Shown: positions 1 to 64,000 of the stretch, piece by piece
How the letters are laid out: each line of letters begins with the position of its first letter
Numbering within the stretch: the stretch's first letter is position 1
Assembly (NCBI GenBank): GCA_001600815.1
Contig: BCKZ01000008.1
Location: 837,885 to 901,884, forward strand
DNA length: 64,000 nucleotides
Direction of reading: 5' to 3'
Source: Alloascoidea hylecoeti
Lineage: Eukaryota
Made by a program: the position numbers and the translations under genes
The notes under the pieces: generated by a model
The model's database searches: none
What the model saw: only the letters and a program-made list of their open reading frames with translations
What the model was told of the DNA's origin: nothing

Positions 1-232
1 AAACCAAAGGAAGATAAACCAAGAGAGGAAGCAAAACAATTGGAGAAACCAAAGGAAGATAAACCAAAGGAAGATAAACCAAAGGAAGATAAACCAAAGG
101 AAGATAAACCAAGAGAGGAAGCAAAACAATTGGATAAACCAAAAGAAGAGAAACCAAAGGAAGATAAACCAAAAAAGGAAGCAAAACAATTGGAGAAACC
201 AAAAGAAGAAAAACCAAAAGAGGAGCCAAAAA
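1..232 (+). repeat. Coding minisatellite, 15-nt unit AAACCAAAGGAAGAT (KPKED) with EAKQL interruptions
   Basis: Tandem copies directly visible. Confidence 0.95.
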
Positions 233-3200
233 AATTAGAGAAAGCAAAAGGAGGGATTAGTGAAGTAAAAATCTTGAAACCAATAGGAGAAGATAAACCA
301 AAGAAGAAAGAAATTGATAAATTAAAATTCTCTTCTGAAAATGATAAACAAACGGAAGTTGGAATACCAACTGAAAATAATAAAGTAAAAGGAAACTCCC
401 TTAATATTGAAACTCCTAATATGCCTATAAAAGACAAAGCATTAGAAAATAAGAATCTAAGTCCCAAAGAAAATGTGGAGCCCACAACAAAAGAAAGATC
501 AATAAGTCCTTCTAAGACAAAACTTCCTCCTTCATTAATGCCATCAAGGATTCCAACACCGATGAATTTGCCCTCTAGATCTAAAAATTTATTACCACAA
601 ATTCCAGTTACCTCTTCATCTCCTGATACTGGAATGAAGCAAATTGGCTCAGATATTTCATTACCAAATATAACAGATGATTCAACCAATTCTTCACAAA
701 ATCCAACCTCTCATCTGCCACCCATTGACCACCCATCGGAAACCACACCCCGAGCTTTGGAACATACTGCTTCAAAATCTCCCCCTTTGAGGGACACTTC
801 TGTTGGACCTTCGGAGCTACCTCTTCCTCCCGTCGATACTTCAACTGCAATTTCAAGGAAATCTTCCCCACCTTTGCTCGATGAATCTTTGGAAGCTTTT
901 GTAGATTGTCTTGATGGATCAAACAGCCCACGGATATCTCCTGTAAGAGATGTAGTAGTTGGATCGTCTTCACCTTCTATATCACCTGTTGATGTTTCTA
1001 CCAGTTGGTCATGGGTACCTAAACCACCGCTTCTTGTAGATAGATTGTCGGATGCCCAAGTGTTGAATACTCAGGATCAGACAACAAGTCCGAGAACAGT
1101 TTCTCCAAACAGGGACATGTCAATTGAGGTATTACCAAATTCACCCTCTTATATTGATGTACCTACCAATTATTCAAGAGAACCAACGCCGCCTCCGCCC
1201 AATATGGATGTATCCTTAGAAGCAATCGCTCCGACTTGTGATAAATCATCAGCTGCACGTTCTTCCTCATTAGCTAGAGATGTTTCAATAGGGTCTTCAG
1301 AGATCTCACTTCCAAATGTAGATGTTTTCACAAGTTATTCACGGGCTATAACACCTCCTATCCCTCATATAGATGAATCTTCAGAAGCAATTGCATTAAC
1401 TTTTGATAAATCTTTAACTGCACAATCACTGGCTAGAGATGTTTCAGTAGGAAGCTCAGAAATTTCACTTCCCAATGTTGATNNNNNNNNNNNNNNNNNN
1501 NNNNNNNNNNNNNNNNNNNNNNNNNNNNNNNNNNNNNNNNNNNNNNNNNNNNNNNNNNNNNNNNNNNNNNNNNNNNNNNNNNNNNNNNNNNNNNNNNNNN
1601 NNNNNNNNNNNNNNNNNNNNNNNNNNNNNNNNNNNNNNNNNNNNNNNNNNNNNNNNNNNNNNNNNNNNNNNNNNNNNNNNNNNNNNNNNNNNNNNNNNNN
1701 NNNNNNNNNNNNNNNNNNNNNNNNNNNNNNNNNNNNNNNNNNNNNNNNNNNNNNNNNNNNNNNNNNNNNNNNNNNNNNNNNNNNNNNNNNNNNNNNNNNN
1801 NNNNNNNNNNNNNNNNNNNNNNNNNNNNNNNNNNNNNNNNNNNNNNNNNNNNNNNNNNNNNNNNNNNNNNNNNNNNNNNNNNNNNNNNNNNNNNNNNNNN
1901 NNNNNNNACATCAACTGGATCATCAGAACCTATTTTGGATTATGTTGATGTCTTGACAAGTTATTCACGGGCTATAACACCCCCTCTTCCTACTGTGGAT
2001 CAATCTTCTGAAGCAATTACCTCAACTTTTGATAAATCGGCAGTTGCTCAGTTTATTTTACCTATTGTTGTAGACACATCAACTGGATCATCAGAACCTG
2101 TTTTGGATAATGTTGATGCTTTCACTTATTATTCACGGGAGTCGACTCCTCCACCAGATATTGATGAGTCTTTACAAACAACACCCACTACTTTTGATAA
2201 ATCGGCTGCTGCGTCATATTTTCCTCCAACGAACGATGCTTCGGTCGGTAGTTCCAAACCTTCATACACTATAGATGCTCTAGTCAGTGCTGAACCTTTA
2301 TTTATTGATAATTGGACTAAACCTGAAATTTTTTTACCTCTTATTGATGTTTCAGCTGGGCCTTTATTACGTCCTCCGTCTCCTATAGATGCAGCAACAA
2401 CTACTTCTATTCTTGAGATACGAGACAACTCAACTGAACCAGTGAAGTCCTTAGACTTAATTGATACCGCAGTAGGTTTATCTCATGTTCTACCTCCTCC
2501 TGTCGATGCCTCTACAGAAATTCTACCCTCCACTTTTGATGTCGCTGCTGGTTCATCAGTTATTACAGTACTACGAGAGATAAATGTTGATTCTTCACGT
2601 AGTTTAACTCTATCTAATGATAGATCTACCCCGAATACAGTTGATGCCTGGACAATGGCGATGAAACAGCCTGTTTGGTTAGATGCTGCAATAGGTCCTT
2701 CAAGATCTCCTTCACCTACCATTGATGCCGCTATGGCTACCTCTTTGAAAACTAAAGATGGGTGGACAATACCTAATAGGGTTCTTTCACCTTTTGATAG
2801 ATCTGTTGACGCTTGTTACTCTATTTGTGACACTGGAATTGAGACCTGGACTTCACCAATCCGAGATGCTAACATAGAGGTGGCCAAAATTACTAACGAT
2901 ATCTCTGTAGGACCTTCAAGACAGCCATCACCTTCAAGAGATGTTTCTACTAACATTGATATTTTAACAACTGATGCGGCTATTGGTAGGAATAGATTAC
3001 CTACTCCACCAATTGATGTAGCTACGAATGCATTTTCGCTTACAAAAGATACTAACACAAGTACAGATGTTTTTCCGACAAGAGATATAGCAATTTGTAA
3101 TTCTCCTATGCATTCAGTAACTGACGTTGCTACAGGAACCCCAGGCCTTCGGACTCAAGAAGCAGCAGTTGAACCGATCGCGACTAGTATGATTTCTGAA

Positions 3201-6079
3201 GGGACATCACCAATTATTTCACCGGCTGGTAGAACTAGATCTTTGTCCAAATCTACAAGAAGTGTTTGTGTTGCAACTTCTCCAGAAATGCAACCATCAC
3301 TCCCCCCATTGCCACAAGCAAAGGAGATGATATCTGTTGGGACTGCAATGACACCTATGGTATTACCCAAATCATTATCATCGCCCAAAAGAAGGTTGTC
3401 GCCTCAAAGAAGATCTGTTTCAACTCCATTACAAATGGATACTACACCAAAAGTATTACCAAAATTACCAGCAAATGCAAATCATGTAGTTTCCAAAAGA
3501 AAATCAAGGTCTCCTTCCCGAGCTGTTTCTGTTGGGAATTCACCAATAAGAGATGCACTTGTTAAAGAATCACCACCACCATCACCACCTAATGAACCTG
3601 ATTTAGAGATGTCCACTTTATCTTTAAATCATTCACCACCACCAAGGTTGAATTTACCTGTTATTCCACAATCACCTAAAACTGAAGAAAAATTATATCA
3701 ACCACTTTATATTGATTCAAAAACTTTAGAGAATTATGTTGCAGCAGATGAATCAAATGTTTTGGTTGTTGATATTCGACCACGAGAAGAATTTAACAAG
3801 TGTCATATACCAGTGGAAAATATTATTTGTATTGATCCTATTTTATTACAAGTGAAGTAAGTTTACAAAAAATCTTTAACTTTAATCTAAAAAATCCTTC
3901 ATACTAACTAAAATTCTCATTTTTATTTTTATTTAGGCTTGATGATTCTCAACTAGAGTCAATTTTGAAAATATCAGTACCTAAGAATGAATATTATTTA
4001 TTTTTTCATAGACATGAATTTAATGTCATTGTATATTATACTGATGAAAAGATAATTAAGGATTATAACGAAGATACTTTGAAACATTTCCATGATGCTG
4101 TTTTAACACCATATTCTGCAAAACCATTGAAGCAACCTCCTCCTAGATTGTTGGTTGGAGGAATTGAAGCATGGAAAAGAAACAACAATAGGAAATCTGG
4201 GGTTTCATCACCTTCGACTCCTTTACCTTTGGCCCGCCTTCCTTCTCCAACCACCAGAAGCATCGACTCGTCGCCCATATCTGAGAAGACTCAAGATTTG
4301 AAACCAATTGAAACAGAATATAAACAGTTAAGATCATCACCCGAAAGCTCAGAAGAAGAAGAGGATCAAACTATTTCATATGACGAAAGACCTCCTCCAC
4401 TTCCAATTCCCCAGATTATTCAAGAATCACCACGCCAGGTTTCAAATAAGATGGATTCAGATCTACCGCCTCCTCCACCACCCAAAGATGATATCGAACC
4501 ACAACCACAGAAACAACTTCAACCTCGAAGAAGGATTCCACCAGAATCACCATTGCTAACTCCTGCGCCTCAAAGAATGATTGAACCTCGTATTCCAACA
4601 GTTCAAGATGTTTTTGATGAGACTGAAACTTCTACGGAATCAGATTATGATAGAGATTTAGATACAATTATGGAAGCATCTATAATGTCATCTCGTGGAG
4701 CAGGTGCACAATTAATATTTAATGAAAACTTTGAAACAATAGTTGGATTAAGAAATTTAGGTAATACAAGCTATTTAAATTGTATTATACAATGTTTAGC
4801 TGGATCAAAAGAATTTTGTCGTTTTTTCCTTGATGGTAATTTTGTTAAATTTTTACATCAAGTTAGAGTTACTAATAAAAGTGCAGCATTAGTTTATGAT
4901 TTTGCATCATTAATTGTTGCAATGTATACAAATTCTGGAAGATGTATATCCCCTGAACCATTGATTAGAAAAATAATAGCGCTGAGACCAGAATTTAAAC
5001 TTGATAATGAAAAAGATTGTCATAAATGTTTATCATTTTTGTTATCACAATTACATTCAGAAATGAGTGAAAAATCAAAGATTAATATGTTATTTGAATT
5101 TCCTGTTGAAGAATCTCAAGGAATGTCTAATTCACTATCAGCTTGGAAACGTTATGTTACAACAAAAGGATCAGTAATTACATATTTTTTTGAAGGACAA
5201 TCACAAATTGAAATTAAATGTCTTAGTTGTGGTAATACAGCAACTCAATTTCAAACTTTCTCAACATTAACTTTACCAATTCCATCTAGAGATGATATAA
5301 TTACAGATGATTACGGATCAAGATTTTTACTTGAAGATTGTTTTAAAACACTTTGTGGTGATCAAGTACTTCAAGGAGAAGAAGCATGGCAATGTCCAAA
5401 ATGTAAAGAACAAGAAATGGCAAAAAGTTATCATCGAAATAGTGGTAGTAAAGCATCATTAGATTCAGAAAATTCATCAATTTCATTAACAATTTCATCA
5501 TCTCCAACTACTGAAAAACATCATCTATTTAAAGGCCGAAAATTTAATATTTTTTCAGGAAAGAAGGATAAATCACAATTGCCACCATCATCTTCATCAC
5601 CAATACCATCGATTGCATCATCATCAAGTCCAAAAATCAAATACAGAAGATCAGTTAAAAGCACAAGGATTTCTATTTTCCCAGAAACATTGTTAATCCA
5701 TATTAATAGATTCACACCAAATGGAAGTGATAAAAATGATGTAACGATTTGTTATCCATTAGTACTTGATCTTTCTAAATATTCATCAAATTTCAAAGCA
5801 GCTGCTGAATCAGAAAATAACAATGAAAAGATTATATATTCATTATTCTCAGTTTCGAATCATTCAGGATCTTTAAATAAAGGGCACTATACAAGTTTAG
5901 TTAAAAAGCGAGTCGTATACGATGATTCGTCACAACCTGAATCAGCTTGGTGTTATTTTGATGATGAACAGGTTAAAATTGATATTAAACATGGTAATCC
6001 AGATGCACAATACGGGAAGACAAACAGTTCAATTAATAACGCATTTGCATATATATTGTTTTATGAGAGAATAATTTGA
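1..6079 (+). CDS. DOA4: Giant Doa4/Ubp5-family ubiquitin-specific protease-like protein (repeat-rich N-terminus, rhodanese domain, USP domain with catalytic Cys->Ser); 5'-truncated by the window, interrupted by an N gap, one intron 3857-3936
   Basis: Frame is open from base 1 and the same repeat continues across the gap. Rhodanese-like VLVVDIRPREEFNKCHIP...CIDP joins LVGGIEAW through a GTAAGT..TACTAAC..TAG intron that restores frame. USP boxes GLRNLGNTSYLNCIIQCL, NHSGSLNKGHYT, WCYFDDE. Could be a paralogue rather than the orthologue. Confidence 0.8.
1150..2260 (+). repeat. Degenerate coding repeat of about 50-55 aa (DVS[IV]GSSE..L.NVD.FT.YSR..TPP.P..DESS.AI..TFDKS) spanning the assembly gap
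   Basis: ACAAGTTATTCACGGGCTATAACACC at about 1330 and 1956; TTTGATAAATC recurs; the gap falls inside the array. Confidence 0.9.
1483..1907. other. Assembly gap (425 N) inside the coding repeat
   Basis: N run. Confidence 1.
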
Positions 6080-6223
6080 ATAATAAACAAGCATTAATAT
6101 TAATATTGATGTACTATATAATATAATTATAATTGCTATAGCTATTTTTTAATTGTATGCGGAATTTATATTATCATCATCTGATAATTGCGGATGTTGA
6201 CCTGCCAGTTTAACCAGATTAGG

Positions 6224-6655
6224 TGACTCATATGATTAGAGTTTAGGTAACGAAACCTAAGAAATGAAGTTTGATCCTATCAGAATAGCAACAAGAACAA
6301 TGACTTTGAAAGGAGACATTCATGGAAAAGCCATGATCATCGAATCCTCCGACGAAGGATAAGCAGCGCATAATTATAATAATCTACCGGAAAAATGCAG
6401 TATTTGGTGACTTGTGACACCGCATACAGTTGACCATGGGGACTCCTCGCGCCCACGGGGCCCCACTGATCAGTAGGAAACATTGAAAATAACTAATTGT
6501 AGTGTAAGTTCTTTGGGTCAGACACTGGGCCTCCATACGTGTCACCCAAGCCATCCACCCCCACCAAAATACAGCCCGAACCCACCAATAACTACCTAAT
6601 AATGGTCGAATTACACTATTCTATTATGCAAATGCCAACATGCATGGCCGGGTAA
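6224..6655 (+). promoter_or_regulatory. GUT2 upstream region: TGACTCAT (Gcn4/AP-1-like, 6224-6231), CCCCAC Mig1-like boxes, CCGGGTAA Reb1-like site (6648-6655)
   Basis: Consensus matches only. Confidence 0.4.
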
Positions 6656-6757
6656 AACATCTGTCAGTTCCCACATAAAATGGCTGCTTTTCCTTTCCCT
6701 TTTCCATTCCAAGAAATCCAAAAAATCCTCGTTTTTTAATCATTGCTATTCAAAATC

Positions 6758-8557
6758 ATGGCTTCGAGAATCTTGAAATTCGGCTTAGGTTTGACCACTG
6801 CCGTCGTTGCCTCAGGCTCCGGGATCAAATACTACAATGACCAAAAGAGGTCAATGTCCACCTTTGTTGCCCCAAAATCGGTTCCTGCTCCTCTTTCCAG
6901 ATCTGCCCTTTTACAAAATGTTATCAATTCAAAAGGTGATGATAAATATGATATGGTAATTGTCGGTGGTGGTTCATCAGGGGCCGGTGTTGCCCTTGAT
7001 GCAACAACAAGAGGATTAAAGGTATTAGTGGTCGAGAAAAATGACTTTGCGTCCGGTACAAGTTCGAAGTCAACAAAGATGGTCCACGGTGGTGTAAGAT
7101 ATTTAGAGAAGGCATTTTGGGAATTAGATTATAAACAATTTGGTTTAGTTTCCGAGGCTTTATATGAAAGAGAGACTTTTTTAAATATTGCTCCCCATTT
7201 AACGTCCACATTGCCCATCATTATCCCTGTTTATAAATTATGGCAATTACCTTACTTATGGGCTGGATGTAAAATGTACGATGCTGTTGCCTGGAATAGA
7301 AACTTAAAGGCTTCTTATGTTATTTCTAAAAAGACGGTTAATAATCTTTTCCCAACCATGAAAACCGATGGGATGAAAGCTGCTTTAGTTTATCATGATG
7401 GTTCCTTTAATGATGCAAGGATGAACGTTTCCTTGGCGTTAACTGCAGCCGAAAAAGGTGCAACTATTTTAAATTATTTTGAAGTTGTTGATTTAAAGAA
7501 AGATCAAAGTGGAAAACTTAATGGTCTTACTGGTACTGATAGATTAACTGGTGAAAAATATGAAATTGAAACAAAATCTATTGTTAATTGTACTGGTCCA
7601 TTTGCTGATAATATTTTAAGATTAGATGATCCTTCAATTGCTGCAGATAGAAACTTAATTGTCCCTTCATCTGGAGTTCATGTTACTTTCCCAAGTTATT
7701 TGGGTTCTAAAACACTTGGTTTATTAGATCCTGCCACTCCTGATGGCCGTGTTTTGTTTTTCCTGCCATGGCAAGGACAAATTATTGCTGGTACAACTGA
7801 CAATAATCTTCCAAAATCTGTTGAATATCCAAAACCTGAAGAAGCTGATGTTAAATGGATCATTGAACAAATCAATAGTTATTTGAATGTTGAAGTTACT
7901 GAAGAAGATGTTTTATCATCATGGTCTGGTATTCGTCCATTAGTACGTGATTTAACTAAATCAAATACCGAATCTTTAGTTAGAAGTCATCTTGTTGTTG
8001 TAACTAAATCAAATTTAGTTTCTTTGACCGGAGGTAAATGGACCACTTATAGACAAATGGCTGAAGATGCTGTTGATAAAGCAATTGAAGTTGCAAACTT
8101 AAAACCAACTAAATTCACAAAATCTCAGACAACTAAAGTTAAAGTAATTGGTTCAGATGATGGATTTGATAAAATTCAATTACCAATTTATTTATCAAAA
8201 AAATTTCAAATTCCATTTAGTATTGCAGAACATTTATCAAATAATTATGGTACAAGATCTGAAACAATTTTATCTAAATATAATACTATCGGACAAACAA
8301 GATTAATCAATCCAAATGATATAGATTCTCATTTAACAATTGCTGAATTATTATATTCTATACATTATGAATATACTGTTCATGCTGCTGATTTCTTGAT
8401 GAATAGATCAAGATTAGCATTTTTAAATTTAAAGAGTGCAAAGGAATCATTACCAACTATTATTGATATAATGGGTGATGAATTACATTGGAATAAAGAA
8501 CAAAGAGAAAAGGAAAGACTTTATAGTGAAGAAGTTTTAAAATCTTTTAGAGCTTAG
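6758..8557 (+). CDS. GUT2: Mitochondrial FAD-dependent glycerol-3-phosphate dehydrogenase
   Basis: GGGSSGAG FAD-binding motif, GTSSKSTKMVHGGVRYLEKA, GGKWTTYRQMAE; first ATG at 6758. Confidence 0.95.
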   Translation: MASRILKFGLGLTTAVVASGSGIKYYNDQKRSMSTFVAPKSVPAPLSRSALLQNVINSKGDDKYDMVIVGGGSSGAGVALDATTRGLKVLVVEKNDFASGTSSKSTKMVHGGVRYLEKAFWELDYKQFGLVSEALYERETFLNIAPHLTSTLPIIIPVYKLWQLPYLWAGCKMYDAVAWNRNLKASYVISKKTVNNLFPTMKTDGMKAALVYHDGSFNDARMNVSLALTAAEKGATILNYFEVVDLKKDQSGKLNGLTGTDRLTGEKYEIETKSIVNCTGPFADNILRLDDPSIAADRNLIVPSSGVHVTFPSYLGSKTLGLLDPATPDGRVLFFLPWQGQIIAGTTDNNLPKSVEYPKPEEADVKWIIEQINSYLNVEVTEEDVLSSWSGIRPLVRDLTKSNTESLVRSHLVVVTKSNLVSLTGGKWTTYRQMAEDAVDKAIEVANLKPTKFTKSQTTKVKVIGSDDGFDKIQLPIYLSKKFQIPFSIAEHLSNNYGTRSETILSKYNTIGQTRLINPNDIDSHLTIAELLYSIHYEYTVHAADFLMNRSRLAFLNLKSAKESLPTIIDIMGDELHWNKEQREKERLYSEEVLKSFRA

Positions 8558-9484
8558 ACCTTTGAAAGGAAAAATAAAATATAACACGTTCTTTTATTAT
8601 TAATATAATTGATTAGTTTGTTTCATTGATACAAGCAACCGATATATTTGATACATTGTTAATAACAACACGATAAAAAAAATATACAATATTTGCTTAA
8701 TTAAGGAAGAAAAAAATGACGGTGACTTTTGATATTAAAGAATTTTTAAAACAGGAAAACTCTTTATATATATATTTTTACGTATATATATGTTCGTATG
8801 ATTGATATATATTGACTTTTAAAATTTATTTTGCAATTGACTTTATGATTAGACTTTACTGTTAATATTTCACCCTAATATTTTTACTTTTTTACTATTT
8901 TAATATTTAATTTTTTCTTTGCTTGTAATAATAGTTGTAATTATCAGATGTTTTTTCTTTTGACTTAATTATTATTTATTAATATTCCAATAAACTAAAA
9001 TTTATGATATCAATACTAATAATGTTTACTTATTTGGTGTATAATATGTATGGAGATAGTAATAGCGCGCGAACGTTATATGAGAATATTATTTTGAAAA
9101 TTTGAAGATCTTATTATTATTTCGTATCTGCCATATACGGAATTTATAATTAGTGCTCAAGATTATATAACTGATCATTATAACGTTCGTTAGATGAAGG
9201 TTAATTTACATGGATGGTTTATAAAGCTATAGATAGATCTGTATATAATTTACAAAGCAGGTAATTGCAACCGTTGAACATGCATAATTATAAGACATAA
9301 TTGCCAAATATTAATAGAATTATACATATGAACATTTTAGAAAGCTTTTAATTTGAATGGGCATATCCATATCTATATTTACTAATATAGCTCTGGAGTC
9401 TGGAGTCTGTACAGAGAAAAGTAAGGTTTATCCAATATTTGATTGTACATAAATGTTGGTTTCTCGGAAAATACAAGAAATATA

Positions 9485-10540
9485 CTAAATTTGTGGCTTT
9501 CCACCTTTAATAACCCCTTGTCTTAAAGCAACTTCGATTTGATCACTTATGACATCTTTCCATTTCTTAATGCCAGTATTCATTCCTAATTCCCACTCAC
9601 TCCTCTCTGGTTTCATTTGTCCTTTGTAGATTAGTTCTGAAATTAACGTTTCATCTCCTATTTCTTCTCGATAATGAGAAACTCGTGGCTCTTCATCATA
9701 AGCAATTCGACTTATATCAACTAGCATATTTGCAGTTAGACCCCAAACGTTTTTAGATACAGAAGAATGTCTATCAGCTTCACCTGTTTTTGGATCGGTT
9801 TCTTCGGATGAAAGATCACTAACATCAGCAAGCCAATCTGCTTCATCGGGTTGTCTAGTTGTAACTTGAAAATTATGTATAACCCATGGTAATTCTGCCC
9901 ATTTCACTTTCCCTCCTTTATATTTGGTAATATTTTTATTTTTATTTTTATTATCATTATCATTTATATATTCGGATAAATCAACCTTCCCATATAAAAA
10001 TTGAATCAAAGGAGCTGAAAAAAGACTACTTGTTTCCATAGGATTTAAATTAAATTTCAAAATATCTTTCAATTCCGATAAACCATCAAGATTATTATCA
10101 AATTTGTTTTCTTTTATATCCAAGAATGCAATACATGGATAAGTAGCTAAGAAATTTCTTGAAAGATAAGGTGGAAATATAGTTAAATGTTCTAAACTTA
10201 TCCCCTTTGGTAATTCATCATTATAGCGGGGTAAGCCAATCTCCTCAAAAGCTTCTCTTCTAGCAATATCCCATGGAGTCTCTTCAAGACTATCGGATTT
10301 CCCACCTGGAAAAGCAACATGACCAGGGAAACTCCTCAGTTTACGGGATCTAACTGTTAATAATACCCGTAACTCACCTAACTTACCGAGAAATAGGACC
10401 ACAAGAACTGAGGAGCGTCTCTTTACAACCAGATTATCCCAAGTATTTCCATGCATATGGGCTGAAGGATTGAGATGGTAGAAATTTCTCAATCTCTCCA
10501 AACATGCGAGAGAGGCAGCTAATAATGGAGGTTTAGTCAT
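9485..10540 (-). CDS. PCD1: Nudix-family CoA diphosphatase
   Basis: LLTVRSRKLRSFPGHVAFPGG (CoA motif), Nudix box ARREAFEEIGL, VWGLTA. Confidence 0.9.
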   Translation of the reverse strand: MTKPPLLAASLACLERLRNFYHLNPSAHMHGNTWDNLVVKRRSSVLVVLFLGKLGELRVLLTVRSRKLRSFPGHVAFPGGKSDSLEETPWDIARREAFEEIGLPRYNDELPKGISLEHLTIFPPYLSRNFLATYPCIAFLDIKENKFDNNLDGLSELKDILKFNLNPMETSSLFSAPLIQFLYGKVDLSEYINDNDNKNKNKNITKYKGGKVKWAELPWVIHNFQVTTRQPDEADWLADVSDLSSEETDPKTGEADRHSSVSKNVWGLTANMLVDISRIAYDEEPRVSHYREEIGDETLISELIYKGQMKPERSEWELGMNTGIKKWKDVISDQIEVALRQGVIKGGKPQI

Positions 10541-10713
10541 AATTAGTACTTCCCATTAAAATGTGTAAGTTATACGTTAAGTACGCTTAAGACTTGTGGT
10601 GGATTTCATCACGTGCACATCACATGTACCTCTATTTTCATTAAATTTGTCTGATTTTGTTTTATCTGCTTAATTTTTGGCTTGACTGGCAATCAACCAA
10701 TAATTCTTGTATA

Positions 10714-12891
10714 ATGGCACATCCACAGACTTTGGCCAATCTGTCAACAACGGACCTTACACAATCTCTGGGGTTCACCACCCATGTCAACACGAAACGT
10801 AAGCCTTGGACTCCGCCCGAAGACGAACTTTTAATATCTCTCGTCCATCATTATGGCGCAGGTCGGGGTAAAACTGGTAAATGGGATAAAATAGCCGCGT
10901 ATTTTGATGATAGGAAAGCAAAAGACTGTAGGAAACGGTGGATTAATTCTCTTGATCCTAATTTACGTAAAGGAAAATGGACCACTGATGAAGATAAAAT
11001 CTTGAAAAGTGCGTATGAAGAACTTGGTCCTGCTTGGTATAAAATATGTCTACGGATCCCTGGCAGAACTGATGACCAATGTGCAAAACGGTACAACGAA
11101 GTACTTGATCCTTCTACACAGACAAGACTACGACCTTGGACAGAAGAGGAAGATCAGTTTCTGATCGAAAGTGTCAGAATTCACGGCACACGATGGAAAA
11201 ATATAAGTTTACAGATGAGGGGTCGTACGGCCTTAACATGTAGAAATCGGTGGAGAAGGATAGTTGCTGATGTAGTCAAAGGGAAAAGGGATGTCAGTAC
11301 CATAGATAAAGTCAATCTGATTACGAATACTTCATCTTCACCGAAAGTCCAAAATAATGAAGAAGAAGAAGAAGAAGAAGAAGGAGATGGTGACATTGAC
11401 GGTGATATTCAAATGACTGATTCAGCCACACCTTCTACTTCAGCTTTTCCAACGCTAAAAGGCCGGGATCAGGATAGAAACTCATCTTCTCCAATAACAG
11501 TAGACAGTGATCTATTTTCTTTGGGGGTCTCAAGGTCTTCTTCTACCTCTTCTGCACCACAAGCTAGTACTTGTTTACGAAAAGATCAGCAGTCTAACAA
11601 AACTCCTATCTTCCCGATATCTAAATCTAAATCAATACCATCAGTTATATCACCCAATTTACCCTCATCATCAACATCAGCATCAGTATCAGTATCAGCA
11701 TCACCATTAATTTTTTTTCCTTCATCTGTTCCTACAAATATTGAATATAAATACACCCTCGAATCACCAGATGGATCTACGGGCATTGACCCTTCAACAT
11801 TACCTAACATTTCATCAGAAAAAGAAGTTGAATCAATCATACAACGCGTCAAAGAACTCAATTTAACTCTCGTCATTCATCAGCATCTCCATTATGATCA
11901 TAATTCCACAAGTACAGCGTTCAACTCTTCACATGTATCTGCAGCATTACAAGGAAATATCGACAATATAAATCATGCAAATAATAATCAATCATTTAAA
12001 GTACCAAGATACAGTACTTCTCCCATGACAACTGCAGGCTCTTTTAATAGGGTATCAATTAGTCAACCGCCCATATCAATTAATCAAGATGAACCAAATA
12101 TGGATTTCGATTCTATTATCAATACATTCTCTCCAATTTTTAAGCAGGAAGGGCCGATTTCAACCACCCATAAAAATCGCAGATCCAACAGTAGCGGTAC
12201 TAGGTTTATCCCCAGAACTACAATTACTAGTATGATCTCTCATATACCAAATGTGACCAAAGCAGCTGATGGAGGCCATAGTAGAACAAATAGTATAATA
12301 CCCGAATTTGATGAGTTTGATATATCTGAAATGGATTTTTGGGAACAAATGACAACGCTGATGTCTACACATCCTGATATGGATTCATTAGCAATGATAA
12401 ATACAAACAGTAATCTTAATTCAAAAACTCCTGTCTCCAATGATGTAAAAACAACAACAGTCAATTTTGGTACTAGCAATATAAATATTAATGAGAATCT
12501 TGGATCTACTGGAACATTAGGCTCTTATGGTTTAATGACTTCTGGACTTAATCATTCTAGCTCAACAAAACAACAATCAAAAACCAATGAATCATCCAAT
12601 TCAAATGGTGGTAATGAAATTTCAATTTCAATTGACCCTATCATTATCAATACAACGGCAAACTTAAACAGCGCTTTATATAAGGAATCTGCAGCTGATG
12701 GTAGTGCACATACACCAAATACAAGTTCGAATTCCATCAATGATCACTCGATAAATTTAAAAATAAAACGTCGTCGCTCTAATAGTATTAGTCCTAGGCC
12801 TACATCTGGTGACTCTGTATCAAGCTATGATGAGGAAGGTGATTCGTATGGTGAGGATGGTTATGGAATGTTTCCTTTTAATCCGTCATAA
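10714..12891 (+). CDS. BAS1: Three-repeat Myb transcription factor
   Basis: RKRWINSLDPNLRKGKWT...IPGRTDDQCAKRY.EVL...LTCRNRWR closely resembles Bas1; first ATG at 10714. Confidence 0.88.
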   Translation: MAHPQTLANLSTTDLTQSLGFTTHVNTKRKPWTPPEDELLISLVHHYGAGRGKTGKWDKIAAYFDDRKAKDCRKRWINSLDPNLRKGKWTTDEDKILKSAYEELGPAWYKICLRIPGRTDDQCAKRYNEVLDPSTQTRLRPWTEEEDQFLIESVRIHGTRWKNISLQMRGRTALTCRNRWRRIVADVVKGKRDVSTIDKVNLITNTSSSPKVQNNEEEEEEEEGDGDIDGDIQMTDSATPSTSAFPTLKGRDQDRNSSSPITVDSDLFSLGVSRSSSTSSAPQASTCLRKDQQSNKTPIFPISKSKSIPSVISPNLPSSSTSASVSVSASPLIFFPSSVPTNIEYKYTLESPDGSTGIDPSTLPNISSEKEVESIIQRVKELNLTLVIHQHLHYDHNSTSTAFNSSHVSAALQGNIDNINHANNNQSFKVPRYSTSPMTTAGSFNRVSISQPPISINQDEPNMDFDSIINTFSPIFKQEGPISTTHKNRRSNSSGTRFIPRTTITSMISHIPNVTKAADGGHSRTNSIIPEFDEFDISEMDFWEQMTTLMSTHPDMDSLAMINTNSNLNSKTPVSNDVKTTTVNFGTSNININENLGSTGTLGSYGLMTSGLNHSSSTKQQSKTNESSNSNGGNEISISIDPIIINTTANLNSALYKESAADGSAHTPNTSSNSINDHSINLKIKRRRSNSISPRPTSGDSVSSYDEEGDSYGEDGYGMFPFNPS

Positions 12892-12979
12892 ATTAGGAAA
12901 TAAGTAATGATAAATTTTATGTTTTTTTTGGGGGTGTTTTTCTTCATCTTTTGTTCTTGTTAGTACTATATTCATGGCG

Positions 12980-13024
12980 ATATACTATACCGCACCGCAT
13001 ATACTATATCGCACCGCATATACT
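12980..13024 (+). repeat. 19-nt tandem repeat ATATACTATA(C/T)CGCACCGC, about 2.4 copies
   Basis: Directly visible downstream of BAS1. Confidence 0.85.
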
Positions 13025-13565
13025 TAGTTTTTTTTCTTTTTTGTTCTTATATATATACCAGTTTGTAAATATTTTGAAATTTTTAAAAAGGAAAGTTATT
13101 GAAGAAAAGTATCGAAAGGGGAAAGAATGTGAGAAGGACATATATAATTTATAATCTAAATTTTCAACACAGTTACAATTTATGTTCTCACAATAGTCAG
13201 CTTTCTCGATTGGTATACCACTTGCCATTGTAATTAATATTGGGAACCAGAGCTTTCAATAACAGTTAACCTTTGCGGCAAATTGTTTCAACACTTCCTC
13301 GATACCCCAGGTTCTCTCCTACAAATAAAGCTTTTATCGATATAAGAATGGATAATATTTCGCCTGAAAAATTATTCGCATTTGCCTTTATGTACTATAC
13401 CTGTTCCTTATGAACCGATATTAATTAGATATTTTAGAATATCAGATCCTAAGGTACCGGTATATTTATTTTTTACTTTCACATAATATACAATGCAGAA
13501 ATTACCCTGCTTTTACTTTTTCAATGTAGTTTCGTGGTTCAATTATAAATCTAAACATATTTAAA

Positions 13566-14267
13566 ATGGCCTCAAGATCAATTCTACGGACAATAAATAT
13601 ATCTACTAAAAGTAGTATGTTGAATAATGTTTCACGCTCTTCAATTTATAACTTAAGTAACAACATCAGATCTATAACTATCGGGATAAATTTTCCTATA
13701 AGAAAGTATGCTACTTTTGAAGGAGAGACAGAAGGAACCACTCTTCAAAAGAAACAAAATGATATTTGGGTTAAATCAAATGTAAAAAAAGGATCTCAAC
13801 CGGTTTCTAAAGATGTTGAATTACCAGGTGTGTTAATGTACTAGTGAGATTGATAGTGGATTGTGGATTCTAACAATAATATAGATGTTATGGCCGTTAA
13901 ACGAAAACATAGAAATATCTTCCTTGCATTTTCGACAGCCTTAACTATTGTTTTATTAGGCACATTTAACTATGAAAAGCAAACCTCACCAATTATCTCT
14001 TCAACTATGTATACATTAAGACGATCCAACAATGCAAGGGAAGCCCTTGGAAACAATATTAAATTTGCCTCAATTTTCCCTTGGATCAGAGGACCTATCA
14101 ATCATGTTAAAGGACATGTTGATATTACTTTTAAAGTCAAGGGTGATTCTGGAAGTGGTGTTATTAGATTGGTAGCGGGTAGAGAGAATAGACAACATGA
14201 ATTTTTAATTAGTGAGTGGAGTTTAACTACCAAAGATGGAACAGAAATTGATTTATTGTCTGGATAA
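13566..14267 (+). CDS. COA1: Cytochrome c oxidase assembly factor Coa1-like; intron 13828-13884
   Basis: GTGTGT..TTCTAAC..TAG intron joins the two ORFs in frame (ELP|DV). Basic presequence, one TM segment, NYEK.TSP...LRRS...ALG...PWIRGPIN.VKG.VDI.F.VKG. Confidence 0.85.
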
Positions 14268-14521
14268 TTGTCTGGTTCTTGTGACATTAATTTGGAACTT
14301 TTGTTAATATTCATATGAGATAATTGTCATGTAAATAGTCATAATTATCTTACCAAATGTTTACTACTCGTACTATGCCAAATTTAAGATTTTTCTAATC
14401 CACCACTGGTGTATGGATGTGATGTTGATATTTCAAAAAAAAAGATTTTTCATCTTTTGATATTTTTCATAATTATCAATTTTAATCATAATTTATAATT
14501 TATTTTCGATAATTCATAATC

Positions 14522-14532
14522 GAAAATTTTCA
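14522..14532 (-). promoter_or_regulatory. RRPE-like element (TGAAAATTTTC) upstream of a ribosome-biogenesis gene
   Basis: Consensus match about 60 nt before the ATG at 14590. Confidence 0.45.
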
Positions 14533-14589
14533 CTTAATAATAAATAAATAACCACCCTAAGTAATCGCTTTTGAAGGTGTTTCACCATA

Positions 14590-15558
14590 ATGTCAGAACG
14601 AATACTACGAAGTCGGAAAGTTATCATCTCGCAAGACATGCTCTCAACTCCCCCAAAGAAAACAAATGCGAGCCCTGAATCTAAAGCTTCAAAGCAGGAT
14701 TCATCCAAGGCTTTAGAAGTAGAGGATAACGATACACCGGCCCCAAATCATCCAGATTCAAGCTTTGGAAACTTTTTCACACCGGCTACTAGTCGCAATG
14801 CTCTAAAATCAAAAGGTAATAATAGTATTTTGGAATCTCCTTTATCTGATATAAAGGATGATAATGAAGATGATGACGAGGATAACTTTCTAACAGCTGA
14901 TGAGCTTAGTGATGACTTTGAAAAGGAAAATTATAAGGAAGAGACCAAAATAATTGAATCAAAACTACAAGATGATTCTGATTCTGATTCTGATTCTGAT
15001 GATGCCCCAGTAGAAGAATCATCAAATAAGGATATTCTCAAAGCAAAGAAAAAAGAAGAGGAACAGTTTAAATTAAAACAACAAAAGGAAGAAAAGGAAA
15101 AGCGACGACAATTGGATATCAAATTAAAACAACAAAAACAAGAAAAGGAAGCTCGAAAACAAATAAAGAAAAGTAAACTTGTTGACGATGTTAAAATTGA
15201 TAAAGACAATGAGATTGAGGATGATGACGTGGAAATGGAAAAATTGCCAGAAAATATTTTCCAATCTATATCAAACCCCAAAGTCCATCGAAGATTAGAT
15301 GATGATGAATTATCAGGCATTAATAATAATTTGAAAAGTCAGCAGAAACTACTTAAAAGCAATAAGAAGAAAATATTAAAGAAATCATTACTTATTTCAA
15401 AAAGAGATCTTTTAAAGAAAAAATCAATTATTAAAAAGGGACCAGTTAAAGTACAAGTATTATCAAAAAGATCAAAAACATTAGCACCATCTAAAGAATT
15501 GACAAATTTTGCACAAAAAAGAGAAGACTGGTTTAGAAGAAAATCACTTAATAGGTAA
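14590..15558 (+). CDS. BUD21: U3 snoRNA-associated protein (Bud21/Utp16-like)
   Basis: SDDAPVEES motif, Lys/Glu-rich coiled coil, C-terminal KKGPVKVQVL...LAP...REDWFRR. Confidence 0.65.
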   Translation: MSERILRSRKVIISQDMLSTPPKKTNASPESKASKQDSSKALEVEDNDTPAPNHPDSSFGNFFTPATSRNALKSKGNNSILESPLSDIKDDNEDDDEDNFLTADELSDDFEKENYKEETKIIESKLQDDSDSDSDSDDAPVEESSNKDILKAKKKEEEQFKLKQQKEEKEKRRQLDIKLKQQKQEKEARKQIKKSKLVDDVKIDKDNEIEDDDVEMEKLPENIFQSISNPKVHRRLDDDELSGINNNLKSQQKLLKSNKKKILKKSLLISKRDLLKKKSIIKKGPVKVQVLSKRSKTLAPSKELTNFAQKREDWFRRKSLNR

Positions 15559-15698
15559 ATAAATAAACAAATTAGTTTGTTAAATAAAATGATACAAATA
15601 TAATTTGTAATGTATGTATAATTTATATATGCGTATAAATGTTCATAATATAAAAATTTACCCTACAATTAATATCAATTGCAATATCAATTGCAATA

Positions 15699-16809
15699 TC
15701 AATCTTTAAACAGCGTTATCACTAAAGGTAATAGCATTCCTACTACAGATAAACCCAATTCTTTCAACGTTAAACCATTCTGTGTCTGATCAATTGAATC
15801 AGCATTTTCTAAATCATTAGCAACACCATTATCATGGGCAGGTCCAGTGAATTCTTGCATAACATGGACAGCAACATAAATAAATGTTCCACCACTGAAA
15901 ATCAATAATAGCCCAGTAATAAAGGTAATATCAGCATCCACGCTACCAATGATGATCAAAATCGACCATGTTAAGATGGCTGCAAATGGAGCGGAACTCG
16001 CAAAGACTGCAAGATGGATTTTAATAGTTGGTATAGATAGATTTTCCTGTAGTAAAACGGCTGTTAGTCCAAACGAAGCAGGCATCTTATGGATCATAAT
16101 AGCTATAAATACAATGAATTCTAATACCGAATTACCTGTTGCAAGACTGGCACCAAATGCAACTCCATCAGCTAATGCATGAATTGTTAAGCCAACTGTT
16201 GTAGACGATGATCCAAGTTTCTTTAATAACACAGTGAAGCCATTATTATGGGGTACGGTTATTGTTTGGTTAGATGCAATTGGTGAAGAATTTGAAGACG
16301 TTGAAGAATTGGCCGCAAGGTTTGTAGAAGACATTCCAATGGGTGAATAATTCTGCTGCTCGCTTTTGCGGGTCGAAAGGACTTTTGGAACTTGATCGAT
16401 TAAATACATCAAGACAAAACCAGCGATCAACGAAAGGCCAATGTAATGCCGTAAGGAGCCATCTGTCATTGATGAATCTGAGTCCCTTGCATTTAAAGAT
16501 CTTGAAGACTTGTCATCTTCATCAGACGATGTTTCATCAGTAGTTGATTCATAAAGAGTACCCACACCTTCGGGTATTATCACTATCAAGGCCGTTCCAA
16601 CAAGAATCCCCATTCCAAAGACAGATATTGCTTTTGTGCCTTTGGCGGAGAGTCTTGAAGTTAACGGGAGAAGACCTCCGAGGAAGGACCTAATTATACA
16701 ATATTAGTACCACTATGGAGGTTTAAGTTTGCTTTCCGACTTACCCTATACCCATAATCAATGAGAGCAGCAAAAGAGACCAGAAGCTACTGATGGTAGA
16801 TGTCGACAT
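15699..16809 (-). CDS. ATX2: ZIP-family metal transporter (Atx2/ZIP9-like); intron 16690-16744
   Basis: GTAAGT..TACTAAT..TAG intron gives in-frame MGIG|SFLGGLLPL; HALADG and IHKMPASFG ZIP motifs. Confidence 0.88.
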
Positions 16810-16961
16810 TATTAAATATTCGTATCTAGATCTGGTGGGTGAAAATTTGAAAAGAAGGTAGTTATAAAACAAAAAAGAGGTCAGTGCTAAACATAGAACC
16901 TCCTTCAATTTTATAATTTTCCTTTCTGACACGAACGCGTTGATTGTCTCACTATATTATT

Positions 16962-19469
16962 ATGCCTCCTTCACCACTTAATCGACACATAAATCTATAC
17001 AATCAAGCCTCAAGCTGCTATAAGAATAAAGAATACAATAATGCTGCAAAACTTTTATCGGATGCTATTTCCTTAATCGATGAGGAAATTAAAAACATCA
17101 ACAACAGTGGAGATAATAATAATAAAACAATTGAGATATTTAAAGGTCGACTCATTCATACACTGGATTTAAGATCAGCTTCAAATGAACAACTCAATAA
17201 TTTAAAATCTGCTATTGATGATGGTAAAAGATGTATTAAACTACAACCTTCAAATCCAAAGGGCTATTTACGTGTTGGTAAGTTATTACAGTTAACCAAC
17301 GAAGATAAAGATGCATATTTTACTTATTCAATTGGTTTGAAGAAAGTCGTAATGGGTCAGAAGACAGGAGACTCTAACAAAGAGGTATCTTCTAAATTAA
17401 TTCAATTGCTTGCTGATATGAAGCAACAGGTCGCAAAAAGACTAAAGCGACAGAATACTAATGATGCACAACCACCTCGCAAACGTTTCAAAACAGAATC
17501 TATTACTATTGACGATGATAATAAGGCCCTAAAATGTATGGATCCTGCACTTTTTTTACCTGTCGAAATTCTGTTTAAAATATTTGGTTATCTTCCTCAA
17601 AAATACTTGTTTAAAAGTTTATTGGTTTCCAAAATATGGTATGAAACAATTGGTATATTCCCAGCTTTAATTCCAAAAATTGAGTTACCACTTTCAAAAT
17701 CAAGTTTAAAGAATGTAAAATTATCATTAAAATCATATAAAAAATTATTTCAAACACCAATTTTTTCAAAAATTATACTAAAAGAATTATCATTACCATT
17801 AATTAAATCAGGAGAAGATTTACCAATTTTAAAACATTTAACATTAAATTCACCAGTTTTTATAAAAAAATTAATAATAAGGATTGATTATCCATTTTTA
17901 AGATTTTATGAATTGTTATCATTAAAACCAAAAAATCATTGTTTAATTGGTTTAAAAGAATTAAAATTAACATGTCCTTCAACAATTAATGATGTTGAAT
18001 TCTTATTAATTCTATTACCAAATTTAGAATCATTATCATTGATTATGGAACAACCAGAAAATAGAAAAGAACTTCGAATATCATCACAATGTCCTATACC
18101 TTCAAAAACTATTTACCCAAATTTAAAAAACATTTCAATAAACTTACAATATTCAACAAGTGGTTATTATGAACAAATAATTTATTATAGATCATTACCA
18201 AATATAATTAAAAAATTACCAAATTTATTATCATTATCAATAATTGGGTTTGAAGGATTATATGAAGATATTAATATTTCATTATTAGATACAATTATTA
18301 AATTAAAAGATTTAAAAACATTATGTTTTGAATATCATTGTAATTTAAATCTTTCACCTTTATTTTCTTTAAATTTATTACCAATTTCAACAACTGATAA
18401 TGATGAAAATGAGGAAGAAGGTTTGTTACTTAAAAATTTAGAGACAATGAATATTCGGTCAGAAAGGCCCCCAAAAGTTACCACTTCAAATACTGGATCC
18501 TATACATTAAATGATGCAATTAAAGATTTCTTTAAATCGATATTACAAATTCAAAATCGTCAAGAATTAGAACAGCAAGAACAAGAAGAAGAAAATATAG
18601 CTATAACAAATTTAAATAATATAAGATATCCAAATTGGTTTGAAACAATTACATTTCTTGATTTTTCAGGAACAAATATCAATTCAAAAAGTTTAAAGTC
18701 ACTGTTTAATCTTAACACTAATACTTCAACAAAGTTTGGTTTAAATCTAAGAAAAATAAGATTACATGATTGTTGTTCATTAATATATCAAACTAGTGCA
18801 TTGCAACTTAGACAAGGGCTTGACGCTAATAACAACAACAATAATAATATATCACAAGTAGGAAGAGAACTGTCTGAATATATGGAAATTAGTCTTCTAT
18901 TTAAAAATTGTCCAAGACTTGAAGAACTATATCTAGGAAGAACAAGTAATTTAAATGATTACTCGTTAGAATTATTGTATGAGTATATGAAAGAAACATC
19001 GATAAATCATGATAATAAGAATATAGAAAATACAATTGAAAATGAATCATATTTTCATTTAAAGGTTTTAGACTTATCACTTAATAATTCTATAACTGGA
19101 TATGGACTTTTAAAATTATTTGATTTTGTCCCATCATCAACAACAACATCAAAGGCAGTACGAAAGATACCTTTAGTATCATCATCTGAATCAAATCCAA
19201 AACCTCGTAATAGATTTAAATTCAAATCTTCATCCTCAAAAGCCAAAGGTAAGGAAAAGGAAAAATCTGAGAAAGAGGAAGAAGAAATTATCACAAAGAA
19301 TGTTATTGATATTGGACCAATCCCAAAAAGAAAATTATTCACTGTTGATACTTTGATTCTTGATGGTTGTGATAACATCGCATTAGATACAATAGCATTT
19401 TTAAAAAATCCTTTAAAAACAAAAGGAATTATCGATAAGGTTAGATATGTTACGCCAAAAAGACTGTGA
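16962..19469 (+). CDS. DIA2: TPR + F-box + LRR SCF substrate receptor (Dia2/Pof3-like)
   Basis: TPR (DLRSA...AIDDGKRCIKLQPSNPKGYLRVGKLL), F-box LPVEILFKIFGYL...VSKIW, LRR-like repeats. Confidence 0.82.
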   Translation: MPPSPLNRHINLYNQASSCYKNKEYNNAAKLLSDAISLIDEEIKNINNSGDNNNKTIEIFKGRLIHTLDLRSASNEQLNNLKSAIDDGKRCIKLQPSNPKGYLRVGKLLQLTNEDKDAYFTYSIGLKKVVMGQKTGDSNKEVSSKLIQLLADMKQQVAKRLKRQNTNDAQPPRKRFKTESITIDDDNKALKCMDPALFLPVEILFKIFGYLPQKYLFKSLLVSKIWYETIGIFPALIPKIELPLSKSSLKNVKLSLKSYKKLFQTPIFSKIILKELSLPLIKSGEDLPILKHLTLNSPVFIKKLIIRIDYPFLRFYELLSLKPKNHCLIGLKELKLTCPSTINDVEFLLILLPNLESLSLIMEQPENRKELRISSQCPIPSKTIYPNLKNISINLQYSTSGYYEQIIYYRSLPNIIKKLPNLLSLSIIGFEGLYEDINISLLDTIIKLKDLKTLCFEYHCNLNLSPLFSLNLLPISTTDNDENEEEGLLLKNLETMNIRSERPPKVTTSNTGSYTLNDAIKDFFKSILQIQNRQELEQQEQEEENIAITNLNNIRYPNWFETITFLDFSGTNINSKSLKSLFNLNTNTSTKFGLNLRKIRLHDCCSLIYQTSALQLRQGLDANNNNNNNISQVGRELSEYMEISLLFKNCPRLEELYLGRTSNLNDYSLELLYEYMKETSINHDNKNIENTIENESYFHLKVLDLSLNNSITGYGLLKLFDFVPSSTTTSKAVRKIPLVSSSESNPKPRNRFKFKSSSSKAKGKEKEKSEKEEEEIITKNVIDIGPIPKRKLFTVDTLILDGCDNIALDTIAFLKNPLKTKGIIDKVRYVTPKRL

Positions 19470-20187
19470 TTTATATTATTTATGTAATCTATGAATGTGA
19501 ATTATATTTTTCAGCGCTAGTCTGTGGAAAGCTTGCACTTGTATAGCTAAGGGCTTGTTTAGTTTTAATTTAACGAAAAGTGGCATCTGTAATGTATCAA
19601 TATTCAGTCACTTCACTAATTTAGACCATTATTATTATTAATTATTGGTCATTCGCATGGCCAATTTTCGGCATGCCGTTAAGGCATAAGGATATGGAAC
19701 AGCCTTAGGCGCCAAACTCGGCCGAACATTGTTATGGAGATGGCCGAAACTAAGTGAAATCACCGTATTTAACTACATGTAGTACTTAATTAGGTGATTT
19801 GGGTATTTAACTGTTTCAATAAATCTTATAAATTTAATACATTCTGATTGGCTACTGTCAAGCCATAACTGGACTGCAACTGTATTGATCAGAGGAAATG
19901 ATAATGGAGGTTTATAATTTTGTTTAGAAGTTTAAGTTTTATGGGGAAATACTTTAAAATTTGAAATGCGCCAATCAAAAGTCATTCCGGTGCTAGTAAA
20001 AAACAGAAACAAATTGGAATCACAGAATGGTAAACAAATGGCATGCATATTTATACCTAATCGATTTTTCGCAGTCCGATCTATCGCAAAGTTACAAATA
20101 ATATAATCAACAATTATAAATACGCTACCGAACTTTTCTTTCCTCATTTTCCCCCTTCAATTTTTAATTTTCAATACTTTCTGCCTT

Positions 20188-20216
20188 CCCGTCCCCGTCC
20201 CCGTCCCCGTCCCCGT
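20188..20216 (-). repeat. (ACGGGG)n hexamer microsatellite, G-quadruplex-forming motif
   Basis: Four G4 runs plus one G3 run with 2-nt loops on the minus strand. Confidence 0.9.
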
Positions 20217-23200
20217 TTTTGACCCTGACCTACCCCCTTATATCTACGTTTTATCCCGTCTGATTCACAACTAAAAAAAACATGCCATCTGTACGTTGTT
20301 CCCCAGATTTCAAAAATCACACGACTTTACGCATAGATCTCAACGTCAACTGAAAACACTAACACTAAATTTAAAATATAGGTCGGTCGATTTGTTCATT
20401 ATGCTACGGATCTTGTTCTTGTTTCCACAATACTAGCAGGCGTTAAACGAACAACTGGAATCACGTATGTATAGTCGCTTCGAGAATCATATAATTTTAT
20501 TCTTAATTAACTGAGAGGTTTCTTTACTTATAGACCAAAAACAGAGAGTATCGAGCAAGAACAAATCAGATCTGGATTTGAAAAGTACCTTCGGATGGGT
20601 GAATATTGCTATGATTATAGTATTGCAGCGTTTAGCTCATCTGGTTATTTCACTCGAAGATAGTTATTTATCATGATCTTCTTAAGCTTCTTAGATCTTA
20701 AATTTCAATTCACCATGCCTAACTTATATTATAGTTGGCATGATTATTTATAATTCCTCCAATACATTCCTTTTTCAATAATTATTTATAAAAGCGAATA
20801 AAACAAACAAAAAACATCTCACACTCCACAGATCCCATATAGCTAGGTCTATTATTTATTTTAAATGATGTTGCAATTGGAATGCTGTTTTTATTATCGG
20901 CATATACAATTATATAACTAATAATATTTATGGATCATCAATGTAAAATTTTATACTAATGACTTTAAACATTTTCTAATTCGCTCTCACTATAACTAGC
21001 TACTGTATGAATATTGAACACTAATTATACCCCAAATTGAATCAAATTACATTAATATTTAGTTAGCCGTGGCTTCTCTCATCAAATATAATGTGAAATT
21101 CAAACACAAATATGAAAAAATCAAATTATATTCTGCATTTATACACTTTTATCCAATTTAAGGCATCCTCCTTTTTCTTTATTCCTATTTAATGCCCCTG
21201 CAAGTAGTTTATTTCCTTATTCGTTTAATTCCGAGTAGTTCCTTGTTCCCGAATATTTCCATTTGTCCAAAATCCCCGCGGCCGACGGAATAAATATAAT
21301 TCGTGGAAAGCGAAAACAAAAGTGGTGCCATGTGTATTATATAATATTACTTATACCTTACCTCAAGTAAAGTTAATTACAACTTTTCAGCTTAAATTTC
21401 AATCTCTAATATTAATTGTCATTTAAATTTAACATTGTATTTCATGATCAGTATTGTAAAAGTTTGGCATATTAATATTAGAACTCTTCTTTAATTTTCT
21501 ATTTCAAATTTCAATCAACATTTGTCAAGATAATTTTTCAGCGTTATCATAATTATAATAATCATTAACGATATGCAATAAACTTGAATAAAGTAAAATG
21601 CATCTCTACATGAAGTACAATACATATTACAAATTATTATATGGCCATGGAGTCATGGACATCTCACCAAATTTTGGTTACCCCGATGGTAAACGAACTT
21701 CTGCATCGAAATATAAGCTTATATCCTCGGTTACTGCGTTTTCATTATCCATTTTCGCCCGATATTTGGTGACTAAGTTCACTCGTTCTCAATATAGCTA
21801 TTACAAATGTTGGATGAATATCTTCTGTAGTTTCAACACAAAGGTCTTCTATAACGTTATAATTAACATAAATGTATGCCATTAGTTTTAAAATAGTTGG
21901 TGATATTCTTTTAGAACAGCATAATTAATTTAATCACAGGAGTCAGAGCAGGATGTATTGTGCATATTCTGAAGTTTAGACTCTCATTTGACAAAAAAAT
22001 AGTAGGATTGTGGGTTTTGTTTCGTGAGGACGCAATTTCCTGTGAGACCTTGCTTCAGTATGACACTCAATAAATCACAAGATCAGACGTCTCTTCTTAC
22101 AAGTATTGACCTAAGACCAATTATTCTCACATGGGCAACTCTATGTTGCATTATCAAGATTCAAGATACACAAATATTAAGAATATTCATGTTTGGTCGA
22201 ATAAACCGTCTGATGAAATCAGAGTGGACTTAATTTTTTATCAAGATTAAAAATGTGGTATTTGAAGAAGTTAAATAAGACGTTGGCTCCTAAATCTTGA
22301 TTTAAACTTTGATTTAATTGCTCATTAAGGGTATAAATACATAGAAGTAAACATGAGATAGATCCAGAGTTTTTCTCATGATCATGGTTCTTCTCAAATG
22401 ATATATTTTCATTGATACCATAAATGTTTATTCTTATGTAATATTAATTATACGGTATATCTGGGTGCTACATAGTATCAATTCAAGTCAATTCTAATTT
22501 AGACTGGATGCACCTAATTACAAATTATAAGGTGATGAAATAATTTAACATTTCTAGTACTTACTCCAAAGAAAGAACAGTTTTCAGACTGGTTATAAAA
22601 AACTTTAAATCTGATAATGGTGGTATTACATAACTTCCATTACGATGGCATATCTAAATCTGGCCAGAATCTTTCTGAGCGCTCGCATTTTATTGTTTCT
22701 GGCTTTGACAACAGCCCTTTTGTGTTTGCAGAAAACCATAACTAGACACTTTTCTTTGGGGTCATTATTCTATCTGCTTTGGTTGTCAACTTTTAGCTGT
22801 TCTTTAAATTTGAACTTCGGGTATAACCAAACCCCTGTTCTTTAGAGTCATCTGGTTGCTTAGGTATTCCATTGCGTAGTATTATGAGGTTTGTTATTAG
22901 CCTTTTTTCAAATAGAAGTGTGAGCATAGAAAAAAACGATATTTAGGAAAGTGTCGGGAATATTACCGAATCACAAACTCCTACAAAACGAGTCGTTCGT
23001 GTATAGATCAGTTCATACTTGCCCTCTAATAGGAAGCTCTAATAACTTGGTTCCTCTTTATAGTCTTACAAAAAGGGTTTTAAAAATTCTGTTCTTTTAT
23101 CTTCCATAATTACGGATATATATTATATATCTTGCAAAAATATAATTCTACTTTGGAACGGTTTGCTAATAGTCACATAAAACGATTATACTTTGTACCA

Positions 23201-23254
23201 GGTACAATTTAACGACATTTAATCCATTATATTTAAATATATAAAGTTATATTT

Positions 23255-25822
23255 CTAACCAGGATTAGGAAAGTGACCAAAAGCAGGCCCAAATATTTCT
23301 CCCTTTGGTAAAATAACCAAAGGAATACCAGCACCATCTGCTCCAGCAAATGGTACGGTATTTCCCCACCATTTAATTTCGGCAATGTGATTATATCCTG
23401 TCGCAAAAAACATTATTACTCCTCCAAATCCAATACCAGTCCCAAGGGCTGCATACAAGATATAATTATATTTCTGCCACCAACGAAGGTACTTACTCCT
23501 AATGTAAAAATTGAACAAAGCTCCAATGTAAAAATTACCAATTGTATAGAAGAAACTACTGGGTGCCCATTGAGAAAATCCAGACAAAATTAAAAGAACA
23601 TTCCAACGTCTGAAATGTTTCTTATAATACTTTTCGGCCAACCAAACTGGGAATGGTAAGAAAAATCCAATAAGGAAACAATACTTTAATTTAGGATATA
23701 AACCGTCAAAATAGATATTTGGTCCTAAAGTACCCCATAAAATAGATGATGCAAAACTTCTTCTTGCTGTTTGACAAGTAAACTTTTGACTTTGTGCTGG
23801 ATCACAGTAATTATTGATACCTGTAAATTCCCATCTTAAAAGTGCAATATTAGTAAAGACAGTAACAAATGTAGCCAAGAATTGTGCACGGAACAATGCT
23901 CTAGAAGGCATTTTGGCATAATGTGTTTGCTTTTGATTTGTGATATAGTTTTGTGCTTGTTCCCAGAAATTTCCAGCTAAAAATTCTGAAATCATAACAG
24001 CATTGGCATTATGTTTTTTCAAGTAACCCATTAATACTTTGACGAAGAAACTAACAGTGAAATAATTATCAGTTTGAGCATATAATAAACCCATTGGCAT
24101 AAGAAAGATTACATTAATAAGAATTACAAAAAAGATGGTCCAAACTGGAGTATCAGTTTCAGGATATACCTGCACCATGACAATAAAGAGAACAAGTGCA
24201 ATAATAATTGTAACCACGAACCACCAGGAAGGAACTTCTGGATGCACTTTCATGGCTCTTGTAAAAGAATCATCGTATTGCCCTCTTGCTTTTTCTTCAC
24301 TTCTGAATGAGATCCAGATAGATTTCAACCCAGTCCAGATCTGACCCCTATAATACAATGCAGAGTATACTAATGCAGCAATGTAAAAAGCAAATTCACC
24401 ACCAAAACTAACAAGTGTTCCAGCAGAAAGATAAGCTGGGGAATAGTTCTCATACCCAACAGGGTCAAATTTATTATCTTTTGTTAAAATCTTAGCTACT
24501 TGGTATCTTTTACCTGTATTATCGTATGCTCCGGTTCCATTTATAGGTAAATATTGCGTCCAGTATGACTTGGAAAAATACACACCACAAATAACGAGAA
24601 ATCCCAAGAATTGTCCAAGCATAGTGGTATATGTAGTGTACCAAGGGGATACCATACTAGCACCTCCGATGTTACTCCAGTCAAAAGTATTTATAGGATT
24701 CAATCCAAGTCCGGTGACAACACCAGTTACTGCTGCCAATTTAACATTATTAGGTGCAATCCAATTAATCCAACTAAAATAACCTAATCCTTGGAAAATA
24801 AATTCTGGAAACCACCACCAGGCAAAACTAATAACCATGAAAATAAGAAAAAATACATATCTGCTAAATTTCCAACCGTTAACGTTTTCTTTAGTTTCTG
24901 TCTTTACTAAAGCTCTATTCATTGCAAGGAGTGGTAGAATTCCATACCATAAATTTTTTACAGGGTAGACTAGAACACTTCTAAGAAGGCCTGCAAACCC
25001 ATATCCTAAGAATTGACCTGTAAGTGTGAGTAGTGCCATATAACCAAAAGAGTCTGCCCATTCAAATTTGAATAAAGCTTTTTGTTGAGTAACAACAGAG
25101 AAAGCATGAGGAGCACCATCCACAGCACTCATCATTTGGGTTGCGAGCATCTGTTCTTTGAAAGTCCATGGACCGGGATTTAAACTGTGACGGGTTCCAA
25201 ACAAAGTGAACCCCCAGTCTGGAAGAATGTATTCAAGTATTTTACCACTAGGATAGATCAAAAGTTGAAGAGACAAAAACGGAAGACTGATACTAGGATA
25301 TCTATTGGTGAAAAACACCCCAACAAGAGAACCTGCATTAGCGTAAACAATACCAATAATATACATTCGAATGGTTTCACAATATTCCAGAGGGTCATCT
25401 AACATTGATGTTGATGCTCTTACTTCAGGGTAAGGAGACCAATCGCTCACCATGGCACATTCAAATTTCACTTCAAATTCATATTCATCTTCTGTAAGAT
25501 CTGGAAAGTTTTGTGGTCCTTCCCCCAATTGTCGTAACTTTTCAAGTAGAACATAATCAATGTTGATATCATCTTCGTGATATAAGTATGCATCCTTGAG
25601 AACTTGTAGCGCTTCTTCAAAAGTCCTGGATTCTACCTTTTCTAGAAGAAAGTTGATTTCCTCAACGGTTAACTCCAATTCCATTTTTTTCGCTGCATGT
25701 TCGATGCGCTCTACCAGATTAGAGGTATCAACAACTTCGTAACTTCCCTCAGCTTTAGGATCTAAAAATACTGGGTCTGTCCCCTTTTCATTTAAGTCCT
25801 TCTCAGTTGTATCTAAAGACAT
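23255..25822 (-). CDS. OPT-family oligopeptide transporter (Opt2-like)
   Basis: SPYPEVRA and SLNPGPWTFKEQ OPT signatures, WWQKYNYIL, WWGNTV; many TM segments. Confidence 0.93.
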   Translation of the reverse strand: MSLDTTEKDLNEKGTDPVFLDPKAEGSYEVVDTSNLVERIEHAAKKMELELTVEEINFLLEKVESRTFEEALQVLKDAYLYHEDDINIDYVLLEKLRQLGEGPQNFPDLTEDEYEFEVKFECAMVSDWSPYPEVRASTSMLDDPLEYCETIRMYIIGIVYANAGSLVGVFFTNRYPSISLPFLSLQLLIYPSGKILEYILPDWGFTLFGTRHSLNPGPWTFKEQMLATQMMSAVDGAPHAFSVVTQQKALFKFEWADSFGYMALLTLTGQFLGYGFAGLLRSVLVYPVKNLWYGILPLLAMNRALVKTETKENVNGWKFSRYVFFLIFMVISFAWWWFPEFIFQGLGYFSWINWIAPNNVKLAAVTGVVTGLGLNPINTFDWSNIGGASMVSPWYTTYTTMLGQFLGFLVICGVYFSKSYWTQYLPINGTGAYDNTGKRYQVAKILTKDNKFDPVGYENYSPAYLSAGTLVSFGGEFAFYIAALVYSALYYRGQIWTGLKSIWISFRSEEKARGQYDDSFTRAMKVHPEVPSWWFVVTIIIALVLFIVMVQVYPETDTPVWTIFFVILINVIFLMPMGLLYAQTDNYFTVSFFVKVLMGYLKKHNANAVMISEFLAGNFWEQAQNYITNQKQTHYAKMPSRALFRAQFLATFVTVFTNIALLRWEFTGINNYCDPAQSQKFTCQTARRSFASSILWGTLGPNIYFDGLYPKLKYCFLIGFFLPFPVWLAEKYYKKHFRRWNVLLILSGFSQWAPSSFFYTIGNFYIGALFNFYIRSKYLRWWQKYNYILYAALGTGIGFGGVIMFFATGYNHIAEIKWWGNTVPFAGADGAGIPLVILPKGEIFGPAFGHFPNPG

Positions 25823-28138
25823 AGTATAGAATAAATTTCCTCTAGTTTCAGATATTCGAATTCAATTTCCACCAAATATAAATTTTAGCAATAAATAGTT
25901 ATATTTATAATGTCAATACGCGCGCGCTTGCTTGCAAGATTTCATATATATTTACAATATTTAAGTTTATTGAGTGACTGCCTCATGATATGTATTTAAC
26001 GTTTAGTCCCAACAAATTAAAAAAAGATTATATTAATTGAGACGGTGAATCACTTCTGAATATTTATTCTATAGTTATATTGAGTTTAGCGTTGTAAAAT
26101 ATTGTTAGTATTATCTGTCATCACAAATTAAACTAAACTAAATCTATTCAAATGGATTGAAAATGCAAAGCCCTGGAAGGTAGCACTTAAACTTTCTTTA
26201 TCGATATCCGTGCATACTCACATTGTCCACATAACATTTCAGCTGCAGGTATGCACGGCTTCGTTTACTCATGCATGGCTTCATGCCATAATATAAATGA
26301 TGAAATATCGATAACGTTTTATAATAAATTTATATACATTGATTAATGAAATGAGTTGATTGATAGATCTACAACTGGAATTTTATAGGTAACTCTTTCT
26401 TTCTATTCCCTTTTTTATCGCATATATCCAAGTGTTTCAAAAATATTTAGGTTATCCTAGCTGGAGGTTAAGCTTTATGGAAAGCCTTAAGAATTCTAAA
26501 TAAATTAGCCTATGTCAATTTCAAATTTATCAAAATTAAGACAAATGCACCCTTTCATTTAGAAACAAAAGGATCCTATGCATATACCCTTTTAGTCTTT
26601 TACAGATAGCTATAATCTTATATTTGATAGATGTAGATAATTCTTAATGAAAATTGGTCTTAAGCTTAAGCTTAGTACGCTTAGTTACAAATTTTAGTGA
26701 TTAAGTCAACTATAAATTGTAAAAGTTTATGATTTATTCACTACATATTAAAATTCAAACCAATTATCACATAAACCTATATAATTTGTAATCAGATACA
26801 GATAGGGAACATTTACTATGATTAATACTAATATTGCATTAATTAATTAATCATCCCTTTTATAGACTTAAAGATAAGTCAGCTTCAACATATTACCGTA
26901 TCAAATTTTAACTCTCTTACCTCATAACATAATTATAAGGTTACTATTATTTTATACAAACCTTTTCTACAAATTTAAAGGAGGTCAAGACTACCCAGAG
27001 TCATCCTCACACTGATATTGGAATTGAGAAATTTTTTAGAAACCAAGTCCGCTAGTATTACAGCTTTGACAGTTAAAAAAAAAGAGAGATTCAATTAAAT
27101 GTTTTCTACACTATCATTATATTGTAGTTGGGAAACTCACTTCTAAATTATGATTCTCTATAAGATCTTATTCTTGTTTAGGAATATCTCTGGTCAGGAC
27201 CAAAAGCTTCAATTGGAAATTTTTGTTTTTAAATCACTCACCATTTTTCTTCCTGGTTCTCTTCTATCTCTCTGTTAGTCTTTTGTACTTTCATCTCTGA
27301 AATAGTTAACCTTTTTAAATAGAGATTTTATTACAATTCCCTTTAGGAGGAGTTTTATCGAATTTATGGTATAAAGAATTAGGTATAGGTATAAGTATAA
27401 GGTATAGAAATTTTCAATAGAGTTGAATATGATAATAAGAGTTTAATTATACGGATGGAGCATGAGTGTTTTATGATAGAAAACACTTCGATTAGTTCAT
27501 ATTTATATTCTCAAAATATCAATTTACAAACTACTCTTAGGTAATATATAATTATAATAATAAATTTGGGTTGCTCTAAACATGTAGAACTGCCAGTATC
27601 TATAGGGACAACTATTTATTTGTAGCTAGCGATTAAGCTCAAATAAAAGTTATATGTATTCAAAATAAAGGAACATATCCAGATCACATTTCAACAGATT
27701 ATATTCTACATCAATTCAACGAGAATTGAATTTCCTTTTGTGTTTCAGATTTTAATATTGTAAGGAAAAAGAATAAGTAAGCTTTATAAAACTTGCGATT
27801 GGCGATGAATCACATGTGAGCAATCATATGGGCAGGCGGTTCTAGAGGGAAGCCACCCTAAAAGTCGATGTGGATCAGATGCCGAGCAGGCCCATTTCTA
27901 AAAACTATTCTGCTCTAATCAAGCCATGGTTGTTTTTTTGCGGCTAGCGTTGTGCATGGAATTTCGTAAATGGGGAGACATGCTTTTACTTATATTCAAT
28001 TATTTTCTAATTGGGCACGTGAAGATAAGAGGGTAACCTTCAAATCCTCTTTGAATAAACTTACGAAACCACACACTTAGTTAATAAACTCTGTATGGAC
28101 TTTCATTCACTTTAATCTTAAGAATATAATCTGAAAAA

Positions 28139-31100
28139 ATGCCAGAATCCTTGAATTCTGTTCCTTCAAGATCCCACTCTCAGGCAACAACTACAAAGCA
28201 GGGGAAAAGACCAGATGGAAGGCTTATTATAGGAAGTGCTGAAAATGCAGTAGACCAAGGTGGAGATCCGAGTCCAAATTCAAAAAATGGTGAAGAAGAT
28301 ATAACTTGGTGGTTATTTTTAGTAAGACAAGCTTTTGGATTCCATAAATCTTCTCTTAGTTTGCTTATTGTTATTACTTATTTTTTGGTTTTAATTCTAT
28401 TTAAAACACAAGAAAATCGTTCGTTAAAACCTCCTGCACCTGAACCAAAACTTCTATCAAAATCTTGGGAAGATTTACAAATCATTGGGGAACATTTTCA
28501 CCCTTTTAATTCACATGCAATTGATGATTTACATGATTATCTTACTTCAAGAGTTTATGAAATTGCAACATCTAGTAAAAATGATGTTGAAATTGACGAT
28601 GATTGGGGTCGACAAGCTTTATTGCTACAAAGAGATGTATTTAATGAATCAAATACAGCTGGTCGTGTTATATATTTTGAATCTGGAAATATTTTAGCTA
28701 AAGTCATCGGTAAAAATGCCTCCCTCGGTGCAGTACTAATTAGTGCTCATTATGATAGTGTTACTGCTGGTTACGGAGTTACAGATGATGGAGCTGGAAT
28801 TGCATCAATGTTAGGATTACTAACATATTTTGCTTCAAATCCACAAGAAAGAACAATAATATTTAATTACAATTTTAATGAAGAATTTGGTTTATTAGGT
28901 GCAGAATTATTTTTTCATCATCCTTGGAGTAAAAATGTTGAGTCCTTCATCGATCTAGAAGGAACCGGAGCCGGTGGGCGTGCAATTTTATTTAGAACAA
29001 CAGATTATGGAATGGCCTCACATTATTCAGCAGCTAGATCACCTTTTGGTACATCTCTTTTCCAACAAGGCTTTGCTCAAGGTTTGGTAAGAAGTGAAAC
29101 TGATTACAAAATATATACAAGAAATGGTTTAAGAGGTTTGGACATTGCATTTTATAGACCAAGATCTTTATATCATACAAAAAATGATAATATTCAAGGA
29201 ACATCAAAAGGTTCTTTATGGCATATGTTATCTAATGCTTTGGATGTTACAGAATCGTTAGCTTCTACTACAGAATACATTGATACCAAACAACAAGCTG
29301 TTTATTTTGATATCCTTGGTAAATGGTTTATTGCTTTTCCTGTATATAAGCTATTCCTTACAAATTTAATTGGTTTAATATCAGTTCCAATCATACTTAT
29401 TATTTTATGTATGATATCAACAAGAATTGGAACATGGGAATCATCAATTAGTAGTATCTTACGTGGTCCAATTACATTTATAGTTTCTTCTGGTATTACA
29501 ATTCTTTCATCCTATATTTTATTTAAAATTAATCCAATGGTAGTTGTTTCAGACTTTGTTAGACCATTAATTGCATTGAGTTCAATTTTCTTATTATCCT
29601 CTTATATCATTTTATCCTCTTTCAATTACTTACATCCTGTTCATGAACAAAAATTAACAATATTACTTCAATCATTTATCTTCACTTGGATCATTACTTT
29701 ATTCACAACAATTGCAGAAAAGGGTAGTAATAACACATCAACGGGTTATTATGCTGTTACGATTGTGTATTACTTATACTCTATCACTACTTTATTAGGA
29801 TGTTTTACTTTATTATTTTCAACAAAAGAAGATAAAAAGAGGAAAGAATTAGAAGCATACAAAAATAACTCATATGGTAGTACTATTGATCATGATCATG
29901 AAAATCATATACATGAGCCTTTAAATTTAGATTCAACAGATGATATTACAGGTTCAGATACATTATTCATTAATGAAGATGCAGGATCAGAATCATCACC
30001 ATTATTAGGAGTTAATGGATCAACAAAATATTGTGCAAAACATGATCAAAGTTTAACATTTAAACATAAATTAAGACATGCAACAATAAAATCACTTAAT
30101 TATGATTGGAGCTTACAATTTTTAATTTTAGTTCCAATTTCAACGTTCTATATTTATGATATTGGATATCTTTTATTAGAAGGAATTGGTCAAACACCAC
30201 TAGAAACTTATTCATCACAATTATTAGTTTTTAAAATGATTACATTAATTTCAATTCTTATTGGATTTCCAACATTACCTTTTATTCATAAATTTCATAT
30301 TATATTACCATCAATTTTAGTTATCTCGACAATGGTTTTGACATTTATATCATTATTTGAATCACCTTTTACAAGATCATCACCTTTAAAACTAAGTTTT
30401 AATCAAAATATTAATCTTAATGATGAAAATCCTTTACCAATTGTTAAAGCATATGGTCGTGATGGTTATATAAAACCAATTATTGAAGATATTCCTTCAA
30501 TAAAATACAATAATGAAGAAATTAATTGTGAGTCATCAAATGATGGTAAAGGAGTATGCTCTTATAAAGGTATTTCACCTTCTTTAATAAGCAGTAATAA
30601 TGTTTCTGAAGCAAATGATTATTTCCAATGGATGAATGTTAAAGTAATTAATAGTAGTCCAAAAGGTAATGGTTTATTAAAAGGTGAAGTTTTAATTGAA
30701 GCAAGAGAAAATAGAGCATGTACTGTTTATTTCAATACAACTGTTTTTGATTCATCAAATTCAAATACTGGTGTTTCACCTGTTAAAGTTGTTACAGTAT
30801 TTCATGATGATAATAATGAAGATCTTGGAAATTGGACTAGATATAAGAATATAAATGAATATACAAGTAATAACGAGAATGAAGAAGAATTGAAACAAAC
30901 ACAATATCCACTATCCACGCAACGAGCATATGGATATTCTAAAGATCCTATGACTGGATCAGATAGTTATAAATACTTGAAAGGTATAAATGAATTTCAA
31001 GTCCATAAATTAAATTGGACACATAATACATATCATGTTGGATTTGAATGGATTCCTAGATGGTTAGATGATAGTTCTGATAATGGTGATGATTACAATG

Positions 31101-31303
31101 ATGATGACGAAGCACGAAGAAATGCTTTGGGAGTACAAGTTTATTGTTATTGGGGAGATTATGATAAAGAATCTTTGGTTGATGGTGAAATTAGAAGAAA
31201 AGTTCCTGCTTTCGATGAAGTACTACACTATTCTCCTTATGATGTGTCTTGGACTGTCTTAGGGAAAGGTACTGTTGTAATAAATAAATATGTTGAACTA
31301 TAA
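28139..31303 (+). CDS. PFF1: Vacuolar membrane M28 metalloprotease
   Basis: SAHYDSV, TDDGAG, EEFGLLGA, LEGTGAGG, SETDY, YHT followed by a multi-TM region. Confidence 0.9.
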   Translation: MPESLNSVPSRSHSQATTTKQGKRPDGRLIIGSAENAVDQGGDPSPNSKNGEEDITWWLFLVRQAFGFHKSSLSLLIVITYFLVLILFKTQENRSLKPPAPEPKLLSKSWEDLQIIGEHFHPFNSHAIDDLHDYLTSRVYEIATSSKNDVEIDDDWGRQALLLQRDVFNESNTAGRVIYFESGNILAKVIGKNASLGAVLISAHYDSVTAGYGVTDDGAGIASMLGLLTYFASNPQERTIIFNYNFNEEFGLLGAELFFHHPWSKNVESFIDLEGTGAGGRAILFRTTDYGMASHYSAARSPFGTSLFQQGFAQGLVRSETDYKIYTRNGLRGLDIAFYRPRSLYHTKNDNIQGTSKGSLWHMLSNALDVTESLASTTEYIDTKQQAVYFDILGKWFIAFPVYKLFLTNLIGLISVPIILIILCMISTRIGTWESSISSILRGPITFIVSSGITILSSYILFKINPMVVVSDFVRPLIALSSIFLLSSYIILSSFNYLHPVHEQKLTILLQSFIFTWIITLFTTIAEKGSNNTSTGYYAVTIVYYLYSITTLLGCFTLLFSTKEDKKRKELEAYKNNSYGSTIDHDHENHIHEPLNLDSTDDITGSDTLFINEDAGSESSPLLGVNGSTKYCAKHDQSLTFKHKLRHATIKSLNYDWSLQFLILVPISTFYIYDIGYLLLEGIGQTPLETYSSQLLVFKMITLISILIGFPTLPFIHKFHIILPSILVISTMVLTFISLFESPFTRSSPLKLSFNQNINLNDENPLPIVKAYGRDGYIKPIIEDIPSIKYNNEEINCESSNDGKGVCSYKGISPSLISSNNVSEANDYFQWMNVKVINSSPKGNGLLKGEVLIEARENRACTVYFNTTVFDSSNSNTGVSPVKVVTVFHDDNNEDLGNWTRYKNINEYTSNNENEEELKQTQYPLSTQRAYGYSKDPMTGSDSYKYLKGINEFQVHKLNWTHNTYHVGFEWIPRWLDDSSDNGDDYNDDDEARRNALGVQVYCYWGDYDKESLVDGEIRRKVPAFDEVLHYSPYDVSWTVLGKGTVVINKYVEL

Positions 31304-31686
31304 CACCATTTTCCAAAATTTGTGATTGAATGGGGTTCATAACTTACTAATTAATAGAGGAAGCATGTTCATCTATTGATTGATCATTAGATCACAATTA
31401 TCCACTCTTTATTGTTTATATTATAACATTTATAACTATATGGTAATTAACAGTTTTATTAGATCAAATGAATGTAATTTTTATTTGTATTTTCTAATTT
31501 TGTAGTACTATGATTACAACCAGCATAATAAAGATAAATACCAGTAATCTTTCATAAATTCTAGATGATGCTTTTACATTAAGATATCGGCAGCTGAATA
31601 TGTATGGTACCTTTTGTTGGACTTCAAATTCTTCAATATAACAACAATAAATGTAGATCCATCAGATTATTAAAAGTTCAAGTTGA

Positions 31687-32465
31687 TCACGAACTTAATA
31701 ATGAAATATAAATACCCCAAATAAAAGCAACTATACTTCCAACAACATCCCTATAGTCAACAGGAATGACAGTGAATCTTAATAGAGTAACAAATGGCCA
31801 AACTTTAACTGATGTCCTCCAAATTGTTGGGACAAGCTATTTATGGAAAACAATATGAAGTTAGAAAATCAATCGATTATTGATTATTGATTAAAGCTAT
31901 ATTATATTCCTGAAACATACCTCTTTAACTCTCTCAAGTACTTGTTGTTTATTATTACCATCAAATACCCCTAAATATATCTGAAATATGGTATTAAAAA
32001 TGATACTCCATACCGTTTCTGAAAAGGCCACTTTTAAAATTATATTTCCAATTGAAAATTTTCGTGAAGTCTCTAAATCGGGAATATCATCTGTTTTATC
32101 GTCTCCTGAAACTTTTTCCTTTTCATGCTCAATAATTTTTAGTTTTGTAATATTATAATAGGATGGAAGCATATCATCTATTTTGAGGTTAAACCAAACT
32201 GCAATTGGAGTCAAAGTGAAACTTGTAGAGGCGAAAACAAATATTTCCCAAAGATCTAATTGTGTTTTGAAGGGAACCTAAGACAAACCAATAAGTTAGA
32301 GAATTCAAAATAAGTTATAGTTTCAATATCAACAGATTTCTTTCATACTTCTAGTCTGTAGGATTTAATGTATTCGCCAGCAAGTACAGACGCAATGTTA
32401 GAAAGTAGAGCTGAGATAACCCCAGTTCTATACAGTCTTCTAGTAGATAACGCGTTTGCAGGCAT
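31687..32465 (-). CDS. Mpv17/PMP22-family membrane protein, 207 aa; exons 32465-32349, 32277-31921, 31836-31687
   Basis: Introns GTATGA..CTCTAAC..TAG and GTATGT..TTCTAAC..TAG splice in frame; C-terminus SVKVWPFVTLLRFTVIPVDYRDVVGSIVAFIWGIYISLL is typical of the family. Confidence 0.85.
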
Positions 32466-34525
32466 TTTGTGGAGGAAAAGGAAAATGATTGAATAGTCTC
32501 TTTGGATCGGAGAAGAATGCTGCAAATGTAAATAATCAGGATAATCATACGCAGCACGTGTCCGTAACTTTATTCTCGTTGTACTGTTTCCACTTAAGTT
32601 CGGCTTTCGAATGGTTTTTATCCGTTGATATCCACATCTGGCAGTGGCCTCGACCTACTATTGTTCTGTTCTGCTCCTGCTCAGAGGACTATATCTGTGG
32701 GTTTCTGAGTCTGATGATTCTGTTCTAAAGCTGGTACAACAACAATGTAGCCGAATATACAGTTTAAAGCATGGCCGAATATTTAGTATACCGTATTCAG
32801 TCACGTGGTATATTATAGAGTTCAAAATCAGGACGAATATTGATTGATCAAATAGCCGATTATTTAATACAAATTGTAACCTAATTAAACAAGTATTCAT
32901 TAATGTTGGTACCCGAGACTTCTTTAATCGTCTCTTGATTTTGATTCCGCTTAATAGACTCTTGACGCTTCGTTAGTTTAGGCTACCAAGGATAATGGTG
33001 AGCGATTTGATAAAAGTATTTCCACATACAGAGGTTATTAAAGACAAAAATCCAAGCAATTTAATCAGGAACAATATCACTATATTAATAACTTTAGACT
33101 AAGAATAATACAATATAAACTTAGGGTTAACGGCGTATGCATATATAAAGAAATATTATGCTACGAAGAACTCCATCAGCAGATTAGTGTGGTAGCCGGG
33201 ATATAATAAATACCGGAGGTTTGTGATGGGGAGATAATGGGTGGGAAAAAATAAATGATATCACAATTTTAATTGGACCTTAATTATATATATTCATTTG
33301 AGAAAACCTTTTACTTTGTTTTCTAGCATTGTGCGATACATGTATTAATTTGCACTTCGTATGTGTGTTGTCCTACATACTGTACGTTGGAGATAATTTG
33401 AATAGGTAAGCCTATTTTAAGCGGTATTCATACTTGATGGAGATTATTAGAGAGACCTATAGCCTTCTAACATATACAAGTTGTACTTTGTGGCAGAGAC
33501 AGATTTAACAGGTCTAGGACAGGTTAAATGACTCAATTATTTTGAGGATTCATTTTGGAATCTTGAGGGATTTCAGATCTAGAGTAGAATAAGCAGTCTT
33601 ATGTATATCGTTTTTAAGTTGATAAATTCCAAAATTTTATGTTCTAGAAATAAAATTTATTTTCTCCTTTCGAGACTGATGAATAACGCGAAGTAATGCG
33701 ATCTAAAAGAAAATATCATTCAAGAAAAAAGGTACCGGTGAATATAAATTTTGTCACGCTCTAATTAGCAATGAAATAGTTTATTAGGAATTGAGTGATA
33801 GAACTATAACTATTGTGATTTGATTCACACACACAAACACAATATGTTATTAGCTATACAGGTATATTTTGGAGCGCGTAATTAATACCGGTAAAGGGTT
33901 ATGAAATAAAATAGATTATACCATTCTTTCAATTGGGGTTCAAATATATATACTCATCTGAGAAAACTTACAAATTCGGTTTATATATAAGCTACCAATA
34001 TAATGTCATAATTGGGTGGATAATACTGGATATATCGTGGTGTTTGAGCCGTGTGGCTGAGACCAATTAAGTTAAGTAAGAGGTGTGCACGTGAGGAACC
34101 GTCAAAAACTTAGAGTAACTTACGCTATTTTAACGGTATTTCCGTTAGCTCATGAAGTGCAAAACAGCATGTGCTATTTATAATTTTCTATTATTTGCAA
34201 TAAAGCATTTGTGATCAGAAAGTAAGACTAACATATGCATAAGAATAATAATGTATTTATATTATGATCAAAAAGTATAATTAATATGTTATAGCTATAG
34301 TTAATTACTACTCTATAAAAGTTAAGGTTAGGAAGCATTTAAACTCAATTCCAATGTGGCTCAGATACAGAATCCAAATGTAGATAAGAACATACCGATT
34401 GGAAAGAAACCCTTTAAAAATCATTCTAGAATCTAAACTTGTTTATTTTTATTGAAAGGGAAATCGAGCTTTTGTATGATCATCAGTATAAAGGTATAAT
34501 AGCTAAGCCTATAATTAACCTATTG

Positions 34526-34613
34526 AATGACTTTCATAATGACCTTTCATATTGAGTATTCATAATGACCTTTCATAATTTATAATGACTTTCTCGGATA
34601 AAACTTCTCGGAT
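34526..34613 (+). repeat. Imperfect 12-13-nt tandem repeat AATGAC(C)TTTCAT followed by ACTT(T)CTCGGAT twice
   Basis: Directly visible upstream of MCA1. Confidence 0.75.
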
Positions 34614-34922
34614 CGAGAGGAGAAAATATGGCTATGGGTTGTACTTCGGATATGCTTAATATCCTCGATCCGACTACTAATATACTAGCTATTATAATTA
34701 ATATTAATATTACGTCCAATTTATGTGACTACTTTTCTCTTGGAAAAAAATAAACCGTGGTAATCCTAGTGTTCAACGGAAATATTATTTAAATTTGATA
34801 TAAGATGAAGTCATCTTTAATATTATTATGCCCCAAATTAAATAACTTGTTTATAAGAAGTTCTATAAAAACGACAAGATCCGCACTTTTATCTGCATCT
34901 TTAATAATCATTAACAATTATA

Positions 34923-36575
34923 ATGGATAACCATATTTATGAAGGTTATAGGGGTCCTCGGGGCCCAGGAAGCGCAAGTGACGACCGTTTTAATAGAAAT
35001 GTTTCATGGGGTCGGCCACCGAGGGGTCCTCCATCTCCTGGTAGGCATGGCCAACAACAATATCAAGGACCTCCAACTCAGGGAGTACCTCTGAATTTCA
35101 GTCCACAATATGGTCATCATGGTCAATTTCGACCGCCACCAGGTCCGGGTTCCTATAATCAATTTTCTGCGCCGATTGGACCTCCTCCACCAAATTTAAA
35201 TATCCCCAACCGTCCCCCAAATCAATATTCTCCAAATCAGTATTCCCCACCTCAATATCCACCAAATCAAGGCCACCACCATCATCACCATCATTCAAAT
35301 TCAAGTTCAAGTTCAAACTCAAATTTATACAACAGTGTCTCTAGCAATTATAATAATGATCACCAAGGTCATAACTCAAATATTGCAACCGGCGTTGGTG
35401 TGGCCGCTGCTGCCGCTGCGGGTGGCTATATCGCGAACTCTTACTTAAAACCATCAAGTAATGCACCAGAAGCGCCAGTTCCACAACTATATAATAATCA
35501 AACTAATAATTCTATCTCACCTAATAATATAAATCAAAGTGGTCGGAAGCAAAATCAGTACGCCGAAAACAGTAGTTCTGATGTTTCTACCAATAACGAT
35601 GGCAATTTCTCTCCTATTCCGAGTGCTCCACAGGCATTTAGTGATGAACTTAATGATTATAGTTTCTTATATTCAAATTGTAAAGGAAAGAAAAAAGCAT
35701 TGATAGTTGGTATCAATTATATTGGTCAAAAGTATGAATTAAAAGGTTGTATAAATGATGCTCATAATTTATCTGATTTCTTAGTTCAATATTATGGTTA
35801 TGAGAAAGAAGATATGGTAATGTTAACTGATGATATACTTGATGCAACTCATAGACCAAATAGAGAAAATATCATAAGAGGTATGAAATGGTTGGTTCAA
35901 GATTCAAAACCAAATGATTCTTTAGTTTTCCATTATTCTGGTCATGGTGGTAGAACTGAAGATTTAGATGGTGATGAAGATGATGGATTTGATGATGTTA
36001 TTTATCCTGTAGATTTTGAAAAGAATGGATTCATTGTTGATGATGAAATGCATGAGATTATGGTAAGGCCTTTAGAAGCTGGTGTTAGATTAACCGCTTT
36101 ATACGATAGTTGTCATTCTGGTACCGCTCTCGATCTCCCATATGTCTATTCAACTAAAGGTATAATTAAAGAACCAAATCTTTTAAAAGAAGCAGGTCAA
36201 GGATTATTAGAAACGCTTGACAATTATAATTCTGGAAATTTTGAAGGTATAATTTCAACAGCAACATCATTAGCAAGAAGAGCTGGTAGAACAGAAGAAG
36301 ATAGAAAAAAAGTTATCACCACAAAAACTTCACCAGCTGATGTTATTTCAATTTCTGGTAGTAAAGATAATCAAACTTCTGCCGATTCATTTGCTGATGG
36401 TAAAGCAACTGGTGCAATGTCCCATGCTTTCATTTCAGTTCTTAAAAAAGATTTAAATCAAAGTTGTCTTAGTTTATTAAATGGTATGAGAGATGAATTG
36501 AAAGATAAATATAAGCAAAAACCTCAATTAAGTGCTTCTCATCCAATGGATATGAATATCAAATTTATAATGTAA
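34923..36575 (+). CDS. MCA1: Metacaspase with long P/Q/N/H-rich N-terminus
   Basis: [23 protein letters not shown] and DSCHSG catalytic dyad, QKPQLS. Confidence 0.95.
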
Positions 36576-37019
36576 TAATTTATAATTACAAACTTTGAAT
36601 GATATTAAGTATATTCACACTAACATTTTAATATTAACATTTAAATTGTTGTATTATCATATATAAATTATTCTATATTATAACTATATACTTAATGATT
36701 TTTATTTCTCTTTTTATAATTTTATATTCATATATGCTTACGTTCGTCAATACTCATATAGTACGATATTACAAGTAAATATTAATCGTAATAATTAAAG
36801 TTTATATTATCATGACGATAGATAATTAGTTTGAATTTATAAGAATCCCTCCAATTCAGAATATTTTCATTCGTGATTAGCGTTCGAGCTAGATTTATGT
36901 TCTTCGTCTAATCTTTTATGTTTATAGTCCAAGAAAAATAAAGAAGAATCATTATAATATCATTATTATAAATCTAGTGTATTAATTACAAGATATAAAT
37001 AAATATTGGTTCATAAATA

Positions 37020-38402
37020 TCAACTTTTGTTTAGGTTTTCACTATTCAATCTTTTAAATTTTGTCCATGGAAAGTAATAAAATAATGACCCAGTTAAACA
37101 TATTAGTGTCACAATCACAGTAGCTGCACCAAATATAGCACCTATTACCTTAAATGTAAAAAAATTGGCATGTATACCAANNNNNNNNNNNNNNNNNNNN
37201 NNNNNNNNNNNNNNNNNNNNNNNNNNNNNNNNNNNNNNNNNNNNNNNNNNNNNNNNNNNNNNNNNNNNNNNNNNNNNNNNNNNNNNNNNNNNNNNNNNNN
37301 NNNNNNNNNNNNNNNNNNNNNNNNNNNNNNNNNNNNNNNNNNNNNNNNNNNNNNNNNNNNNNNNNNNNNNNNNNNNNNNNNNNNNNNNNNNNNNNNNNNN
37401 NNNNNNNNNNNNNNNNNNNNNNNNNNNNNNNNNNNNNNNNNNNNNNNNNNNNNNNNNNNNNNNNNNNNNNNNNNNNNNNNNNNNNNNNNNNNNNNNNNNN
37501 NNNNNNNNNNNNNNNNNNNNNNNNNNNNNNNNNNNNNNNNNNNNNNNNNNNNNNNNNNNNNNNNNNNNNNNNNNNNNNNNNNNNNNNNNNNNNNNNNNNN
37601 NNNNNNNNNNNNNNNNNNNNNNNNNNNNNNNNNNNNNNNNNNNNNNNNNNNNNNNNNNNNNNNNNNNNNNNNNNNNNNNNNNNNNNNNNNNNNNNNNNNN
37701 NNNNNNNNNNNNNNNNNNNNNNNNNNNNNNNNNNNNNNNNNNNNNNNNNNNNNNNNNNNNNNNNNNNNNNNNNNNNNNNNNNNNNNNNNNNNNNNNNNNN
37801 NNNNNNNNNNNNNNNNNNNNNNNNNNNNNNNNNNNNNNNNNNNNNNNNNNNNNNNNNNNNNNNNNNNNNNNNNNNNNNNNNNNNNNNNNNNNNNNNNNNN
37901 NNNNNNNNNNNNNNNNNNNNNNNNNNNNNNNNNNNNNNNNNNNNNNNNNNNNNNNNNNNNNNNNNNNNNNNNNNNNNNNNNNNNNNNNNNNNNNNGAAAA
38001 CATCCAAGGAAAACATTTTTTGATGGATCTTTCATTAGTTTTTTGAAGTTATCAGGGAATAATAAATTTTGTGCTATGAATAGGAATGATGTAAGAAGTA
38101 CTAAAAGACATTCTATCGCAAACATTACCAGACCAAGTATTCGTAAGCCATGAGTAGGAAATACAAATTCGTGAAGAATACCTGAGGACATACCGGTTCC
38201 CATAGTCGATGCAAACCAACTGAAAAATACAAATTATGGTTAATCATTACTGTATATAAAAAAAATGCAATTGAAATACTTACAATGGTGTGAAATCTTC
38301 TGTTAGTATAATAAATACTGCCCTCCAATAAGGTATTTTCTTCTCAAGCGTTAAGCCAGAATTTATATGATCATCATTATTATTATTAAGAATCTTTTCC
38401 AT
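37020..38402 (-). CDS. SSU1: SLAC1/TDT-family sulfite efflux pump, copy A (middle lies in the N gap; intron 38220-38283; N-terminus shortened or disrupted)
   Basis: Near-identical to 39515-40828 on both sides of the gap; same intron position; first in-frame ATG at 38402. Confidence 0.7.
37181..37995. other. Assembly gap (815 N) inside SSU1 copy A
   Basis: N run; the equivalent stretch in copy B is about 666 nt. Confidence 1.
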
Positions 38403-39514
38403 GTCTCTGAATATTAAATACTTATTGTAGAATCAGAACTTGAAATTTGTTGTCCATGGTACACGTTTAAAAAATTTCCCATAGTTAACAACAGACAATT
38501 TTTCATGTGGTATGGCGAATCCTGGAAAAACTACTTCTCGTCCAAAGATTTTATTTAGTAAGGAAAAACCCAAACATCCGCACGCATTTTCATTTTCTCA
38601 TCTGAAACTTTAGTACGGGAACATCAAATCCGTAACTTTTAAGATTCTCTTTAAATTTGTCATTGCCAACTGAGCCGAGACTTAGTATAGCTAAGTTGAC
38701 ACTATAGGATGATCAACGCGTAAAATTCCCAATTAGGTCACTTTTTTAAAATACATTTGAGATTTTTGGAACCCTTGCTGCACCTATTCTTATAGATAAC
38801 TTCCCTTTTAGAATTAATTATGAATATGCCACCACATAGTAAGGTAGCAAATTCATCTTTTTCCACAGTAATTTCTCAATAATTACTCATTTAGAATTTA
38901 TACATACTGGATATACCATATGTGTACTTTCTATAATTACTTCCACTCTTAAGCTTGCCAAGTCTCATGTAAGTGACCAGTGCAGTCTTTATGCATATGT
39001 ATAGTGTCCTTGAATACTCTCTAGACCTTAATAAACCGCTATATCTTTACCTCGGCATTGAGCTAAAAAATATAGACTTATAGCCCTGAAGTAACAAAGA
39101 GATGGAAGTATTTGCTATACCTAAAAAAACTTATCACTGACAAATATTTTCCACTATATAGGCCTACATGTAGTTTGGTATTAATATAACCATCTCTGCA
39201 ATTAGGATATTTTCATTCATGATCATAACTAGTCCTCCAGATTTATATTCCTCGTCTAGTCTTTAAAGTTTTGTTCAAGGAAAGTAAATTAAAAAAGAAT
39301 CAATTAAGCAAGAAAAAGAGCATGGTATACTACTACAAAGTTTATACTCAAGCTCATGTGAAAATTAATTGCAATATTAATTGCACAAATTAATTAACTA
39401 CATAGATTTACACATATTAATAAAGATTATCTCACTCCACTTCATTATTCTATCACTGCTATCAATCTAGTGTATTAATTACAAGATATAAATAAATATA
39501 TTGGTTTATAAATA

Positions 39515-40828
39515 TCAACTTTTGTTTAGGTTTTCACTATTCAATCTTTTAAATTTTGTCCATGGGAAGTCATAAAATAGTGACCCAGTTAAACATATTA
39601 GTGTCACAATCACAGTAGCTGCACCAAATATAGCACCTATTACCTTAAATGTAAAAAAATTGGCATGTATACCAATATTTGAAGCTGCAAGAGACATTGT
39701 GCCGGTAGGGAAAGTCATTGCCCACCATGTTTTACTAAATTGCTTCTGGCGATTTACAATTGATGATAATATAGCAATAGTCATCCAAAATAATCCATAT
39801 CCAAATAAAAATAGTGCAACTATCCATGACATGGATAATGAAATGTCCGAGTAAACAATTGATAAATTTGTTTCGTTTAAAATATAATTTGATGCATTTT
39901 TACCCATTAATAATATTGAAAATGCTCCTTGACCCAATGGACCTATTGGTAAAAAAGTTGTAAATATTCCCTCAGGGTTGGGTAAACCATAAACAAATAA
40001 CTTCCAAATATTAACAACGGTAATAGAAAATGCAAGAGCTTCACCATTAGCCCATAATAAAAAGCAAATGCACATAACTGGCAACTTTAAATTATTAGGA
40101 AGATATGGCGTTATAATAGAACCAGTAGCTGAACAAATAACAAATGTAACAACAGGTAATAATAAAGCAGTTCCTATTTGATCTGGTTTGACATTACCAT
40201 ATTTAAAAATACAAAATGTTGTTATCCAACAACAAAATAAACTTATAAAAACATTAAGAACCCAAAACACAAATAATAAGATTGGTGCTTTATCCTTTGA
40301 TAGAAAACAAATCATATTTAAGCATGATGCTGTACCCATTGGAAAACATCCAAGGAAAACATTTTTTGATGGATCTTTCATTAGTTTTTTGAAGTTATCA
40401 GGGAATAATAAATTTTGTGCTATGAATAGGAATGATATAAGAAGTATTAAAAGACATTCTATCGCAAACATTACCAGACCAAGTATTCGTAAGCCATGAG
40501 TAGGAAATACAAATTCGTGAAGAATACCCGAGGATATTCCGGTTCCCATTGTAGACGCAAACCAACTGATGAATATGATTTATGGTTAATTATAGCTTAT
40601 ATATAGCATCAAGTGCAATTGAAATACTTACAATGGTGTGAAATCTTCTGTTAGCACAACAAGTACTGCTCTCCAATAAGGCATTTTCTTCTCAAGCGCT
40701 AAGCCAGAATTTATATGATCATCATTATTATTATTAAGAATCTTTTCCATGTCTGAATCATTTATTGTAGAATCAGAACTTTGTTGTTCAGGATCTATGT
40801 AACTTTTATTTTCTTTTGTCTGATCCAT
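39515..40828 (-). CDS. SSU1: SLAC1/TDT-family sulfite efflux pump, copy B; intron 40566-40631
   Basis: GTAAGT..ATTAAC..CAG splicing gives DFTPFWFASTMGTGISSGIL; FLPIGPLGQG and WWAMTFPTG motifs. Confidence 0.85.
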
Positions 40829-40852
40829 TTCCCCATATAATTCATAAAATGT

Positions 40853-40904
40853 GTCACGTGTTTAAATGTGGCGCTTTTCTTGAGGTGGCTGGAAATAATG
40901 TGGC
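40853..40904. promoter_or_regulatory. GTCACGTG (Cbf1-like) plus two AATGTGGC (Met31/32-like) motifs upstream of SSU1 copy B
   Basis: Consensus matches at 40853-40860, 40864-40872, 40897-40904. Confidence 0.5.
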
Positions 40905-41056
40905 TTTACTTGCCTTTTTATATTACGAAATATTAACACTAGCCACCGAATCGGGGAGTTAAAGTTTTTTTTTCCTGTAAATTATGTGCCGCCTACAGTG
41001 GACCGTGGCTGATGCTTAAACCTTATATAACACTATATCGCGGCTCTGGTGTCTGT

Positions 41057-42718
41057 TTATTTTTTAAATTTTTTCAGTTCAACAAGTCTCATGAATGGAT
41101 AGCTGAGGCCACTGAAAGCAAAACACAAGAATATTCCTAAATCGCATCCATAATCTCCAATTTGACGAGCGATTACTCCAACATAATATACTTGACACAT
41201 ACCAAGAATTGCTCCAACGGCTCCTACAATAAACGCCATCGTTGCAGCATAACCATGTGTTAGATCAACCCTGTTATTCCATATTACCCAATCATAGGTT
41301 TCGTCCTCTATGTACTCATCTGAGTCATCTTTCAAAATTGGAAAAAAATGTTTGTTTCTAAAAATAAAATTCTCCTCCAAAAGAATGGCAATATATATTG
41401 ATACCCAGTATCCTAACATTGGGACAAAATTCCCTATTATTGTGGATAAATGACTCTTCCCAACAAGAGAAATAACTAAATAAATCATCGAAATGAGAAA
41501 AGACCACACAATACGAGGCACTTTATCAAACAAATGGCTGAAAACTTGAAATATGAAGGCAACTGAATATGACATGGTTGCTGTATTTGCAACTAATGAG
41601 AGATATAAAATAACAAGCAGAAATTTACCCCCACCTGCCCATGGCTTAAAGGCGCTGCTTAAAATACCACCAAGTCCATATTCTTCATAACTTGAATACC
41701 ATTCTTCACTCGAATTTGTATAATTTCCAAGGTATACACCAATGACAGCTACAAATATTGTAGGGAGTAAAATCCCTAAAAATGTTATAATGAATATTTT
41801 CATTCTATTGGTTTGGGCAGACATGAGAATATAATAATCACTTGCACAACTTCCCCAAGTTGCTGTAACACTATAAGATAAACAAAAGAAACTTACCCAA
41901 TTCCCAGCAACAGTAAGATAAGTCTCAGATGGAGGACGGTAGTTAATTGCCAGATTACTTGTAATCGAACTTCCCGGACATACATATAGCAACATAATTG
42001 ATACTAAAATTGGAATAGATAACCATGCTTCAAATTGAATTAACTGATTGATGCCAAAAATCGCAATGATTAATGAGATAATACAAACCAAAAAGATGCC
42101 AATTTCAATCGATACTTTCCCTTCAGAAATTGCAGATAATATTTGGCCCCCAAGTACACAACTAACCACAGACCATCCAAGATTTCCAATACCGCTTATT
42201 AAAGCAATGAATTTATTAAACCACCAACCGAAAAGAAATCTTGAAATTGTTAATTGCCTTAGACCAGACCTTGGGCCCATCGTTGCAGTATAAGCAGGAA
42301 TAAATGTCCCTAAAGTACATCCCAATATTCCGGCAATCAATGAATTTTTCAAAGATAATCCGTAAACAATAGGTCCCAAAAAGAATGAAGACATTGAAGT
42401 TAAACCTCCTGAAGCACTAACCCATATTGCTAAAACTTGGAGAAATGGTCTCAGTGTACCCCTTATTCTTTCATGATTGGGATATCTATCAATACCATAC
42501 TCTTCTACTCCAAACTTTTCATATAAAATCTTTAGTATATTGCTTTTCCATCTCTTAGGGGAAGAGGGCAAACTTTGACATCCTATTTCGTTTGTTTTCT
42601 TACCAGATTCTAATTCAATTGGCAAAATCTCTATATTATTAATTGTTGAAGTCACTACCTTTTCATGGTCAACTATAGAGGTAGTTTCAAAGAAACGAGA
42701 ATTTCTCATAGAAGCCAT
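41057..42718 (-). CDS. TPN1: NCS1 purine-cytosine permease family, vitamin B6 transporter-like
   Basis: WVSASGGLTSMSSFFLGP, GPRSGLRQ..SRFLFGW, ASDYY; first ATG at 42718. Confidence 0.85.
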   Translation of the reverse strand: MASMRNSRFFETTSIVDHEKVVTSTINNIEILPIELESGKKTNEIGCQSLPSSPKRWKSNILKILYEKFGVEEYGIDRYPNHERIRGTLRPFLQVLAIWVSASGGLTSMSSFFLGPIVYGLSLKNSLIAGILGCTLGTFIPAYTATMGPRSGLRQLTISRFLFGWWFNKFIALISGIGNLGWSVVSCVLGGQILSAISEGKVSIEIGIFLVCIISLIIAIFGINQLIQFEAWLSIPILVSIMLLYVCPGSSITSNLAINYRPPSETYLTVAGNWVSFFCLSYSVTATWGSCASDYYILMSAQTNRMKIFIITFLGILLPTIFVAVIGVYLGNYTNSSEEWYSSYEEYGLGGILSSAFKPWAGGGKFLLVILYLSLVANTATMSYSVAFIFQVFSHLFDKVPRIVWSFLISMIYLVISLVGKSHLSTIIGNFVPMLGYWVSIYIAILLEENFIFRNKHFFPILKDDSDEYIEDETYDWVIWNNRVDLTHGYAATMAFIVGAVGAILGMCQVYYVGVIARQIGDYGCDLGIFLCFAFSGLSYPFMRLVELKKFKK

Positions 42719-43790
42719 GATCACTATATTAGAATTTATGCTCACTTAAAAGATACCTAAGCTTGTTTTGTTTAAATTAGCAATGTCGATGATGTAAGTT
42801 AAATTTCGAATATCGAATATAGTGGTAATAAATCAAAACTTTTTCCTGTATAAATAAATATATATATTTTTAAGGCTATGGCTGCAAGTAATCTTCTTGT
42901 TTCTTTCTCCTATTTATATTAAGTTAATAAATACTAGAGAATCGGAAGGGCGTCCGAGTCATCACATGATTGACTCTATCCATTTTAGGAAATTATTCTA
43001 CAACTTATGACTCAACATTCAATTATTTGGGCGATCAAATTAAAGTTAACCCATATTAAATCTCATACAAATTGATTGAACACCCTTATTAGGCTATCTA
43101 TGCCATAATTAATATTACTAAAAAAGAGCTTGGCTAGCTTTTAAGTTTCTGAACATCAATAATTAATAAATGTTGTAGTTAGAAATTAGAATATAGAGAA
43201 TCGGAGATCTATCCTGTTTAGGAATTGATTCTATGTATGACTCAACACTTGAGCTATATGTGAACAACACAATTTTAATGCTTCTTGATATTGAAATGTT
43301 CTCTTGAGCTGAGCTCTAGTCTGCTGGTGTAACAGTGGTGTTTTCATCACCGTATGAGTAGTACCAGCCACCATCAGACTATAAAATGTTATTAGTTACA
43401 CCTAACCACGCCATAATTGAAAAATCTGCATCCACTAAAACAATTTCACCTTAAGATACAAGAAACATAAGCGCTTAGCTTAAACGGAGAATAATGGTAA
43501 ATAACACTATAAATTAAAATTTTATAATTAATTAATACTATAAATTAAAGCTATAAGTTATAAATATCATGAGAGCTGAAGCAAAATTTAAACAAATAGA
43601 CCAAAAATCCTAAATCTAAAAAGTCCAACCCTTATCAGCCATAAGTTGCAATACATTCGAAATAAATAATAATATAAATAAATAAACAAAAAATGTAACA
43701 TAAAATACAGCAAAACATATGCAAATTAAAGCTTAAACATAAAATATACCATATAAATTAACCTTCGACAAAAACAAAATATTTACAAAA

Positions 43791-46118
43791 TCAACTCATG
43801 CTTGAGTTTTGTTCAAGCCAATTTATCCCTTGAATTAACGTATCTAAGGGTTTCGCACCAGAATTTTTATTCTTCTGGTTCAATTTATTTAGTGATAAGC
43901 TATTTGTTCGACTATAAGGCGGAGACAAATAACCAGAAGGAGGACTTGGATAACTAGGCCTTAAATTATATTTATTTAGTTCAGTAATAGAGTTTGAGCC
44001 ATTAGATTTATTCAATGGAAGTTTGTGAGGTAGTTGGTTATCATCATTGTAACTTAAATCAATTTTATTCATCATCCTTAGTTCGTTAATATGAGGTAAA
44101 GAAATCCCGAGACCCCTTGCTTTTTTAGATATTGGCTCTATAGATTGTGCGCGTGCACGAGGTAATATAGGACATAAATCTCCACTAGATGTTTCAAATG
44201 GTAAAGGGAATGGGCTCTTTAAGAAATAATTTGACTTTGCTTCATCGTCCATATCTTTTTCCTTGACTAAGTCTTCAAACGTAGCGAAACTCAAATTCTG
44301 ACTATTATCATCAGGATTACCACTACTCTTAGGAGTATTTGGAAGACTACTCAGATTCTTTGATTGTTGTAGACACCAAAACAATTCATAAGTTAAACAT
44401 GCTGACAAATGACCACTTATATGAGAACAGATTTTATCACTCACAATAACCTCAGGATTCAATGTTATGACAATGTTTAACTTTTCTAAAATATTAATAG
44501 TTCTAGTGATATCAGTAACAGAAGAATAGGTTGCAGTATGCTTATAAAGTTTGTATATTTTGATGATCGCAGCTCTAGCATCAGGAACATATTTAAAAGG
44601 TAACATGGATGATAAGTGAAGTTTAAATAACAGAAGACTAGAATAGTTTAAAGCATTTCTAATGAATATAGGTAATCGATGTAATTTTTGTTTACAGGAG
44701 TCTGCCAGTTTTGATATTTCAGCACCAGAATGAAGAGCAATTTGTACAAATAATGATTGATCATCAAAGTCAACATCCAGTAAAAACCCATAAGAACATA
44801 AAATCAACTTAGAATAATGATATAAAATAGAAACAGTTTTATCTGCAAGATCTTCTTCTGTCAACATATTTGAAAGTTGAGAATTTAAATTCATCAATTG
44901 ACTAACTCTATCTTTTGTTTTCACTAAACCCGTAATATTCACAGTAGATGTAGCAACAGTTTGAACCAATTTAGAATTGAAATGAGCAATCTTAAGCATG
45001 TTTTTCCAAAATTTCTCTGCTGAATTAGAAGGAATGTCACTAAGAGATTGTTCAATAAAATAATCAGTTGGAAGAGCAGAAGGATAACCAAGAGTAGCAC
45101 ACCAAAATTGATCAACAATATAAATTCCATTCCACAGTTGATTGATAAGATTAGCACCATTTGGAATAAGAGCCTTCTCAGCGCCTAAGGCACAAGAAGC
45201 ATAATTCTGCCCTCTGTTTAGACCAATTTGATAACCCAACGTTTTAGCCAAAGTTACAAACCGATACGATTTATCATTGTTCAAATTTGGTAAAGGCCAA
45301 ACAGAGAGTATAAGCAAGGCATAAATGTCGTAAGTTGGTGTTTTTGATGTACTGAGTAGACAGCACCTGGTAATGAGCGGTGTAATGTTTGTGTGTATTT
45401 GATTGTATAAGGAATCGGGTTTATCATTATCATCTAGTTTTTCATTTGATAAGCATGCTGTTAAGCACATTGACCAGAATAATAGAGGAGATTTACTATG
45501 TATTTCAATAGCATCATTTTCAATCCGAATAGGTAAGTAAGGTGCATAATCTTCAAAAAACTTGCATATTAACTTGTTACCTTGTTCCTTGTTTAATGTC
45601 ACTCTGTTTAATGAATAGTAAGCTCCATCTGAAATAATTTCTCCGGCATTGTCTACAGAACTTGATCTGGAATTCGAAGGTGATGGGAAGGCTGATGAAA
45701 TTTTATTAGCTAGCTCATCCTTCGAAAGCAGGGATTCAGTTCTAAGCAGATGCTTAATGTCGCTTTTTAAAGTTTCAATTTCAGTCCTTAGATTTTCCAA
45801 CTGATTTGCTTTGTGTTTGGCTGTGTTGTGACTGTTTTGACTAGGACTAACATTATGAATTGGCTTAAATAGTGGATCTATTTCACACACTTTACCTTTC
45901 TTAACACAATTTGAGCACGGGTTTGGAAAAACTGAAGATGCATTGCATTTTATTTTCAATTGTCGACAGCATGTACAGGATTTGACTGTTTTGCATTTTC
46001 TTGTCTGCGAACTATCGCTTCCTACTGATGATGATCTCTTTTCAATATGAGATGATAGAGGTTTGCAAGGCGCAATTGTCACTGGGATCTGCCTTCGTGT
46101 ATCAAAAACCTGTGACAT
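43791..46118 (-). CDS. SEF1: Zn(II)2Cys6 transcription factor, Sef1/Leu3 type
   Basis: SCTCCRQLKIKCNASSVFPNPCSNC.KKGK.CEIDPLFKP; SPLLFWS.CLTACLS middle region. Divergent, may be a paralogue. Confidence 0.75.
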   Translation of the reverse strand: MSQVFDTRRQIPVTIAPCKPLSSHIEKRSSSVGSDSSQTRKCKTVKSCTCCRQLKIKCNASSVFPNPCSNCVKKGKVCEIDPLFKPIHNVSPSQNSHNTAKHKANQLENLRTEIETLKSDIKHLLRTESLLSKDELANKISSAFPSPSNSRSSSVDNAGEIISDGAYYSLNRVTLNKEQGNKLICKFFEDYAPYLPIRIENDAIEIHSKSPLLFWSMCLTACLSNEKLDDNDKPDSLYNQIHTNITPLITRCCLLSTSKTPTYDIYALLILSVWPLPNLNNDKSYRFVTLAKTLGYQIGLNRGQNYASCALGAEKALIPNGANLINQLWNGIYIVDQFWCATLGYPSALPTDYFIEQSLSDIPSNSAEKFWKNMLKIAHFNSKLVQTVATSTVNITGLVKTKDRVSQLMNLNSQLSNMLTEEDLADKTVSILYHYSKLILCSYGFLLDVDFDDQSLFVQIALHSGAEISKLADSCKQKLHRLPIFIRNALNYSSLLLFKLHLSSMLPFKYVPDARAAIIKIYKLYKHTATYSSVTDITRTINILEKLNIVITLNPEVIVSDKICSHISGHLSACLTYELFWCLQQSKNLSSLPNTPKSSGNPDDNSQNLSFATFEDLVKEKDMDDEAKSNYFLKSPFPLPFETSSGDLCPILPRARAQSIEPISKKARGLGISLPHINELRMMNKIDLSYNDDNQLPHKLPLNKSNGSNSITELNKYNLRPSYPSPPSGYLSPPYSRTNSLSLNKLNQKNKNSGAKPLDTLIQGINWLEQNSSMS

Positions 46119-49100
46119 TGCTTATCTATAAAACGGCAAAATATTGATATGTATAAATAATAATCAGATAATATACAAAACGTGATCAAGAAGTGAATAA
46201 TAAAAAAAGTAAAAACCAAATACGATGAGAAAGAAAATTCGGAAATTGAATTAGTATTTATATATGTCAACAAGGTTTCATGATCAATATGATACTAATA
46301 CGTAGGTCCGAATAAAGGAATTATAATGATAATAATTATCTCCAGTGCATAATGGCATGATTGGTAACTAATTATTAATTCTCATATGCATATGATTTTG
46401 CGGATTTCTTGAAGGATTTCAATTACAATAAATACTGAACACTTCTAAATTCCTAATTAATGTTAGTTTTAGCTTGTGATCATACCATATCCGAAAAGGT
46501 AACTATTATAATTGACGTGGTGTTATTTCAACTGCCAACCTATCACAACTGAATATGCAATGATGTGACGAAGGCCGAAGTGATACAGAGTGGTATGGTG
46601 CCTGCTGGGAGTCGAAAAGTTTCCAGAAGCCTTAAATCAATTTCCAGACGACTTCCTTTTCCAGTAAGCTACATTAGTTTCAAACCCTTCTAGAAGGTCT
46701 TTTACCCGTTTTATTTAACCTTCTATAAGCTCTGTTCTTTCATTTTCTAAAGTTCCATGTTTTCAACTTCGATGGTGTGCTTATATTTTATATATAACTG
46801 CGGCACAGTCAAGTCTCCTTACTTTTTGTTTTATCTCTCTCTATTTGCTGATGTCATAAATCCAACTTTTGTTGTAAATCAGATAACCCTACGTTTTTAT
46901 ACAAGGGTGGATGAAGATCTTATAATTACATCAAGTTTCTCGACCAACTTCCTTAATTATAAAGAATAAAACTAAACACTAGTACTACTGAGATATTGAG
47001 ATTTTCTGGCGCACACTAGCTGTAAATTATTTATAATAATAATTAAATATCTTACAAACGTATAATAAGCATTCAACTGTTCTGCAGATCCATGACCTTA
47101 GACAATACACAACCAAACCATTCCCACTAATCAATGATGCAGCATATCTATATATAGGTCTATGTGGCTTGTGATGAATGGATAATTTATAGATTTTAGA
47201 TATTTCCAGTATTATATCTGGAGATTTGCCTAGCTATAGTGTAAGCAAATTCCACAAGAATCGGCTCAAAAACGAAAATAGGGCCCGGAGTATTATCATA
47301 CGATCCCCAGTTTCGAATCTTATTCAAAGATGATGATAGCTTCTACTGTATCTGATGTAACCGTGGTATCATTAATGCTCTAACTTTGAATATAGATAAT
47401 ATTTCTCCTACAAATGAGCTTATTTATATCCAACTATCCATACGGACTATACCGGTACCTATAGCTAGCATCAATTCAATTAGTCGTATGGTACACAATT
47501 GCATTACCAGACACAGTGTCAAGATAGTCAGTTAAGTTAGATATAGTCCTCACCTGGCTCACCAGTAGGTAATAGGTGTAGATATATAATTTGATTCACC
47601 AATAATGATTTGTGACTTTTATCTACTTTAAAGGTCGGAGAATGCATTGTTCTGGTTTTAAACTTTCTAGAACATTTTGAAGGAATATTATCTTAAGTCT
47701 TGTTTCTCCGATCGCGATTCCACGGAGTGGTTACTAATCGTATATATAAAAATCATATGTCTATGATTAATTATAATAATAATCCAATATTCATTTCATC
47801 TAATAGCTAGGGCTTTAGGAAATCTTACAACCTCAAAATTTGCCCACCGCCGGTGCACCTTTATACTTATAATGATTAACTCAGTAATAGTAAACTAAGT
47901 TCGAAAAACTTTGGCCATATATATTCTAATTTATTCATATATGGATGTTTATATTTAATGTTATGGCTGTAGCTATATGTTTAGATTAGTTAGACAGAAA
48001 ACGATACATCCGAGAATGCATATATATCGATATCAATATCTAGATCTCATGATCAATAATAGTTCTTATAACGCGTATAGTTTCACCATGAACATTATTA
48101 CCCAATTTTCTATAGCCTTAATTTTTCTATAAATATATATCCTAGTTAAATATTTGATTTTTGTTGGGAATAAAACATCAACTATTCATATATATATATA
48201 TGTGAGTCTATCTGTATTATTTACTCTGTAGCAACTTATAAGAGTATACTAGAGCTTTGAATTGAAAATTGAAATCATAAATTAATAAATCTTAGAATCT
48301 CTTAGTGATTTATTTATTTTATGAGATTTCTTTAACTTAAATGGAGTTTAAAGTTAGGTCAAATAATATACGCATATGAATATTTCAATTAGTTTATTGT
48401 GTGATGTTTTTATAAACGTAATGATCACATAATTATTTGTAAATTATAATGCTCAATATTTGCTCGTCGTCCGATTCCTTATTCCGCCTCCTATTAGACA
48501 AGAAAATAAAACCATACGATTTTTAAAATCGATTAAAAATATTGAAATATTGTTTGGGCAGAAAAATACGGCCGCGGTCATTTAATTATTAGGTATTAGG
48601 CCAAATTTTAGTGAGAATATTTAAATGTAGAGTTCCGAAGTTGATGAATTACAGAGAAAACAAATCTAGATACCGATATAAAAAATATCTTATATCATAG
48701 CTAGTTATATTAATTATTTTCTTACTGATGATTTGTATGATGATTTGTAACTTTTATATCCGATACAAGCGTATACAATAGGTTCGAAGTTCAAACACAC
48801 TTATAGAATTATAACCTTTAGATCTAGATGCTGATTTATATAGCTTATCAATAAATCTTGATATATGTATTATGTAGTATACGTTTTACATGGATGATTT
48901 TAAATAAAATTAGAAAATAGTGTACCATTAATGATAAAAAATTTGGTATGTAGTATCAGTTAAGATTGGAGCAAATAAAACAAGACAAAAGAAAAAAAAA
49001 TAACTAATTAGGAATAACTGAGCCAATGAATCCAATGAATATGATATAAATATTAATATGAGTTCTATAAATGTAATTATGAGAAGCACCGTGCTATGCC

Positions 49101-49218
49101 GAGTGTGAGAATTGAAACCGAAAACAAATGTTACTAATGCTTATAGTTAAACCAAAAGCCAATGGAATTTCAAACAAGCTTAGTTTAATTTTTTTTTTAA
49201 ATTCAAATTAAACAAAAA

Positions 49219-50934
49219 CTAAGCAAGTTCACGAAAACTTACAGCTGAAGTTGGTCTACTTTTATTATACCTCGGTGATTCATAGACCATAAATCCATCA
49301 TTTTTAAAAGTTAATTGATTCAATGAACGGGTTGCTGGTGAATGACGATAGTTAGTAACTTTGAATCCCCTTAAAGAGTCGTCTGTTTCTTCAGTTGTTG
49401 AACCTTCTGATGTTAAATCATTATCGAAAAAATCTTGTCTTGTTTGAGATTTAGGAGTTTGGGGAGGGTTTTGCATTTTATTGTATAATTTTCTTGTTTC
49501 ATTTTCATTTTCATGTTTACTTTTATTTATGTTTCTGTTTTGTGGTATTGATTCAGTTTCAGCAACCGTTTCAGAGAATTCAAACGTATCATCACCCTTA
49601 TCACTTAAAATCTTAATAACTTGTGGGAATACTAATTTATCAACTTCATCACTCCAAATCATCTCTAAATGTTCATAACCATCAAATCCAATAGATTTTG
49701 TATCATATGGTAATCTTGCAGTCATTTTTTCTATATTAACCAATGAATCACTTTTACCATATAATAAATAAATTGGAGTTTGAATATTTTCAGTTGGAAA
49801 TGGAGCAACTTTATAAAATTTTGAATTAAAACCTGATATTGGACCATTTAAACTATCATCAAACATTTGAAATCTTTTATTTCTAATAATTTGAAACCAA
49901 TGAACAACAGATTTAACGCTTGTATAAGAATATAAGTGAGCATAACTTGCGATTTTTTGTCGAAAAGATATATTATTACCATGCCAGTTGAATAACCCAA
50001 TCAAACAAGAATCGATAACTTTCACAAATAACGGTGAATACATTATCCCTTGCCAAAACGCTGCAGATTCCATAATACACTGTGTACCAAAAAATAAATA
50101 CATCATCGATGGAGATGCTTTCATTAATGAATCAACAATTCTTAAATGTAAACCGTTTGGAGCATAGGCGGGAGCTAAAGCAATCATTTTGTTAATTTTC
50201 GCGTTTAATTGTGGGTTAATGGAAAGGGCGGCAAAACATTGAGCGGATCCTTGACTAAACCCAACATAAGTTAAATCCTGTTGTTTTGTAAAATTTAATA
50301 TATAATCGACAGTATTTGGTATATCATAAAGGGCAAAATCATCTATTGAAAAATCCCAGAATTTTTTATTTGTTGGTCGAAGTTTGATATGTTTTCTTGA
50401 ATATTTATTACCTCTATTATTACCAAGCCAAACATCATAACCAAGTTCAGCTAAAACGAAGGGTAAATTCTTATACTCTTCAATTTGTGTTACCCAAATC
50501 TCACTATTCATCAGCAAACCATGATGTAAATAAACAACAGGTTTGTTTAATAACTTTCGTGTTTTATATTTTCTCCAATTGCTATGTTTTGGCCCACCAA
50601 TTCTATGAATTCCTAATAAAAACCCATCTTCTGTACGAACAATATGTTCTTCTGCATCATAGCCGAACAATGAGCACATTTCCACGAATCCCGAGGCATT
50701 TCTGATTTTATTTGCCATCAGATTGCTGTTTTTGTCATCAAGATATGGAGATGACTTTGATGGTACCAAAGAGAATAAAAACCGAGTTAATTTCGTAAAG
50801 AACATGATAACAAAAGTTGGCAAGAATGAGGTAATAATAGTCATTATCGATTCAAGTGTAACTAAGAAAAATGACAGTATTAACACTGGCCATTCAAACA
50901 CACCAACTCTGCGAAGGAAGGGGATATAAACCAT
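49219..50934 (-). CDS. TGL1: Steryl ester hydrolase (acid-lipase family)
   Basis: HHGLLMNSEIW, DVWLGNNRGNKYS, GFSQG nucleophile elbow, YEHL. Confidence 0.9.
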   Translation of the reverse strand: MVYIPFLRRVGVFEWPVLILSFFLVTLESIMTIITSFLPTFVIMFFTKLTRFLFSLVPSKSSPYLDDKNSNLMANKIRNASGFVEMCSLFGYDAEEHIVRTEDGFLLGIHRIGGPKHSNWRKYKTRKLLNKPVVYLHHGLLMNSEIWVTQIEEYKNLPFVLAELGYDVWLGNNRGNKYSRKHIKLRPTNKKFWDFSIDDFALYDIPNTVDYILNFTKQQDLTYVGFSQGSAQCFAALSINPQLNAKINKMIALAPAYAPNGLHLRIVDSLMKASPSMMYLFFGTQCIMESAAFWQGIMYSPLFVKVIDSCLIGLFNWHGNNISFRQKIASYAHLYSYTSVKSVVHWFQIIRNKRFQMFDDSLNGPISGFNSKFYKVAPFPTENIQTPIYLLYGKSDSLVNIEKMTARLPYDTKSIGFDGYEHLEMIWSDEVDKLVFPQVIKILSDKGDDTFEFSETVAETESIPQNRNINKSKHENENETRKLYNKMQNPPQTPKSQTRQDFFDNDLTSEGSTTEETDDSLRGFKVTNYRHSPATRSLNQLTFKNDGFMVYESPRYNKSRPTSAVSFRELA

Positions 50935-52037
50935 TTTTTAAGAATGATTTCTTTATTATATTATTTCTTAAAGCCTGCTTGAAGATACGTATTTCGTGAC
51001 TTTCCCTAAGTTGACAGCAGGACGAAGATCTAATTCCAGCGGAGAATTCTAAGAAATTGAAGTTTTAATGTGTTTGTGGTTAATTTATGCCGGAGTTATA
51101 AGACAAATTGCTAAACAAACCTGTTAAATCGACGGACAAAAAGAATATTATGGACTGATGTTAAGTGTAGATCAGAAGACGGGCCCAGCCGTGTCTCTTA
51201 TGTACTGAGATATGTACCCGCCACATCGGGTCCTTTTCTATTTTAGTGTGTTGTTTAAATTTATGCCCATAGTTTTTCCTTGATGATCATCACGATCATT
51301 CGTATTGTCCTTATTATCACGTTCATTTATAATCAATTCCGACTGATGTGGACTCAATTATAGAGTGAAATTGGCCCTTAAACACTTCACTTAAGCTTGA
51401 TAACTCTTAAAATTTTCAATCGTTGTTATAATTAGCTTTTAACTCAATTTTTAACAAATAAACTACAGATATCCCGATATTTATAAAACGAAATAAATAT
51501 AGTTGTTAAAGTTATTATAGCGAACTAGCTAGCTGATCTAGATCTATAAGTAGTAACACGAAAGTGTACAGCATCAATTTGCAAGGAGTTTATACTTAGA
51601 TCAATGGTTGCTATTTCCTGGAGTCTTCATAGCTCAAAATCTAAAATAAACATTAATTCGTAATTTCGTATCTCAAAATTGAGAAACACACTACATACTT
51701 CTACGTATCACCTGATAGAATCAATATTATCCTATCTGATTCATAATACTTCAAATTACTAATTCTCCGTAAATACTCGTTAATTAACATCGTTTTCAAA
51801 AGACGTTTAAGCCTTGGCATTAATAGATAATGTAGCTTAATGCAAGAAACATCTTTATAATTTTCCTGAAAGTTAAAAAAATAGATCTTATATAATGATG
51901 GGAGTATTTAATTACTTGAAATCCAGTTTATTTCATTGATTTAAATATAAACTAGAATTTTTTGTTTATTTGGTCTATTTTTTTCGAGATTGCACCAAGC
52001 TTAGATCAAGTTATATTAAATAGTTGATAATAATAGA

Positions 52038-53813
52038 ATGAAATGTCAAAATATAGATTATAAAAGCGCTACTGCAGGTACCGAACATGAACAAATAACA
52101 ATTGAAATTGATATTGATCATGACCATGAGAGAAATGAAAGTACTACAGAGACTTATGCCGAAAATAAAGAAAACTCATTAATTGAAATTAACAAATCAT
52201 CAACCTCAACTTTAACAGAAAAAGAAAATGAGAATGAAAGTAATACAACTTGGGAAATTGAAGAATATAATAAACTTTCATTTAAAGAAAAATGCAAGTT
52301 TTATTTCACTTTTAAAAACCCATCGCAATCGATATTGAATTCAGAATTAAGATCATCATCATCATCATCATTAGAAACAAAAGTGAATAATACTCCAAAG
52401 TTTTTCTTCTGGTATCCACCAGGAACGTCAAAATACGAAAAGAAATTAATTTTTAAATTAGATATAACAATCCTAACATATGTTTGTGTCTCTTATTTCA
52501 TACGATTTTTAGATCAAAGTAATTTAAATGTTGCTTTCGTTAATGGTATGGAAGAAGAATTAAGTCTAACAAATAATGGTGAAGCATTACCATTAATGAA
52601 TATGTGTTTTCATATTGGTTATGCAATGGGTGGCATACCTTCAAATTTACTAATTACTAGATTCAATCCTCATATTATGATTACACTATTTGAAGTTTTA
52701 TGGTCTTGTTTTACTGTTGGTCAGTGTAAGGCAAATAATTTAACAACGATGTGTGTTTTAAAATTCTTTCAAGGCATATTTGAAGGTACAATGTGGCCGG
52801 CTGTTCACTATATTTTAGGATCTTGGTATACATCAAAAGAATTAAGTAAAAGAACAAGCATTTATATATCTTCTGGTAGTATTGGTACGATTATTGCAAG
52901 ATATGTTCAGACTGGTATTGATAATACCTTTAAACATAAAAATGGAATGTCAGGTTGGAGATGGTTATTCATAATTGATGGGATTTTAACCGTACCCGTT
53001 GCACTTTTTGGTTACTTTATGACTCCTGATATACCATGTCAAGCAAAACCTCGATGGTGGCTAAAACAAGAGGAGATAGACTACGCTTCTGAAAGAGTTG
53101 AAGATAAAAAACAAATTAATAAAGTTGATCGGACTGTTTTTAAACGATTATTTAAATCATGGCAATTTTGGTGTTTTGTACCAGCTTGGATTTTATGGGG
53201 TTATGCTATTTTACCTGTATCATATTGGGTTATTGCTCTTAAAAGACAAGGCTATGATGGAAATGATAGAGCAAATTGGCCAACTATTTTAAATTCCATT
53301 GGAATTATTACAAACCTTGCATCTGGTTGGTTATTAGATTTATATAGGACTAAAAGAGGTTTTATGATACCGTTTATATTTTTCACTTGTTTTATTTGGA
53401 TTTTAGGTATTGGATTGATTTTAAACTGGAACGTAAAAGATCCTTTAAACCCTAAAGTGACACCTGCAATATGGGCTGGTTACATTCTTCTATCAACAAA
53501 TGGGTTTTGTTCTCCAATTATTGTCAGTTGGTTAAATCTACTTAGTAAACATGATCATCAATTAAGAGCGCTTACTCTAGGTGCCATAAATACTGTTCAC
53601 TTACTTTTAAATATTCCAGTTGCTTTGAAAACATGGAGTTCTCATAATGCTCCCAAATATTTTGCTGGAAATATGACTGCTTTGATTAGCACTATATTTC
53701 TTATGCTTTTTATGTTTGTTATTTATGGATTTGATCAGTACAATGAGAGAGTAAAGTATTGGTTGAGAAGGAAAAAACAAGTTGAAGAGGACCTTGAAAC
53801 AGATATCGATTGA
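52038..53813 (+). CDS. MFS anion:cation symporter (Fen2/Seo1/allantoate permease family)
   Basis: EKKLIFKLDITILTYVCVSYFIRFLDQSN...GMEEEL, HYILGSWY..ELSKR, GWRWLFIIDG. Confidence 0.88.
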   Translation: MKCQNIDYKSATAGTEHEQITIEIDIDHDHERNESTTETYAENKENSLIEINKSSTSTLTEKENENESNTTWEIEEYNKLSFKEKCKFYFTFKNPSQSILNSELRSSSSSSLETKVNNTPKFFFWYPPGTSKYEKKLIFKLDITILTYVCVSYFIRFLDQSNLNVAFVNGMEEELSLTNNGEALPLMNMCFHIGYAMGGIPSNLLITRFNPHIMITLFEVLWSCFTVGQCKANNLTTMCVLKFFQGIFEGTMWPAVHYILGSWYTSKELSKRTSIYISSGSIGTIIARYVQTGIDNTFKHKNGMSGWRWLFIIDGILTVPVALFGYFMTPDIPCQAKPRWWLKQEEIDYASERVEDKKQINKVDRTVFKRLFKSWQFWCFVPAWILWGYAILPVSYWVIALKRQGYDGNDRANWPTILNSIGIITNLASGWLLDLYRTKRGFMIPFIFFTCFIWILGIGLILNWNVKDPLNPKVTPAIWAGYILLSTNGFCSPIIVSWLNLLSKHDHQLRALTLGAINTVHLLLNIPVALKTWSSHNAPKYFAGNMTALISTIFLMLFMFVIYGFDQYNERVKYWLRRKKQVEEDLETDID

Positions 53814-54433
53814 ATTCACCCTCACCACATTTAAACTTATACATTAGTTTATTATTTTACAATTTATAGAATATAGAATATAGAATATACAGTCATCGCC
53901 GTGTTATGAATGAATTCCCCTATAGTTATAAGTATATTTATAAATGTAAATATAATTATCAATGACAAGCGTAGTGGATAATAAATAAACTATCACGAGT
54001 CAAAAGACTAATATGTTCACAATTCGAAGGAGAGATTATAGTTGACAGATTGAAAGAAACCAAAGAACGAGTTGAAGCTTTATTGAACAGGCTTGCTTCG
54101 TTTCATCAACACCAATAACAAATCAATTGTAACATCTTCTCATTGCTATCCATACAGAATAATCGCAATACCACAATTCTAAAGAAACGTTAACTGATTA
54201 CAAATCATCGAAAACTTCATAGTTTTCAGTATAATATGGATTTGACCGAGCAGGGGTTTTTATAAATATGCTTTTATACCGTATATCTATAGAAAAAGGT
54301 TGAAAATTCATAACTTATTTTTCACATTCTGACCATAAAACGATACAATTTTAATAAATTATCCATATAAGCCACAATAACAAGTAAACACACACAGAAA
54401 AAACATTTAAATATAATTGATGAATGAAAATCC

Positions 54434-55403
54434 TTAAATACTCTTCTTAAATTCTCGACGCATTTCTTTTAAGAATTTAGTTAAATTTCTTGATTCATTC
54501 AATCTTTCAATTAATGGAGTAATAACTTCATTTGGCAATTGTGGAGATGTTTTAATAACTTAAAAAGGTTGATAATTAGTTTTAGATATAAATAGTAAAT
54601 GTAAGTAAGAACAAACATACCTTGATAATCATAACTACTTAAATTAAGATCAAAATAAAATTCTTGTTCATAATCTGCTTGGTTTACCAAATGAAATATG
54701 AAACGTAAAATATCTTCATCTAAACCTTCAACCGTTAAACCAATTAATGATTCAAATTTTAATAATTCAGGTTCAATTGCAGAAGATTGAGAAACGATTG
54801 CCTTCTTTTTTGTTGAAAGTTCTTCAAAGATATTTTTGGTTAATATAACAGAATTAATTTGAGACAGTATATATTTCATGAATGCATACCTTCTGATTTC
54901 TTTGAAATTGCATTTCGAGTTGTAATAATTTGATTCGATAATTCTCTTTTTGTATTTTCAAGTTGTTCTTTTTGAATTTCTAAAGTTGATACTTGATTCT
55001 TCGCTATTTCGATTTCTTTTTGTTCTCGTGCACTTGCTACAATTTATGAATAAATTAATAAAACTTTTCATAATAGTAAACAAATAAATAAAAAAATAAA
55101 GAAACATACCAATATTAAGTTCAGTATCCTTCTTTCGATAACTTTGTAATTTTGATAATAAAATCTTTTGATTTTCTAAAATTATAAAAATGGTTATTAT
55201 TAGAATTAATATTATTATTGATTGTGTTTTCTTTTATAAATAAATATTATACCTCGATCTTCAATAAGACTTCTTTTATACATATTCTTTTCATCTAATA
55301 CATTTTTTCGACTTTTACTAATAAATGTATCAAAAGAATTCATAAATTTTACCATCTTATCAGAAGTCTCATTAAAATTTAAAGTAGGTGGATTGACATT
55401 CAT
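54434..55403 (-). CDS. SPC25: Ndc80-complex kinetochore subunit Spc25, 229 aa; exons 55403-55253, 55175-55110, 55036-54890, 54821-54621, 54558-54434
   Basis: Four GT-AG introns, all phase 1, give one ORF: coiled coil then PELLKFESLIGLTVEG..EDILRFIF...YQVIKTSPQL...LNESRNLTKFLKEMRREF. Confidence 0.85.
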
Positions 55404-55512
55404 TGTTCATATATTTTGTTAAGAAAGTAAAAATTGAAGGTTTGTTTTGAGATTTGATTTTTGTTTTTGTTTTTGTTTTGTTTACTTTTTTACCACAATC
55501 GAAATTTAACAG

Positions 55513-55520
55513 CCGGGTAA
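55513..55520. promoter_or_regulatory. Reb1-like site CCGGGTAA in the SPC25/ISC1 divergent promoter
   Basis: Exact consensus in a 195-bp AT-rich intergenic region. Confidence 0.5.
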
Positions 55521-55598
55521 ATAAAATAAATAAAAGGTTTAAAATTAAAGTTTAAGAACATAAATTATATACAATCTAGCCGTTTAAATAAATGAAAA

Positions 55599-56837
55599 AT
55601 GAATATTAAAATCTTATCATTCAATACTTGGGGAATGAAATATAAGTCAATAAATCGAGAAAAACGATTAAAGGCAATATCTCATAAAATTTTAAAAAAT
55701 TCCGATAATTTTGATATAATTGCATTACAAGAATTATGGAGTGAAAAGGATTGGATATATTTAAAAAATTTAACAAAATCAATTTATAAATATCAAAAAA
55801 GATTTTGTTCTGGTATTGTTACTGGACCGGGACTTGTTATATTATCAAAATATTCAATAGAATCTTGCTTTTTGTATCGATTCCCGTTGAATGGGAAACC
55901 ACTTGATTTAACAAGAGCTGATTGGTTTGCAGGGAAAAGTGTTTCTATTTCAATAATAAGAATATCATCAGATATAACAATTGCGTTATTAAATGCTCAT
56001 ATTCATGCTTCATATGGTTCTGGAGATTCAAGTTATTTATGTCATCGAACTTGTCAAGCATGGGATATTTCTAGAATTTCTAGATTATTAATGGATGCTG
56101 GACACATCACTATTTTGGTCGGAGATGTCAATAGTGAACCAGAAAGTCTTCCTCATTTATTACTTACAAAATATTCTGGATTGCGTGATGCTTGGATTGA
56201 TAATCATGGAGAATTTAAAGATGAAATCGGAGATTTGTCACCAGAAGAACAAATCCAGAAGGCTGGTATAACCGCAGATAGCCAGTTAAACTCATTTAGA
56301 GAAACGTATCCTATTGATAGTGCCCAAAGATTAGATTATATTTTTTATGATTATAAGAGATCTAGAGTAGCTAGCTGTAATGTTACGTTTATAGATAAAA
56401 TTAAAGATGATGACGGAGAAAAAGAAATGAGTTATTCAGATCATTTTGCAGTAGAAGTTGAACTGGAGGTTGGCGTTAATAAACATGAACATGAATTTTC
56501 AAATTTAAAAGATGGATTTAAAAAAGAAGAAGAAATGGAATTATTATCAAATATTATGGAAGTAATTGATGAATATAAAAAGTATAATATTATCACAAGA
56601 GAAAAAAGATTAATGAATACATTTTCTTGTTTTATATTAGTTCTTGGATTACAATTTGGAGTGTTTTGGGTTAAAAATCCAATTCTAACACTTTTTATGA
56701 TGTTTATAGTTGTTTTTATTACTATTATTGGGATTGTACAGTTCTGTTTTGGGTGGGCTTTTGGCAAACAGGAGCAAAGAACGCTTCAGGAGTATGAAGA
56801 ACAAATTCAGATGCATACCATGCGTATTGAATATTAA
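55599..56837 (+). CDS. ISC1: Inositol phosphosphingolipid phospholipase C (neutral sphingomyelinase family)
   Basis: NTWG, ALQELW, GDVNSEP, RLDYIF, SDHF; two C-terminal TM helices. Confidence 0.92.
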   Translation: MNIKILSFNTWGMKYKSINREKRLKAISHKILKNSDNFDIIALQELWSEKDWIYLKNLTKSIYKYQKRFCSGIVTGPGLVILSKYSIESCFLYRFPLNGKPLDLTRADWFAGKSVSISIIRISSDITIALLNAHIHASYGSGDSSYLCHRTCQAWDISRISRLLMDAGHITILVGDVNSEPESLPHLLLTKYSGLRDAWIDNHGEFKDEIGDLSPEEQIQKAGITADSQLNSFRETYPIDSAQRLDYIFYDYKRSRVASCNVTFIDKIKDDDGEKEMSYSDHFAVEVELEVGVNKHEHEFSNLKDGFKKEEEMELLSNIMEVIDEYKKYNIITREKRLMNTFSCFILVLGLQFGVFWVKNPILTLFMMFIVVFITIIGIVQFCFGWAFGKQEQRTLQEYEEQIQMHTMRIEY

Positions 56838-57001
56838 CATTTAATTTATTTTAATTGTATAATTATAATCTTTCATTTATAAACCTTTAGTTTTGATTAT
56901 AGAAATTCAAATTACCCAAATATTTCTTTTAATTTCTTCAGGAAAATCACACTTGTACTTTTACTTGTAATTTTATCAGCTAGTAATAAACATATTATTA
57001 T

Positions 57002-58261
57002 ATGACTATGAAAGATTCCTTATCAAAAACAGAGTTATTGACTTGGTTAAATAACCTTTTAAGTTTAAATTATACAAAAGTTGAACAATGTGGTACAGGA
57101 GCTGCTTATTGTCAAATCATGGACTCCCTTTATTATGATATACCAATGTCAAAAGTTCATTTTAATGGTCATTCAGAAATTATTTATTATCAAAATTTTA
57201 AAATACTACAAAGATCTTTTGTTAGACATGGTATTGATAGAGATATGGATGTTGAAAAATTAGTCAAATGTCGATTATTGGATAATTTAGGACTTTTGCA
57301 ATGGTGTCATAAATATTGGATTGATAAAGTTAATAATGATAGTAATTATGGATATGATGCTGAATATAGAAGACGAAAATCTCCTGGTGGTTCTCAAGCA
57401 GCACTAGGTTCTAATTATAATGATAGAAGACCAAGTTCAGGTAATATTCGTGATCGGAATCGTAATAGTGTTACAGGAAGTATTATGTCTCGTCGTTCTT
57501 CAACTGCTTCGTCTCAAACAACTCCTGGATCGTTTAGAAATAACTTAAAACGAACTTCAACAAGGCGAACTTCTAATAGTGGGTCTCCTTTACAAAGTCG
57601 TAAAGGGTCTCATCCTCAATCGACATCTGGGTTGTCTCCTTTAGCTTTGAAATTTAAACGAAATAGTGTTGATAGTAATGAGGCGGCGGGTCAGCCATCT
57701 CCACAATTACAAAAAGCTCATAATGATCACATGGTGGTAACTCCGATATCAATACTAGAAGAAACCCAACAAGACACAATACCAACTCCAAATAATCATG
57801 AAGTCTCACAAGATAGGGTTGATTCAAGATCATCAATAAAAAAATTAAAACAAGGAATTTCAGATATAAATATTTCAGATCCAATTATATCTGAACAAAC
57901 TACAACACCAATCCAAGAATATGATTTTTTAATATCAAAACAATTAAAACAAACAACTTCAACAATTATAAAATTAGAATCTGAATCACAAGAACTAACA
58001 GATACATTACAATTTTTAGAAACAGAAAGAAATTTTTATTATAATAAATTAAGAACAATTGAAATTTATTTACAAACTATGTCTGATGATTTAGGATTAG
58101 AAAAACAAAATTCTTATCCCATAAAATTACAAAAATTAATTGGTGATTATATTATTGTTGGACCAAGTACAAAAAAATGGTCAATTACTTCTTTATTAGC
58201 TCAGGTACAAGAAGCAATGTATAGAACTGAAGAAGGATTTCAAATTCCAAGTATGAATTGA
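57002..58261 (+). CDS. BIM1: EB1-family microtubule plus-end protein (divergent)
   Basis: CH domain ELLTWLN.LL.LNYTKVEQCGTGAAYCQIMDS; EBH domain LETERNFYYNKLRTIE...YRTEEGF. Confidence 0.85.
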   Translation: MTMKDSLSKTELLTWLNNLLSLNYTKVEQCGTGAAYCQIMDSLYYDIPMSKVHFNGHSEIIYYQNFKILQRSFVRHGIDRDMDVEKLVKCRLLDNLGLLQWCHKYWIDKVNNDSNYGYDAEYRRRKSPGGSQAALGSNYNDRRPSSGNIRDRNRNSVTGSIMSRRSSTASSQTTPGSFRNNLKRTSTRRTSNSGSPLQSRKGSHPQSTSGLSPLALKFKRNSVDSNEAAGQPSPQLQKAHNDHMVVTPISILEETQQDTIPTPNNHEVSQDRVDSRSSIKKLKQGISDINISDPIISEQTTTPIQEYDFLISKQLKQTTSTIIKLESESQELTDTLQFLETERNFYYNKLRTIEIYLQTMSDDLGLEKQNSYPIKLQKLIGDYIIVGPSTKKWSITSLLAQVQEAMYRTEEGFQIPSMN

Positions 58262-58477
58262 TACTTAATATAATAGTGCTTTTAAAAGGTTACAAAATAA
58301 TATTGATCTATGATGATGATATTTTCTCGGGATTATTTCTAAAATGTTATAACAATTTCGTCATTATTATAAAACTATGTGCATAATAATAATAATAACC
58401 CCTAGGGCCTATGACAATATATTAATGCACATAAATTAATCATTACGATAGATCATGTTAAAATATATACAATGGTT

Positions 58478-58478
<1 letters not shown>

Positions 58479-58561
<83 letters not shown>
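58479..58561 (+). repeat. Pure poly(T) of 83 nt (poly(A) on the AFG3 strand)
   Basis: Uninterrupted homopolymer. Confidence 0.95.
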
Positions 58562-58564
<3 letters not shown>

Positions 58565-58619
58565 CTATTTATATCAATCTATCAATAAAAGAGAAGTGAA
58601 TGAAAAATGCAATATAATT

Positions 58620-60992
58620 TTAAACTTGTGGTGATGTTTCTTGTGGTGGAGGAGGAGGAGCAGATTTTCCACCATCTAAATATTTTTCAAAAGCTTCATT
58701 TCTTTCAACAAATGGTCTTGGACCTAATAATCTAATCATATCACTTCGAACAATGACTTCTTTATTTAATAATTCTTCGGCAATTAAATTAATTTCTTTT
58801 AATTTTGATTTTAATAAAATTTGACATTTTAAATGTGCATCATCAATAATTTTTTTAATTTCTTCATCAATTATTCTACCAGTTGTTTCTGAATATGGTT
58901 TTTGAACAGTCATTTGTTCTCTATCATCATTTAAATTTATAAAACCTAATTTTGATGACATTCCAAATCTTGTAACCATTTCTTGTGCCATTTTTGTAAC
59001 TTTTTTAAAATCATCTGATGCACCAGTTGTAACCGATTTAAAATGTAATTCTTCAGAAACTCTACCACCTAAAGCCATAATCATTCTATCTAAATATTGT
59101 TTTTCATTAATTAAATATTGATCCCCTGGTAAATATTGGGCATAACCTAAAGCTCCTTGACCTCTTGGTATAATTGAAACTTTTAATAATGGATCAGCAA
59201 ATTCTAAAAACCATCCACAAATTGCATGTCCTGCTTCATGATAAGCAACTGTTTTTTTTTCAATTGGATTTAAAACTCTTGATTTATTTTCTAATCCTGC
59301 AATTACTTTTTCAATTGCATCTTCAAAATTTTTAAAAACTACTGTTGATGCATCTTCTCTTGCTGCTAATAAAGCAGCTTCATTACAACAATTTGCAACA
59401 TCAGCACCTGAAAAACCAGGAGTTAAAGCAGCTAATTTTCCAGAAATTAAATCTAAATCTAAATCAGTTGTAATTTTTTTTAAATGAACCATAAATATTG
59501 CTTTTCTACCTTCAATATCAGGTCTATCAATTGTAATATGTCTATCAAATCTACCAGGTCTTAATAAAGCTTTATCTAAAACGTCAGGTCTATTTGTACC
59601 AGCTAAAACAACAACATGATCAGTTGTTTCAAAACCATCTAATTCAACTAATAATTGATTTAAAGTTGCTTCTCTTTCATCATTACCACCAGCCATTTTA
59701 TTATTTCTTGATTTACCAATTGCATCAATTTCATCAACAAATACAATTGATGGAGATAATTCACGAGCACGTTTAAATAAATCTCGAACACGACTTGCAC
59801 CAACACCAACAAACATTTCAACAAATTCAGAACCCGATACAGATAAAAATGGAACATTTGCTTCACCTGCAGTAGCTTTTGCTAATAAAGTTTTACCAGT
59901 ACCTGGTGGACCAGATAAAATTGCACCTCTTGGAATTTTTGCACCTAATTTTTCATACTTTTTTGGATTTTTTAAAAATTGAACAAATTCTTGAATTTCT
60001 TCTTTTGCTTCATCACAACCAGCAACATCTTTAAAATTCATTTTAATATTTGTTTCTTGATTAAATAATTTTGCTTTTGATTTACCTGCATTAAATAAAC
60101 CATTTGATCCACCTAAACCTTTTGTTAAATTTGATTTACTAACCCAATATAAACCGCCAAGTATTAAAATTGTTGGTATAAAAGATAAAAAATATGGTGT
60201 TAATGTTGAAGAATTTTTATATGAAACTGGTATACGTTCTCTTGTTGGGATTTTTAATAAATTTTGAGCATCATCTAATTGTTTTTCAAAAATATCAATT
60301 GAACCAATATTAAAAGTAACAGTTGAACCTCCTCTATTTCCATTATTTGAAGAATTTGAAAAATTATTATCAATTAAAAAAGCAGTTACAAAAGATTTAT
60401 TATAAACTTTCAATTCTTTAACAAGTCCTTTATTAAGATAATCAGTTTTAAATTGTTGAAAAGTTATATGCTTATCATTAATTGAACCATTATCATTAAG
60501 GAAAAGTCTTGATATTTCAAAAGCAATATATAATGATAGAGCTATTGTTGCCAATACGTTAACAAATATTTCATTATTTCCACCTCCATTTCCATTATTA
60601 TTTCCATTTGGTGGTTGATTGTTATTTCCATTTCCATTACCGTTATTATTACCATTTGGTTGATTATTTCCAGATGGTTTATTATTGTTTAAAGGACTAT
60701 TTCGGAAGAACAGAGGTTTTGTAAAACTATTTTTTGGGATGATATTCTTAGGAATAATACTTTTTGAAATAAACCAATTTTTAAACATTCTAGTGATACC
60801 ATTTTTATTATTTAAACCAGTAGATAATTTAGAACCCATACCATATGATATCGATCTCGAAACAATTGAACTTGAACTTGTGATTGTAATTGGACGGGAC
60901 AAATTACGAATCCCTAGTTGAATACCTAGAGGATTCACAGTCCCAGATCTGGCTATTATCCCAGTCCTAACGGACGGAAATAACAACAGCAT
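58620..60992 (-). CDS. AFG3: Mitochondrial m-AAA protease subunit
   Basis: Walker [26 protein letters not shown]-terminal [16 protein letters not shown] as in Afg3; likely ATG at 60992 begins an Arg/Ser-rich presequence. Confidence 0.9.
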
Positions 60993-61134
60993 TTTTTTAG
61001 ATTTAATGTTGTTGCTGATTTTGGTTGGTGAAGGAAGATTTTGGAGGTGTGCCACTGGATCTTTCTTGGTTTGTATTCTGAAGAATGGGTGTAGATGTGA
61101 GCATGTTTTTATTATCTTCAACACATTTCGTAGA

Positions 61135-61193
61135 AATATCAATATCAATATCAATATCATTATCAATATCATTATCATTATCAATCATTATCA
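61135..61193 (+). repeat. (AATATC/ATTATC)n hexamer microsatellite in the AFG3 / U1A-U2B'' divergent promoter
   Basis: About 10 imperfect copies. Confidence 0.9.
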
Positions 61194-61265
61194 AAATGTC
61201 AGAAATTAGTGAAACATCAACGTGAGTTTATATGATATCACTAAATATATAATTAAAGAATACTA

Positions 61266-61940
61266 ATGAAAGATTACAGAGTATATGTTCGAAATTTAAA
61301 AGAACGAATTCCAATACCTAAATTAAAAGAAACACTACAAACACATTTTTCAAAATATGGTAATATATTATCAATAACAGCTCATAAAAATTTAAAAATG
61401 AAAGGTCAAGCATTCATTGCATTTGATAATATTGAAAGTGCTAAAAAATCAATTTTAGAATTAAATGGATTAAAATTATTTGAACAAAAAATTGAATTAA
61501 AATTTTCAAAAAAAGATAGTGATTTTGTAATTAAAAATAAATTTAAAAATGAAGATGATAAATTTAATGAATATTTAAAGAAAAGGAAAGCAGATAAAAT
61601 AAAACGAGAAGAAGAAAATAATAAAAATAACAGCAATAATGTTAATAATAATGTTAATAATAATGGTGGAAGTAAAAAGAAAAGGAAAACAAATGCAAAT
61701 TCTAAGTTACCGGCAAATAAGATATTATTTATTGAGAATTTACCAAATACAATAACACAGGATAAATTAGTCGAAATATTTGGAAAATATAAAGGATTTT
61801 TGGAAGTTCGATTAGTTTCTATTAGAAAATTAGCATTTATTGAATATGAAAATGATGAGGAGGCAATTGTCGCTAAAAAGGCAACAGAGGACTTATTAAT
61901 TGATGGAGCTGAAGTGTTAATAAGCTATGCAAAGAAATGA
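61266..61940 (+). CDS. U1A/U2B'' (SNF-like) two-RRM spliceosomal protein
   Basis: VYVRNLKE...KNLKMKGQAFIAF; second RRM NKILFIENLP...EVRLV...LAFIEY...ISYAKK. Confidence 0.9.
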   Translation: MKDYRVYVRNLKERIPIPKLKETLQTHFSKYGNILSITAHKNLKMKGQAFIAFDNIESAKKSILELNGLKLFEQKIELKFSKKDSDFVIKNKFKNEDDKFNEYLKKRKADKIKREEENNKNNSNNVNNNVNNNGGSKKKRKTNANSKLPANKILFIENLPNTITQDKLVEIFGKYKGFLEVRLVSIRKLAFIEYENDEEAIVAKKATEDLLIDGAEVLISYAKK

Positions 61941-61958
61941 GTAGGAATAGTTTTTTAA

Positions 61959-62444
61959 TTAAAATTTATGTTTTGTACTATAATCCTTTGGACTTGCAAC
62001 CAAACCTTTCCCCTTTCTAGCACCTCTATAAATGGTTTCTATTATATCAATGATTTCCTGTTTATCCTCCAGCGGGAAATTCAGTTTATTGTTGTTTCCC
62101 GTTCCAAAGTCGCACATCATATGCTTGTTTCTGAAGAAAAACATGACGGTGCACGGATCGAACAGCTCGTACATGTCGTTGAAGTCCGGCACCTCCGTGT
62201 TGTCGCACAGATAAATGACGGCGAAGTTCTTCACCTTCTCCGCGATGCTGTACAGGAGCTCGTCCATTTGAAGACACTCTCTGTCCCCGTCGCTGCCAAA
62301 ACGCACGACCACCAGGCGGTCCTCCTCTATCCAGTCGGTCAGTCCGTGAACGGCACCACAGCAGGCAAACAACAACTTACCGGACAAGATGGCCTGGTCC
62401 ACGTGCCATCCCGTGTGCAAGTGCGGCAGAAAAATGCTTCCCAT
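61959..62444 (-). CDS. DIB1: U5 snRNP thioredoxin-like protein; intron 62327-62380
   Basis: LPHLHTGWHVDQAILS|EEDRLVVVRFG...HMMCDFGTGNNNK; GTAAGT..GACTGAC..TAG intron. Confidence 0.95.
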   Translation of the reverse strand: MGSIFLPHLHTGWHVDQAILSGKLLFACCGAVHGLTDWIEEDRLVVVRFGSDGDRECLQMDELLYSIAEKVKNFAVIYLCDNTEVPDFNDMYELFDPCTVMFFFRNKHMMCDFGTGNNNKLNFPLEDKQEIIDIIETIYRGARKGKGLVASPKDYSTKHKF

Positions 62445-62581
62445 GTGGATAAATGTTTTCGGAGGCTGTGCTGCGAGGTCGTGCCGAGGTCTTGCTGAGG
62501 TGAGGTGGCGGCCACGTGACGCGCCTTCGGAGATATCCGGGCCTGCAGACCTGCCCCTCCAGACCTGCCCCCCCCCCCCAG

Positions 62582-63466
62582 ATGCTCAGATTCGCCGTTT
62601 TGGGCCCCCCGCGCGTGGGGAAATCCGCCTTCGTCTACCGCCTGGCCACCAACTGTTTCCTGGAGACCCACTATCCCACGGCCGACCCCGCGTCCGTCCT
62701 CGTCTGCGCCGCCGCCGACGTGCAGGCCGAACTGGTCGACACGCGGCCCTTCGACGTGGAAACCGTGGTCCCCTTTCTGTCCAGGTCCCTCAACACCGAC
62801 CAGACCAAAGCCTACTTCGGCGACCCTGGGCCTGTGGGCCGTGCGGGCTCCATCGCCACCCCGCTGCTGATCGGCAGTGGCCTGGGCACCCTGAACGCGA
62901 GGATAGACGGTTATTTCTTCCTATACTCCGCGGCCCCGTCCGCCTCCGAGGATCCGCTCCTACAGCTACAGTATTTAAGATCGTCCATACGTGATGCCTG
63001 GATATCCTACTTCGAGTATCAGGACGACAAGTTAAGAACCCAGGAATCCGACATTTATAGTTTTATTGGTGGCATAAAATCTCTCTGGAGAGATCAGAAC
63101 TTGAATCAAAATCAAAAAGACTCAATCCTAAATAAATCTGCTAAAATCCTAAAATCTGAAAAAATCACTGAAAGTCATTTATCTTCTTCACAAGAAGACC
63201 CGAAAAACTATGACTCAAACAATTTAACTTCAACTGATATTCTACCTCCAATTATCATAATTGTTACCCATGTAAATCACCAAAATGCAAATCAACTTTT
63301 AATTAACAAAGGTGAAACTTTTGCAAATAAATATGGCCATGAATTTATTAAAATTGATAATTTAACTGGTTTAAATATTGATTATGCTTTACAAAAAATG
63401 ATTGATATTCAACAAAATAGAAATAAAATTAAAAATTTAAAATTAAAATTTAATTTAAACAAGTAA
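62582..63466 (+). CDS. Atypical Ras-superfamily small GTPase-like protein
   Basis: FAVLGPPRVGKS P-loop, effector-like HYPT, IDGYFFLYS, PPIIIIVTH, G.TFANKYGHEFIK; first ATG at 62582. Confidence 0.75.
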   Translation: MLRFAVLGPPRVGKSAFVYRLATNCFLETHYPTADPASVLVCAAADVQAELVDTRPFDVETVVPFLSRSLNTDQTKAYFGDPGPVGRAGSIATPLLIGSGLGTLNARIDGYFFLYSAAPSASEDPLLQLQYLRSSIRDAWISYFEYQDDKLRTQESDIYSFIGGIKSLWRDQNLNQNQKDSILNKSAKILKSEKITESHLSSSQEDPKNYDSNNLTSTDILPPIIIIVTHVNHQNANQLLINKGETFANKYGHEFIKIDNLTGLNIDYALQKMIDIQQNRNKIKNLKLKFNLNK

Positions 63467-64000
63467 ACAAGTAAACAAGTACAATAACACATGAACGATG
63501 CTAATAGTTAATAGTTCAACTTTTTTTATATATTTATTTATGCTCTTTATTTATTATGTTTTGTTGTTGCTTTTCTTAATCTTAGATCTTTGATGTCGTA
63601 TATGCAAGTTGATCGTTAAACTCAATATAAATTGTAATATCATAACCACAAACAAAAAACAATTCAAACCCCATTCTAAATATTATATTCAGATTTAATA
63701 AAAGCATTCCATATATCGATTTAATAGACGTTTAAATTCATTAAGATGATAAACTTGACACATATTATGAACTACTAGTAAGGTATTGAAAAAATATAAG
63801 AATGATGAAATATGGTATGCATTGTATGTACTATGAAGAGACAAATTCTGACCTGATGTTTAGCGAAATATTACTTCTTTCGAATTCTTATTCCTTTTCA
63901 TCTTTGATTAACTAACAACTTATTACTATTAAAATGGTCTGCTTTGTTTGCTTTGTTTTTTTTAAGAATGACCAAACAAAAATTAGATTAATATATAATT

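Follow-up and report, generated by a model that had tools for sequence, protein, structure and literature searches.

A rhodanese–USP gene of Alloascoidea hylecoeti with serine at the catalytic cysteine position and an altered ubiquitin-tail motif: a candidate natural pseudo-deubiquitinase

The window analysed here, a stretch of 64,000 nucleotides of DNA of the yeast-like ascomycete Alloascoidea hylecoeti, carries an intact gene for a protein with a rhodanese-like domain and a ubiquitin-specific protease (USP) domain. In the latter, serine occupies the position of the catalytic cysteine and the motif of the ubiquitin-tail groove is altered. We consider it probable that this gene, which appears to belong to the UBP7 branch, encodes a natural pseudo-enzyme that has been retained to act as a scaffold or adaptor without catalysis, the latter being supplied by a Doa4-like paralogue. 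The features of the gene and of its neighbour are listed in table 1.

Table 1. Features of the A. hylecoeti USP gene and of the adjacent gene. Positions are those of the window.
Feature	Position	Strand	Remarks
Upstream open frame	1..1482	+	Frame 1, open at window start; K/P-rich
Exon 1, visible part	1908..3856	+	Open frame 1482..3860; 5' splice site GTAAGT at 3857
Intron, 80 nt, phase 2	3857..3936	+	GTAAGT ... TACTAAC ... TAG
Exon 2	3937..6079	+	Second half of rhodanese-like domain, proline-rich linker, USP domain; stop TAA at 6077-6079
Rhodanese-like domain, split by the intron	3705..4185	+	blastp of the spliced region
Proline-rich linker (PPPLPIP ... LPPPPPPK)	4391..4486	+	Matches PPPPPP-rich linker of UBP7 consensus in alignment
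USP (peptidase C19) domain	4742..6064	+	Pfam PF00443, AlphaFold2 model, Foldseek
Cys box GLRNLGNTSYLNCIIQCL	4745..4798	+	Ser codon AGC 4769-4771; oxyanion Asn (GLRN) kept
EKDCHKC for QQDxQEF, ubiquitin-tail groove motif	5009..5029	+	Alignments of relatives
Zinc-ribbon Cys of the fingers (CxxC ... CxxC), four of four kept	5219..5404	+	Invariant columns C174, C177, C232, C235
Serine-rich insert after second CxxC	5411..5647	+	Predicted disordered; UBP7-type character
His box GHYT, kept	5882..5893	+	Catalytic His codon 5885-5887; translation, alignment
FDD, triad Asp kept	5957..5965	+	Followed by VKIDIKHGNPD, common to UBP7-like proteins and absent from Doa4
GUT2-like mitochondrial FAD glycerol-3-phosphate dehydrogenase	6758..8557	+	Pfam DAO and DAO_C

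The original prediction described a long uninterrupted open reading frame. This holds for exon 2, which comprises 714 stop-free codons in DNA of 31.8 per cent G + C; the gene itself is split by the short intron and extends far upstream. Joining the two exons gives one frame, with a length divisible by 3 and a single terminal stop. In exon 1 a repeat-rich, low-complexity region is followed, at about 3705, by the rhodanese-like domain, whose second half lies in exon 2. The upstream open frame, in which a 15-nt tandem repeat (1-221) gives way to S/P/T-rich repeats of about 50 amino acids, matched no Pfam family. It is probably the 5' part of the same gene, the link being hidden because a masked run of 425 bases (1483-1907) intervenes. 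The frames before (1) and after (3) the mask are one base apart, provided that the mask keeps the true length. The N-terminal PEYSxEL domain conserved in the UBP7-like clade (FTPEYSxELL...) was not seen in the readable part of the N-terminal region (1-3856), where the reading frame runs off the window start and the 425 bases are masked.

Pfam did not call a rhodanese-like domain on either exon taken singly. The spliced region gave 140 blastp match lines with Doa4/UBP7 proteins at E ≤ 1e-3 (best 1.6e-23), and Doa4-type rhodanese regions align across the splice junction with 30-37% identity (E about 1e-20). The proline-rich linker that follows may serve to bind partners.

The USP domain is matched by the Pfam family UCH over the entire profile (1-254 of 254, E = 5.9e-53; residues 269-709 of P0001). 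Its AlphaFold2 model has a pLDDT of 83.3 and a pTM of 0.82, with values below 50 in the serine-rich insert (model residues 262-299). The top Foldseek matches of the model are USP2, USP4, USP15, USP21 and USP8, with TM scores (target) of 0.77-0.88 and E values of 1e-28 to 1e-25. The best sequence match in the PDB is USP2 C276S (5xve). The predicted structure is that of a USP/peptidase C19 fold.

The codons of the Cys box read in frame as GLRNLGNT and YLNCIIQCL, with serine between the two. To our knowledge, AGC codes for serine in all nuclear codes. A non-standard code was considered and rejected: 60 of 60 homologues have Leu opposite the lone CTG of the GUT2-like gene, and the single CTG of exon 2 sits on the near-invariant Leu of ALRP. 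At the nucleophile column, Cys is present in 248 of 249 related Doa4/UBP7-type USP domains (the exception, P0326, has Gly), in 22 of 22 aligned homologues and in all 28 UBP7-like/Doa4 sequences that cover the Cys box, the incomplete row P0276 being left out. The replacement of the catalytic Cys by Ser at 4769-4771, as originally proposed, is thus borne out.

The second alteration was also read correctly in the original prediction. Relative to QQDxQEF, the motif at 5009-5029 has changed Gln to Glu, Gln to Lys, Glu to Lys and Phe to Cys. This Glu to Lys change and a Glu to Gln change are found only in the A. hylecoeti USP; both positions are Glu in 249 of the 249 other domains. Among 51 near-invariant columns (≥93% conserved), 11 are changed, which makes this USP the most deviant of the 250 domains; over the same columns the other 249 have a median of 0, a mean of 0.76 and a maximum of 9 changes. 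The 40 columns kept include the His, the Asp, the oxyanion Asn and the four zinc Cys. GHYT (5882-5893) and the Asp residues of FDD (5960-5965) are intact, again as predicted. In P0001 numbering, H650, D675 and N273 are all kept; D675 is presumably the triad Asp, judging from USP7 numbering. The sequence therefore has the His, Asp and oxyanion Asn of an active USP and lacks its nucleophilic Cys and its QQDxxEF motif. The retention of every triad partner of the nucleophile is compatible with persisting chemistry and equally with a recent loss.

The original prediction had argued against a read error on the ground of the second motif, and the assembled contigs of three data sets agree with this: they show 0 differences from the region, including the Ser codon. 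They are X1, a 2016 isolate (word depth 20.8, covering 4434-6100); X3, a 2023 isolate of another study (depth 7.9, covering 3700-5424); and X4, an independent 2020 wood-decay metagenome (word depth 12, covering 3700-5387). A sequencing or assembly artefact hiding a true TGC codon is hardly credible. One base separates AGC from TGC, and the window sequence may derive from two of the three assemblies, but the assembled contigs of the X4 metagenome and the X3 isolate agree with X1 throughout, and an artefact would require at least six more base changes in the second motif.

The protein had been assigned to the Doa4 family. This stands in the wide sense of rhodanese–USP proteins; according to the trees and to two inserts, the nearest clade is the UBP7-like one. 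In quick PMSF searches, the split grouping the A. hylecoeti USP and the UBP7-like proteins against the rest has an SH-aLRT value of 99 under the site-heterogeneous model, and in the LG+F+G4 ultrafast-bootstrap tree its UFBoot value is 100. The branch is long (0.97-1.5, against a median of 0.2-0.38). The GUT2-like neighbour, which served to compare gene order and to gauge how isolated the lineage is, has a best non-self match just 50-51% identical, so that part of the length of the USP branch is not gene-specific. The A. hylecoeti lineage thus appears isolated or fast-evolving as a whole. Relatives of the USP with more than 40% identity were found neither among 5.8 billion clustered nor among 1.84 billion representative proteins.

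The inserts point the same way as the trees. CxxC and HxxRF are separated by 95 amino acids here, by 18 in two Doa4 proteins and by 67-94 in UBP7-like proteins (the 15 rows with a match in the motif search). VKIDIKHGNPD, after FDD, aligns with the V(K/R)xxxxHG(D/N) of UBP7-like proteins. A DOA4/UBP5 orthologue would lie inside the Doa4 clade and lack the UBP7 inserts; the A. hylecoeti protein lies outside this clade, whose members hold 48-57% identity across the subphylum, and carries both inserts. The GUT2-like gene adjoins the USP gene, as GUT2 (YIL155C) adjoins UBP7 (YIL156W) in Saccharomyces cerevisiae. This synteny is not exclusive to UBP7: in Trichomonascus, GUT2 is linked to a gene of the Doa4 type.

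Within the Doa4/Ubp7/USP8 group, the protein is best placed in the UBP7 branch. With Ubp7 and its clade it shares the order of rhodanese-like domain, proline-rich linker and C-terminal USP domain, the long insert after the second CxxC, the HG(D/N) after FDD, the sister position and the GUT2 neighbour. It differs from them in its identity of 29-38%, in lacking the segment after LHxEL, and in having Ser and EKDCHKC where Cys and QQDxxE are kept in all members examined (including 26 rows). The S. cerevisiae paralogue of Ubp7 is Ubp11. With Doa4 and Ubp5 of yeast and USP8 of animals it shares the rhodanese–USP combination, the NCIIQCLAG wording of the Cys box and 33-40% identity.

It is possible, though we find it doubtful, that the gene is not a UBP7 orthologue at all but a lineage-specific DOA4 duplicate that long-branch attraction has placed at the UBP7 stem. 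Its Cys box (YLNCIIQCLAG) looks Doa4-like, the UBP7 segment after LHxEL is absent as in Doa4, and the rhodanese region matches Doa4-type proteins best. When the UBP7 rows are removed, the node of the protein is unresolved and lies next to the Doa4 group of the Trichomonascus/Sugiyamaella type. Linkage of Doa4-type genes with GUT2 is seen in Trichomonascus, where the two lie on one 226,988-nt contig and their RefSeq numbers differ by 8; for P0027 and P0435 alike, a contig of 13,715 nt is given. A duplicate of DOA4 is disfavoured by the two support values for the UBP7 split and by the two insert characters common to UBP7-like proteins and absent from Doa4; the Doa4-like features, for their part, may be ancestral states.

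What the altered motif does can be estimated from USP28. In ubiquitin-specific USPs a conserved Glu (Glu258 of USP28) forms a salt bridge with Arg72 of ubiquitin, Arg74 is in contact with Gln254 of USP28, and the terminal Gly has a highly conserved Gln packed against it, as described in PMC8983731. If the QQDxxE residues are equated with these contacts by their spacing, the three positions are Glu, Lys and Lys in A. hylecoeti. Because all three are changed, canonical binding of the ubiquitin tail has probably been lost, and the ubiquitin-binding role that had been suggested for the paralogue becomes doubtful.

The effect of the serine can be estimated from Cys-to-Ser forms of other USPs. In the USP fold of TssM this substitution (TssM CS) is reported to abolish isopeptidase activity and Ub-PA labelling and to spare folding (bioRxiv 10.64898/2026.10.20.760496). 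According to their PDB entry titles, USP2 C276S and USP35 C450S were crystallized with ubiquitin as non-cleaving forms. These engineered proteins, which have the same substitution and fold as the A. hylecoeti USP and are stable and isopeptidase-dead, differ from it in keeping QQDxxE and binding ubiquitin in the co-crystals; the A. hylecoeti groove is remodelled. With a Ser nucleophile and a groove for the LRLRGG tail changed at three places (Gln to Glu, Gln to Lys and the Arg72-binding Glu to Lys) in a fold that is kept, isopeptide-linked ubiquitin would most likely be left uncleaved.

Some activity is reported to survive the loss of the nucleophile: TssM CS/CA and USP21 CA keep ubiquitin esterase activity, with an efficiency about 1e4-fold lower, and the Cys-less pseudo-DUB OTULINL has weak Ub-Ser esterase activity. 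On this basis the protein might still be a hydrolase, in which Ser with the intact His, Asp and Asn, or a His-activated water, acts on another bond or modifier, for example on ubiquitin in ester linkage or on a ubiquitin-like protein with a tail that fits a groove turned basic. The retained His, Asp, oxyanion Asn and predicted fold fit this, as does USPL1, a USP fold whose groove, with Glu and Gln replaced, has switched to SUMO (PMC8983731). We nevertheless consider it unlikely, given that TssM CS has no isopeptidase activity and merely residual esterase activity, and that two Lys at the docking sites of Arg72 and Arg74 argue against any ubiquitin substrate, ester-linked or not; a candidate for an alternative substrate is not known.

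In USPL1, too, the Glu and Gln that read the ubiquitin tail are replaced (by Phe335 and Met330) and the specificity of the groove is changed; USPL1, as described, differs in keeping its catalytic Cys and its activity and in having no blocking loops, and no alternative ligand is known for the A. hylecoeti protein. We give only slight credence to a re-tooled USP, whose Ser–His–Asp triad and charge-reversed Lys/Lys groove would hydrolyse or tightly read a non-isopeptide target, candidates being an ester-linked conjugate, or else a ubiquitin-like modifier or peptide with an acidic C-terminal tail. If true, a family of cysteine proteases would have a natural member with a serine nucleophile.

The same organism has a second, Doa4-like USP locus, represented by a 4948-nt contig of X3 and a 5565-nt contig of X4, which match in the Cys-box (47/57 nt) and WxYFDD (25/27 nt) stretches alone. 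The two stretches are 919 nt apart at this locus, against 1135 nt in the UBP7-like gene. A recent allele or haplotype of the latter is rejected by the differences at 10/57 and 2/27 bases and by the spacing. Peptide searches of 351 proteins did not find the second locus, and its 30-nt loose-end consensus found nothing in JGI metagenome contigs.

The second locus could make the UBP7-like gene redundant, TGC to AGC is a single base change, and the protein searches gave no relative closer than 40% identity that would show constraint. The gene might then be a recently disabled one that drifts to loss without any function and looks intact for lack of time. We judge this improbable. Eleven near-invariant columns have changed, yet the AT-rich exon 2 has acquired neither stop nor frameshift and the signals of the intron remain in place, as do the core, the zinc ligands and most of the conserved columns. 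So many changes with the reading frame, core and zinc ligands intact point to long divergence under selection for the fold rather than to recent neutral decay. Together, the intact frame, the predicted fold and the 40 of 51 conserved columns suggest constraint on the gene.

The retained, isopeptidase-dead paralogue is the best reading, because the serine is genuine and accompanied by an altered second motif, the intact gene encodes a domain predicted to fold, and there is a second locus. In this respect the retained inactive scaffold paralogue originally proposed is upheld, apart from the binding of ubiquitin. The rhodanese-like domain, the proline-rich linker, the repeat-rich N-terminal region and the USP fold would be the binding surfaces of such a scaffold, and the separate, apparently canonical Doa4-like paralogue is the candidate for the catalysis. 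By analogy with Ubp7 and Doa4, we infer that the pathway may be that of endocytosis and multivesicular bodies (MVB); Ubp7 is listed as an active DUB on Ede1 in endocytosis in PMC7653365.

Other USP folds without a canonical nucleophile have non-catalytic roles, namely USP39/Sad1 and USP52/PAN2, as described in PMC10919355. These proteins, both ancient and conserved universally, belong to other USP subfamilies and have neither the Cys nor the His; in USP39 the Cys is replaced by Asp. The A. hylecoeti protein is changed at the nucleophile and in the tail groove alone, and the case has so far been seen in a single isolated lineage. USP53 and USP54, once termed pseudo-enzymes, are reported to have proved active, a warning against deducing inactivity from sequence alone. 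A non-exhaustive literature search found no paper on a natural Cys-to-Ser protein of the Ubp7/Doa4 type.

Pseudo-deubiquitinases are a recognized but small class, several supposed members of which have lately been shown to be active. The present case, being known from a single isolated lineage, has a limited reach. It is an unusually clean one, with the nucleophile and the tail groove alone changed in an otherwise intact UBP7-type protein, and with an apparently canonical Doa4-like copy in the same genome. It offers a natural means of asking which partners or substrates are bound or cleaved by a USP that combines Ser for Cys with a remodelled groove. If the retained pseudo-enzyme is the correct reading, the Ubp7 branch can lose catalysis and yet persist, which would point to a non-catalytic role of this poorly understood family of deubiquitinases.

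The Cys box of the rhodanese-USP protein encoded in the window reads GLRNLGNT-S-YLNCIIQCL in frame, with the codon AGC (4769–4771) at the position of the nucleophilic cysteine of USPs. To our knowledge, AGC encodes serine in all nuclear genetic codes, and CTG appears to encode leucine at both codons that could be checked. The QQDxQEF box of the relatives is replaced by EKDCHKC, and GHYT and FDD are present, all as originally predicted. The domain matches the Pfam USP profile PF00443 from end to end (positions 1–254 of 254, E = 5.9e-53). Together, the in-frame serine, the altered second motif and the full profile match confirm the Ser-for-Cys observation far beyond chance.

Features of the rhodanese-USP gene and its downstream neighbour
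Feature	Position	Strand	Remarks
KPKED-type 15-nt tandem repeat	1–221		within long open frame 1–3856; probably 5′ part of the gene
Intron, 80 nt	3857–3936	+	GTAAGT, TACTAAC and TAG signals
Exon 2	3937–6079	+	remainder of rhodanese-like domain, proline-rich linker, USP domain
Cys box	4745–4798	+	GLRNLGNT-S-YLNCIIQCL, in frame
EKDCHKC	5009–5029	+	in place of QQDxQEF of relatives
His box	5882–5893	+	GHYT, present
FDD	5957–5965	+	present
GUT2-like glycerol-3-phosphate dehydrogenase	6758–8557	+

Contigs assembled from two isolate runs of different studies (X1, 2016; X3, 2023) and a wood-decay metagenome (X4, 2020) agree without a single difference over most of the gene, the Cys box included; this support comes from assembled contigs, not raw reads, and X1 and X3 are perhaps the window's own source, X4 being independent. 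The identical contigs contradict a sequencing or assembly artefact, which is highly improbable, and the earlier argument against a simple read error holds.

The window (G + C 31.8%, long ORFs densely packed) is eukaryotic and yeast-like. The ORF first described as uninterrupted is exon 2; the gene also has an intron and extends further upstream, and the spliced exons retain a single frame. The spliced region matches Doa4-type rhodanese-like domains across the junction (30–37% identity, E about 1e-20). Upstream of this domain, the frame is open through a repeat-rich S/P/T-rich region up to a masked run (1483–1907, 425 bases) inside the repeat region. On its 5′ side a different frame is open to base 1 (frame 1 before the mask, frame 3 after). 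Degenerate S/P/T-rich repeats of about 50 residues follow the KPKED-type repeat. The full protein may be longer than 2000 residues and would have an odd repeat-rich N-terminal extension that was not seen in the aligned UBP7 or Doa4 proteins. At a second N run (37181–37995, 815 bases), mechanical ORFs cover both strands.

The original assignment to the Doa4 family stands in the broad sense of a Doa4/UBP7-type rhodanese-USP protein, but trees and insert characters place it with the UBP7-like clade. The top named matches are UBP7 (YIL156W-like) of Saccharomycetaceae (29–36% identity), not DOA4; Doa4-type proteins are 33–40% identical. The protein is sister to a broad UBP7-like clade, with SH-aLRT 99 (LG+C20 PMSF, 42 and 43 rows) and UFBoot 100 (LG+F+G4); the PMSF trees come from a quick search, in which long branches meet. 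When the UBP7 rows are removed, its branch is very long (2.16) and joins the post-Lipomyces Doa4 proteins at their base, which is not resolved. From the second CxxC to HxxRF there are 95 residues, against 67–94 in 15 UBP7-like rows with a motif match and 18 in two Doa4 proteins, and FDD is followed by an HG(D/N) segment that UBP7-like proteins also have and Doa4 lacks. These two characters support the UBP7 link. The Cys-box wording resembles that of Doa4, and a UBP7 segment after LHxEL is missing; both can be ancestral states. We regard UBP7-type identity as likely.

Downstream lies a GUT2-like gene; the S. cerevisiae genes UBP7 and GUT2 carry the names YIL156W and YIL155C. This synteny is not exclusive to UBP7. 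One Trichomonascus contig bears both GUT2 and a Doa4-type gene, with RefSeq numbers eight apart (P0131/P0356), so the rhodanese-USP/GUT2 linkage may be older than the UBP7/DOA4 split. Another such pair (P0027/P0435) lies on a 13 715-nt contig of Trichomonascus-type yeasts. Searches of 5.8 billion clusters and of 1.84 billion representatives gave no protein more than 40% identical to the window protein. The GUT2-like protein reaches at most 50–51% identity in the 5.8-billion-cluster library, with ascomycete yeasts, basidiomycetes and mucoromycetes at similar distances. Since both proteins are remote from everything in the libraries searched, the organism as a whole is isolated or fast-evolving, and the long branch is in part not gene-specific. 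Ordinary fungal genes occupy 9485–63466: NUDIX, Myb-domain protein, ZIP transporter, F-box protein, OPT transporter, PFF1-type vacuolar M28 protease, metacaspase, SLAC1-type channel, Zn2Cys6 factor, lipase, MFS transporter, EB1-like protein, FtsH/m-AAA protease and RRM protein.

Cysteine occupies the nucleophile column in all 22 homologues of alignment A1. A motif search located the Cys box in 116 of the 119 non-self proteins listed; 113 of these have Cys, and Ser stands in three USPs that are distant and belong to other subfamilies (P0112, P0113 and P0118; GNTSY). A QD..EF box is recognizable in P0113 and P0118, and none was found in P0112. Among 111 further representatives from an exhaustive search, 103 match the motif with Cys and one with Gly; the seven missed by the motif comprise six with Cys on inspection and one truncated protein. 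The glycine protein, Doa4-like P0326 (GNTGY), also keeps a QD..EF-type box. These four proteins may be further pseudo-DUB candidates.

Conservation reaches at least 93% in 51 columns over the 249 other domains of Doa4/UBP7 type; of these columns, the window protein retains 40 and alters 11 (C278S, Q358E, E363K, F364C, D370S, L376M, Q419E, L426I, S435A, E476Q and Y703F). It is the most deviant of the 250 domains; the others have a median of 0, a mean of 0.76 and a maximum of 9 changes, with a slight advantage from columns set without the window protein. Two columns are Glu in all 249 other domains, the window protein being the sole exception at both.

The USPL1 structure paper (PMC8983731) describes how ubiquitin-specific USPs contact ubiquitin: the Glu that is Glu258 in USP28 is conserved and makes a strong salt bridge to Arg72, Gln254 touches Arg74, and a highly conserved Gln is packed on the terminal Gly of the tail. 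By spacing, these residues would be the E, second Q and first Q of QQDxxE, where the window protein has Lys, Lys and Glu. The LRLRGG groove would thus carry two positive charges at the docking sites of two arginines.

The same Cys-to-Ser change has been engineered in other enzymes. In the USP-fold enzyme TssM, a preprint (10.64898/2026.10.20.760496) reports slightly raised stability, no Ub-PA labelling, absent isopeptidase activity and only residual esterase activity, about 1e4-fold lower. The dead forms USP2 C276S and USP35 C450S are present in the PDB in complex with ubiquitin. That the window protein is a re-tooled hydrolase is unlikely.

The AlphaFold2 model of the USP domain has a mean pLDDT of 83.3 (at least 90 in 279 of 459 residues) and a pTM of 0.82, a serine-rich insert being its only disordered part. 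Foldseek matched it to USP2, USP4, USP15, USP21 and USP8 (target TM-scores 0.77–0.88). Four zinc-ribbon Cys, His, Asp and the oxyanion Asn are retained, and the USP fold is intact as far as prediction shows. The rhodanese-USP gene, of UBP7 type, is genuine and intact. That it was inactivated recently and is now being lost is unlikely.

The original prediction raised the question of a second, active DOA4. Another contig in X3 and X4 matches only the Cys-box stretch (47/57 bases) and the WxYFDD stretch (25/27 bases), 919 bases apart versus 1135 in the window gene, and the flanks translate to a Doa4-like context. It is a paralogous USP locus of the same organism, probably canonical DOA4, and presumably has the nucleophilic Cys.

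The nucleophile and the ubiquitin-tail groove of the protease domain are lost, and the USP fold is kept. Of the proposed inactive ubiquitin-binding or scaffold paralogue, we favour as reasonably likely an isopeptidase-dead protein that would be retained as a non-catalytic scaffold or adaptor alongside a canonical Doa4-like paralogue; the tail groove is remodelled. USP53/54, once supposed pseudo-enzymes and later found active, counsel caution in calling inactivity from sequence. Pseudo-enzymes with a USP fold have been described before (USP39/Sad1 and PAN2; PMC10919355), and the window protein, with its predicted inactivity, would add to this recognized class.

What the first reader, a model, noticed from the sequence alone, without database searches (positions are those of the whole stretch)
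62140..63050. Sharp GC island centred on the DIB1/Ras-like divergent promoter, decaying inside both ORFs
Seen: GC reaches 44/60 at 62701-62760 versus 13/60 at 59941-60000. Third codon positions, the DIB1 intron and the 137-bp promoter are all GC-shifted, yet the 3' parts of both genes return gradually to A/T-ending codons with no break in frame. The centre carries CACGTGAC (62513-62520), CAGACCTGCCCC twice and a C12 run (62568-62579). Horizontal transfer is unlikely because DIB1 is a conserved intron-containing gene and the boundaries are gradients. Inference: a long-lived local substitution bias, such as a recombination hotspot with GC-biased gene conversion or a GC-rich promoter-associated replication origin.
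Basis: partly seen in the sequence, partly recalled or inferred. Interest (0 to 1): 0.72.

Follow-up and report, generated by a model that had tools for sequence, protein, structure and literature searches.

The report
Extreme GC spike at yeast promoter
About 1 kb covering a shared promoter and the first parts of two ordinary genes in a very AT-rich budding yeast has become extremely GC-rich, most likely as the footprint of a long-lived recombination hotspot; the process is known, but this case is unusually strong.

Summary
The window is 31% GC. A roughly 990-bp block (62065-63054) reaches 70% GC in 300-bp windows, and no other part of the 64 kb exceeds 51%.

The block covers the 137-bp divergent promoter, most of DIB1 including its intron, and the first ~150 codons of a Ras-like G-domain gene. 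Third-codon-position GC is 0.84-0.89 inside and 0.09-0.11 outside. It falls off gradually on both sides, around a centre at about 62554 inside the promoter, next to a C12 run and a 14-nt tandem repeat.

It is not an assembly chimera. One contig of the likely source run spans it at flank depth, and two independent samples bridge its edges.

Synonymous sites, intron, intergenic DNA and amino-acid composition are all shifted. None of 10 distant relatives' loci has such an island, and no donor lineage shows up.

Best reading (about 0.6): a long-lived promoter recombination hotspot acting through GC-biased gene conversion, the extreme end of a weak 5'-to-3' GC3 gradient in the other 22 ORFs. Recombination itself was not measured.

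The scan has noted similar GC spikes on other DNA.

The parts
62065..63054 (.). GC island as a whole (best two-level box fit): 59% GC over 990 bp, up to 70% in 300-bp windows
62445..62581 (.). 137-bp divergent intergenic region (shared promoter), 66% GC. The centre of symmetry of the island lies here: 62554 from the two GC3 midpoints, 62560 from the symmetric fit
62513..62520 (+). CACGTGAC E-box. I recall this as matching the Cbf1/CDEI-type consensus. Three other CACGTGAY sites in the window have no island
62542..62569 (+). Two tandem copies of a 14-nt unit (CCTGCAGACCTGCC / CCTCCAGACCTGCC), at the fitted centre of the island
62568..62579 (+). C12 run, the only G/C homopolymer of 8 or more in the 64-kb window, 2 bp before the Ras-like ATG. 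A Logan contig of run X2 breaks here
62381..62444 (-). DIB1 exon 1 (64 nt)
62327..62380 (-). DIB1 intron, 54 nt, GTAAGT...ACTGAC...TAG, 54% GC
61959..62326 (-). DIB1 exon 2 (Pfam DIM1, 203 bits). GC3 falls from 0.7-1.0 to 0 towards the stop codon
62582..63466 (+). Ras-like G-domain ORF, 294 aa, a member of an uncharacterised budding-yeast family. GC3 is about 0.9 for codons 1-120 and 0.05-0.15 at the 3' end
62000..62135 (.). Left GC3 gradient: logistic midpoint 62069, 10-90% width about 133 bp
62870..63210 (.). Right GC3 gradient: logistic midpoint 63039, 10-90% width about 338 bp

Best explanation
The island is the accumulated footprint of a strong, long-lived recombination-initiation hotspot in the nucleosome-poor divergent DIB1 / G-domain-gene promoter of an AT-rich budding yeast. 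Double-strand breaks made at or near the oligo-C / tandem-repeat core (about 62540-62580) produce heteroduplex and conversion tracts reaching roughly 0.5 kb to each side. Mismatch repair in those tracts favours G/C over A/T (GC-biased gene conversion). G/C alleles therefore fix more often at every kind of site inside the tract zone, against the genome's strong AT-ward mutation pressure.

Shown here: the composition pattern, its shape, its centre, its presence in independent samples, and its absence in distant relatives.

Inferred: that breaks occur there, that repair is GC-biased in this species, and that the species outcrosses often enough. The plateau and background GC3 imply a population-scaled bias B of about 3.7-4.4. 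This is my arithmetic, from the levels and the standard equilibrium formula GC* = 1/(1+kappa*exp(-B)).
For: 1. All site classes are shifted together. GC3 is 0.84-0.89 inside against 0.09-0.11 outside. The intron is 0.54 and the intergenic region 0.66. In the Ras-like protein, residues 1-150 are 31% GARP against 23 +/- 2% in 11 homologs at the same columns, while residues 151-294 are 10% GARP against 19 +/- 2%. At family-conserved columns, replacements raise codon-position-1+2 GC in the N part (10 up, 6 down, 8 same) and lower it in the C part (2 up, 8 down, 3 same). This points to a non-selective fixation or mutation bias, not codon selection.

2. Shape. GC3 midpoints at 62069 and 63039 give a centre at 62554 and a width of 970 bp. 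The symmetric fit puts the centre at 62560, and the likelihood falls by more than 3 units at 62520 and at 62600. That places the centre inside the 137-bp promoter, on the tandem repeat and C12 run. The width is on the order of yeast conversion tracts: medians of 1.8-2 kb in S. cerevisiae (passages of PMC3649680).

3. The edges are gradients. A logistic fit beats a step by 5.4 and 1.8 log-likelihood units, and 0 of 100 bootstraps under a step model reach that on either side.

4. The rest of the window shows a weak version of the same thing. In 22 other ORFs, GC3 of the first 100 codons is 0.26 against 0.19 for the last 100; 15 of 22 ORFs go that way (Wilcoxon p = 0.018). Pooled GC3 falls from 0.32 (codons 0-25) to 0.16 (beyond codon 300).

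5. It is genuine single-copy genomic DNA. One contig of X1 covers 61195-64000 with 0 differences at depth 57, against 54-59 for the flanks. Independent X2 and X4 contigs cross the left edge, and an X4 contig (62938-63774) crosses the right gradient.

6. Strain X4 is identical to the window over 4,550 laid bases (56001-60599) but differs at 14 bases plus 2 indels over 2,321 laid bases (61195-63774). A haplotype breakpoint and locally raised diversity beside the island fit past recombination there, but this is a single case.

7. It is lineage-specific. Of the 10 metagenome loci encoding relatives of the Ras-like gene, none has its highest 300-bp GC window at the 5' end of that gene (maxima 0.46-0.61, z up to 3.7, against z 5.0 here).
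Against: - No recombination, break or linkage data exist for this locus or species in what I could reach. Whether the yeast has outcrossing meiosis was not tested.
- The measured conversion bias in S. cerevisiae is small (b = 0.013; PMC3649680 passages).
- Described yeast GC3 peaks are broad and shallow, for example about 35% against 11% troughs in 15-gene windows in C. albicans (PMC2997560 passages). B of about 4 on a 1-kb scale is therefore demanding.
- Only 1 of 22 intergenic regions in the window is like this; the others are 0.16-0.38 GC. The three other CACGTGAY promoter sites carry no island.
- The profile is a plateau with shoulders, not a simple decay. An exponential-decay gBGC model, fitted to mixed site classes over a wider span, fitted best (log-likelihood -1062.3 against -1068.0 to -1068.4) but placed the centre at 62641, 60 bp inside the Ras-like ORF, with a decay length near 1 kb.
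- The two slopes differ: 133 bp against 338 bp.
- Inside the island, all 6 listed S/W differences between the window and strain X4 have G/C in the window and A/T in X4. This cannot be polarised. Three of the six rest on a contig of depth 2.4, and 5 further rows of that table were not shown.
Confidence: 0.6

Rival explanations
1. A local GC-ward mutation or repair bias not tied to meiosis. Examples are recurrent mitotic breaks or fork stalling at the C12 / tandem-repeat (possible G-quadruplex) element, repaired by a GC-biased polymerase or by mitotic gene conversion in a diploid.
For: It predicts the same composition pattern: all site classes shifted and centred on the oligo-C element. C12 is the only long G/C homopolymer in 64 kb. 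CpG observed/expected is 1.0 in the island against 0.66 in the background, so the local mutation or fixation regime differs.
Against: I know of no described break-repair process that gives a net AT-to-GC mutation bias of this size. The weak 5' GC3 gradient in 22 other ORFs fits a general promoter-linked process better than one fragile site. Nothing here separates mutation bias from fixation bias.
Confidence: 0.15
2. Selection for GC-rich DNA at this locus. Candidates are a promoter-associated GC-rich replication origin of the Komagataella (Pichia pastoris) type, or a chromatin or nucleosome-exclusion requirement.
For: GC-rich, promoter-associated, early-firing origins exist in one budding yeast (PMC3945215, abstract and passages). 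The core holds a factor-binding-type E-box and an oligo-C tract.
Against: The TYGAAC core of the GC-ACS is absent from the 137-bp intergenic region; the only match in 62000-63100 is TCGAAC at 62158, inside the DIB1 coding sequence. GC-ARS elements are under 200 bp and sit in long intergenes (median 869 bp). Here 850 bp of coding DNA is shifted and the intergenic region is 137 bp. Selection on a short element does not explain GC3 near 0.9, or GC-ward amino-acid changes, 400 bp away.
Confidence: 0.08
3. A patch introgressed or horizontally transferred from a GC-rich yeast, which replaced the central 1 kb by homologous recombination.
For: The contrast with the flanks is very large, and the left edge is fairly steep (about 133 bp). 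The relatives' loci examined have no island, so it arose in this lineage.
Against: - Both edges are better fitted as gradients than as steps (0 of 100 bootstraps each).
- The patch is centred on the promoter, which would be an unlikely accident.
- The N-terminal (island) part of the Ras-like protein is 34-39% identical to all 11 homologs, with none standing out.
- DIB1 exon 2 is at most 82% identical to anything among the 120 best hits, which range from fungi to animals.
- Read depth equals that of the flanks.
- CTG codons sit at conserved Leu positions both in the island (DIB1) and in a background gene, so there is no code mismatch.
- Sequences of 25% and 69% GC would share too little identity for homologous replacement (inference).
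- I recall no budding yeast with GC3 near 0.9.
Confidence: 0.07
4. Assembly chimera or contaminant DNA.
For: None found. Coverage of the GC-rich core is low in run X4 (depth 1.1-2.4 against about 8), which is what GC bias in sequencing would give.
Against: An independently built contig of X1 (4,076 nt, depth 57) covers 61195-64000 with 0 differences. X2, a metagenome from another study, covers 61195-62579 and 62568-62928 with 1 difference. X4, another isolate from another study, covers 61195-62445 and 62938-63774. Both reading frames continue through the edges.
Confidence: 0.02

Closest known systems
GC spikes at stable, promoter-type recombination hotspots attributed to GC-biased gene conversion (birds, dogs, and grass genes with 5'-3' GC3 gradients; recalled, with search listings of PMC11161765 and PMC11703093)
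   Same: About 1 kb wide, centred on a promoter-like feature, with all site classes shifted and a 5'-to-3' decline of GC3 inside genes.
   Different: Here it lies in a budding yeast, with much greater contrast (GC3 0.1 to 0.9). Recombination at the site has not been measured.
GC3 peaks along Saccharomyces and Candida chromosomes that correlate with recombination hot spots (Lynch et al. 2010, PMC2997560, passages read)
   Same: Yeast; synonymous-site GC raised where recombination is thought to be high; attributed to biased gene conversion.
   Different: Those peaks are described with 15-gene sliding windows and are shallow (C. albicans about 35% against 11% troughs). This one is a single 1-kb island reaching about 90% GC3.
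Meiotic gBGC measured in S. cerevisiae tetrads (Mancera 2008 as analysed by Lesecque et al. 2013, PMC3649680, passages read)
   Same: The mechanism invoked: mismatch repair in conversion tracts of about 1-2 kb favouring GC.
   Different: The measured bias there is only 0.013. The strength implied here (B of about 4) needs a much hotter site, more outcrossing or a larger population.
GC-rich promoter-associated replication origins of Komagataella phaffii (Liachko et al. 2014, PMC3945215, passages read)
   Same: A GC-rich element in a promoter of a non-Saccharomyces budding yeast.
   Different: The defining motif core is absent from this intergenic region. Those elements are short and are not reported to shift neighbouring coding sequence.

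Membership tests
gBGC footprint of a recombination hotspot | GC raised at synonymous, intronic, intergenic and non-synonymous sites alike | tested here: met
   GC3 0.84-0.89 against 0.09-0.11. Intron 0.54, intergenic 0.66. GARP 31% against 23 +/- 2% in homologs.
gBGC footprint of a recombination hotspot | Centred on a break-prone feature (a promoter in yeasts), with a width on the scale of conversion tracts | tested here: met
   Centre at 62554-62560, inside the 137-bp promoter, and width 970 bp. S. cerevisiae tract medians are 1.8-2 kb. Caveat: one alternative model put the centre at 62641.
gBGC footprint of a recombination hotspot | Gradual decay with distance rather than sharp junctions | tested here: met
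   Logistic beats step on both sides; 0 of 100 bootstraps each.
gBGC footprint of a recombination hotspot | Excess of AT-to-GC substitutions on the lineage, polarised with an outgroup | not testable with these tools
   No close relative is available. The nearest GUT2 homolog is 50% identical, and the Ras-like relatives reach 21-41% identity in their best segment.
gBGC footprint of a recombination hotspot | W-to-S alleles segregate at higher frequency than S-to-W alleles | tested here: inconclusive
   Only three samples. Six of 6 listed S/W differences in the island have G/C in the window and A/T in X4. They are unpolarised, three rest on depth 2.4, and 5 rows were not shown.
gBGC footprint of a recombination hotspot | Directly measured excess of meiotic breaks, conversions or crossovers at the site | not testable with these tools
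   No such data could be reached.
Komagataella-type GC-rich replication origin (GC-ARS) | 20-bp GC-ACS motif with TYGAAC core in an intergenic region | tested here: not met
   No TYGAAC in 62445-62581. The only match in 62000-63100 is at 62158, in the DIB1 coding sequence. Only the 6-nt core could be tested; the full motif matrix was not available to me.
Komagataella-type GC-rich replication origin (GC-ARS) | Autonomous replication activity / ORC binding | not testable with these tools
   Needs an experiment.
Introgressed or horizontally transferred patch | Sharp junctions and a closer affinity of the patch to a donor lineage | tested here: not met
   Gradient edges. N-part identity is 34-39% to all 11 homologs. 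DIB1 is at most 82% identical to any listed hit.
Assembly chimera / contaminant | Reads or independent assemblies fail to cross the junctions, or depth differs | tested here: not met
   Contigs from three studies cross the edges. X1 depth is 57 against 54-59 in the flanks.
GC-rich structured RNA gene in an AT-rich genome | Match to an RNA family or tRNA | tested here: not met
   No tRNA in the window. In 61500-63600 the only Rfam match up to E = 1 is a 16-bit chance hit outside the island.
Point centromere (CDEI-CDEII-CDEIII) | CDEI-like box followed by about 80 bp of more than 90% A+T (definition recalled) | tested here: not met
   CACGTGAC is present, but its flanks are 66% GC.

The most novel reading that the evidence does not exclude
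A self-reinforcing ('runaway') hotspot. In a genome this AT-rich, a GC-rich, nucleosome-excluding core (C12 plus the tandem repeat) attracts the break machinery. Biased conversion then makes the surroundings still more GC-rich, which strengthens the hotspot further. The outcome would be a few extreme, fixed, very long-lived islands that dominate recombination in their regions, making yeast hotspots readable from sequence alone.
Probability: 0.12. Interest if true: 0.7.

Novelty: new member of a known kind. Interest (0 to 1): 0.45.

Why it matters
If the reading holds, this is a very clean natural example of how strongly recombination-linked fixation bias can rewrite sequence. It pushes third-codon positions from about 10% to about 90% GC. 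It also shifts the amino-acid make-up of one half of a protein while the other half drifts the opposite way. All of this happens within 1 kb, in a yeast, where such footprints are usually faint.

It would mark a candidate hotspot, and a candidate core element (oligo-C plus tandem repeat), that can be tested directly. It also warns that codon-usage or selection analyses on such genes would be misled.

As it stands, this is one locus explained by a known process, without direct recombination data.

Tried and rejected
- Whole genome: none is held for this window, so similar islands could not be counted genome-wide.
- Word-based protein search with the Ras-like ORF found nothing at E <= 0.001. The exhaustive search then found 46 relatives.
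- No RNA holder was listed among the sequencing runs.
- Run X9, another organism, laid only short conserved pieces, for example 69 nt of DIB1 at 85% identity. It gave no usable outgroup.
- Earlier-findings look-ups by place and by sequence returned nothing.
- The exponential-decay gBGC model on mixed site classes fitted best but gave an off-promoter centre (62641) and a decay length of about 1 kb, probably absorbing broader trends. I did not rely on it.
- On mixed site classes, the symmetric logistic fit did not beat a box. The gradient became clear only with third-codon positions analysed side by side.
- Donor search by comparing N-part and C-part identities to homologs gave no signal. DIB1 is too conserved to place.
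- A CUG-clade code mismatch was considered and rejected. CTG aligns with conserved Leu in a background lipase gene (aa 141) and in DIB1. This rests on few positions.
- Translational selection was rejected, because the intron, the intergenic DNA and amino-acid composition shift too.
- The long ORFs on the + strand at 61968-62498 and 62389-62994 overlap DIB1 and the promoter. I take them as chance open frames in GC-rich DNA.
- Literature searches surfaced no description of a 1-kb island of this amplitude in a budding yeast. That covers only those searches of the held library.
Full report
**Observation.** The window is 31.2% GC, with two N runs at 1483-1907 and 37181-37995. Between about 62065 and 63054 the GC content climbs to 0.62-0.69 in 200-bp windows, then returns to 0.18-0.34 on both sides. 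In 300-bp windows the maximum is 0.697, against a mean of 0.312 and an sd of 0.077. The only other stretch above 0.48 reaches 0.507 at 34915-35300, which is the Pro/Gly-rich start of a metacaspase ORF. Zero of 1000 permutations of 60-bp blocks reached the observed 900-bp maximum of 0.612.

**Anatomy.**
- On the minus strand lies DIB1. Exon 1 is 62444-62381. The intron is 62380-62327: 54 nt, GTAAGT...ACTGAC...TAG, 54% GC. Exon 2 is 62326-61959. Exon 2 scores 203 bits against Pfam DIM1, and its best solved-structure match is human TXNL4A/hDim1 (219 bits).
- On the plus strand, 137 bp away, starts a 294-aa ORF (62582-63466). It has a weak Ras match: 25 bits, cut-off 21.6, residues 4-54.
- An exhaustive search found 46 relatives of this ORF at E <= 0.001, the best 36% identical. 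The named ones are uncharacterised proteins of Komagataella, Scheffersomyces, Pichia and Ascoidea. The alignment keeps the family's conserved blocks, and the Atlas look-up agrees on an Ascomycota cluster with a weak Ras signal. It is therefore an old resident yeast gene.
- The intergenic region is 66% GC. It holds CACGTGAC (62513-62520), two tandem 14-nt units (62542-62569) and a C12 run (62568-62579), the only G/C homopolymer of 8 or more in 64 kb.
- The neighbours are ordinary: an EB1/BIM1-like gene, an AFG3/FtsH-type protease and an RRM protein. Zn-cluster factors and other fungal genes fill the rest of the window. No tRNA and no Rfam family lies in the island.

**Not an artefact.** Three studies hold this DNA.
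- In the run that may be the source, one independently built contig of 4,076 nt covers 61195-64000 with no difference. Its depth is 57, against 54-59 for the flanking contigs.
- A wood-decay metagenome has contigs over 61195-62579 (1 difference), 62568-62928 and 63010-64000.
- A second isolate from another study has contigs over 61195-62445, 62714-62946 (depth 2.4) and 62938-63774.

Independent samples thus cross the left edge twice and the right gradient once. The island is single-copy DNA of this organism.

**Shape.** Using third-codon positions only, a logistic transition fits better than a step on both sides.
- Right side: midpoint 63039, 10-90% width about 338 bp, levels 0.89 to 0.09, gain of 5.4 log-likelihood units.
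- Left side: midpoint 62069, width about 133 bp, levels 0.11 to 0.84, gain of 1.8 units.
- In each case 0 of 100 bootstraps simulated under the step model reached the observed gain.

The midpoints give a centre at 62554 and a width of 970 bp. A symmetric fit on mixed sites gives a centre at 62560, with the likelihood falling by more than 3 units at 62520 and at 62600. That places the centre on the tandem repeat and C12 run inside the promoter.

Two results cut against a tidy picture. On mixed site classes the logistic fit did not beat a box. An exponential-decay model fitted best overall but put the centre at 62641, with a decay length near 1 kb.

**All kinds of site are affected.**
- GC3 is about 0.9 in the plateau. 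The intron and the intergenic DNA are also GC-rich.
- Third positions in the Ras-like plateau are 59% C and 27% G; at its 3' end they are 46% T and 40% A.
- Residues 1-150 of the Ras-like protein are 31% G/A/R/P and 19% F/Y/M/I/N/K. Eleven homologs at the same columns are 23 +/- 2% and 28 +/- 3%.
- Residues 151-294 go the other way: 10% and 43%, against 19 +/- 2% and 28 +/- 4%.
- Departures from family-conserved residues raise first- and second-position GC in the N part and lower it in the C part.
- DIB1, which is strongly constrained, changes mostly at synonymous sites.

This rules out codon-level translational selection. It points to a local bias in mutation or fixation.

**Context.**
- The other 22 ORFs of 120 aa or more have GC3 of 0.10-0.29. 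Their highest 30-codon GC3 is 0.67, against 0.93 here.
- The 21 other intergenic regions are 0.16-0.38 GC. This is therefore not the ordinary state of promoters in this window.
- The other ORFs do show a weak 5'-to-3' decline. GC3 is 0.26 in the first 100 codons against 0.19 in the last 100, in 15 of 22 ORFs (Wilcoxon p = 0.018). Pooled GC3 falls from 0.32 in codons 0-25 to 0.16 beyond codon 300. A translational 'ramp' of rare codons could contribute to the first bins.
- I read the island as the extreme of a general promoter-linked trend.

**Relatives.**
- The lineage is isolated. The nearest GUT2 homolog is 50% identical, and DIB1 exon 2 is at most 82% identical to any of the 120 listed hits.
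- Ten metagenome loci encode relatives of the Ras-like gene, at 21-41% identity in the best segment.
- None of the ten has its highest 300-bp GC window at the 5' end of that gene; maxima are 0.46-0.61, z up to 3.7.
- DIB1 lies upstream on the opposite strand in 2 of the 10 loci (the same sequence from two assemblies), 2.4 kb away.
- The island is thus not an old property of the gene pair. The comparison cannot date it more finely.
- No donor stands out. The N part is 34-39% identical to all 11 aligned homologs.

**Mechanism.** The best-supported account is GC-biased gene conversion at a long-lived break hotspot in the promoter.
- Established knowledge, recalled: yeast meiotic breaks concentrate in nucleosome-poor promoters, and such hotspots are evolutionarily stable because promoter function preserves them. 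The Lam and Keeney 2015 paper itself was not read; I saw only its title phrase counted in papers listed.
- Read in passages: S. cerevisiae conversion tracts have medians of 1.8-2 kb and favour GC alleles by 0.013 (PMC3649680).
- With a background GC3 of 0.09-0.11 and a plateau of 0.84-0.89, the equilibrium formula gives B of about 3.7-4.4 (my arithmetic). That is strong for a yeast. It requires a very hot site, frequent outcrossing or a large population, none of which I could test.
- The plateau-and-shoulder profile would follow if most tracts reach about 0.4-0.5 kb from the break before ending. This is an inference.
- One piece of population evidence is suggestive but anecdotal. The second isolate is identical to the window over 4,550 laid bases to the left (56001-60599). 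It differs at 14 bases and 2 indels in 2,321 laid bases across and to the right of the island. All 6 listed S/W differences inside the island have G/C in the window; three of them rest on a depth-2.4 contig, and 5 rows of the table were not shown.

**Rivals.**
- A non-meiotic local mutation or repair bias at the oligo-C element gives the same static pattern. Only frequency spectra or mutation-accumulation data can separate the two.
- A Komagataella-type GC-rich origin is not supported. The TYGAAC core is absent from the intergenic region, and an origin does not explain shifted codons.
- An introgressed patch is disfavoured by the gradients, the promoter-centred symmetry, equal read depth and the lack of any donor affinity.
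- A chimera is refuted as far as contigs can show.

**Comparison with what is known.** GC peaks linked to recombination are long known in yeasts. As described, they are broad (15-gene windows) and shallow, for example C. albicans peaks of about 35% against troughs of 11% (PMC2997560, passages). Narrow promoter-centred GC spikes are described for animals with promoter-type hotspots; I saw only search listings for these. My three literature searches on this theme surfaced no budding-yeast island of this amplitude, which speaks only for the held library. Earlier notes of this scan report GC spikes read as gBGC on other DNA, in Giardia and Saccharomyces. I did not test those.

**Verdict.** The feature is real, striking and reproducible, and its most likely cause is of a known kind, seen here at unusual strength. 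The mechanism is inferred from static sequence at one locus. The decisive tests are a genome-wide island count, a recombination map, allele-frequency spectra and a sister species, and all lie outside what I could run.

Noticed in passing
window 2655-61940 (22 ORFs): There is a general weak 5'-to-3' decline of GC3. The first 100 codons average 0.26 against 0.19 for the last 100 (15 of 22 ORFs). Pooled GC3 falls from 0.32 at codons 0-25 to 0.16 beyond codon 300. GUT2 (0.40 against 0.10), the lipase (0.38 against 0.16) and AFG3 (0.38 against 0.04) are the strongest cases.
   Followed up: partly
window 60587-63774: The second isolate (run X4) is identical to the window over 56001-60599, then differs by SNPs and indels from about 60.6 kb to at least 63.5 kb. 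A diverged haplotype block thus begins next to the island.
   Followed up: partly
window 38001-62000 against 62065-63054: CpG observed/expected is 0.66 in the AT-rich background and 1.0 in the island. The cause of the background CpG deficit was not examined.
   Followed up: no
window 58468-58574: A long poly-T tract, read as a run of Phe in a spurious ORF. All Logan assemblies break there.
   Followed up: no
window 1483-1907 and 37181-37995: Two runs of N (425 and 815 bases), either masked stretches or assembly gaps. They produce the apparent GC troughs in coarse profiles.
   Followed up: no
window 62582-63466 and alignment A1: The Ras-like protein lacks an insert of about 130 residues that 9 of its 11 aligned homologs carry between the ETYYPT and VELIDT blocks. 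It also lacks the segment after YSAVPS. The family has no characterised member among the names returned.
   Followed up: partly
window 34915-35300: The second-highest GC peak in the window (0.507). It coincides with the Pro/Gly-rich N-terminus of a metacaspase ORF, so it reflects amino-acid content rather than an island.
   Followed up: partly
window 60600-61100 (minus strand): The N-terminal region of the AFG3-like protease holds Asn/Gly-rich low-complexity repeats that vary by indels between samples: 12-nt and 6-nt insertions and a 4-nt deletion.
   Followed up: no
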